Assembly: GCF_003334385.1 (NCBI RefSeq)
Contig: NZ_QOWN01000009.1
Length of the DNA stretch: 64,000 bases
Direction: 5' to 3' (one strand)
Source: Escherichia coli
Lineage (GTDB): Bacteria > Pseudomonadota > Gammaproteobacteria > Enterobacterales > Enterobacteriaceae
Below, one piece after another: positions 1-64,000 of the stretch. The notes beneath the pieces were generated by a model. It was given only the letters and a program-made list of their open reading frames with translations, was not told where the DNA came from and made no database searches. Every line of letters starts with the position of its first letter. The first letter of the stretch is position 1. The position numbers and the translations under genes are program-made.

Positions 1-8380: not shown

Positions 8381-9418
8381 ATGGTCATCAACTGCGCCTT
8401 TATTGGCTTCGGCAAAAGCACCACCCGTTACCATCTGCCGTATGTACTTAACCGCAAGGATAGCTGGCATGTCGCGCATATTTTTCGTCGCCATGCGAAG
8501 CCGGAAGAACAGGCTCCCATTTATTCCCATATCCATTTCACCAGCGATCTCGACGAAGTACTAAACGATCCCGATGTTAAGCTGGTTGTTGTCTGCACCC
8601 ACGCGGACAGCCATTTCGAGTACGCGAAACGCGCGCTGGAAGCCGGGAAAAATGTGCTGGTCGAAAAACCGTTCACTCCGACACTTGCGCAGGCGAAAGA
8701 GCTGTTTGCGTTGGCGAAAAGCAAAGGGCTGACCGTCACGCCGTATCAGAATCGTCGCTTTGACTCCTGCTTCCTGACAGCGAAAAAAGCGATTGAAAGT
8801 GGCAAGTTGGGAGAGATTGTTGAAGTGGAAAGCCATTTTGACTATTACCGCCCGGTGGCAGAAACCAAACCTGGGCTGCCGCAGGATGGCGCGTTTTATG
8901 GCCTTGGTGTGCATACGATGGACCAGATTATTTCTCTGTTCGGTCGCCCGGATCACGTCGCTTATGACATCCGCAGCCTGCGTAATAAAGCCAATCCTGA
9001 CGACACCTTTGAAGCGCAACTGTTTTATGGCGACCTGAAAGCCATCGTCAAAACCAGCCATCTGGTGAAAATCGATTATCCGAAATTTATCGTTCACGGT
9101 AAGAAAGGTTCGTTTATTAAATACGGTATCGACCAGCAGGAAACCAGCCTGAAGGCTAATATTATGCCGGGCGAACCGGGATTCGCAGCGGATGATTCGG
9201 TCGGTGTGCTGGAGTATGTCAATGACGAGGGCGTGACGGTCAGAGAAGAGATGAAGCCGGAGATGGGCGATTACGGGCGCGTTTATGATGCGTTGTATCA
9301 AACCATCACCCACGGTGCGCCAAATTACGTCAAGGAATCTGAAGTTCTTACCAATCTGGAAATCCTTGAACGCGGATTTGAGCAAGCCTCTCCCTCCACA
9401 GTAACTCTCGCTAAGTAA
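8381..9418 (+). CDS. yhhX: Gfo/Idh/MocA-family NAD(P)-dependent oxidoreductase YhhX
   Basis: 345-aa ORF with an N-terminal Rossmann motif (MVINCAFIGFGKSTTRYHLP) and family-typical EKP motif. Confidence 0.9.
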   Translation: MVINCAFIGFGKSTTRYHLPYVLNRKDSWHVAHIFRRHAKPEEQAPIYSHIHFTSDLDEVLNDPDVKLVVVCTHADSHFEYAKRALEAGKNVLVEKPFTPTLAQAKELFALAKSKGLTVTPYQNRRFDSCFLTAKKAIESGKLGEIVEVESHFDYYRPVAETKPGLPQDGAFYGLGVHTMDQIISLFGRPDHVAYDIRSLRNKANPDDTFEAQLFYGDLKAIVKTSHLVKIDYPKFIVHGKKGSFIKYGIDQQETSLKANIMPGEPGFAADDSVGVLEYVNDEGVTVREEMKPEMGDYGRVYDALYQTITHGAPNYVKESEVLTNLEILERGFEQASPSTVTLAK

Positions 9419-9540
9419 GTTTGATGGCCCCTCGAATAGTTCAATTTTTTTGAACAGAGGGGTCAATTTTCACCCTCTATCATCCCAGGCAGATCGGGTC
9501 CACACTAAGCCCATCGAAATCATTCAGGGGGCGAATACAA

Positions 9541-10236
9541 ATGATCTACTTACGCAAAGCAAATGAACGTGGTCATGCAAATCATGGCTGGCTGGACTCC
9601 TGGCATACTTTCTCTTTTGCCAACTATTACGATCCGAACTTTATGGGCTTCTCCGCGCTGCGCGTGATTAACGACGACGTGATTGAAGCAGGGCAGGGCT
9701 TCGGCACTCACCCGCATAAAGATATGGAAATTTTGACCTACGTGCTGGAAGGTACTGTTGAGCATCAGGACAGCATGGGCAATAAAGAGCAGGTTCCGGC
9801 GGGTGAGTTCCAGATTATGAGTGCTGGTACGGGTATTCGTCACTCAGAGTACAACCCAAGCAGCACCGAGCGTCTGCATCTGTATCAGATCTGGATCATG
9901 CCTGAAGAAAACGGTATTACGCCGCGTTATGAACAGCGTCGCTTCGATGCCGTACAGGGCAAACAGCTGGTGCTCTCGCCGGATGCGCGAGATGGTTCAT
10001 TGAAAGTGCATCAGGATATGGAACTGTACCGCTGGGCGTTGCTGAAAGATGAGCAGTCGGTGCATCAGATTGCCGCTGAACGCCGCGTCTGGATCCAGGT
10101 GGTGAAAGGCAATGTCACCATTAACGGCGTGAAAGCCTCGACCAGCGATGGTCTGGCAATCTGGGATGAGCAGGCAATCTCCATCCATGCGGATAGCGAC
10201 AGCGAAGTGTTACTGTTCGATCTGCCGCCGGTTTAA
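9541..10236 (+). CDS. yhhW: pirin-like cupin protein YhhW (quercetin 2,3-dioxygenase-like)
   Basis: 231-aa ORF with pirin metal-binding histidines (HPHKDMEILTYVLEG ... HSEYN). Confidence 0.9.
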   Translation: MIYLRKANERGHANHGWLDSWHTFSFANYYDPNFMGFSALRVINDDVIEAGQGFGTHPHKDMEILTYVLEGTVEHQDSMGNKEQVPAGEFQIMSAGTGIRHSEYNPSSTERLHLYQIWIMPEENGITPRYEQRRFDAVQGKQLVLSPDARDGSLKVHQDMELYRWALLKDEQSVHQIAAERRVWIQVVKGNVTINGVKASTSDGLAIWDEQAISIHADSDSEVLLFDLPPV

Positions 10237-10459
10237 AACTCAACGGCATCTTTGAAGCCTGCCTTTTTGCAGGCTTCCTCGCTCGCTCCGGTCGCGTGCT
10301 GATGTACGCTTCCGGGGTTTTGCCGCGTCGTTAGCACAATGCGATGCAATTGATTTAGTGTATATCTAATAATTGTAAACAAGCACTGTTTTCCCCGGGA
10401 AGGTTCTGATGTGTCCGTGTTAAACTAAGAGAATCTATCTCTTTTGTACCTTCAGGACG

Positions 10460-11455
10460 ATGAAAAAGAAAAGACCCGTACTTCAGGATGTGGCTGACCG
10501 TGTAGGCGTGACCAAAATGACGGTCAGCCGTTTTTTACGCAACCCGGAGCAGGTTTCCGTCGCTCTACGCGGCAAGATTGCCGCGGCTCTTGATGAACTG
10601 GGCTATATTCCCAATCGTGCGCCCGATATCCTCTCTAACGCCACCAGCCGGGCGATTGGCGTCCTGTTACCTTCTCTCACCAACCAGGTTTTCGCGGAAG
10701 TATTACGCGGAATCGAAAGCGTCACCGACGCGCACGGTTATCAGACCATGCTGGCGCACTACGGTTATAAACCGGAAATGGAGCAAGAACGCCTCGAATC
10801 CATGCTCTCCTGGAATATCGACGGCCTGATCCTCACCGAACGTACCCACACGCCGCGCACCTTAAAGATGATTGAAGTGGCGGGTATTCCCGTGGTGGAA
10901 CTGATGGACAGCAAGTCGCCATGCCTTGATATCGCCGTCGGTTTTGATAACTTTGAAGCAGCACGCCAGATGACCACTGCCATTATTGCTCGCGGGCATC
11001 GCCACATTGCCTATCTCGGCGCACGTCTCGACGAACGTACTATCATCAAACAGAAGGGATACGAACAGGCGATGCTGGATGCAGGCCTGGTGCCATATAG
11101 CGTGATGGTTGAGCAATCTTCTTCTTACTCTTCCGGTATTGAACTGATTCGCCAGGCGCGGCGGGAATATCCGCAGCTGGATGGCGTGTTCTGTACGAAT
11201 GATGACCTGGCGGTCGGCGCGGCGTTTGAATGTCAGCGTCTGGGGTTAAAAGTTCCTGACGATATGGCGATTGCCGGTTTCCACGGTCATGACATTGGTC
11301 AGGTGATGGAGCCACGACTTGCGAGCGTGCTGACGCCGCGTGAGCGGATGGGCAGTATTGGCGCTGAACGCCTGCTGGCGCGTATTCGTGGCGAATCTGT
11401 GACACCGAAAATGTTAGATTTAGGTTTCACCTTGTCACCGGGCGGATCTATTTAA
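10460..11455 (+). CDS. gntR: gluconate repressor GntR (LacI family)
   Basis: 331-aa ORF with an N-terminal LacI-type HTH (VLQDVADRVGVTKMTVSRFL) and a periplasmic-binding-like fold; upstream of gntK-gntU. Confidence 0.93.
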   Translation: MKKKRPVLQDVADRVGVTKMTVSRFLRNPEQVSVALRGKIAAALDELGYIPNRAPDILSNATSRAIGVLLPSLTNQVFAEVLRGIESVTDAHGYQTMLAHYGYKPEMEQERLESMLSWNIDGLILTERTHTPRTLKMIEVAGIPVVELMDSKSPCLDIAVGFDNFEAARQMTTAIIARGHRHIAYLGARLDERTIIKQKGYEQAMLDAGLVPYSVMVEQSSSYSSGIELIRQARREYPQLDGVFCTNDDLAVGAAFECQRLGLKVPDDMAIAGFHGHDIGQVMEPRLASVLTPRERMGSIGAERLLARIRGESVTPKMLDLGFTLSPGGSI

Positions 11456-11533
11456 GCCCACAAATTTGAAGTAGCTCACACTTATACACTTAAGGCATGG
11501 ATGGATATTGCTTCTGATATTGTCCGGCTGGAC

Positions 11534-11564
11534 AATGTTACCGATAACAGTTACCCGTAACATT
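11534..11564 (+). promoter_or_regulatory. GntR operator(s) in the gntKU promoter
   Basis: aatgttaccgataacagttacccgtaacatt contains two overlapping ATGTTAC-N-GTAACAT-type palindromic half-sites typical of GntR operators. Confidence 0.55.
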
Positions 11565-11593
11565 TTTAATTCTTGTATTGTGGGGGCACCACT

Positions 11594-12121
11594 TTGAGCA
11601 CGACTAACCATGATCACCACATTTACGTCTTGATGGGCGTATCGGGCAGCGGCAAATCTGCGGTCGCCAGTGAAGTGGCGCATCAACTTCATGCCGCGTT
11701 TCTTGATGGCGATTTCCTCCATCCACGGCGCAATATCGAAAAAATGGCGTCTGGCGAACCACTGAATGACGACGATCGCAAACCGTGGTTGCAGGCGCTG
11801 AACGACGCCGCGTTTGCTATGCAGCGCACTAATAAAGTGTCGCTGATCGTCTGTTCTGCATTGAAAAAACACTATCGCGACTTGCTGCGTGAAGGTAATC
11901 CGAATCTCTCTTTCATCTATTTGAAAGGCGATTTTGATGTGATTGAAAGCCGCCTGAAAGCGCGCAAAGGCCATTTCTTTAAAACCCAAATGTTGGTGAC
12001 GCAGTTTGAAACGCTGCAGGAGCCGGGTGCGGACGAAACCGATGTACTGGTGGTGGATATCGATCAACCGCTGGAAGGTGTTGTGGCAAGCACCATTGAG
12101 GTTATTAAAAAAGGCAAATAA
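11594..12121 (+). CDS. gntK: thermoresistant gluconokinase GntK
   Basis: P-loop GVSGSGKS; 175 aa if started at TTG 11594 (MSTTNHDHH); ORF-track start 11573 is an alternative. Confidence 0.9.
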   Translation: MSTTNHDHHIYVLMGVSGSGKSAVASEVAHQLHAAFLDGDFLHPRRNIEKMASGEPLNDDDRKPWLQALNDAAFAMQRTNKVSLIVCSALKKHYRDLLREGNPNLSFIYLKGDFDVIESRLKARKGHFFKTQMLVTQFETLQEPGADETDVLVVDIDQPLEGVVASTIEVIKKGK

Positions 12122-12124
12122 GTA

Positions 12125-13465
12125 GTGACTACATTAACGCTTGTTTTAACAGCAGTAGGGTCTGTTTTACTGCTGCTGTTTTTAGTCATGAAGGCGCGTA
12201 TGCACGCTTTCCTGGCTTTAATGGTGGTGTCCATGGGGGCTGGCCTTTTTTCTGGTATGCCGCTCGATAAAATCGCAGCGACGATGGAAAAAGGGATGGG
12301 AGGCACCCTCGGCTTCCTGGCGGTGGTTGTCGCCCTGGGAGCTATGTTTGGCAAGATCTTACATGAAACCGGCGCAGTCGATCAGATTGCCGTCAAAATG
12401 CTCAAATCCTTCGGTCACAGCCGCGCGCATTATGCCATCGGCCTTGCGGGGCTGGTCTGTGCGCTACCGCTGTTCTTTGAAGTGGCGATAGTTCTGCTGA
12501 TTAGCGTTGCTTTCTCAATGGCGCGCCACACCGGTACGAACCTGGTGAAGCTGGTAATCCCATTATTTGCAGGCGTGGCGGCAGCGGCGGCATTTCTGGT
12601 GCCTGGACCAGCGCCGATGCTGCTGGCATCGCAGATGAATGCCGACTTTGGCTGGATGATCCTGATTGGCCTGTGTGCGGCAATTCCGGGAATGATTATT
12701 GCCGGGCCGCTGTGGGGTAACTTCATCAGCCGTTACGTTGAGCTGCATATTCCTGACGACATCAGCGAACCGCATCTCGGCGAAGGCAAAATGCCATCTT
12801 TCGGATTCAGCCTGTCGCTGATCCTGCTGCCGCTGGTGCTGGTAGGGCTGAAAACCATTGCCGCGCGTTTTGTGCCGGAAGGATCAACTGCTTACGAATG
12901 GTTTGAGTTTATCGGTCATCCGTTTACCGCGATTCTGGTTGCTTGTCTGGTGGCGATTTACGGTCTGGCAATGCGTCAGGGCATGCCAAAAGACAAAGTG
13001 ATGGAGATTTGCGGTCACGCGCTGCAACCGGCGGGGATCATTCTGCTGGTGATTGGTGCGGGCGGCGTGTTCAAACAGGTGCTGGTTGACTCTGGCGTAG
13101 GTCCGGCACTGGGCGAAGCGTTAACCGGCATGGGCCTGCCGATTGCTATCACCTGCTTCGTGCTGGCAGCTGCAGTGCGCATCATTCAGGGTTCTGCCAC
13201 CGTAGCCTGTTTAACGGCGGTAGGACTGGTGATGCCGGTTATTGAACAACTGAACTACTCCGGTGCGCAAATGGCGGCGCTGTCGATTTGTATCGCTGGT
13301 GGTTCGATTGTTGTCAGCCACGTTAACGACGCCGGTTTCTGGTTGTTCGGTAAATTTACCGGCGCGACCGAAGCCGAAACGCTGAAAACCTGGACCATGA
13401 TGGAAACCATCCTCGGCACTGTCGGTGCCATCGTTGGGATGATTGCGTTCCAGCTGTTGAGTTAA
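12125..13465 (+). CDS. gntU: low-affinity gluconate transporter GntU (GntP family)
   Basis: 446-aa polytopic membrane protein, paralogous to the gntT product in this window; immediately downstream of gntK. Confidence 0.9.
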   Translation: MTTLTLVLTAVGSVLLLLFLVMKARMHAFLALMVVSMGAGLFSGMPLDKIAATMEKGMGGTLGFLAVVVALGAMFGKILHETGAVDQIAVKMLKSFGHSRAHYAIGLAGLVCALPLFFEVAIVLLISVAFSMARHTGTNLVKLVIPLFAGVAAAAAFLVPGPAPMLLASQMNADFGWMILIGLCAAIPGMIIAGPLWGNFISRYVELHIPDDISEPHLGEGKMPSFGFSLSLILLPLVLVGLKTIAARFVPEGSTAYEWFEFIGHPFTAILVACLVAIYGLAMRQGMPKDKVMEICGHALQPAGIILLVIGAGGVFKQVLVDSGVGPALGEALTGMGLPIAITCFVLAAAVRIIQGSATVACLTAVGLVMPVIEQLNYSGAQMAALSICIAGGSIVVSHVNDAGFWLFGKFTGATEAETLKTWTMMETILGTVGAIVGMIAFQLLS

Positions 13466-13473
13466 GTTTGTTC

Positions 13474-13508
13474 GCCCGGTAGTTGTGACGCTACCGGGTT
13501 CTTTTCGA
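13474..13508. terminator. bidirectional terminator between convergent gntU and yhgN
   Basis: Hairpin cccggtagttgtgacgctaccggg followed by ttcttttcg. Confidence 0.6.
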
Positions 13509-13521
13509 AAAACTCTCCTCG

Positions 13522-14115
13522 TTACCCCTTCATCCACATTCGAATGCCGTCGAGGAACATCTGGGTTGCCATCATCACCAGAATCAATCCCATCAGGCGT
13601 TCAAGTGCGTTCACCCCTTTCTCGCCCAGCAGACGTAAAAATAGCGAAGACTGTAGCAGGATGACAAAGGTGCCGCCCCAGGCCAGCAGCAGAGCAATCA
13701 CCAGATGCCCCATCTGATTCGGGTACTGATGAGACAACAACATCAGCGTGGCGAGAATAGTCGGCCCGGCGACTAACGGAATTGCCAACGGCACGATAAA
13801 TGGCTCTTCACCTGCCGGAAGCCCGCTGCTATTTCCTGAAGCGCTGGGGAAAATCATTTTAATGGCGATCAGAAACAGAATGATGCCGCCAGAAATGGAG
13901 ACGGTTTCTGCTCGTAGGCTAAGAAATGCCAGAATTTTCTCACCCGCAAACAGGAACACCAGCATCACCAGGAGAGCAATAAGCAACTCTCGCACCATGA
14001 TTGCCCGCCGTCTTTTCGGTTCAGTATGTTTCAGTACGGACAGGAAAATAGGTAGGTTTCCGAGCGGATCCATAATCAGGATCAATAAAACTGCTGCAGA
14101 AATGATTTCATTCAT
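13522..14115 (-). CDS. yhgN: MarC-family inner membrane protein YhgN
   Basis: 197-aa hydrophobic ORF; position between gntU and asd. Confidence 0.85.
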   Translation of the reverse strand: MNEIISAAVLLILIMDPLGNLPIFLSVLKHTEPKRRRAIMVRELLIALLVMLVFLFAGEKILAFLSLRAETVSISGGIILFLIAIKMIFPSASGNSSGLPAGEEPFIVPLAIPLVAGPTILATLMLLSHQYPNQMGHLVIALLLAWGGTFVILLQSSLFLRLLGEKGVNALERLMGLILVMMATQMFLDGIRMWMKG

Positions 14116-14307
14116 AACTCAAATTCCCTGATAATTGCCGCGGACTTTCTGCGTGCTAACAAAGCAGGATAAGTCGCATTACTGATGGCTTCGCTATCAT
14201 TGATTAATTTCACTTGCGACTTTGGCTGCTTTTTGTATGGTGAAAGATGTGCCAAGAGGAGACCGGCACATTTATACAGCACACATCTTTGCAGGAAAAA
14301 AACGCTT

Positions 14308-15411
14308 ATGAAAAATGTTGGTTTTATCGGCTGGCGCGGTATGGTCGGCTCCGTTCTCATGCAACGCATGGTTGAAGAGCGCGACTTCGACGCCATTCGC
14401 CCTGTCTTCTTTTCTACTTCTCAGCTTGGCCAGGCTGCGCCGTCTTTTGGCGGAACCACTGGCACACTTCAGGATGCCTTTGATCTGGAGGCGCTAAAGG
14501 CCCTCGATATCATTGTGACCTGTCAGGGCGGCGATTATACCAACGAAATCTATCCAAAGCTTCGTGAAAGCGGATGGCAAGGTTACTGGATTGACGCAGC
14601 ATCGTCTCTGCGCATGAAAGATGACGCCATCATCATTCTTGACCCCGTCAATCAGGACGTCATTACCGACGGATTAAATAATGGCATCAGGACTTTTGTT
14701 GGCGGTAACTGTACCGTAAGCCTGATGTTGATGTCGTTGGGTGGTTTATTCGCCAATGATCTTGTTGATTGGGTGTCCGTTGCAACCTACCAGGCCGCTT
14801 CCGGCGGTGGTGCGCGACATATGCGTGAGTTATTAACCCAGATGGGCCATCTGTATGGCCATGTGGCAGATGAACTCGCGACCCCGTCCTCTGCTATTCT
14901 CGATATCGAACGCAAAGTCACAACCTTAACCCGTAGCGGTGAGCTGCCGGTGGATAACTTTGGCGTGCCGCTGGCGGGTAGCCTGATTCCGTGGATCGAC
15001 AAACAGCTCGATAACGGTCAGAGCCGCGAAGAGTGGAAAGGGCAGGCGGAAACCAACAAGATCCTCAACACATCTTCCGTAATTCCGGTAGATGGTTTAT
15101 GTGTGCGTGTCGGGGCATTGCGCTGCCACAGCCAGGCATTCACTATTAAATTGAAAAAAGATGTGTCTATTCCGACCGTGGAAGAACTGCTGGCTGCGCA
15201 CAATCCGTGGGCGAAAGTCGTTCCGAACGATCGGGAAATCACTATGCGTGAGCTAACCCCAGCTGCCGTTACCGGCACGCTGACCACGCCGGTAGGCCGC
15301 CTGCGTAAGCTGAATATGGGACCAGAGTTCCTGTCAGCCTTTACCGTGGGCGACCAGCTGCTGTGGGGGGCCGCGGAGCCGCTGCGTCGGATGCTTCGTC
15401 AACTGGCGTAA
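14308..15411 (+). CDS. asd: aspartate-semialdehyde dehydrogenase
   Basis: 367 aa from [21 protein letters not shown] (Rossmann N-terminus); active-site region GGNCTVSLM; the ORF-track 5' extension was rejected. Confidence 0.95.
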
Positions 15412-15683
15412 TCTTTATTCATTAAATCTGGGGCGCGATGCCGCCCCTGTTAGTGCGTAATACAGGAGTAAGCGCAGATGTTTCATGATTTACCGGGAGT
15501 TAAATAGAGCATTGGCTATTCTTTAAGGGTGGCTGAATACATGAGTATTCACAGCCTTACCTGAAGTGAGGACGACGCAGAGAGGATGCACAGAGTGCTG
15601 CGCCGTTCAGGTCAAAAAAATGTCACAACCAGAAGTCAAAAATCCAATTGGATGGGGTGACACAATAAAACAGGAAGACAAGC

Positions 15684-17870
15684 ATGTCCGATCGTATCGA
15701 TAGAGACGTGATTAACGCGCTAATTGCAGGCCATTTTGCGGATCCTTTTTCCGTACTGGGAATGCATAAAACCACCGCGGGACTGGAAGTCCGTGCCCTT
15801 TTACCCGACGCTACCGATGTGTGGGTGATTGAACCGAAAACCGGGCGCAAACTCGCAAAACTGGAGTGTCTCGACTCACGGGGATTCTTTAGCGGCGTCA
15901 TTCCGCGACGTAAGAATTTTTTCCGCTATCAGTTGGCTGTTGTCTGGCATGGTCAGCAAAACCTGATTGATGATCCTTACCGTTTTGGTCCGCTAATCCA
16001 GGAAATGGATGCCTGGCTATTATCTGAAGGTACTCACCTGCGCCCGTATGAAACCTTAGGCGCGCATGCAGATACTATGGATGGCGTCACAGGTACGCGT
16101 TTCTCTGTCTGGGCTCCAAACGCCCGTCGGGTCTCGGTGGTTGGGCAATTCAACTACTGGGACGGTCGCCGTCACCCGATGCGCCTGCGTAAAGAGAGCG
16201 GCATCTGGGAACTGTTTATCCCTGGGGCGCATAACGGTCAGCTCTATAAATACGAGATGATTGATGCCAATGGCAACTTGCGTCTGAAGTCCGACCCTTA
16301 TGCCTTTGAAGCGCAAATGCGCCCGGAAACCGCGTCTCTTATTTGCGGGCTGCCGGAAAAGGTTGTACAGACTGAAGAGCGCAAAAAAGCGAATCAGTTT
16401 GATGCGCCAATCTCTATTTATGAAGTTCACCTGGGTTCCTGGCGTCGCCACACCGACAACAATTTCTGGTTGAGCTACCGCGAGCTGGCCGATCAACTGG
16501 TGCCTTATGCTAAATGGATGGGCTTTACCCACCTCGAACTACTGCCCATTAACGAGCATCCCTTCGATGGCAGTTGGGGTTATCAGCCAACCGGCCTGTA
16601 TGCGCCAACCCGCCGTTTTGGTACTCGCGACGACTTCCGTTATTTCATTGATGCCGCACACGCAGCTGGTCTGAACGTGATTCTCGACTGGGTGCCAGGC
16701 CACTTCCCGACTGATGACTTTGCGCTTGCCGAATTTGATGGCACGAACTTGTATGAACACAGCGATCCGCGTGAAGGCTATCATCAGGACTGGAACACGC
16801 TGATCTACAACTATGGTCGCCGTGAAGTCAGTAACTTCCTCGTCGGTAACGCGCTTTACTGGATTGAACGTTTTGGTATTGATGCGCTGCGCGTCGATGC
16901 GGTGGCGTCAATGATTTATCGCGACTATAGCCGTAAAGAGGGGGAGTGGATCCCGAACGAATTTGGCGGGCGCGAGAATCTTGAAGCGATTGAATTCTTG
17001 CGTAATACCAACCGTATTCTTGGTGAGCAGGTTTCCGGTGCGGTGACAATGGCTGAGGAGTCTACCGATTTCCCTGGCGTTTCTCGTCCGCAGGATATGG
17101 GCGGTCTGGGCTTCTGGTACAAGTGGAACCTCGGCTGGATGCATGACACCCTGGACTACATGAAGCTCGACCCGGTTTATCGTCAGTATCATCACGATAA
17201 ACTGACCTTCGGGATTCTCTACAACTACACTGAAAACTTCGTCCTGCCGTTGTCGCATGATGAAGTGGTCCACGGTAAAAAATCGATTCTCGACCGCATG
17301 CCGGGCGACGCATGGCAGAAATTCGCGAACCTGCGCGCCTACTATGGCTGGATGTGGGCATTCCCGGGCAAGAAACTACTGTTCATGGGTAACGAATTTG
17401 CCCAGGGCCGCGAGTGGAACCATGACGCCAGCCTCGACTGGCATCTGTTGGAAGGCGGCGATAACTGGCACCACGGTGTCCAGCGTCTGGTGCGCGATCT
17501 GAACCTCACCTACCGCCACCATAAAGCAATGCATGAACTGGATTTTGACCCGTACGGCTTTGAATGGCTGGTGGTGGATGACAAAGAACGCTCGGTGCTG
17601 ATCTTTGTGCGTCGCGATAAAGAGGGTAACGAAATCATCGTTGCCAGTAACTTTACGCCGGTACCGCGTCATGATTATCGCTTCGGCATAAACCAGCCGG
17701 GCAAATGGCGTGAAATCCTCAATACCGATTCCATGCACTATCACGGCAGTAATGCAGGCAATGGCGGCACGGTACACAGCGATGAGATTGCCAGCCACGG
17801 TCGTCAGCATTCACTAAGCCTGACGCTACCACCGCTGGCCACTATCTGGCTGGTTCGGGAGGCAGAATGA
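15684..17870 (+). CDS. glgB: 1,4-alpha-glucan branching enzyme GlgB
   Basis: 728-aa GH13 protein; first gene of glgBXCAP. Confidence 0.95.
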
Positions 17871-19840
17871 CACAACTCGCCATTGGCAAACCCGCTCCCC
17901 TCGGCGCGCATTACGACGGTCAGGGCGTCAACTTCACACTTTTCTCCGCTCATGCCGAGCGGGTAGAACTGTGTGTCTTTGACGCCAATGGCCAGGAACA
18001 TCGCTATGACTTGCCAGGGCACAGTGGCGACATTTGGCACGGTTATCTGCCGGATGCGCGCCCGGGTTTGCGTTATGGTTATCGCGTTCATGGCCCCTGG
18101 CAACCCGCCGAGGGGCATCGCTTTAACCCGGCGAAGTTGTTGATTGATCCTTGCGCGCGGCAAATTGACGGGGAGTTTAAAGATAACCCGCTGCTGCACG
18201 CCGGTCATAATGAACCTGACTATCGCGACAACGCCGCCATTGCGCCGAAATGCGTAGTGGTGGTTGATCACTATGACTGGGAAGATGATGCCCCGCCGCG
18301 CACGCCGTGGGGCAGCACCATCATTTATGAAGCCCATGTCAAAGGATTAACGTACTTGCACCCGGAGATCCCGGTCGAGATCCGTGGCACTTATAAAGCC
18401 CTCGGGCATCCGGTGATGATCAACTATTTGAAACAATTGGGCATTACCGCGCTGGAACTGCTGCCAGTGGCGCAGTTTGCCAGTGAACCACGTCTGCAAC
18501 GCATGGGGCTAAGTAACTACTGGGGTTACAACCCGGTGGCGATGTTTGCGCTGCATCCGGCGTATGCCTGCTCGCCAGAAACGGCGCTGGATGAGTTTCG
18601 CGATGCAATCAAAGCACTGCATAAAGCGGGTATCGAAGTCATTCTTGATATCGTGCTCAACCATAGTGCGGAACTGGACCTCGACGGCCCGTTATTCTCG
18701 CTGCGTGGGATCGATAACCGTAGCTATTATTGGATAAGAGAAGACGGCGATTATCACAACTGGACCGGTTGCGGCAACACGCTCAATTTGAGTCATCCGG
18801 CGGTGGTGGATTATGCCAGCGCCTGCCTGCGTTATTGGGTAGAAACCTGCCACGTCGATGGTTTCCGCTTTGATCTGGCGGCAGTCATGGGCCGTACGCC
18901 AGAGTTCCGTCAGGATGCGCCGTTGTTTACCGCTATCCAGAACTGCCCGGTGCTCTCGCAGGTGAAGTTAATTGCTGAACCGTGGGATATCGCTCCTGGT
19001 GGTTATCAGGTGGGAAATTTCCCGCCGCTGTTTGCCGAGTGGAACGATCATTTCCGCGATGCTGCCCGTCGTTTCTGGCTACATTATGATTTGCCTCTGG
19101 GGGCGTTTGCCGGGCGTTTTGCTGCCTCCAGCGATGTTTTTAAACGTAATGGTCGTCTGCCGAGTGCCGCGATTAATCTCGTCACCGCGCATGACGGTTT
19201 TACGCTTCGCGACTGCGTTTGCTTCAACCATAAACACAATGAAGCAAACGGAGAAGAAAATCGCGACGGGACCAACAACAATTACAGTAACAATCATGGT
19301 AAAGAAGGGTTAGGCGGTTCTCTTGACCTGGTTGAACGGCGGCGCGACAGCATTCACGCCCTGTTAACAACGTTGTTGCTCTCCCAGGGTACGCCGATGT
19401 TACTGGCCGGTGACGAACATGGTCACAGCCAGCATGGCAATAACAATGCCTACTGTCAGGATAACCAATTAACCTGGTTGGACTGGTCGCAGGCAAGCAG
19501 TGGTTTAACCGCATTTACCGCCGCGTTAATCCATCTGCGCAAGCGCATTCCCGCTTTGGTGGAGAATCGCTGGTGGGAAGAAGGCGACGGCAATGTCCGT
19601 TGGCTAAATCGATATGCTCAACCTTTAAGCACGGATGAGTGGCAAAACGGGCCGAAACAGCTGCAAATTCTGCTCTCGGATCGCTTTTTGATCGCAATTA
19701 ACGCCACGCTTGAGGTAACAGAGATTGTTTTACCTGCTGGGGAGTGGCACGCCATTCCCCCATTCGCTGGAGAGGATAACCCAGTGATTACGGCTGTCTG
19801 GCAGGGACCTGCACACGGATTGTGTGTGTTCCAGAGATGA
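17867..19840 (+). CDS. glgX: glycogen debranching enzyme GlgX
   Basis: 657-aa GH13 isoamylase-type protein; 4-nt overlap with the glgB stop. Confidence 0.95.
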
Positions 19841-19857
19841 TAAAAAAGGAGTTAGTC

Positions 19858-21153
19858 ATGGTTAGTTTAGAGAAGAACGATCACTTAATGTTGGCGCGCC
19901 AGCTGCCATTGAAATCTGTTGCCCTGATACTGGCGGGAGGACGTGGTACCCGCCTGAAGGATTTAACCAATAAGCGAGCAAAACCGGCCGTACACTTCGG
20001 CGGTAAGTTCCGCATTATCGACTTTGCGCTGTCTAACTGCATCAACTCCGGGATCCGTCGTATGGGCGTGATCACCCAGTACCAGTCCCACACTCTGGTG
20101 CAGCACATTCAGCGCGGCTGGTCATTCTTCAATGAAGAAATGAACGAGTTTGTCGATCTGCTGCCAGCACAGCAGAGAATGAAAGGGGAAAACTGGTATC
20201 GCGGCACCGCAGATGCGGTCACCCAAAACCTCGACATTATCCGCCGTTATAAAGCGGAATACGTGGTGATCCTGGCGGGCGACCATATCTACAAGCAAGA
20301 CTACTCGCGTATGCTTATCGATCACGTCGAAAAAGGCGCACGTTGCACCGTTGCTTGTATGCCAGTACCGATTGAAGAAGCCTCCGCATTTGGCGTTATG
20401 GCGGTTGATGAGAACGATAAAATTATCGAATTCGTTGAAAAACCTGCTAACCCGCCGTCAATGCCGAACGATCCGAGCAAATCTCTGGCGAGTATGGGTA
20501 TCTACGTCTTTGACGCCGACTATCTGTATGAACTGCTGGAAGAAGACGATCGCGATGAGAACTCCAGCCACGACTTTGGCAAAGATTTGATTCCCAAGAT
20601 CACCGAAGCCGGTCTGGCCTATGCGCACCCGTTCCCGCTCTCTTGCGTACAATCCGACCCGGATGCCGAGCCGTACTGGCGCGATGTGGGTACGCTGGAA
20701 GCTTACTGGAAAGCGAACCTCGATCTGGCCTCTGTGGTGCCGGAACTGGATATGTACGATCGCAATTGGCCAATTCGCACCTACAATGAATCATTACCGC
20801 CAGCGAAATTCGTGCAGGATCGCTCCGGTAGCCACGGGATGACCCTTAACTCACTGGTTTCCGGCGGTTGTGTGATCTCCGGTTCGGTGGTGGTGCAGTC
20901 CGTTCTGTTCTCGCGCGTTCGCGTGAATTCATTCTGCAACATTGATTCCGCCGTATTGTTACCGGAAGTATGGGTAGGTCGCTCGTGCCGTCTGCGCCGC
21001 TGCGTCATCGATCGTGCTTGTGTTATTCCGGAAGGCATGGTGATTGGTGAAAACGCAGAGGAAGATGCACGTCGTTTCTATCGTTCAGAAGAAGGCATCG
21101 TGCTGGTAACGCGCGAAATGCTACGGAAGTTAGGGCATAAACAGGAGCGATAA
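19858..21153 (+). CDS. glgC: glucose-1-phosphate adenylyltransferase GlgC
   Basis: 431 aa from [33 protein letters not shown]; the ORF-track start 19822 was rejected. Confidence 0.95.
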
Positions 21154-22586
21154 TGCAGGTTTTACATGTATGTTCAGAGATGTTCCCGCTGCTTAAAACC
21201 GGCGGTCTGGCTGATGTTATTGGGGCATTACCCGCAGCACAAATCGCAGACGGCGTTGACGCTCGCGTACTGTTGCCTGCATTTCCCGATATTCGCCGTG
21301 GCGTGACCGATGCGCAGGTAGTATCCCGTCGTGATACCTTCGCCGGACATATCACGCTGTTGTTCGGTCATTACAACGGGGTTGGCATTTACCTGATTGA
21401 CGCGCCGCATCTCTATGATCGTCCGGGAAGCCCGTATCACGATACCAACTTATTTGCCTATACCGACAACGTATTGCGTTTTGCGCTGCTGGGGTGGGTT
21501 GGGGCAGAAATGGCCAGCGGGCTTGACCCATTCTGGCGTCCTGATGTGGTGCATGCGCACGACTGGCATGCAGGCCTTGCGCCTGCGTATCTGGCGGCGC
21601 GCGGGCGTCCGGCGAAGTCGGTGTTTACTGTGCACAACCTGGCCTATCAAGGCATGTTTTATGCACATCACATGAATGACATCCAATTGCCATGGTCATT
21701 CTTTAATATTCATGGGCTGGAATTCAACGGACAAATCTCTTTCCTGAAGGCCGGTCTGTACTATGCCGATCACATTACGGCGGTCAGTCCAACCTACGCT
21801 CGCGAGATCACCGAACCGCAGTTTGCCTACGGTATGGAAGGTCTGTTGCAACAGCGTCACCGTGAAGGGCGTCTTTCCGGCGTACTGAACGGCGTGGACG
21901 AGAAAATCTGGAGTCCAGAGACGGACTTACTGTTGGCCTCGCGTTACACCCGCGATACGTTGGAAGATAAAGCGGAAAATAAGCGCCAGTTACAAATCGC
22001 AATGGGGCTTAAGGTTGACGATAAAGTGCCGCTTTTTGCAGTGGTGAGCCGTCTGACCAGCCAGAAAGGTCTCGACCTGGTGCTGGAAGCCTTACCGGGT
22101 CTTCTGGAGCAGGGCGGGCAGCTGGCGCTACTCGGCGCGGGCGATCCGGTGCTGCAGGAAGGTTTCCTTGCGGCGGCAGCGGAATACCCCGGTCAGGTGG
22201 GCGTTCAGATTGGCTATCACGAAGCATTTTCGCATCGCATTATGGGCGGCGCGGACGTCATTCTGGTGCCCAGCCGTTTTGAACCGTGCGGCTTAACGCA
22301 ACTTTATGGATTGAAGTACGGTACGCTGCCGTTAGTGCGGCGCACCGGTGGGCTTGCTGATACGGTTTCTGACTGTTCTCTTGAGAACCTTGCAGATGGC
22401 GTCGCCAGTGGGTTTGTCTTTGAAGATAGTAATGCCTGGTCGCTGTTACGGGCTATTCGACGTGCTTTTGTACTGTGGTCCCGTCCTTCACTGTGGCGGT
22501 TTGTGCAACGTCAGGCTATGGCAATGGATTTTAGCTGGCAGGTCGCGGCGAAGTCGTACCGTGAGCTTTACTATCGCTTGAAATAG
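21153..22586 (+). CDS. glgA: glycogen synthase GlgA
   Basis: 477 aa, [22 protein letters not shown] (KTGGL motif); TAATG overlap with glgC. Confidence 0.95.
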
Positions 22587-25052
<2,466 letters not shown>

Positions 25053-25067
25053 GTTCACCAATAAATA

Positions 25068-25096
25068 GAACGGGGCCAAAGGGTCCCGTTTTTTTC
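25068..25096 (+). terminator. rho-independent terminator of the glg operon
   Basis: Hairpin acggggccaaagggtcccgt followed by a 7-T run just after the glgP stop. Confidence 0.65.
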
Positions 25097-25168
25097 CGCC
25101 ATCATTTCGGAAAAGTGTCCAGAAGGGGCAAGGGGACTCGGGGAGTATAATTTCACCATTCAAAAAGA

Positions 25169-25462
25169 ATGGAAAGAATAATGCAAAACAGAAAATGGAT
25201 TTTGACCTCGCTGGTAATGACTTTTTTCGGCATCCCCATACTGGCGCAATTTTTGGCGGTGGTTATTGCCATGCTGGGTGTCGGACTTGCCGGTATTATT
25301 GAAGTTTGTAATATCCTTATCACGCCAACAATTTACCTTCTGCTCAAAATTTTTATGCTGGCGCTGGGCGCATTAATGCTATTTTTCTCGGGGCGAGTGG
25401 GGAACGTGCCTGAGTTTTGTTACGTTGGGTATGATGGCGTGGGCTTTGCGGTAATTCCCTGA
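25169..25462 (+). CDS. yzgL: small hydrophobic ORF (YzgL-like), uncertain
   Basis: 97-aa ORF with predicted transmembrane segments between glgP and glpD; the annotation status of this ORF in K-12 is doubtful, as far as I recall. Confidence 0.4.
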   Translation: MERIMQNRKWILTSLVMTFFGIPILAQFLAVVIAMLGVGLAGIIEVCNILITPTIYLLLKIFMLALGALMLFFSGRVGNVPEFCYVGYDGVGFAVIP

Positions 25463-25504
25463 ATTAAAAAGTAGGTTAGATTTTTGACAAAGTGCGCTTT
25501 GTTC

Positions 25505-25606
25505 ATGCCGGATGCGACGTGAACGTCTTATCTGGCCTACAAGACCATGCAAATTCAATATATTGCATAAACCACGTAGGCCTGATAAGCGTAGCGCATC
25601 AGGCAG
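25505..25606. repeat. REP/BIME extragenic palindromes
   Basis: Inverted pair gccggatgcgacgtgaacgtcttatctggcctac ... gtaggcctgataagcgtagcgcatcaggc, typical E. coli REP units between convergent gene ends. Confidence 0.7.
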
Positions 25607-25667
25607 TTTTGTGTTTGTCATCAGTCTCAGGCCAGATTGAAATCTGACCTGATCACCTTACGTTAAT

Positions 25668-27173
25668 TTACGACGCCAGCGATAACCTCTGCTGCGTATA
25701 CTCCACCAGCCACTGACTCACACGAGATTGTTGATCCGCATTTAGCCACATGCCTTGTTTTGTGCGACGCCACAGGGCGTCGTCGGCGCGGCGGACCCAT
25801 TCGTGATCCACCAGGTATTTCAGCTCCGCTTCGTAGAACTCATGACCGAAATCTTCCCCGAGATCGCTTACCGTTCCCGCATTGCCGAGCAGCAGCTCGC
25901 TGTTGCTGCCGTAAGTGCGAGCGTAATGACGCGCCAGCGATTCAGTCAGGAACGGATAGCGGCGGCGCAGGCGAGCGGCATAATCGTCGCGGTCGCCTTC
26001 AATGGCGCCACCCGGTAGCACACTCTCTTTCGTCCATGCCGGGCCAATACCCTGATAATACGGCGTTAGTTTTTCCAGCGCATGTTCCGCCAGTTTTCGG
26101 TAGGTGGTCAGCTTACCGCCGAATACCGACAGCAGCGGTGCTTTGCCATTTTCATCATGAATATCAAGGGTGTAATCACGGGTAATAGCCTGCGGCGAGT
26201 CGGACTCATCATCACACAGCGGACGCACACCGGAGTAGGTCCAGACGATATCGTCACGGCTTAACTGCTTTTTAAAGTGCGTGTTATACACATTCAGCAG
26301 GTAATTGATTTCACTCTCTTCAATCTTCACCGCTTTCGGATCGCCTTTGTACTCGACATCGGTAGTGCCGATGATGGAAAACTCGTCCATCCACGGGATC
26401 ACGAACACAATACGTTTATCTTCGTTTTGCAGAATGTAGGCTTGCTTCTGGGTATGCACGCGCGGCACCACAATATGGCTGCCTTTGATCAGGCGAATGC
26501 CATAAGGCGAAGGCAGATGCATCCCGTCGTCGAAGAACTGTTTCACCCACGGGCCGGTGGCGTTAACCAAGCCGCGCGCTTGCCAGCTATATTTTTTGCC
26601 GGTATCGATATCTTCCGCTTCCACAATCCACAGGCCGTTTTCGCGGCGAGCAGAGGTGGCGCGAGTCCGAGTAAGCACTTCGCCGCCTTTACGCACCACC
26701 ATCTGGGCGTTGGCGAGTACCAGACGGGCGTCGTCTACCCAACAGTCAGAATATTCGAATCCGCGCTTAATTTCCGGTTTTAACACTGAATTTGCGCCAA
26801 AACGCAAACCAGTTGATCCCGGCAAGCAGGTGCGTTTACCCAGATGATCGTACATAAACAGACCAATGCGAATCATCCACGCCGGGCGCAGATGCGGACG
26901 ATGTGGCAGGCGAAAACGCATCGGGAAGGCGATATGCGGGGCCATTTTCAGCAGCACTTCACGTTCAGCCAGCGCCTCGCTGACCAGGCGGAATTCATAG
27001 TGCTCAAGGTAGCGCAGGCCACCGTGAATGAGTTTTGAACTGGCGGAAGAGGTCGCGCAAGCGAGATCCTGCGCCTCCAGCATCAGCACGGATAAACCGC
27101 GTCCAGCGGCGTCTGCCGCGATACCAGCACCATTGATGCCGCCCCCTATCACAATCAGATCTTTGGTTTCCAT
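25668..27173 (-). CDS. glpD: aerobic glycerol-3-phosphate dehydrogenase GlpD
   Basis: 501 aa from METKDLIVIGGGINGAGIA (FAD-binding GxGxxG); the ORF-track start 27188 was rejected. Confidence 0.95.
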   Translation of the reverse strand: METKDLIVIGGGINGAGIAADAAGRGLSVLMLEAQDLACATSSASSKLIHGGLRYLEHYEFRLVSEALAEREVLLKMAPHIAFPMRFRLPHRPHLRPAWMIRIGLFMYDHLGKRTCLPGSTGLRFGANSVLKPEIKRGFEYSDCWVDDARLVLANAQMVVRKGGEVLTRTRATSARRENGLWIVEAEDIDTGKKYSWQARGLVNATGPWVKQFFDDGMHLPSPYGIRLIKGSHIVVPRVHTQKQAYILQNEDKRIVFVIPWMDEFSIIGTTDVEYKGDPKAVKIEESEINYLLNVYNTHFKKQLSRDDIVWTYSGVRPLCDDESDSPQAITRDYTLDIHDENGKAPLLSVFGGKLTTYRKLAEHALEKLTPYYQGIGPAWTKESVLPGGAIEGDRDDYAARLRRRYPFLTESLARHYARTYGSNSELLLGNAGTVSDLGEDFGHEFYEAELKYLVDHEWVRRADDALWRRTKQGMWLNADQQSRVSQWLVEYTQQRLSLAS

Positions 27174-27206
27174 GCTGCCCTCATTCACTTTCGTTAAAGC
27201 TCATAA

Positions 27207-27224
27207 ATGTTCGTTATCGAACAT
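27207..27224. promoter_or_regulatory. perfect palindrome, candidate GlpR operator in the glpD/glpE divergent control region
   Basis: atgttcgttatcgaacat is an 18-bp perfect inverted repeat located 34-51 bp upstream of the glpD start codon. Confidence 0.5.
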
Positions 27225-27284
27225 ATTAGCAAAGAATCGCGCTTTAGGTAACATTGAAAAAACATTTTAGAGTGATATGTATAA

Positions 27285-27689
<405 letters not shown>

Positions 27690-27721
27690 CGCTTTATACT
27701 GTCCCCTTTTGTGTGGAATAA

Positions 27722-28564
<843 letters not shown>

Positions 28565-28580
28565 TTCCAGGGATTTATAA

Positions 28581-29339
28581 ATGAAACAAACACAACGTCA
28601 CAACGGTATTATCGAACTGGTTAAACAGCAGGGTTATGTCAGTACCGAAGAGCTGGTAGAGCATTTCTCCGTCAGCCCGCAGACTATTCGCCGCGACCTC
28701 AATGAGCTGGCGGAGCAAAACCTGATCCTGCGCCATCATGGCGGTGCGGCGCTGCCTTCCAGTTCGGTTAACACGCCGTGGCACGATCGCAAGGCCACCC
28801 AGACCGAAGAAAAAGAGCGCATCGCCCGCAAAGTGGCGGAGCAAATCCCCAATGGCTCGACGCTGTTTATCGATATCGGCACCACGCCGGAAGCGGTAGC
28901 GCACGCACTGCTCAATCACAGCAATTTGCGCATTGTCACCAACAATCTCAACGTTGCTAACACGTTGATGGTAAAAGAAGATTTTCGCATCATTCTCGCC
29001 GGTGGCGAATTACGCAGCCGCGATGGCGGGATCATTGGCGAAGCGACGCTCGATTTTATCTCCCAGTTCCGCCTTGATTTCGGCATTCTGGGGATAAGCG
29101 GCATCGATAGCGACGGCTCGCTGCTGGAGTTCGATTACCACGAAGTTCGCACCAAACGCGCCATTATTGAGAACTCGCGCCACGTTATGCTGGTTGTCGA
29201 TCACTCGAAATTTGGCCGTAACGCGATGGTCAATATGGGCAGCATCAGCATGGTAGATGCCGTCTACACCGACGCCCCGCCGCCAGTAAGCGTGATGCAG
29301 GTGCTGACGGACCACCATATTCAACTGGAGCTGTGCTGA
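28581..29339 (+). CDS. glpR: glycerol-3-phosphate regulon repressor GlpR (DeoR family), intact
   Basis: 252 aa with a DeoR-type N-terminal HTH (QRHNGIIELVKQQGYVSTEELVEHFSVSPQTIRRDL). Confidence 0.93.
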   Translation: MKQTQRHNGIIELVKQQGYVSTEELVEHFSVSPQTIRRDLNELAEQNLILRHHGGAALPSSSVNTPWHDRKATQTEEKERIARKVAEQIPNGSTLFIDIGTTPEAVAHALLNHSNLRIVTNNLNVANTLMVKEDFRIILAGGELRSRDGGIIGEATLDFISQFRLDFGILGISGIDSDGSLLEFDYHEVRTKRAIIENSRHVMLVVDHSKFGRNAMVNMGSISMVDAVYTDAPPPVSVMQVLTDHHIQLELC

Positions 29340-30909
29340 TCCTGCACGGCTTCCCACGTCAGACCAAAACGCGCCAGGTATTTGCGTAGCCGATCCGCGT
29401 CATTGACGCTGGCTTTGCCCTGGCGCGAAACGTCAAAAAGCTGGCGTCCGGCTGCGGAAAGCGACTTTGCCTGGCGGCAGATAGCGATAACGTGTTCCAG
29501 TTGCATACGGTCGAAGAGATCGATGTTTTCTGCCTCTGCGCCCAGCAACGCCGTAAGCGCGGAGGGGCGGCTCTCCTGCCAGTTATAGCGCAGACGGTTT
29601 ATCTCATCTTCAACCACGTCCAGAGTGATGCGTCCGCTAGTGGCAAAGGTGGCCATCCGCGTGACGCTGGCAGAAAGTTCGCGAAAGTTACCGCGCCATG
29701 TTGCCTGGGGAGAGGTCGCAAAAGCCAACCAGGCGCGCCGCGCTTCGGTGTTAAAACGCACGCTGTCGCCAGTGAGTGAGGCGTGGCGCTCCACTTCATA
29801 ATCCAGGTTCGGTTCAATATCTTCCTGGCGCTGGCGTAGACCCGGCAGGGTGAAGGTCCAGAGATTGATCCGCGCGTACAGATCTTCGCGAAATTTGCCT
29901 TCGGCAACCAGCTGGCGCAAATCGCGCACCTAAGCTGAAAATCACTGCTCACCTGGCGATCGCTGCCAAACGGGTAAAAGGTTTTCTCTTCAATGGCTTT
30001 CAGCAGCATTGCCTGTTCGTCTGCGCCCAGTTCGCCAATCTCATCAAGAAACAACATTCCGCCGTTGGCGCTGCGTAATAAACCTTCACGAGATTCCCGC
30101 GCCCCGGTAAACGCGCCTTTTACATGACCAAACAGCGTCGACATGGCGGTATCGCCGCGCAGGGTGGCGCAGTTCACTTCCACAAACGCGCCGCTAAACT
30201 GATGCCGCGCCTGTTTTAACTCGAAGATGCGTCGCGCCAGAAATGACTTGCCCGCGCCGGTTGGACCGTTAAGCAGAATCGGCGCGCGGGATTTGATCGC
30301 CACTTTTTCGATCTGCTCAATCATGCGGTTGAAGTGGGGGTTACGCGTGGCAATGCCGGACTTAAGAAAATCAAGCGTTTGCTGGCGTTCCTCGGCAAAG
30401 CGGCTGGCGATGGCGTTATAACGGCTTAAATCGAGATCGATAATCGTTACTTCACCTGGGCCGCGCGGCTGTTCTTTTTTGCGCGGAGGTGAAGATTGTA
30501 TCAGCCGGGCGGGCAGGTAACGCGCTTCTGCCAGCAGAAACCAGCAAATCTGCGCGACGTGGGTACCGGTGGTGATGTGAATTAAATAGTCTTCTTTTTC
30601 TGGCTGAAACTCGTAACCACGGGCGAAATCATGCAGGCAGGCGTAGACCTCTTCGAAATCCCACGGGTTATGCAGTTCAATCTCAACGCTCACCACTTCT
30701 GTTTCTGGCGAAACGCTGGCGATATCGCGTTTAAGCGTTTCAAATAGCGAGCGCGAGCGGGCGTCGTGCAACAATTCCAGTCGATCGATGACCAACGATT
30801 CTTGCTGGCATAAACAGAGTGTCGGACGCCATTTTGACCAGCGCTGACTGCCGCGCCCGGCATAATCCAGTACGGTACCGACAAAGCCAAAAGCCACTGT
30901 TTTACGCAT
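29321..30909 (-). pseudogene. rtcR: sigma-54-dependent activator RtcR, frame-disrupted at about 29929-29932
   Basis: N-terminal ORF 30909..29599 has the CARF-like N-domain and AAA+ Walker A (GPTGAGKS), GAFTGA and Walker B (LFLDEIGEL) motifs but leaves the frame after ...SSDFQL; the C-terminal part (VRDLRQLVAEGKFREDLYARIN... and the HTH) continues in another frame as ORF 29929..29321. Confidence 0.7.
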
Positions 30910-31043
30910 CTTAGATATCCTTATAAAAGACGATATTTCATTATCGGTAAATTGGCTTTGCGGGAAATCTCCGGTTACGGACGTAAAGATATAATCTTTT
31001 TTAAAACAATGAATTAAAAAATTAAGCTGCTTATTTAATTTTC

Positions 31044-31059
31044 TGGCACGACGGTTGCA
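31044..31059 (+). promoter_or_regulatory. sigma-54 (-24/-12) promoter of rtcBA
   Basis: TGGCACgacggTTGCA matches the TGGCAC-N5-TTGCA consensus exactly, about 40 bp upstream of the rtcB start. Confidence 0.8.
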
Positions 31060-31097
31060 ATTATCAGGACAGCAAACAACGAAAAGAGAAAAACAAA

Positions 31098-32324
31098 ATG
31101 AATTACGAATTACTGACCACTGAAAATGCCCCGGTAAAAATGTGGACCAAAGGCGTGCCGGTAGAGGCCGATGCGCGTCAGCAACTTATTAATACGGCGA
31201 AGATGCCGTTTATTTTCAAACATATTGCGGTAATGCCTGATGTACACCTGGGTAAAGGTTCCACCATTGGTAGCGTGATCCCGACCAAAGGGGCGATTAT
31301 TCCGGCGGCGGTGGGCGTGGATATTGGCTGTGGAATGAACGCGCTGCGTACCGCGTTAACGGCGGAAGACCTGCCTGAAAACCTGGCAGAGCTGCGTCAG
31401 GCGATTGAAACGGCCGTGCCGCACGGGCGTACCACTGGCCGTTGTAAACGTGATAAAGGTGCCTGGGAAAATCCACCTGTTAACGTCGATGCTAAATGGG
31501 CTGAGCTTGAAGCCGGTTATCAGTGGTTAACGCAAAAATATCCCCGTTTCCTGAATACCAATAACTATAAACACCTGGGAACGCTGGGAACCGGTAACCA
31601 CTTTATTGAAATCTGCCTTGATGAGTCGGACCAGGTGTGGATTATGCTGCACTCCGGTTCACGCGGAATTGGTAACGCCATCGGGACTTACTTTATCGAT
31701 CTGGCACAAAAAGAGATGCAGGAAACGCTTGAGACGTTGCCGTCGCGTGATCTGGCGTACTTTATGGAAGGTACGGAATACTTTGATGATTACCTGAAAG
31801 CCGTGGCCTGGGCGCAGCTTTTTGCCAGCCTTAACCGCGATGCGATGATGGAAAACGTGGTAACGGCATTGCAGAGCATTACGCAGAAAACGGTCAGACA
31901 GCCACAAACGCTGGCGATGGAAGAGATCAACTGTCACCACAACTATGTGCAAAAAGAACAGCACTTTGGTGAAGAGATCTACGTGACGCGTAAAGGCGCG
32001 GTGTCTGCGCGTGCTGGTCAATATGGAATTATTCCCGGTTCGATGGGAGCAAAAAGCTTTATCGTCCGTGGGCTGGGAAATGAAGAGTCGTTCTGTTCGT
32101 GCAGCCACGGTGCCGGGCGGGTAATGAGCCGAACTAAAGCGAAAAAACTGTTCAGCGTGGAAGATCAAATTCGTGCCACCGCGCATGTGGAATGCCGTAA
32201 AGATGCCGAAGTGATCGACGAAATCCCGATGGCGTATAAAGATATTGATGCGGTGATGGCGGCACAAAGCGATCTGGTGGAAGTTATCTATACCCTGCGT
32301 CAGGTGGTGTGCGTAAAAGGATAA
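31098..32324 (+). CDS. rtcB: RNA-splicing ligase RtcB
   Basis: 408 aa with conserved metal-binding motifs (HSGSRGIG ... CHHNY ... SHGAGR). Confidence 0.95.
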   Translation: MNYELLTTENAPVKMWTKGVPVEADARQQLINTAKMPFIFKHIAVMPDVHLGKGSTIGSVIPTKGAIIPAAVGVDIGCGMNALRTALTAEDLPENLAELRQAIETAVPHGRTTGRCKRDKGAWENPPVNVDAKWAELEAGYQWLTQKYPRFLNTNNYKHLGTLGTGNHFIEICLDESDQVWIMLHSGSRGIGNAIGTYFIDLAQKEMQETLETLPSRDLAYFMEGTEYFDDYLKAVAWAQLFASLNRDAMMENVVTALQSITQKTVRQPQTLAMEEINCHHNYVQKEQHFGEEIYVTRKGAVSARAGQYGIIPGSMGAKSFIVRGLGNEESFCSCSHGAGRVMSRTKAKKLFSVEDQIRATAHVECRKDAEVIDEIPMAYKDIDAVMAAQSDLVEVIYTLRQVVCVKG

Positions 32325-33344
<1,020 letters not shown>

Positions 33345-33386
33345 TGCAGAGATGTAAGCCGGATCTGGCGCGTTATCCGGCTAAAC

Positions 33387-36098
<2,712 letters not shown>

Positions 36099-36203
36099 TC
36101 ACTTCACTGTGGAAAATGAGGAAATATTATTTTTTTGCGCTTCGTAATTAATGGTTATAAGGTCGGCCAGAAACCTTTCTAATGCAAGCGATGACGTTTT
36201 TTT

Positions 36204-36232
36204 ATGTGTCTGAATTTGCACTGTGTCACAAT
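36204..36232. promoter_or_regulatory. candidate CRP site in the malT promoter region
   Basis: tgtgtctgaatttgcactgtgtcacaatt contains TGTGA/TCACA-like half-sites about 110-140 bp upstream of the malT start; malT is CRP-dependent by established knowledge. Confidence 0.4.
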
Positions 36233-36597
36233 TCCAAATCTTTATTAACAACTCACCTAAAACGACGCTGATCCAGCGTGAATACTGGTTTCCCTTATGT
36301 TCATCAGATTCATTTAAGCAAGGGTTTCTTCTTCATTCCTGATGAAAGTGCCATCTAAAAAGATGATCTTAATAAATCTATTAAGAATGAGATGGAGCAC
36401 ACTGGATATTTTACTTATGAAACTGTTTCACTCCTTTACTTAATTTATAGAGTTACCTTCCGCTTTTTGAAAATACGCAACGGCCATTTTTTGCACTTAG
36501 ATACAGATTTTCTGCGCTGTATTGCATTGATTTGATGCTAATCCTGTGGTTTGCACTAGCTTTAAGTGGTTGAGATCACATTTCCTTGCTCATCCCC

Positions 36598-36640
36598 GCA
36601 ACTCCTCCCTGCCTAATCCCCCGCAGGATGAGGAAGGTCA
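36598..36640 (+). promoter_or_regulatory. MalT boxes of the malPQ promoter
   Basis: GGATGAGGA and inverted tcctcc (GGAGGA) hexamers within about 100 bp upstream of malP, matching the MalT box consensus GGA(T/G)GA. Confidence 0.55.
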
Positions 36641-36678
36641 ACATCGAGCCTGGCAAACTAGCGATAACGTTGTGTTGA

Positions 36679-39096
<2,418 letters not shown>

Positions 39097-39105
39097 GGAA
39101 GCTCG

Positions 39106-41190
39106 ATGGAAAGCAAACGTCTGGATAATGCCGCGCTGGCGGCGGGGATTAGCCCCAATTACATCAATGCCCACGGTAAACCGCAGTCGATTAGCGCCGA
39201 AACCAAACGGCGTTTGCTTGACGCGATGCATCAACGTACCGCCACGAAAGTGGCGGTAACGCCAGTCCCGAATGTCATGGTTTATACCAGCGGCAAAAAA
39301 ATGCCGATGGTGGTGGAGGGCAGCGGCGAATATAGCTGGCTGCTGACCACCGAAGAAGGAACGCAGTACAAAGGCCATGTAACGGGGGGCAAAGCGTTCA
39401 ATCTACCGACGAAGCTGCCGGAAGGTTATCACACGCTGACACTCACCCAGGACGACCAGCGCGCGCATTGCCGGGTGATTGTCGCCCCGAAACGCTGTTA
39501 CGAACCGCAGGCGTTGCTGAATAAACAAAAGCTGTGGGGTGCCTGCGTTCAGCTTTATACGCTGCGATCGGAAAAAAACTGGGGTATTGGGGATTTTGGC
39601 GATCTCAAAGCGATGCTGGTGGATGTGGCAAAACGTGGCGGGTCGTTCATTGGCCTGAACCCGATTCATGCGCTCTATCCGGCAAATCCGGAGAGCGCCA
39701 GCCCATACAGCCCGTCTTCTCGCCGTTGGCTGAATGTGATTTATATCGACGTTAACGCCGTTGAAGATTTCCATCTTAGCGAAGAGGCTCAGGCCTGGTG
39801 GCAGTTGCCGACCACGCAACAGACGCTGCAACAGGCGCGCGATGCCGACTGGGTCGATTACTCCACGGTTACCGCCCTAAAAATGACAGCATTACGAATG
39901 GCGTGGAAAGGTTTCGCGCAACGTGATGATGAGCAGATGGCCGCGTTTCGCCAGTTTGTTGCAGAGCAGGGCGACAGCCTGTTCTGGCAGGCAGCCTTTG
40001 ATGCGCTACATGCCCAGCAAGTGAAAGAGGACGAAATGCGCTGGGGCTGGCCTGCATGGCCAGAGATGTATCAGAACGTGGATTCACCAGAAGTGCGTCA
40101 GTTCTGCGAAGAACATCGTGATGACGTCGATTTTTATCTCTGGTTGCAGTGGCTGGCTTACAGCCAGTTTGCCGCCTGCTGGGAGATAAGCCAGGGCTAT
40201 GAAATGCCGATTGGCTTGTATCGTGATCTGGCGGTTGGCGTAGCGGAAGGTGGGGCGGAAACCTGGTGTGACCGTGAACTATATTGCCTGAAAGCATCGG
40301 TTGGCGCGCCGCCGGATATCCTCGGCCCGTTGGGGCAGAACTGGGGATTACCGCCAATGGACCCGCATATCATCACCGCGCGTGCCTATGAACCGTTTAT
40401 CGAGCTGTTGCGTGCCAATATGCAAAACTGCGGCGCATTACGAATTGACCATGTGATGTCGATGCTGCGTTTGTGGTGGATACCGTATGGCGAGACGGCA
40501 GATCAGGGCGCGTATGTTCACTATCCGGTGGATGATCTGCTCTCGATTCTGGCACTCGAAAGTAAACGTCATCGCTGTATGGTGATTGGTGAAGATCTCG
40601 GTACCGTACCGGTAGAGATTGTCGGTAAGCTGCGCAGCAGCGGTGTGTACTCTTACAAAGTGCTCTATTTCGAAAACGACCACGAGAAGACGTTCCGTGC
40701 ACCGAAAGCGTATCCGGAGCAGTCGATGGCGGTTGCGGCGACACATGACCTGCCAACGCTGCGCGGTTACTGGGAGAGCGGGGATCTAACGCTGGGCAAA
40801 ACCCTGGGGCTGTATCCGGATGAAGTGGTACTGCGCGGTCTGTATCAGGATCGCGAACTGGCGAAGCAAGGGCTGCTGGATGCACTGCATAAATATGGTT
40901 GTCTGCCGAAACGTGCCGGGCATAAGGCATCGTTGATGTCGATGACGCCGACGCTGAACCGTGGTTTGCAGCGCTACATTGCCGACAGTAACAGTGCTCT
41001 GTTAGGACTACAGCCGGAAGACTGGCTGGATATGGCCGAACCGGTGAATATTCCTGGCACCAGTTACCAGTATAAAAACTGGCGACGCAAGCTTTCCGCA
41101 ACGCTTGAGTCGATGTTTGCCGATGATGGCGTGAACAAGTTGCTGAAGGATTTGGACAGACGGCGCAGAGCTGCAGCGAAGAAGAAGTAG
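39106..41190 (+). CDS. malQ: 4-alpha-glucanotransferase (amylomaltase) MalQ
   Basis: 694 aa GH77 protein; follows malP with a 9-bp gap. Confidence 0.95.
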   Translation: MESKRLDNAALAAGISPNYINAHGKPQSISAETKRRLLDAMHQRTATKVAVTPVPNVMVYTSGKKMPMVVEGSGEYSWLLTTEEGTQYKGHVTGGKAFNLPTKLPEGYHTLTLTQDDQRAHCRVIVAPKRCYEPQALLNKQKLWGACVQLYTLRSEKNWGIGDFGDLKAMLVDVAKRGGSFIGLNPIHALYPANPESASPYSPSSRRWLNVIYIDVNAVEDFHLSEEAQAWWQLPTTQQTLQQARDADWVDYSTVTALKMTALRMAWKGFAQRDDEQMAAFRQFVAEQGDSLFWQAAFDALHAQQVKEDEMRWGWPAWPEMYQNVDSPEVRQFCEEHRDDVDFYLWLQWLAYSQFAACWEISQGYEMPIGLYRDLAVGVAEGGAETWCDRELYCLKASVGAPPDILGPLGQNWGLPPMDPHIITARAYEPFIELLRANMQNCGALRIDHVMSMLRLWWIPYGETADQGAYVHYPVDDLLSILALESKRHRCMVIGEDLGTVPVEIVGKLRSSGVYSYKVLYFENDHEKTFRAPKAYPEQSMAVAATHDLPTLRGYWESGDLTLGKTLGLYPDEVVLRGLYQDRELAKQGLLDALHKYGCLPKRAGHKASLMSMTPTLNRGLQRYIADSNSALLGLQPEDWLDMAEPVNIPGTSYQYKNWRRKLSATLESMFADDGVNKLLKDLDRRRRAAAKKK

Positions 41191-41199
41191 AGTGCGGTT

Positions 41200-41292
41200 G
41201 ATGCCGGATGCGATGCTTGACGCGTCTTATCCGGCCTACTAATTCATCCCGAATCGTAGGCCGGATAAGGCGGTCACGCCGCATCCGGCAGT
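41200..41292. repeat. REP/BIME extragenic palindromes
   Basis: gatgccggatgcgatgcttgacgcgtcttatccggcctac ... gtaggccggataaggcggtcacgccgcatccggca between convergent malQ and gntT. Confidence 0.7.
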
Positions 41293-41300
41293 CAGTGTTA

Positions 41301-42617
41301 TCAAATCACCATATTCAGCAGCAGACAGCCTACCAGACCGCACACCGAGATAATGGTTTCCAGCATCGACCAGGATTTGATGGTCTCGCCGATAGTCAGG
41401 TTAAAGTACTCTTTGAACAGCCAGAAGCCCGGATCGTTCACATGAGAGAAAATCACACTACCGGAACCAACCGCAATAACCATCAGCTCCGGGCTAACAC
41501 CCGTCGTTGCAATCAGCGGTGCCGCGATACCACCCGCAGTGATTGCCGCAACGGTTGCGGAACCCAGCGCGATACGCAGTACGGCAGCAATCGACCAGGC
41601 CATCAGCAGCGGAGAAATGTTGGTTTCGTGCATCATGGAAGCAATGTATTTGTCCACGCCGCTGTCTACCAGCACCTGCTTGAACGCACCGCCACCACCG
41701 ATGATCAACAGCATCATCGCAATGATTTTGATGGAAGAAACCAGCGTGTCGTTAATCTGATCCATTGAACGACCACGGTTTAGACCAAAGGTGAACATCG
41801 CAATCAGCACGGCAATCAGCGTTGCCATTACCGGGTCACCGAGGAACTCCGCTACCGGCAGGAAAGCGTGACCTTTCGGCAGGATCATTTCGGCAATCGC
41901 ACGCATCGCCATCAGTACTACCGGCACCAGAGAGGTCCAGACGCTGACGCCAAAGCTCGGCATCTCTTCTTCGCTGAAGGTTTTCGCGCTGTAGAGACCT
42001 TCCGGAATTGGCTTATCGATACCTTTCAACACGCGAGCGTAAACCGGACCGGCGAGAATCACGGTCGGGATTGCCAGAATAGTACCGTACAGCAGGGTTT
42101 TACCCATATCGGCATTGAAAATGGTGGCAATCGCAGTCGGACCCGGATGCGGTGGCAGGAAGCCGTGGGTCACAGACAGTGCAGCCGCCATTGGTACACC
42201 AACATACAGCAGTGGAATATTCGCAGAAGCCGCGATGGTAAACACCAGCGGCAGCATCAGCACAAAGCCCACTTCATAGAACAGGGCAAAACCAACGGTA
42301 AAACCGGTCAGTACCACCGCCCACTGGATGTGTTTTTTACCAAATTTGGCAATCAGCGTGGTGGCGATACGTTGTGCGCCACCGCAGTCTGCCAGCATTT
42401 TGCCCAGCATTGCGCCAAAACCCATGATCAGGGCAAGGCTACCGAGCGTCCCGCCGACACCGGCTTTGATGGAGCCAATAACTTTATCCAGCGGCATTCC
42501 TTGCATTAATCCAACAGCAAGCGCCACGAGGACGAGAGCGATGAAGCCGTTCATTTTGAAGCGGATCATCAGGAGCAACAACAAGATTACACCGATAGCA
42601 ACAATGACTAATGGCAT
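41301..42617 (-). CDS. gntT: high-affinity gluconate transporter GntT (GntP family)
   Basis: 438-aa polytopic membrane protein, paralog of the gntU product. Confidence 0.93.
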   Translation of the reverse strand: MPLVIVAIGVILLLLLMIRFKMNGFIALVLVALAVGLMQGMPLDKVIGSIKAGVGGTLGSLALIMGFGAMLGKMLADCGGAQRIATTLIAKFGKKHIQWAVVLTGFTVGFALFYEVGFVLMLPLVFTIAASANIPLLYVGVPMAAALSVTHGFLPPHPGPTAIATIFNADMGKTLLYGTILAIPTVILAGPVYARVLKGIDKPIPEGLYSAKTFSEEEMPSFGVSVWTSLVPVVLMAMRAIAEMILPKGHAFLPVAEFLGDPVMATLIAVLIAMFTFGLNRGRSMDQINDTLVSSIKIIAMMLLIIGGGGAFKQVLVDSGVDKYIASMMHETNISPLLMAWSIAAVLRIALGSATVAAITAGGIAAPLIATTGVSPELMVIAVGSGSVIFSHVNDPGFWLFKEYFNLTIGETIKSWSMLETIISVCGLVGCLLLNMVI

Positions 42618-42758
42618 GATTTACCTGGCCTTTCATTTGTTATGGGTAACGTCAATTTTCTGACGACAAACTCTAATTATCCCAATCGGGAACAGAGATA
42701 TTGCGGCACCACGACTGATACCCACTAAAACTAATTATTGTAGTCAGATGTCAGGAGT

Positions 42759-42793
42759 ATGTTTGGTACCCATGTGAATGATACGGGTAACAT
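42759..42793 (-). promoter_or_regulatory. GntR operator-like palindromes in the gntT promoter
   Basis: Minus strand reads atgttacccgtatcattcacatgggtaccaaacat, an ATGTTACC / GGTACCAAACAT-type repeat related to the gntK operator at 11534-11564. Confidence 0.5.
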
Positions 42794-42920
42794 CTGGCGT
42801 TTGAGAATCACCAGAGCGGGGTAAATTTAAATTATGAGAGGTTGGTCATATTATCGCGGGGAAACGAACCGAGGATTTGACAAAGCAATGCTGCGCCAAC
42901 GTCTGGCATATGTTCAACGT

Positions 42921-42976
<56 letters not shown>

Positions 42977-43552
42977 TTAGTAGTAGGAGTGTTCGCCGCG
43001 CTGGTGTTCGGTGAGATCGCGCACACCTTTCAGCTCCGGGAATTCGTTCAGCAGCTGCTTCTCGATCCCTTCTTTCAGCGTCACATCGACCATGGAACAA
43101 CCGTTACAGCCGCCGCCAAATTGCAGAATGGCGTAACCGTCTTCGGTGATTTCCATCAGCGAAACGCGACCACCGTGACCAGCAAGCTGTGGGTTGATCT
43201 GCGACTGCAGCATATACTCCACGCGCTCCATCAGCGGTGCATCGTCTGCCACTTTACGCATTTTGGCGTTCGGGGCTTTCAGCGTTAACTGGGAACCCAA
43301 CTGGTCGGTAACAAAATCGATCTCTGCATCTTCCAGGTATGGTGCGCTTAACTCATCAACATACGCGGTCAGCAGGTCAAATTTCAGGGCTGTGTCGGTG
43401 GCTTCCACAGCGTCCGGCGGACAATAAGAAACGCCACATTCAGCGTTAGGCGTGCCAGGGTTAATCACAAATACGCGGATTTGTGTCCCTTCTTCCTGAT
43501 TTGCCAGCAGTTTGGCAAAGTGCGCTTGTGCAGCATCGGAAATACGGATCAT
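42977..43552 (-). CDS. nfuA: Fe-S cluster carrier protein NfuA
   Basis: 191 aa; C-terminal Nfu domain with a CxxC motif (GGCNGC). Confidence 0.93.
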
Positions 43553-43610
43553 AGTAATGGCCTAATAGTTGACTATTTTAGTTGGTTATAATACGCCCAT
43601 CATCGAGGCT

Positions 43611-45102
<1,492 letters not shown>

Positions 45103-45130
45103 GTGGCTTTTGAAATGGCGAGACAGAACT

Positions 45131-46009
45131 TTACTGACTCGCCGCAGCCAACTCTTCTTCTGACAGCCCGGTAAAGCGCATGATGTCTGCAAGAGGAACT
45201 CCGGATTCAAGCATTATTTTGGCTATATGCAGGGCTTTGGATTGTTCCCCCTCCTGCCGCAATCTTTCCGCAATAGTCATTAAACTCTCCTTGTGTTTCG
45301 GTGAACGTTCGGCAACGCCGTCGATAAAATCGTTAAAACGTACAGCGTCGCCAGTTTGCAGTATGTAATTAAACAGCCCTTTGATTTGTCTGTCATTAGC
45401 GTATCCACTACTTAATAAGCAGGCCATTTGCTCTACCAGCCCCATCAGGTCGCGTTGACGAATATGTTTTTGAATTAACTCCAGCAGCGCCATACGTCGG
45501 TGCTGCATGATTTCATCATCAGGCATGACGGTGACATCAATCAGCGGAAATGCGGAGGCATAAAGCTGCCTTGCCAGTTTGGGATCGGCGAAACAATCCA
45601 GCCAACACAGCGAATAGGGATAGGGGCTTTCAATACCGTGGTAAAACAACAATGGCACCACCATCGGCAACGTTTTGTATCCAGCATCAAGGTGATTTTG
45701 CATTGCGGCAATAGCGTAACGCATCATGCGAAATGCGATCAGTTTGTTTGAGGTGCTTTGATGTTCAATCAGACAATAGATGTATCCTGGTCCTTGTTCC
45801 GTTTTCACCGACCACAGCACATCGGAATAGCTTTCACGCAGATCGTCATCAATAAAGCTGCTCGACTCCAGCTTGAGGGTTTTCATATCACAAAGCGCGT
45901 GAATGGGTGCCGGTAAATGAAACGCAAGAAAATCACGAGCCGTGTCCGGTTGGCGTAAAAAGAGTTTGAACAGCGCATCGTGTGGGGTGGAACTCTGCTT
46001 TTTGCTCAT
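45131..46009 (-). CDS. yhgA: Rpn-family (transposase_31 / PD-(D/E)XK) recombination-promoting nuclease YhgA
   Basis: 292-aa [21 protein letters not shown]..., a family-typical N-terminus. Confidence 0.85.
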
Positions 46010-46154
46010 GGCGTTCCTTCACCTGTTGTTTGAATGCCGCGACTCTACGCGCCACTCCACACCTGTGTATTAGCGAGTTTTCATCCCTGCGAGATGCTTT
46101 CAAAGGAACTTACGCCGTGCTGCAAGAGTTGCATTTTTATGGAAAGCCGCACGC

Positions 46155-46190
46155 AAAAAAGCCCGGATGCAGACGCATACCGGGCTTTCC
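46155..46190 (-). terminator. rho-independent terminator of feoABC
   Basis: Minus strand: hairpin aaagcccggtatgcgtctgcatccgggctt followed by tttttt, 3' of feoC. Confidence 0.6.
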
Positions 46191-46211
46191 AAAACAGGCG
46201 ATGGAGTAAGG

Positions 46212-46448
46212 TTAACGCAGCGCCCACCACTCGCGCAGACAGGCTTTTCCTTCCGGGCAGCTTTTACAACTGCCAGAGAGGCAGCCGTCAGGTTCTTCCT
46301 GAATCCGCACGGCTTTGCCCATACTTTCCAGTTGTTGCAGCATGGCGTTAATCATTGACTGTGGAGTGTTCAATGTCTGGCTTATCTGGGCCGCTTCCAT
46401 ACGGCCCCGTAACGCCAGCAAATCGCGCACCTGAATAAGTGAAGCCAT
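46212..46448 (-). CDS. feoC: FeoC (winged-helix small protein of the ferrous iron transport operon)
   Basis: 78 aa from [17 protein letters not shown] with a Cys-rich segment ([15 protein letters not shown]); TAATG overlap with feoB. Confidence 0.85.
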
Positions 46449-48769
46449 TAATGGCAATCACCGGTGGTGCTGGCTGCGCAGCAACTGCTTACCGACTTGC
46501 GGGTTGCCAGCAGTTCGATATCCACCCGGCTACGCGCGCGGCGCAGCAGACCGATAACCACGATGTTAAACAGGATAACCGCCAGAATGCACACCAGGCT
46601 GTAAGTTGGATGCTGACTGTAGCTGGCGACCTGATAGAACAATGTTGCCAGTGAGTAAGCGATATTCAGCCCCCACAGGATGGAGAAGCCCATCCAGCCA
46701 CGGCTTGATTCACGGGCGATAGCCCCCATCACCGAGATACATGGTACATACAGCAGGACGAAAATCAGGTAGCTGTAAGCTGCTGCTGCGCTACCGAATT
46801 TCTGATCCATCACGCCCATCGCCCCGGTACCCATTTCGCCGTCGCCTTTGCTGGCTTCAATGGGGTTCATCAGTACGCTAAGGCTGAAGGTGTCTTTCAG
46901 GCTCTGCCAGGTTTCATCTATCGCACTGAACAGCTCTTCACCGAGGTTAAATTCTGCCGGATTGAACTCTTCGTCCTGAATATTTTCTGCGGTGTAGAGG
47001 GTGTTGAGCGTACCCACTACCACTTCTTTCGCCATGGCACCTGTAAACAGGCCAACCGTTGCCTGCCAGTTATCTTCATGCACGCCAATTGGCTTGAAGA
47101 CCGGGGTGATCACCCGGCTGACGGACGCCAGCGCCGAGTCGTTGATGTTATCGACGATTTTCCCGCTCAGCGAGAAGCTGTTGAAAGCGCTCAGGAAAAT
47201 GCTGACGATGATGATCACTTTACCAGCACGCAGAACGAAGCCTTTCAGACGCTGCCAGGTCTGGATAATCAGGCTTTTAACGTGTGGTACATGATAGACC
47301 GGCAACTCCATGACAAACGGCGTCGCTTCACCGCGCATGATGGTGTACTTGAGCATCAGGCCAGTCAGCACCGCCATCACAATACCCAGCATATACAGCG
47401 AGAAGACCGCCAGCGCACCGTTCTGCCCGAAGAAGGCAGCCGCGAATACTGCGAAGATAGCCAGACGCGCGCCGCAGGACATAAACGGTGCCATCATGAT
47501 GGTCATCAGACGTTCACGCGGTGCATCAAGCGTACGTGCACCCATTACCGACGGTACGTTACAACCGAAACCGACGATCAGCGGCACAAAGGATTTCCCC
47601 GGCAAGCCCAGCGCCTGCATCAGACGGTCCATCACAAACGCCGCACGCGCCATATACCCGGAGTCCTCAAGGAAGGAGAGGAACAGGTACATCATGCCAA
47701 TCTGCGGCACCAGTGGCAGCACGGTGTTAATGCCGCCACCCAGGCCCTGGGCGAGGAAGATAGTCAGCCAGTCCGGGAAGTGGAGCGTGTAGCCAATCCA
47801 TTGAATACCATGCACAAATAGCGCCACGGAGCCGACGTCAAACAGCGGCTGTAACGCCCCGCCGATGTTGATAGCCAGCAGGAACATCAGGTACATCACA
47901 AAGAGGAAAATCGGCAGACCGAGGAAACGGTTGAGCACGATTTTATCTACCGCAGTGGTGAAACGGCTGGGTTCTGCCGTCAGGGTGTTGCTTACCACAT
48001 CACAGATGGCAGCAATGCACTGGTAACGCGCATCGGCAATGTGCAGCGCCGGATCGTCCATCTCATTACGCAGACGGGCGAGGGCGGCATCCAGATGCTG
48101 CGACGCTTCACCGGCGTAGGCGCGGCTGTAGATATCGCCTTCCAGCATTTGCAGGCCCAGCCAGCGACGTTGTTTCAGCGGGATGTCGGAAGGCATCACT
48201 TTTGCCAGTGAATCTGCTTCGTTGAGCAGCGGCTGTGCGTAATGCACCAGTTCCACATTCTCGTTAGCTTTATAGCGATCAATCGCCAGCTTGAGCGCTT
48301 CAATACCGCGACCACGGGTTGAAACCAGCGGGATCACCGGACAGCCCAGACGCGCCGACAGAGCATCAATTTCAATACGAATATTTTGCTTCTCGGCAAT
48401 GTCGAGCATGTTCAGTGCCACAATGCAGGGAATGCCGAGTTCCAGCAGTTGTAGCGTCAGGTACAGGTTACGCTCAAGGTTAGACGCATCCACCACGTTA
48501 ATCAGCAGGTCGGCGTCGCCACTCAAAATGTAGTGACAGGCGATTTGCTCATCGAGCGAGGTCTGCGATGAGATGGTGGTCAGAGAATAGGTGCCGGGCA
48601 GGTCCACCAGCGTGACCTGATGATCGGTGGTGGAGAATTGCCCTTCTTTACGTTCGACGGTAACGCCAGCCCAGTTACCTACACGCTGACGTGAGCCAGT
48701 GAGCTGGTTAAATAACGTTGTCTTGCCAGAATTTGGATTACCAATTAAGCCAATGGTTAATTTTTTCAT
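46448..48769 (-). CDS. feoB: ferrous iron transporter FeoB (GTPase + membrane domain)
   Basis: 773 aa from [25 protein letters not shown] (G1 motif); large polytopic C-terminal domain. Confidence 0.93.
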
Positions 48770-48785
48770 TGTTGTTATCACCGTA

Positions 48786-49013
48786 TTAACAGGAAACCGC
48801 TTCCACTTCTAATAAGGCCAGATCTTTTTTGCGTAATACCAGGCTCACACGACGGGTTTCGATATGAATGGGGTCGCCGAGTGGAGCGACGCGCACCACA
48901 TTAAAAGAGGAGCCAGGTAACATGCCAAGAGAAAGCAGTTTTTGGCGATATGCCGGGCTGATTTCACGGGAAAAGCCAGTGATTTTCCACGCAGTATCTG
49001 GAGTGTATTGCAT
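48786..49013 (-). CDS. feoA: FeoA
   Basis: 75-aa SH3-like small protein immediately upstream of feoB. Confidence 0.9.
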
Positions 49014-49117
49014 AGGTGCCTACTTGTTTCTCATTAACTGGATAACTACCTCATGGGGCGTTTGACAGCGACATGAGACCAGATGATTTGCCAACAAAGG
49101 AGAGATTAAATAATCAA

Positions 49118-49216
49118 CAACACAATGATAATGAGAATGGTTTCTATCAGCAATACTTAAAATGTGTGCGAATGTTGGTTTGAATAATAATCTGACTCAA
49201 TGTTGATGTGGCTCAA
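49118..49216 (-). promoter_or_regulatory. feoABC promoter region with Fur-box-like and FNR-like sites
   Basis: aatgataatgagaat (Fur-like) and ttgatgtggctcaa (resembles FNR TTGAT-N4-ATCAA) lie 100-200 bp upstream of feoA; Fur and FNR control of feo is established knowledge, but exact site positions here are inferred. Confidence 0.45.
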
Positions 49217-49344
49217 GGTTATATCGCAGCGAAAATATAATTCGAATAGTGAATTACCCGGACTGGCTAATGTTTAATTAAGGTTTCAGTTGTTAATGAA
49301 ATGATAAATATTGCCGGAATATATTATGAGTTTGGCTGTGGAAT

Positions 49345-49378
49345 AAAAATGCCGGAGATATTCTCCGGCACTTTTATG
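49345..49378 (-). terminator. terminator hairpin downstream of tex
   Basis: gccggagatattctccggc flanked by A/T runs on both sides. Confidence 0.5.
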
Positions 49379-49393
49379 TCAGGCAAGGCGTTC

Positions 49394-49468
49394 GTTGCCA
49401 GATGCGGCGTGAACGCCTTATCTGCCCTACGATTTCGTGCAAATTCGAACCGTAGGCCAGTACGGGCG
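49394..49468. repeat. REP-like extragenic palindromes
   Basis: gttgccagatgcggcgtgaacgccttatctgccctac ... cgtaggccagtacgggcg. Confidence 0.6.
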
Positions 49469-49469
49469 T

Positions 49470-51791
49470 TTAACGTTTTTTGCCCATTGCCGCCGCCAGC
49501 GCATCCATCATCGCGCTATTACCGGCAGGCTGCGCTTCACGACCGCGTGGTTTGGCTGCCGGGCGGTTGTTTTGCGGGCGTTCATTACCGCCGCCGCGAC
49601 GAGCGTTGGTTTCGCCAGGCTGCTCATCCAGGCGCATAGTCAGGGCGATACGTTTACGCTGAAGATCCACTTCCAGCACTTTCACCTTCACAATGTCGCC
49701 CGCTTTCACCACGGTATGCGGATCTTCCACAAACTTGTTCGACAATGAAGAGATGTGAACCAGGCCGTCCTGATGCACGCCAATATCGACAAACGCGCCA
49801 AAGTTGGTGACGTTGGTCACTGCGCCTTCGAGGATCATACCCGGTTGCAGGTCGTTCATTGTCTCGACGCCATCGGCAAACTGAGCGGTTTTAAATTCCG
49901 GACGCGGATCGCGACCCGGTTTTTCCAGCTCTTTGATGATGTCGGTTACCGTCGGCACACCGAATTTCTCATCAGTAAAGTCAGACGCTTTCAGGTTACG
50001 CAGTTCGCTGCTGTTACCCATCAGATCTTTCAGTGCCTGCTGTGTTGCTGCCAGAATGCGTTCCACCACCGGATAGGCTTCCGGGTGAACGGTAGACGCG
50101 TCCAGCGGGTTATCACCGTGGTTAATGCGCAAGAAGCCCGCGCACTGCTCGAAGGCTTTCGGCCCCAGACGGCTCACTTTTAACAGTTGCTGACGGTTCT
50201 GGAACTGACCGTTCTCATCGCGCCAGGCAACGATGTTTTGCGCCATCATGCGCGTCAGGCCCGCCACGCGGGTTAACAGCGGAACAGAAGCAGTGTTGAG
50301 ATCGACGCCAACGGCGTTTACGCAGTCTTCTACTACTGCGTCCAGTTTGCGGGCCAGTTGCGTCTGGCTGACGTCATGCTGATACTGACCTACGCCGATA
50401 GATTTCGGATCGATTTTCACCAGCTCCGCCAGCGGATCCTGCAAACGGCGGGCGATAGACACCGCGCCACGCAGCGAAACGTCGAGATCCGGGAACTCCT
50501 GTGCAGCCAGCTCGGAAGCCGAGTAAACCGACGCGCCTGCTTCGCTGACGATTACTTTCTGCGCGGTCACTTTCGGGAACTGCTTCTGCACATCGAGATA
50601 GAAACGCTCAGTTTCGCGGGAAGCTGTACCGTTACCGATCGCTACCAGTTCAACGTTATGTTTTTCACACAGCGCAGCAACGGTCATCGCTGCTTTTGCG
50701 GCCTGTCCGGTGTGCGGGTAAATGGTGTCGGTCGCCACCAGTTTGCCAGTGGCATCGACCACCGCCACTTTTACCCCAGTACGCAGACCCGGATCGAGGC
50801 CCATCGTTGCACGCAGTCCGGCAGGGGCCGCCATCAGCAGATCGTGCAGGTTACGGGCAAAGACGTTGATTGCTTCATCTTCCGCACGTTCGCGCACGGT
50901 GCCCATCAGTTCGGTTTCCAGATGCATCAGCACCTTGATGCGCCACGTCCAGCTCACCACGCCTTTGCGCCAGCTATCCGCCGGGGCATTGTTCAGGCGC
51001 AGGCCAAGGTGATCCATGATGATTTGCTCGCAATAGCTCTCTTTGGGCGGCTCATCGAACTGTGGATCGGCATTCAGCGAAAGCTGAAGTACGCCTTCGT
51101 TACGCCCACGGAACATCGCCAGCGCGCGGTGAGAAGGCACCGTGGACAACGGTTCGTGATGATCGAAATAGTCGCGGAATTTCGCCCCTTCCTCTTCTTT
51201 ACCGCTCACCACCGTAGAAACCAAATGCGCGTTCTTCCACAGATAATCACGCACTTTCGCCAGCAGCGCGGCATCTTCGGCAAACCGTTCCATCAGGATA
51301 TAGCGCGCGCCATCCAGCGCGGCTTTGGTATCTGCCACGCCTTTATCGGCATCAACATATTGTGCAGCGGCGACTTCTGGCGTGTGTGACGGATCGCTCC
51401 ACAGCAGGTCAGCCAACGGCTCAAGCCCTGCTTCAATGGCGATTTGCCCGCGGGTGCGGCGTTTAGGTTTGTAGGGCAGGTAGAGGTCTTCGAGTTCGGT
51501 TTTGCTTAGGGTGGCGTTGATGGCCTTCGCCAGATCATCGGTGAGTTTGCCTTGCTCGGAAATGGACTTGAGGATCGCCTGACGTCTCTCTTCCAGCTCG
51601 CGCAGATAGCTCAGACGCGTTTCCAGATTACGCAGCTGCGTGTCATCCAGACCGCCGGTGATTTCCTTACGATAACGTGCGATAAACGGCACGGTATTCC
51701 CTTCGTCAAGCAGGCGAACGGCAGCGTCAACCTGTTCCGGGCGCGCCTGAATTTCACCCGCAATAATGCGGCAGAACGAATCATTCATCAT
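49470..51791 (-). CDS. tex: transcription accessory protein Tex (YhgF), S1-domain RNA-binding protein
   Basis: 773 aa; C-terminal S1 domain ([31 protein letters not shown]) and a basic tail. Confidence 0.93.
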
Positions 51792-51887
51792 GGTTTGAGT
51801 TCATCTTTTCGGATCAAAAATCAGGGGATAGTTATACGGACTGGCTGGCAAAAATGCCAGCCATCGGCAGGAGGTTAAGACTCTTCC

Positions 51888-52364
51888 TTACGGTTTCACG
51901 TACTCGATAGCATTAACATACCAGCTCGCTTCCCCGGCAGGGGTATTCACCACCGCCAGATCGCCGACTTCTTTTTTCAGCAATGCGCGGGCCATCGGGG
52001 AATCGATAGAGATGTAATCTTTACGGCCAAAAATTTCATCGTAGCCGACAATACGGAAACGGTGAGTCACGCCATCGTCGTTTTCAATCTCCACCCACGC
52101 GCCAAAAAAGACTTTGCCTTCCTGCTGAGGGGAGTAATCGACGATTTTGAGATTTTCCAGGCATTTAGTGAGATAGCGCACGCGACGGTCGATTTCACGC
52201 AGACGCTTTTTATTATACTGATAGTCAGCATTTTCGCTGCGGTCGCCCAGACTTGCGGCCCAGGTCACCTTTTTTGTGACCTCCGGGCGTTCTTCACGCC
52301 AGAGATAATTAAGCTCTTGTTTGAGTTTTTCATACCCTTCCCGGGTAACCAGGGGCGTTTTCAT
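51888..52364 (-). CDS. greB: transcription elongation factor GreB
   Basis: 158 aa from MKTPLVTREGYEKLKQEL; Gre-family coiled-coil plus FKBP-like C-domain; the ORF-track start 52400 was rejected. Confidence 0.9.
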   Translation of the reverse strand: MKTPLVTREGYEKLKQELNYLWREERPEVTKKVTWAASLGDRSENADYQYNKKRLREIDRRVRYLTKCLENLKIVDYSPQQEGKVFFGAWVEIENDDGVTHRFRIVGYDEIFGRKDYISIDSPMARALLKKEVGDLAVVNTPAGEASWYVNAIEYVKP

Positions 52365-52591
52365 CTCGTTGATTCCCTTTGTCTGTTTGATAATGCGCAC
52401 ATTGGGTATAACGTGATCATATCAACAGAATCAATAATGTTTCGCCGAATAAATTGTATACTTAAGCTGCTGTTTAATATGCTTTGTAACAATTTAGGCT
52501 GAAATTCATACCAGATTTAGCTGGTGACGAACGTGAGCTTTTTTAAGAATACACGCTTACAAATTGTTGCGAACCTTTGGGAGTACAAACA

Positions 52592-54660
<2,069 letters not shown>

Positions 54661-54662
54661 AT

Positions 54663-54695
54663 AAACGGGAGGCGAAGGTGCCTCCCGTTTTGCTT
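54663..54695. terminator. bidirectional terminator between convergent envZ and pckA
   Basis: Hairpin aaacgggaggcgaaggtgcctcccgtttt. Confidence 0.65.
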
Positions 54696-54735
54696 TCTAT
54701 AAGATACTGGATAGATATTCTCCAGCTTCAAATCA

Positions 54736-64000: not shown

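Follow-up and report, generated by a model that had tools for sequence, protein, structure and literature searches.

GntR operators at the gntKU and gntT loci of Escherichia coli: an overlapping pair and a split pair of 16-bp sites

The window considered here is a stretch of 64,000 nucleotides of the Escherichia coli chromosome (100% identity) that carries the gene for the gluconate repressor GntR and two regulated gluconate loci. The repressor gene, gntR (10460-11455, plus strand), encodes a protein of 331 amino acids. The first regulated locus is the gntK-gntU operon (11594-13465, plus strand), which is composed of gntK (11594-12121, with a TTG start) and gntU (12125-13465). The second is gntT (41301-42617, minus strand), which encodes the high-affinity gluconate transporter. 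The GntR protein scores 776 bits on the NCBIfam equivalog NF011563 (cut-off 433) over residues 1-331 of 331, and GntT matches NF011560 with 929 bits; gntK and gntU were identified by the equivalogs NF008583 and NF007781 (gntK/gntU). All four proteins lie above the equivalog cut-offs, and the annotation (RefSeq for gntR) agrees. The first-pass annotation of this DNA was made without database searches, and it was right in its account of the genes: GntR is encoded where it was placed, and the paralogous transporters GntU and GntT, which are 37% identical, are both present. The distance between the gntKU and gntT loci, given there as about 30 kb, measures 31 kb.

In the annotation of a near-identical strain, the gene order is ugpC ... 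yhhW-gntR-gntK-gntU ... glg ... glp ... rtc ... malT/malPQ-gntT-nfuA-gntX ... feo ... ompR/envZ ... mrcA. The part of the window between 10300 and 13600 is matched in 5,425 of 5,426 complete E. coli genomes, in several of them at 100%.

Despite its name, the E. coli GntR belongs to the LacI/GalR family and not to the GntR family. Pfam places a LacI-type helix-turn-helix (PF00356) at residues 8-52, together with Peripla_BP_1/3/4 matches (PF00532) of a periplasmic-binding-type sugar domain that runs to residue 330, and did not find the GntR/FadR winged-helix domain (PF00392) in this protein. A 'GntR-family' consensus is therefore the wrong matrix for scanning this DNA. The Bacillus subtilis GntR and the GntR/FadR superfamily share with the E. 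coli protein the common name, gluconate as the inducer and the repression of gluconate kinase and permease genes; however, the B. subtilis protein has the winged helix PF00392 instead of the LacI helix-turn-helix, and both its fold and its operator motif are unrelated. The name is thus a trap, and motif models of the GntR family are of no use here.

The promoter region of gntK contains a 31-bp inverted repeat, AATGTTACCGATAACAGTTACCCGTAACATT (11534-11564), in which 26 of the 31 positions are self-complementary. Its arms (11534-11548 and 11550-11564) are 87% complementary and are separated by 1 nt. An inverted repeat had been noted here before, and it stands with one correction, namely that it is composed of two 16-bp sites which are offset by 13 bp and have 3 bp in common. 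Operator 1, ATGTTACCGATAACAG (11535-11550, plus strand), has one mismatch to the search pattern and scores 18.05 bits with an external matrix, while operator 2, CAGTTACCCGTAACAT (11548-11563, plus strand), has two mismatches and scores 16.49 bits.

At gntT, the first-pass annotation had described a single 35-bp inverted repeat at 42759-42793, of which only the right-hand part holds. The interval as a whole is self-complementary at 12 of 35 positions, and its left part (42759-42774) at 0 of 16, with no match to the motif. The true operator is the right 16 nt, O1, ATGTTACCCGTATCAT (42778-42793, minus strand), which has one mismatch to ATGTTACCNNTAACAT and is the top match of the window with 20.21 bits. 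The 3' half of O1, TATCAT (42783-42778), is also the gntT -10 hexamer. A second operator, O2, ACGTTACCCATAACAA (42637-42652, minus strand; two mismatches, 19.62 bits), had been missed. It is found in the 5' leader, 141 bp downstream of O1 (centre to centre), where it starts 35 nt ahead of the gntT ATG and lies 19 nt in front of it. Among 31 Enterobacteriaceae sequences, O1 is invariant at all 16 positions (100% identity), and O2 has 98% column identity against approximately 51% in its flanks. The left 19 nt of the interval previously assigned to the repeat are 48% identical, compared with 51% for the non-coding background.

The specificity of the motif was examined in two ways. A pattern search of the window with ATGTTACCNNTAACAT, allowing up to two mismatches and using 100 shuffles as the control, found matches at only four places; these give 6 strand-matches, compared with 0.26 expected, and none of the 100 shuffles reached 6. 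The second approach used the external matrix, which was built from three E. coli K-12 sites (two at edd, of which one is upstream of the gene and the other just within its 5' end, and one in the idnD-idnK intergenic region). All three are located outside the window, and circularity is thereby avoided. With this matrix, the two gntT operators and the gntK pair are the top 4 of the approximately 64,000 positions (20.2, 19.6, 18.1 and 16.5 bits), whereas the next best score is 13.5 bits; by shuffling, 0.09 sites are expected to reach the score of the weakest operator. A matrix scan of the kind that had been proposed for these sites bears them out. All four sites conform to the GntR operator type, a 16-bp dyad of the form ATGTTACC-NN-GGTAACAT, the consensus of which is also written as ATGTTACCCGTAACAT or ATGTTACC-NN-TAACAT.

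Beyond these four, the external matrix found no GntR site above the shuffle level in the window. Two weaker matches of 13.5 bits, 59152-59167 inside hslO and 5422-5437 inside an Hcp-like gene, were rejected: the best score in shuffled sequences averages 13.4 bits, and since both also lie in coding DNA they are attributed to chance. The spacer between yhhW and gntR contained no GntR-type site by pattern or matrix scan, hence there is no sign that gntR is autoregulated.

The default promoter scan called no promoter on the gntK strand, and the gntK promoter was therefore placed from cross-species conservation. The predicted -35 hexamer is TTGCTT (11508-11513, plus strand; a 3/6 match) and the predicted -10 hexamer is GACAAT (11531-11536, plus strand), the last two bases of which are the first two of operator 1. 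In 8 lineages TTGCTT and the exact 17-nt spacing are conserved, with a variable spacer sequence, and the -10 hexamer is kept at a fixed position as GACAAT, GAAAAT or CTAAAT. Given this conservation of position, the gntK -10 hexamer would end inside operator 1; the predicted transcription start is near 11543. Further upstream is a CRP-like site, TTTGAAGTAGCTCACA (11465-11480), with one mismatch to TGTGAN6TCACA and a centre at about -70.5 relative to the predicted start. In 8 of the 9 orthologous gntR-gntK spacers the site recurs at an unchanged distance of 62.5 bp from the operator start, and the site may well function in CRP binding.

On the gntT strand, the promoter scan gave a sole promoter-like match, TTCTCA-18-TATCAT. 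Its predicted -35 hexamer TTCTCA (42802-42807, minus strand) is surrounded by the conserved block GTGATTCTCAA. With a predicted start near 42771, the centre of O1 falls at -14.5, that of O2 at about +126.5 and the ATG at +154. A CRP-like site with two mismatches to TGTGAN6TCACA (42835-42850), itself in a conserved block, is centred at -71.5 from this start, and a site with no more than two mismatches occurs at an equal distance from O1 in 11 of the 15 genera checked. Judged from these sequence features, the gntK and gntT promoters appear to follow one design, with a CRP-like site near -71, a weak -35 hexamer and a -10 hexamer overlapped by an operator. Activation of the gnt genes by CRP has been reported (PMC2230225).

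Conservation of the gntK layout was followed in nine orthologous gntR loci, all with yhhW-gntR-gntK synteny and with GntR identities from 97% down to 74%. Operator 1 is conserved in Salmonella, Mangrovibacter, Buttiauxella and others. The 13-bp offset is kept in 7 of the 9 loci, which represent six distinct lineages: Salmonella, Cedecea, Mangrovibacter, Buttiauxella, strain YMB-R22 and one metagenomic lineage. A single, more symmetric site takes the place of the double operator in two more distant gntR-gntK lineages. This arrangement belongs to a known class of overlapping double sites of LacI-family regulators, spaced by approximately 13 bp, described by Ravcheev et al. 2014 (PMC4052901). The gntK pair resembles that class in its exact and conserved 13-bp offset, and gntKU is named there as the experimentally supported example. 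According to the same paper, the overlapping layout is conserved in more than half of the GntR-regulated operons of gamma-proteobacteria, and its authors discuss that LacI-family dimers placed 13 bp apart cannot interact in the known structures. It also attributes a functional demonstration of the overlapping gntKU sites to Tsunedomi 2003a.

In three of the gntR-gntK loci compared, from Buttiauxella and two metagenomic Enterobacterales, gntU is missing downstream of gntK and unrelated genes are found in its place. Given that the operator and promoter are retained in these loci, the low-affinity transporter seems to be a dispensable part of the operon.

When a single genome of each species was scanned for gntT, 80 GntT loci were obtained. 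The split layout of O1 and O2 is confined to the Enterobacteriaceae, of which 30 loci are in nfuA-gntT-malQ synteny. In Erwiniaceae, Yersiniaceae, Pectobacteriaceae and Budviciaceae, gntT has two overlapping sites with a 14-bp offset (e.g., ATGTTACCGGTATCATGATACCGGTAACAA), which sets them apart from the class spaced by approximately 13 bp, and has no GntR site at -35. In many genomes of these four families gntT is clustered with gntR and gntK. Three GntT-like loci from Firmicutes contained no such motif, as expected if a different regulator is in charge there.

The clustered loci (Yersinia, Serratia, Dickeya, Rahnella, Pragia and others) have either gntR followed by divergent gntK and gntT, or the order gntR-gntT-gntK, the latter in Serratia grimesii and S. 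proteamaculans; in E. coli the regulon is instead split into two loci 31 kb apart. In seven of them, from Yersiniaceae, Budviciaceae and Brenneria, a near-perfect CRP-type palindrome, GATGTGAcnnnnATCACA, follows approximately 7 nt past the double operator on the gntT side. The CRP-like site of E. coli lies upstream of O1 instead, so either the promoter geometry or the divergent gene served must differ.

The sites in the window are not new. They are published and functionally validated GntR operators, down to the exact 16-mers, and in comparison with the E. coli K-12 operators of the GntI system (Izu et al. 1997; Porco et al. 1997; Peekhaus & Conway 1998; Tsunedomi et al. 2003a) the sequences, the repressor, the genes and the organism are identical, with no difference found. 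Operator 1 of gntK, ATGTTACCGATAACAG, mediates a GntR-dependent response to gluconate in a heterologous system, where deletion of the site or a 2-bp insertion at the operator centre abolishes the GntR-dependent activity; the consensus ATGTTACCCGTAACAT is given in that paper with a citation of Porco 1997 (PMC10450161). The gntT operator O1, ATGTTACCCGTATCAT, for which Peekhaus & Conway 1998 is named as the source, confers repression that depends on GntR and gluconate in a purified cell-free system (bioRxiv 10.1101/2023.01.10.523462). Reporters of the gntK, gntT and idnK promoters are repressed more than 5-fold by GntR, and inactivation of gntR de-represses gntT, gntK, gntU and idnK (PMC13386637). 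As PMC2230225 relates from Peekhaus & Conway 1998, GntR binds the gntT promoter in vitro and 1 mM gluconate abolishes this binding. The type of experiment that could have refuted the first-pass annotation has therefore already been performed, with a positive outcome.

The earlier proposal that one repressor, GntR, acts through related operators at both loci agrees with the sequence, with the comparisons between species and with the literature, and nothing contradicts it. There is every reason for high confidence that the four sites serve GntR as operators in the GntI gluconate regulon of E. coli. The sites themselves, their specificity and conservation, their overlap with the promoters and the family of the repressor come from the present analysis, whereas binding, induction by gluconate and activation by CRP are taken from the literature.

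Three other readings of the palindromes deserve consideration. The paralogue IdnR (GntH) could be their main regulator in place of GntR. It is the closest paralogue, and GntR itself scores 402 bits on the IdnR model; the site between idnD and idnK, ATGTTACGCATAACGT, is of the same type. The two proteins cross-recognise sites (PMC4052901), and, in that paper's account of Tsunedomi 2003a/b, GntH is a negative regulator of the GntI genes and IdnR sites are among those recognised by GntR. However, gntR directly precedes the gntK operators and the synteny is conserved, inactivation of gntR de-represses gntT, gntK and gntU while restored gntR represses the reporters (PMC13386637), and purified GntR is cited as binding gntT DNA (PMC2230225). 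Since expression is reported to be constitutive in gntR mutants, IdnR is refuted as the primary explanation, and the chance that it is the main regulator is very small. Cross-binding by IdnR adds to the control by GntR and does not replace it. Smaller still is the probability that the palindromes are fortuitous and have no regulatory role, a reading which may be practically dismissed. Short AT-rich palindromes are indeed common in promoter regions, and weaker matches occur in coding sequence at 5422-5437 and 59152-59167. Nevertheless, the shuffled controls never reach the observed count, four sites are observed with the external matrix where 0.09 are expected, and the sites form invariant footprint islands across genera; conservation and statistics together already refute chance.

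The remaining reading concerns gntT only, where 42759-42793 might be one extended 35-bp operator in which ATGTT...GGTACC on the left pairs with GGTAACAT on the right. The ATGTT at 42759-42763 does mirror the AACAT at 42789-42793, and GGTACC is nearby. Against this stand the low self-complementarity of the interval, the left part devoid of dyad symmetry and of any motif match, and the contrast between a left arm conserved at the background level and an invariant O1; in addition, the repeat finder did not report this pair of arms, and a 2-bp change in half-site spacing is enough to destroy the function of a GntR operator (PMC10450161). The left arm (42759-42774) was also considered as a decayed second overlapping site of the outgroup type. 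Its gapped score against the outgroup second site is 6, which 12.7% of random 26-mers equal, and thus at the level of chance; other Enterobacteriaceae score lower and the arm is unconserved, so the idea of a relic was abandoned. An extended operator is accordingly very improbable, if anything slightly more so than a leading role for IdnR. The four 16-bp GntR operators are retained in what follows.

The positions of these operators suggest how repression would work. As a dimeric repressor of the LacI/GalR type, GntR recognises the 16-bp dyads. At gntKU, the operators (11535-11563) extend from within the -10 hexamer across the predicted start, so bound GntR would be expected to keep RNA polymerase out. 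At gntT, O1 holds the -10 hexamer, and GntR bound there would likewise occlude the -10/+1 region, with O2 in the leader probably adding to the repression. Once gluconate is bound, GntR leaves the DNA, and both promoters are then activated by cAMP-CRP, presumably from the sites at about -71. We infer the contributions of O2 and of the overlapping gntK pair from their placement, as we do the transcription starts.

How O1 and O2 of gntT act together is less certain. In the original gntT study a loop model was reportedly proposed, in which GntR would bridge the two operators in a DNA repression loop, as in lac O1-O2 or gal OE-OI. The layout does resemble these systems: in lac (O1 with O2/O3) and gal (OE-OI), as in gntT, regulators of the same family use a promoter operator and an auxiliary one approximately 100-150 bp away in the transcribed region. 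Both gntT operators are strongly conserved, one at the promoter and the other 141 bp downstream, and the gntT promoter reporter is repressed by GntR. In contrast to the lac and gal loops, the spacing between O1 and O2 is not conserved in phase. Ten different spacings (65 and 133-148 bp) occur in the 30 Enterobacteriaceae loci, and for helical repeats of 10.5-11.3 bp no preference for a helical phase was detected among these few and related species (mean resultant length 0.09-0.13, compared with approximately 0.28 for random phases). The distance from O2 to the ATG is fixed at 34-35 nt in the same loci. Furthermore, GntR ends at residue 331, with its domain match running to residue 330, and thus has no room for the C-terminal tetramerisation helix of LacI. 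GalR, which has no such tail either, forms loops with the help of HU, and this precedent means that the missing tail leaves scope for bridging.

The spacing result leans against a rigid, phase-locked loop and towards an O2 that would act independently of O1, although the small number and the relatedness of the species leave scope for flexible or protein-assisted bridging. A loop between O1 and O2 is on balance unlikely. Somewhat less doubtful, yet still tentative, is the proposal that O1 and O2 are not a loop pair and that O2 acts alone, for example as a transcription roadblock ahead of the ribosome-binding site, the relocation of gntT having been accompanied by a rewiring of its operators. 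The fixed distance of O2 to the ATG, combined with a distance to O1 that drifts through all phases, fits an O2 acting alone. Given that the split layout is found only in Enterobacteriaceae, where gntT lies away from gntR-gntK, and the 14-bp double site in families where gntT is clustered with these genes, relocation and operator rewiring may have gone together.

Two loci, from Escherichia sp. ESNIH1 and Pseudescherichia vulneris, have a natural O1-O2 spacing of 65 bp with both operators intact. These variants are a ready test case for the importance of the spacing.

As a discovery, these operators carry little weight, since they belong to a well-characterised carbon-metabolism regulon of E. 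coli. Their value is rather that of a positive control, in that a reader without tools correctly picked out one operator family at two loci separated by 31 kb. GntR operators also serve as parts for gluconate-inducible synthetic circuits, for which the exact boundaries of the 16-mers, the 13-bp overlapping arrangement, the position of O2 and the freedom of phase between the two gntT operators are of practical use in design.

The edd sites, ATGTTACCGGTAAAAT and TTGTTACGCGTAACAA, and the idnD-idnK site, which is shared between IdnR (GntH) and GntR, are 16-bp dyads of the type found in the window and belong to the same pair of regulators. These sites of the GntII and Entner-Doudoroff genes differ from those in the window in that they lie outside it and are single, rather than an overlapping pair offset by 13 bp, and in that IdnR is an activator there. 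In E. coli K-12 (locus L002), TTGTTACGCGTAACAA is a perfect 16-bp palindrome (4578-4593) located 12-27 nt inside the edd coding sequence, while ATGTTACCGGTAAAAT (4800-4815) is upstream of the gene, so that edd has one upstream and one downstream site, like O1 and O2 of gntT.

Several features of the window outside the operators were also recorded. The genes just upstream of gntT, nfuA and gntX (42977-44357), are annotated as encoding Fe-S biogenesis and DNA-utilisation proteins; nfuA is the gntY of the older literature, in which gntX also has its gnt name. Pattern and matrix scans found no GntR-type site near these two genes. In the DNA separating nfuA from the gntT promoter, at 42895-42954, there are two imperfect palindromes, one with the arms GCCCGAAATGACGCT and AGCGTCGCATCGGGC, which are 80% complementary, and an overlapping one of 18 nt. 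They look like a REP-type extragenic palindrome; the terminator scan made no call in this interval.

In comparison with the near-identical strain M217, asd ends at an identical coordinate in the window while malQ and gntT are displaced by 11 bp, which points to a small indel between 15411 and 39106, in the glg-glp-rtc-mal stretch. At the place of 5369-7367 of the window, the annotation of M217 has, between yrhA and yhhY, a gene for an Hcp1-family type VI secretion effector adjacent to an IS1 transposase. Read from the M217 annotation, this looks like an accessory insertion within an otherwise core region.

Follow-up and report, generated by a model that had tools for sequence, protein, structure and literature searches.

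Escherichia coli K-12 encodes RtcR (b3422; NCBIfam NF038308), a CARF-domain enhancer-binding protein that serves as the sigma-54-dependent activator of rtcBA. Transcription of rtcBA depends on RtcR via the sigma-54 RNA polymerase, and RtcR truncated at its N-terminus is constitutively active (PMC5175333). The CARF domain of the protein binds RtcA and RtcB (PMC9650030). Loss of rtcR makes cells more sensitive to growth inhibition by the tRNase VapC, survival of tetracycline is impaired without a functional Rtc system, and basal expression of rtcB is not fully abolished when RtcR is absent (PMC5175333); under tetracycline, ΔrtcR cells displayed the lowest RNA/protein ratios (PMC12606134). Several engineered truncations of the activator (RtcR 1-353, RtcR 1-186 and RtcR ΔNTD) have been used experimentally (PMC9650030, PMC5175333).

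We have analysed a 64-kb stretch of E. coli DNA (64,000 nucleotides, referred to below as the window) in which the reading frame of rtcR is broken. Its locus and synteny are those of the K-12 gene, and in both cases the product carries CARF, Walker A, GAFTGA and Walker B, with the sigma-54 promoter and rtcBA intact. Unlike in the K-12 gene, the frame in the window is interrupted after residue 326. Sensor I has been lost, a different frame now encodes the arginine fingers, sensor II, the lid and the DNA-binding domain, and both resulting ORFs stay below the NF038308 cut-off. As detailed below, we estimate at about 90% the probability that this is a genuine and evolutionarily recent loss-of-function allele of rtcR, present in a minor E. 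coli lineage.

Organization of the rtcR locus

The genes in this part of the window are ordered glpR - rtcR, divergent from rtcB - rtcA - malT, so that rtcR is transcribed away from the sigma-54 promoter driving rtcB-rtcA, the genomic context characteristic of RtcR. That promoter, a textbook -24/-12 sigma-54 sequence, precedes the start codon of rtcB by ca. 40 nt. Within 29321-30909 the minus strand holds two overlapping ORFs in different frames, 436 and 202 aa in length (Table 1). The longer one (29599..30909) starts with MRKTVAFGF and is recognisable as RtcR until SSDFQL; it consists of 326 native residues followed by 110 out-of-frame residues, and in this 110-residue tail no match to RtcR was found. 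The shorter ORF has a GTG start, begins (V)RDLRQLVAEGKFREDLYARIN... and finishes at the normal RtcR C-terminus.

Table 1. Coordinates of the features of the rtcR-rtcBA locus in the window
Feature	Position	Strand	Details
rtcR pseudogene	29321..30909	-	1589 nt here, 1599 nt in intact alleles
Native N-terminal 326 codons of rtcR	29932..30909	-	Pfam domains and motif coordinates
CARF/RtcR domain in the broken rtcR	30355-30906	-	Pfam RtcR, residues 2-185
Walker A, GPTGAGKS	30244-30267	-	residues 215-222 of the 436-aa ORF
GAFTGA	30100-30117	-	residues 265-270 of the 436-aa ORF
Walker B, LFLDEIGE	30031-30054	-	residues 286-293 of the 436-aa ORF
Deletion junction	29930..29931	-	TCGCCGGAAC missing (rtcR nt 980-989, codons I327-A328-G329-T330)
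Out-of-frame tail of the 436-aa ORF	29599..29931	-	110 codons + stop, RCAICASWLPKANF...
Displaced C-terminal rtcR frame	29321..29929	-	V331-S532, including AAA lid and C-terminal DNA-binding region
Arginine-finger segment FREDLYAR	29870-29893	-	residues 343-350, displaced frame only
Sensor II GNFREL	29675-29692	-	residues 410-415, displaced frame only
Sigma-54 (-24/-12) promoter of rtcBA, intact	31044..31059	+	TGGCACGACGGTTGCA (TGGCAC-N5-TTGCA)
rtcB (RNA ligase), intact	31098..32324	+	408 aa
rtcA (RNA 3'-phosphate cyclase), intact	32328..33344	+	338 aa

A 10-nt deletion is the only difference from an intact allele

The rtcR gene of strain 300709 (L001 3001-4599, 1599 nt), encoding the 532-aa protein WP_001232946.1, served as the intact reference allele. 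In a base-by-base comparison rtcR in the window agreed with this allele at every position of its first 979 and last 610 nt; since 979 + 610 = 1589 nt make up the whole of the window copy, the absence of TCGCCGGAAC is the sole difference between the two, and nucleotide identity outside the deletion is 100%. On the minus strand the junction reads CAG CTT A/G GTG CGC GAT (the slash marks the breakpoint), between window positions 29931 and 29930. The same placement was obtained against E. coli MB06232 (NZ_CM129885.1), the nearest complete relative of the window. Relative to intact orthologues the gene therefore carries an indel of 10 nt, not a multiple of three, as is typical of a frameshift pseudogene. 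The placement of the deletion is unique, indicating that there is no microhomology at its breakpoints, and no flanking direct repeats were found there. Local DNA folding around the deletion did not differ significantly from that of shuffled controls (z about -1.4), the only structure nearby being a trivial CCGG/CGG mini-hairpin.

The sequence-only reading that preceded this work had proposed an apparent 10-nt deletion in the AAA+ domain at the very junction given above, and the alignment to intact rtcR alleles agrees with it exactly: in the reference a single 532-aa ORF contains TCGCCGGAAC, which the window lacks. The sum on which that proposal was built, 326 + 4 (IAGT) + 202 = 532 aa, equals the length of WP_001232946.1. 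Its guess at the missing 10-mer, tcgccggtac, was correct at nine of the 10 positions and wrong at one base (GGA, not GGT).

Occurrence of the deletion allele in other genomes

The entire gene (by megablast) and a 101-nt junction probe were searched against the 5,426 complete RefSeq genomes of E. coli. All but one of these genomes (5,425) had a match to the rtcR region, and at full length no match exceeded 99.4% identity over the 1599 nt of the subject, exactly 1589/1599. For the junction probe, the top identity among hits with full coverage in the same 5,426 genomes was 91.0%, a value that corresponds to the 10-nt gap, and the deletion allele was present in none of these genomes. Similarly, an exact 30-mer spanning the junction had no match among GTDB representative genomes or JGI metagenome contigs. 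Contigs carrying the exact 202-aa ORF were also inspected, and the deletion was found in none. Five of these were ENA metagenome scaffolds with 100-N gaps at the same spot, and two more harbored nonsense mutations, G329* in an ENA contig and Q325* in a Logan contig.

The exact 436-aa frameshift product was recovered on five Logan contigs, which might share one isolate or clone; they show that the mutation is real there, not that it is widespread. The junction was examined in two of the five, originating from separate SRA runs (SRR3823653 and SRR1815429). Both of these independent read sets displayed the same junction, with 0 mismatches to the window over 7311 and 6373 nt, respectively. The 10-nt deletion allele of rtcR is rare. 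The closest relatives possess an intact rtcR, and there are no further differences from MB06232 in rtcB, rtcA or the intergenic region, which indicates that the event is recent.

Comparison of the window with its nearest complete relative

The window is collinear with MB06232, from which it differs over the 64 kb by 23 substitutions and two 10-nt gaps. The rtcR deletion accounts for one of these gaps. The remaining one, located at window position 7074, was considered as a second lesion of the window and rejected, as it reflects a tandem duplication in MB06232; tssD/yhhZ, in which it falls, is annotated as frameshifted in that strain and is intact in the window. Apart from the rtcR deletion, the window has no window-specific indel over its 64 kb. 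From 27912 to 42909, a segment that covers rtcB, rtcA and the intergenic region, the rtcR deletion is the sole difference between the two sequences. The 48 other genes mapped from MB06232 are all intact in the window (48/48), rtcR alone being broken, and no IS elements were found in the 64-kb window. A Shigella origin is judged unlikely, given this absence of IS elements and the collinearity with E. coli MB06232. A generally low-quality assembly was considered and rejected on the basis of these 48 intact genes and the absence of any other window-specific indel.

One possible explanation for the broken frame, already offered by the sequence-only reading, is that rtcR is intact in the strain itself and that the gap was introduced during assembly or consensus calling. 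The failure to find the junction in any complete RefSeq E. coli genome, GTDB representative genome or JGI metagenome contig would be in line with such an artefact, as would the breakpoints, whose lack of microhomology is uncommon among small deletions of spontaneous origin. Against it stand the recovery of the junction and of the exact 436-aa product in Logan contigs that were assembled separately and stem from different SRA runs, and the comparison with a relative differing by 23 SNPs, in which neither a further indel nor another broken gene came to light. In addition, sequencing platforms do not typically drop 10 nt from a sequence that is neither repetitive nor homopolymeric. As the same junction occurs in separate SRA runs and the window is otherwise clean, a one-off assembly error is very unlikely, and we regard an artefact of sequencing or assembly as highly improbable. 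A genuine deletion in rtcR is the reading adopted in what follows.

Protein segments lost and retained

In the intact protein Pfam recognises RtcR (PF06956) at residues 2-185, Sigma54_activat at 187-354 and AAA_lid_14 at 362-443. The PF06956 region is identical in the window, and this domain is also listed for the 436-aa product, which retains its CARF domain and the N-terminal two thirds of the ATPase core. Walker A, GAFTGA and Walker B, the motifs that characterize a sigma-54 activator, all reside in this one chain. From what is established for NtrC-family AAA+ domains, we take the IAGT strand to be sensor I, FREDLYAR to be the arginine-finger segment and GNFREL to be sensor II. In an alignment to the solved AAA+ structures of Aquifex NtrC1 (1NY6, 4LY6), the RtcR segment dfqLIAGTvRDL corresponds to vriLAATNRNI, FREDLYAR (343-350) to FREDLYYR and GNFREL (410-415) to GNVREL. 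The deletion removes IAGT, and the remaining elements (arginine fingers, sensor II and lid) are encoded in another frame, so that none of them is found in the P-loop chain. The C-terminal DNA-binding domain is likewise not joined to the ATPase, being encoded solely by the separate 202-aa frame.

The same division was apparent in scores against the NF038308 RtcR equivalog profile, for which the curated cut-off is 650 bits. The intact or repaired RtcR scored 852.4 bits. The 436-aa ORF, matching profile positions 1-324 with a match that stops at residue 328, scored 535.9 bits, and the 202-aa ORF, matching positions 328-529, scored 282.1 bits; both values are below the cut-off. These data bear out what had been read from the letters alone. 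The motif positions agree with an N-terminal frame that runs through Walker A, GAFTGA and Walker B to SSDFQL; the conserved C-terminal part, said to lie in a different frame, is the separate 202-aa ORF; and the AATN-like motif of the NtrC family, placed at the lost site, is matched by the alignment of IAGT to LAAT(N) of NtrC1. The suggestion of a truncated ATPase with no DNA-binding domain is supported by the alignment, the domain composition and the frames of the motifs alike.

Could the two frames still yield a functional activator?

An alternative scenario is that the gene is still functional, either through a programmed frameshift, by which IAGT would be replaced by R, or through reassembly of the products of the two ORFs into a split activator. 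Several features could accommodate it: the C-terminal frame opens with a GTG directly after the junction, a -1 slip following the rare AGG codon would bring the two frames back together, and the CARF part is able to bind RtcA and RtcB by itself (PMC9650030). The sequence around the junction nevertheless argues against either route. CTT AGG TGC contains no slippery heptamer, and in the target frame a TAG directly precedes the GTG. Likewise, the 30 nt upstream of this GTG, TCGCCAGGTGAGCAGTGATTTTCAGCTTAG, include no Shine-Dalgarno-like sequence. Furthermore, as the upstream ORF continues for 110 codons past the junction, coupling of termination to reinitiation is not possible. Rejoining the frames would still give an AAA+ core without its sensor-I strand, and in nearly all other E. 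coli genomes RtcR is one continuous 532-aa protein. Judged by these sequence features, rescue of rtcR function appears unlikely, and we would give this scenario hardly any weight at all, less even than an assembly artefact.

Predicted consequences for RtcR activity and rtcBA induction

In the loss-of-function reading that we prefer, a single 10-bp deletion takes out codons 327-330, where the AAA+ core has its sensor-I beta-strand (IAGT), and throws the remainder of the gene out of frame. The expected product would comprise CARF, Walker A, GAFTGA and Walker B followed by 110 nonsense residues. Missing from it would be sensor I and all that follows, namely the trans-acting arginine fingers, sensor II, the lid subdomain and the DNA-binding domain at the C-terminus. 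Of the engineered variants, it most resembles RtcR 1-353, in which CARF and AAA+ are present without the DNA-binding part (PMC9650030, PMC5175333); its RtcR sequence is 27 residues shorter than that of this construct, breaking off within the AAA+ core, and is followed by the 110-residue nonsense tail. The constitutively active ΔNTD form of RtcR represents the reverse situation (PMC5175333).

Judging from the conserved motifs that are missing, RtcR activity is predicted to be lost: the truncated protein would probably neither form an ATP-hydrolysing ring nor bind the upstream activating sequence. A sigma-54 promoter is strictly dependent on its activator, and for this reason rtcBA, although intact, would no longer be inducible; RtcB and RtcA would still be encoded, presumably at a basal level. 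The predicted phenotype is that of a ΔrtcR strain, in which damage to tRNA or rRNA does not induce Rtc, cells recover less well from ribotoxins and from antibiotics that target the ribosome, and sensitivity to translation damage is modestly raised. In view of the residual basal rtcB expression reported in the absence of RtcR (PMC5175333), this phenotype may be mild.

Loss of the Rtc system elsewhere in E. coli

In ca. 586 of 5,425 complete genomes (about 11%), only nt 1216-1599 of rtcR are left, beside a 3' remnant of rtcA; these genomes have lost nt 1-1215 of rtcR along with the entire rtcB gene and the greater part of rtcA. Another allele has an in-frame deletion of 954 nt in rtcR, with a 214-aa product and a junction (GTCGG/AACGG) that displays a 3-nt CGG microhomology; the index assigns it to 148 collection blocks, and 24 contigs were examined. 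The right end of this deletion falls inside the 10 nt missing in the window. Further null alleles of rtcR include the Q325* and G329* mutations mentioned above, several frameshifts and, in one complete genome, an IS1 insertion. The activator is abolished in all of these natural loss alleles, and several of the lesions are close to the same codons, 325-330. Among them, the window allele is distinct in being a 10-bp deletion without microhomology that leaves rtcBA and its promoter untouched.

Within about 15 nt of each other lie the 10-nt window deletion, the right-hand end of the 954-nt deletion, two 1-nt frameshifts and the two nonsense mutations. This clustering near codons 325-330 is suggestive and at the same time strongly biased, since the alleles were discovered via shared ORFs; no hotspot is claimed. 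That the deletion belongs to a series of convergent inactivations of the Rtc switch, with rtcR codons 325-330 being either lesion-prone or a selected target, is in our opinion rather doubtful. Slightly better odds, still low, may be given to the broader possibility that the loss was selected and is not a product of neutral decay, rtcR inactivation being advantageous in some niches and the present allele one of many convergent events. The many genomes retaining only the 3' part of rtcR and the rtcA remnant would fit such selection, as would the independent null alleles and the listing of rtcR and rtcB among the variable 'extended-core' loci in a 2025 pan-genome study (PMC12595684). Conversely, ascertainment of the other alleles through shared ORFs is biased, the window allele itself is rare (five contigs, none in complete genomes), and Rtc aids survival under translation stress (PMC5175333). 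If selection were indeed at work, induction of Rtc would have to be costly in some niches, for example under exposure to toxins, phages or antibiotics.

Significance

The broken rtcR of the window is an ordinary strain-specific frameshift pseudogene of a well-known regulator. Its value lies chiefly in annotation and in strain phenotype; it reveals no new mechanism, system or kind of element. While loss of rtcR in general is common, the window allele adds one more case to the recurrent loss of Rtc in E. coli. The strain and the few sequenced relatives with this allele are best treated as natural rtcR nulls in which rtcBA is intact and, as predicted, uninducible, and such a null could slightly lower tolerance to ribotoxins and to ribosome-targeting antibiotics.

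Other rtcR alleles

A distinct rtcR allele, far commoner than that of the window, carries an in-frame deletion of 954 nt and encodes a 214-aa product (MRKTVAFGFVG/TVRDL..., the slash marking the junction). Its nucleotide junction reads GTCGG/AACGG, with a 3-nt microhomology (CGG), and its right breakpoint falls at rtcR nt 983-986, within the 10 nt missing from the window at 29930-29931.

Two nonsense alleles adjoin the window's deletion site, G329* (GGA to TGA) in ENA assembly ERZ1742665 and Q325* (CAG to TAG) in SRR23175684; both are null alleles of rtcR, independent of the window's. Frameshifts of one nucleotide were seen at approximately nt 980 and nt 987 in P0017 and P0020, respectively. 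All four alleles were located via shared ORFs, and their ascertainment is thus biased. In strain HCP5S3_I4, an IS1A element lies within an otherwise identical rtcR, and represents a further independent inactivation.

The five independent ENA metagenome scaffolds, gut or other, all break at rtcR nt 974-979, each with a 100-N gap flanked by duplicated 55-nt ends. These breaks suggest the co-occurrence of rtcR variants at this point in mixed E. coli populations.

Neighbouring genes and the nearest relative

The window's glpR is intact (252 aa) and converges with rtcR, the 3' ends of the two genes sharing 19 nt. In MB06232, the nearest complete relative, tssD/yhhZ is annotated as frameshifted, with a 10-nt tandem duplication of ATAATTGTTC at the point equivalent to window 7074; the window has one copy of ATAATTGTTC and an intact 392-aa ORF. 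The ggt gene of MB06232 is interrupted by an IS1 which is absent from the window (near 4460-4468).

Coordinates of the features described
Feature	Location	Strand or window match
954-nt deletion allele	L014:1501-2145 (GCA_900450055.1)	
G329*, Q325*	L009:467-506 and L010:1971-2010	
IS1A in rtcR	NZ_CM149869.1 359999-362374	
Scaffold breaks	L004-L008, 1884-1988	
glpR	window 28581-29339	plus
rtcR-glpR overlap	window 29321-29339	rtcR minus, glpR plus
tssD/yhhZ	window 6145-7323	minus
rtcR-rtcA remnant fusion	L013:2598-3384 (NZ_CP069589.1)	matches window ~29321-33344

Loss of the whole system

In approximately 586 of the 5,425 complete E. coli genomes, rtcR is reduced to nt 1216-1599 and joined to a 3' remnant of rtcA, a natural deletion of the rtcR-rtcB-rtcA system across a large lineage.

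Follow-up and report, generated by a model that had tools for sequence, protein, structure and literature searches.

An intact sigma-54 promoter of rtcBA beside a frameshifted rtcR activator gene in an Escherichia coli lineage

The sigma-54 promoter of rtcBA is intact in the stretch of E. coli chromosome analysed here (64,000 nucleotides in all, referred to as the window), and the divergent gene for its dedicated activator, rtcR, carries a 10-bp deletion that shifts its reading frame. We consider it probable, at roughly 85%, that this known promoter is now orphaned, with a null rtcR allele and with rtcBA expression that is basal and non-inducible. The promoter is already known and is an experimentally documented textbook element; the novelty lies in the private allele of its activator. 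We infer the loss of the activator, and the non-inducibility that would follow from it, from the mechanism of bacterial enhancer-binding proteins (bEBPs) and from published data on K-12 delta-rtcR strains. The window spans the glg-glp-rtc-mal-gnt-feo-ompR region of an ordinary E. coli chromosome, in which rtcR (minus strand, ATG at 30909) is divergent from rtcB (plus strand, ATG at 31098), and rtcA comes directly after rtcB.

The rtcBA promoter and its intergenic region

The element TGGCACgacggTTGCA, read directly from the sequence at 31044-31059 on the plus strand, lies 38 nt 5' of the rtcB ATG and, written as TGGCACGACGGTTGCA, fits TGGCACG-N4-TTGCW at every position. Its -24 element, TGGCAC (31044-31049, plus strand), and its -12 element, TTGCA (31055-31059), are separated by the spacer gacgg (31050-31054), and the GG at 31045-31046 and the GC at 31057-31058 are exactly 10 bp apart, as expected of a sigma-54 promoter. 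The exact pattern TGGCAC-N5-TTGCA occurs once in the 64-kb window as compared to 0.11 expected occurrences, and at least one occurrence was found in 11 of 100 shuffled sequences; with one mismatch allowed, the three matches in the window (2.17 expected) are no different from chance. The motif alone is just mildly improbable, and it is the context that identifies the promoter. The element points at rtcB from within the 188-nt rtcR-rtcB intergenic region and leaves a short leader. Taking C31058 as position -12, transcription is predicted to start at C31070 (plus strand), preceded by A31069, with a 28-nt leader to the rtcB ATG. This predicted start fits the choice of ApC (-1/+1) as primer for native PrtcBA in PMC9650030 and also the value of 28 in a table of PMC4591121, on our own reading of what that column means.

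The same sequence has been documented in K-12. The 17-mer CTGGCACGACGGTTGCA is the K-12 sigma-54 ChIP-seq site OS35 upstream of b3421 (rtcB), which is flagged C in the last column of the sigma-54 ChIP-seq table (PMC4591121), and the 26-mer tttcTGGCACGACGGTTGCAATtatc appears among known sigma-54-dependent promoters (PMC2831329), with a position of -54 to -37 relative to the ATG. The sigma-54 dependence of PrtcBA was described by Genschik et al. 1998, as cited in PMC5175333 and PMC9650030. We conclude that 31044-31059 is the known sigma-54 promoter of E. coli rtcBA and that it is intact. The earlier note on this DNA had claimed a consensus sigma-54 promoter of rtcBA at this site, and the full consensus, an intergenic region identical to that of K-12 and the ChIP-seq site all bear the claim out.

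The divergent regulatory region between rtcR and rtcB (30910-31097, 188 nt), to which the literature assigns a UAS and an IHF site, is base-for-base identical to that of K-12 MG1655, so that promoter experiments performed in K-12 apply directly to the window. When the two promoters are compared, the -24/-12 element, the 188-nt intergenic region, the orientation and the distance to rtcB are identical and there is no difference in cis; the sole difference is in trans, namely the frameshifted cognate activator gene in the window. The functional PrtcBA reporter described in PMC5175333 carries the 175 nt that precede the rtcB ATG, corresponding to 30923-31097 here. In an alignment of five divergent E. 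coli lineages, the -24/-12 16-mer was identical in four and contained TGGTAC in the fifth, and other intergenic positions were substituted. The lineage with TGGTAC in place of TGGCAC in the -24 element is strain RIVM_C037791 (NZ_CP086624.1; alignment columns 139-170), which has an intact rtcR and whose leader also exhibits a 2-nt deletion and substitutions; sigma-54 binding may be weakened in this variant.

PMC9650030 states that an RtcR UAS and an IHF site exist upstream of rtcBA; when the supplements to that paper were searched for the hybrid promoter's UAS and IHF sequences, they yielded a plasmid name only. An inverted-repeat search for the UAS over 30900-31100 returned AT-rich low-complexity pairs only, none of them convincing. 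The imperfect pair TCGGTAAA...TTTACGGA, which shows up in the lineage alignment at 30944-30951 and 30974-30981, was rejected as a UAS, as only six of its eight positions match in the window. A weak candidate for the IHF site is AAACAATGAATTA at 31004-31016 (plus strand), which has one mismatch to WATCAANNNNTTR; matches with one mismatch are common (74 in the window as compared to 50 expected). Centred at about -60 and invariant across the five divergent lineages, this putative site is well placed for a bend in the DNA that separates the UAS from the -24 element.

The rtcR deletion and its distribution

Alignment to strain M217 and to K-12 shows rtcR to be a pseudogene (29321-30909, minus strand) of 1589 nt, as compared to the normal 1599, with a frameshift at codon 327. 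The 10 deleted bp (TCGCCGGAAC) are rtcR gene nt 980-989, and at the junction (29930-29931, minus strand) the gene-strand sequence CTTA[TCGCCGGAAC]GGTG has become CTTAGGTG. The gap is the sole difference from strain M217 across 1.9 kb of alignment. From K-12 rtcR, the window differs by the gap and by one SNP, which changes residue 229 from L (K-12) to F (window). The closest genome, MB06232, could be aligned over 49.8 kb with 11 substitutions and a single indel, again the 10-bp gap. A microhomology or repeat was considered as the mechanism of deletion and rejected, as no such sequence flanks the junction.

A sequencing or assembly artefact, behind which the activator would be intact and the promoter would work normally, has in its favour that the lesion was seen in a single window sequence and that its junction is in no complete RefSeq E. 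coli genome. When an 80-nt probe was used to seek the junction in 5,426 complete E. coli genomes, it was absent: the 4,267 full-length matches were all gapped, at 88.9% identity, and the seven matches at 99% identity or more were partial. However, a clean 10-bp deletion in non-repetitive sequence is atypical of read errors, and the exact 436-aa product of the lesioned gene is present in a public protein collection and is encoded on five contigs. Two of these, L003 and L004 (runs SRR3823653 and SRR1815429), match the window at 100% identity along 7.3 and 6.4 kb, respectively, with junction and promoter included. Because the exact product and junction recur in contigs of different runs, the rtcR lesion is genuine and belongs to a small lineage, and an artefact is most improbable. 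The earlier note had taken the neighbouring activator gene to be disrupted; it was correct to do so, and the disruption is a 10-bp deletion that is identical in independent sequencing runs.

Five metagenome scaffolds (L005-L009) that share the 202-aa C-terminal ORF of the lesioned gene were considered as further carriers and rejected, as they exhibit 100-N scaffold gaps and 55-nt duplicated overlaps and no deletions. These scaffolds come from different studies, and the 100-N gap falls in the same stretch of rtcR in each (about gene nt 750-1035; locus positions ~1884-1988). The gap is flanked by the 55-nt duplicated overlap in four of the five, and in L006 and L009 the part upstream is 95-97% identical to the reference and the part downstream 99.7-100%. 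The pattern probably reflects assembly breaks caused by strain mixtures together with selection by the exact-ORF query.

The truncated RtcR product

Intact RtcR has 532 aa, comprising a CARF domain (PF06956, residues 2-185), a sigma-54-interaction AAA+ domain (PF00158, 187-354) and an AAA lid (362-443), followed by a DNA-binding domain. In the window the gene reads as two ORFs on the minus strand that overlap by 331 nt (29599-29929). The first (29599-30909) encodes 436 aa, of which 326 are native residues and 110 form an out-of-frame tail; the second (29321-29929) encodes 202 aa corresponding to native residues 331-532 and starts with a GTG directly after the junction TAG. By motif search, the 436-aa product retains the CARF domain (PF06956, residues 2-185), Walker A (215-222), GAFTGA (265-270) and Walker B (286-290), and it has lost sensor I T330, the R-fingers R344 and R350, sensor II R413, the lid and the DNA-binding domain. 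Its AAA+ domain is incomplete, with sensor I, the R-fingers and sensor II beyond the frameshift, and the C-terminal DNA-binding domain is out of frame, residues 331-532 being available in the shifted frame only. The residue assignments follow PspF T148, R162, R168 and R227, which we take to be the equivalents of RtcR T330, R344, R350 and R413; the PspF sequence was checked against the published numbering, and over the mapped stretch the alignment is gap-free, with each RtcR residue equal to the PspF residue plus 182.

Comparison with the NCBIfam RtcR equivalog model (NF038308) gave a consistent picture. The intact reference scored 852.4 bits, the 436-aa ORF 535.9 bits (profile positions 1-324) and the 202-aa ORF 282.1 bits (positions 328-529), so both window fragments fall below the cut-off of 650 bits. 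Relative to the RtcR family, the first 326 residues are native, with residue 229 the sole difference from K-12 RtcR, and the product is truncated after L326 and below the family cut-off. The allele is probably null because its product is without R-fingers, sensor residues and DNA-binding domain. Because the AAA+ fold is interrupted and is followed by the 110-aa out-of-frame tail, which has a high content of Ala, Leu, Pro, Arg and Trp, it also appears doubtful that the 436-aa product forms a stable protein. Other frameshifted RtcR proteins (P0017-P0030) have the same out-of-frame tail.

Truncation of RtcR at the opposite end has the opposite consequence. According to PMC9650030 and PMC5175333, RtcR without CARF keeps a complete AAA+/DNA-binding module and activates the promoter, being constitutively active, whereas the window allele keeps CARF and has its AAA+/DNA-binding module destroyed.

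Since the two ORFs overlap by 331 nt and jointly encode nearly all of RtcR, one might imagine activity being rescued by ribosomal frameshifting or by a split RtcR assembled from the two products. This is scarcely conceivable. In the downstream frame, a TAG newly formed at the junction stands immediately before the GTG; on inspection, slippery heptamers were absent, as was any usable Shine-Dalgarno sequence 5-10 nt upstream of that GTG. Moreover, the deletion removes I327-T330, including sensor I T330, so that even a restored frame would be without a catalytic residue, and each fragment is below the RtcR model cut-off.

The earlier note had also raised dominant effects of a stable truncated RtcR. 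A stable product could conceivably have a dominant or new function by sequestering 2',3'-cyclic-phosphate tRNA halves, by binding basal RtcA/RtcB, or by poisoning the hexamers of other bEBPs. Mixed hexamers between different bEBPs are, to our knowledge, not an established phenomenon. In favour of such a function are the intact CARF domain (residues 2-185) and the literature finding that CARF on its own binds tRNA fragments as well as RtcA/RtcB in vitro. Against it, the AAA+ domain is cut before the sensor I strand and continues into 110 out-of-frame residues, which makes misfolding or proteolysis likely, and there would be no wild-type RtcR to dominate because the locus is single-copy. The rtcR locus matches a median of one place per E. 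coli genome, and copy number is taken here from that species median, with rpoN and the remaining genome, where a second copy or a suppressor might lie, falling outside the window. With one rtcR copy and no wild-type subunit to poison, the proposal of dominant effects is unsupported, and we consider a dominant or new function of the fragment very unlikely.

Expected rtcBA expression and natural loss of the Rtc response

Both enzymes of the operon are intact. The rtcB ORF (RNA ligase, 31098-32324, plus strand) encodes 408 aa and the rtcA ORF (RNA 3'-phosphate cyclase, 32328-33344, plus strand) 338 aa, both proteins are identical to the MB06232 products, and Pfam RtcB and RTC domains were found on contig L003, which is identical to the window. 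At 32322-32330, the rtcB stop codon TAA is followed at once by ATGATG, the start of rtcA, an arrangement that suggests translational coupling of ligase and cyclase.

To isomerise, a closed complex of sigma-54 holoenzyme requires ATP hydrolysis by an activator hexamer bound at the UAS. In the window, RNA polymerase-sigma-54 should still form a closed complex at the intact promoter, and the 10-bp deletion, by shifting the rtcR frame after Leu326, would remove the dedicated activator. The truncated RtcR would be unable to bind the UAS, to form an ATP-hydrolysing hexamer or to remodel the closed complex. The operon would then stay at its basal level and give no response to damaged tRNA or rRNA, to ribosome-targeting antibiotics or to oxidative lesions.

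Published work on K-12 is consistent with this expectation. According to PMC5175333 and PMC9650030, expression of rtcBA in K-12 depends on both RtcR and the sigma-54 promoter, and induction needs rtcR; induction of PrtcBA by VapC, for example, is RtcR-dependent (PMC5175333). The uninducible rtcBA proposed in the earlier note thus appears well-founded, as induction of K-12 PrtcBA needs rtcR. K-12 delta-rtcR is more sensitive to VapC, colicin D and tetracycline (PMC5175333), and its ribosome content under tetracycline is lower (PMC12606134). The same phenotype would be expected of the window strain as of the Keio delta-rtcR strain of K-12, namely absence of RtcR-dependent PrtcBA induction, increased sensitivity to VapC, colicin D and tetracycline, and fewer ribosomes under tetracycline. 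The Keio mutation is a clean deletion, whereas the window allele is natural and leaves a CARF-containing fragment.

It is also possible to suppose that rtcBA can still be induced to a meaningful degree when RtcR is lost. Another bEBP might cross-activate the sigma-54 promoter from solution, an alternative promoter might be used, or the mRNA might be stabilised. bEBPs normally require their own UAS for effective local concentration, which argues against the first of these routes. A search of 30700-31300, between rtcR and the rtcB start, identified no sigma-70-like promoter, which argues against the second. Some RtcR-independent expression is nevertheless on record: RtcB is not fully abolished in K-12 delta-rtcR (PMC5175333), and RtcR-independent rtcBA induction has been reported for Salmonella, where it was attributed to global effects or alternative promoters, as cited in PMC9650030. 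However, the inducers tested in K-12 act via RtcR, according to PMC9650030 and PMC5175333. Meaningful induction without RtcR is thus unlikely, and we favour an intact, orphaned promoter with basal rtcBA expression. If this holds, the lineage cannot switch on RtcB/RtcA RNA repair. K-12 cells that lose the Rtc response become less tolerant of tRNA-cleaving toxins and of ribosome-targeting antibiotics such as tetracycline (PMC5175333 and PMC12606134). With its promoter and both enzymes intact, the strain would represent a natural delta-rtcR background that should be complemented by wild-type rtcR. The significance of the allele beyond strain annotation is slight.

Loss of the Rtc response is a common and recurrent natural event in E. 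coli, and the lesion in the window is an ordinary lineage-specific pseudogenisation. Among 5,425 complete E. coli genomes, 581 (about 11%) match just the last 384 nt of rtcR. In the one example genome of this type that was inspected, strain LS4 (NZ_CP024717.1, 3501-4287), an annotated 3' remnant of rtcR directly adjoins one of rtcA; this rtcR'-rtcB-'rtcA deletion has taken away the promoter and rtcB, along with most of rtcR and rtcA. Both alleles are natural routes to Rtc loss at one locus. Unlike the rtcR'-rtcB-'rtcA deletion, the window keeps the promoter, rtcB and rtcA, and its activator alone is broken and should be restorable by supplying rtcR. The 90%-identity cluster of the 436-aa product contains other truncated RtcR proteins with frameshifts at many codons between about 326 and 358, and metagenome contigs carry the rtcR nonsense mutations G329* (L010, 490-495, low coverage) and Q324* (L011, 1983-1985). 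Some of the public rtcR truncations may be sequencing errors. One could go further and propose that a stable 436-aa product serves as a decoy for 2',3'-cyclic-phosphate tRNA halves and basal RtcA/RtcB, or disturbs other sigma-54 activators, and that selection and not drift lies behind the repeated inactivation of Rtc, a proposal to which we give very little credence. Frequent natural Rtc loss might merit a population-genetic look, and it is unsurprising for a stress-specific accessory system.

Two minor features of the surrounding window were noted. At 29321-29339, rtcR (minus strand) and the convergent gene glpR (28581-29339, plus strand) share 19 nt at their 3' ends, as in reference genomes, and glpR, a DeoR/GlpR-family regulator gene, is intact in the window. 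The RyhB sRNA gene lies at 8199-8263 (plus strand) between yhhY and yhhX (Rfam RF00057, 83 bits), and one of the 11 substitutions relative to MB06232, a SNP at 8142, is 57 nt upstream of RyhB and thus promoter-proximal.
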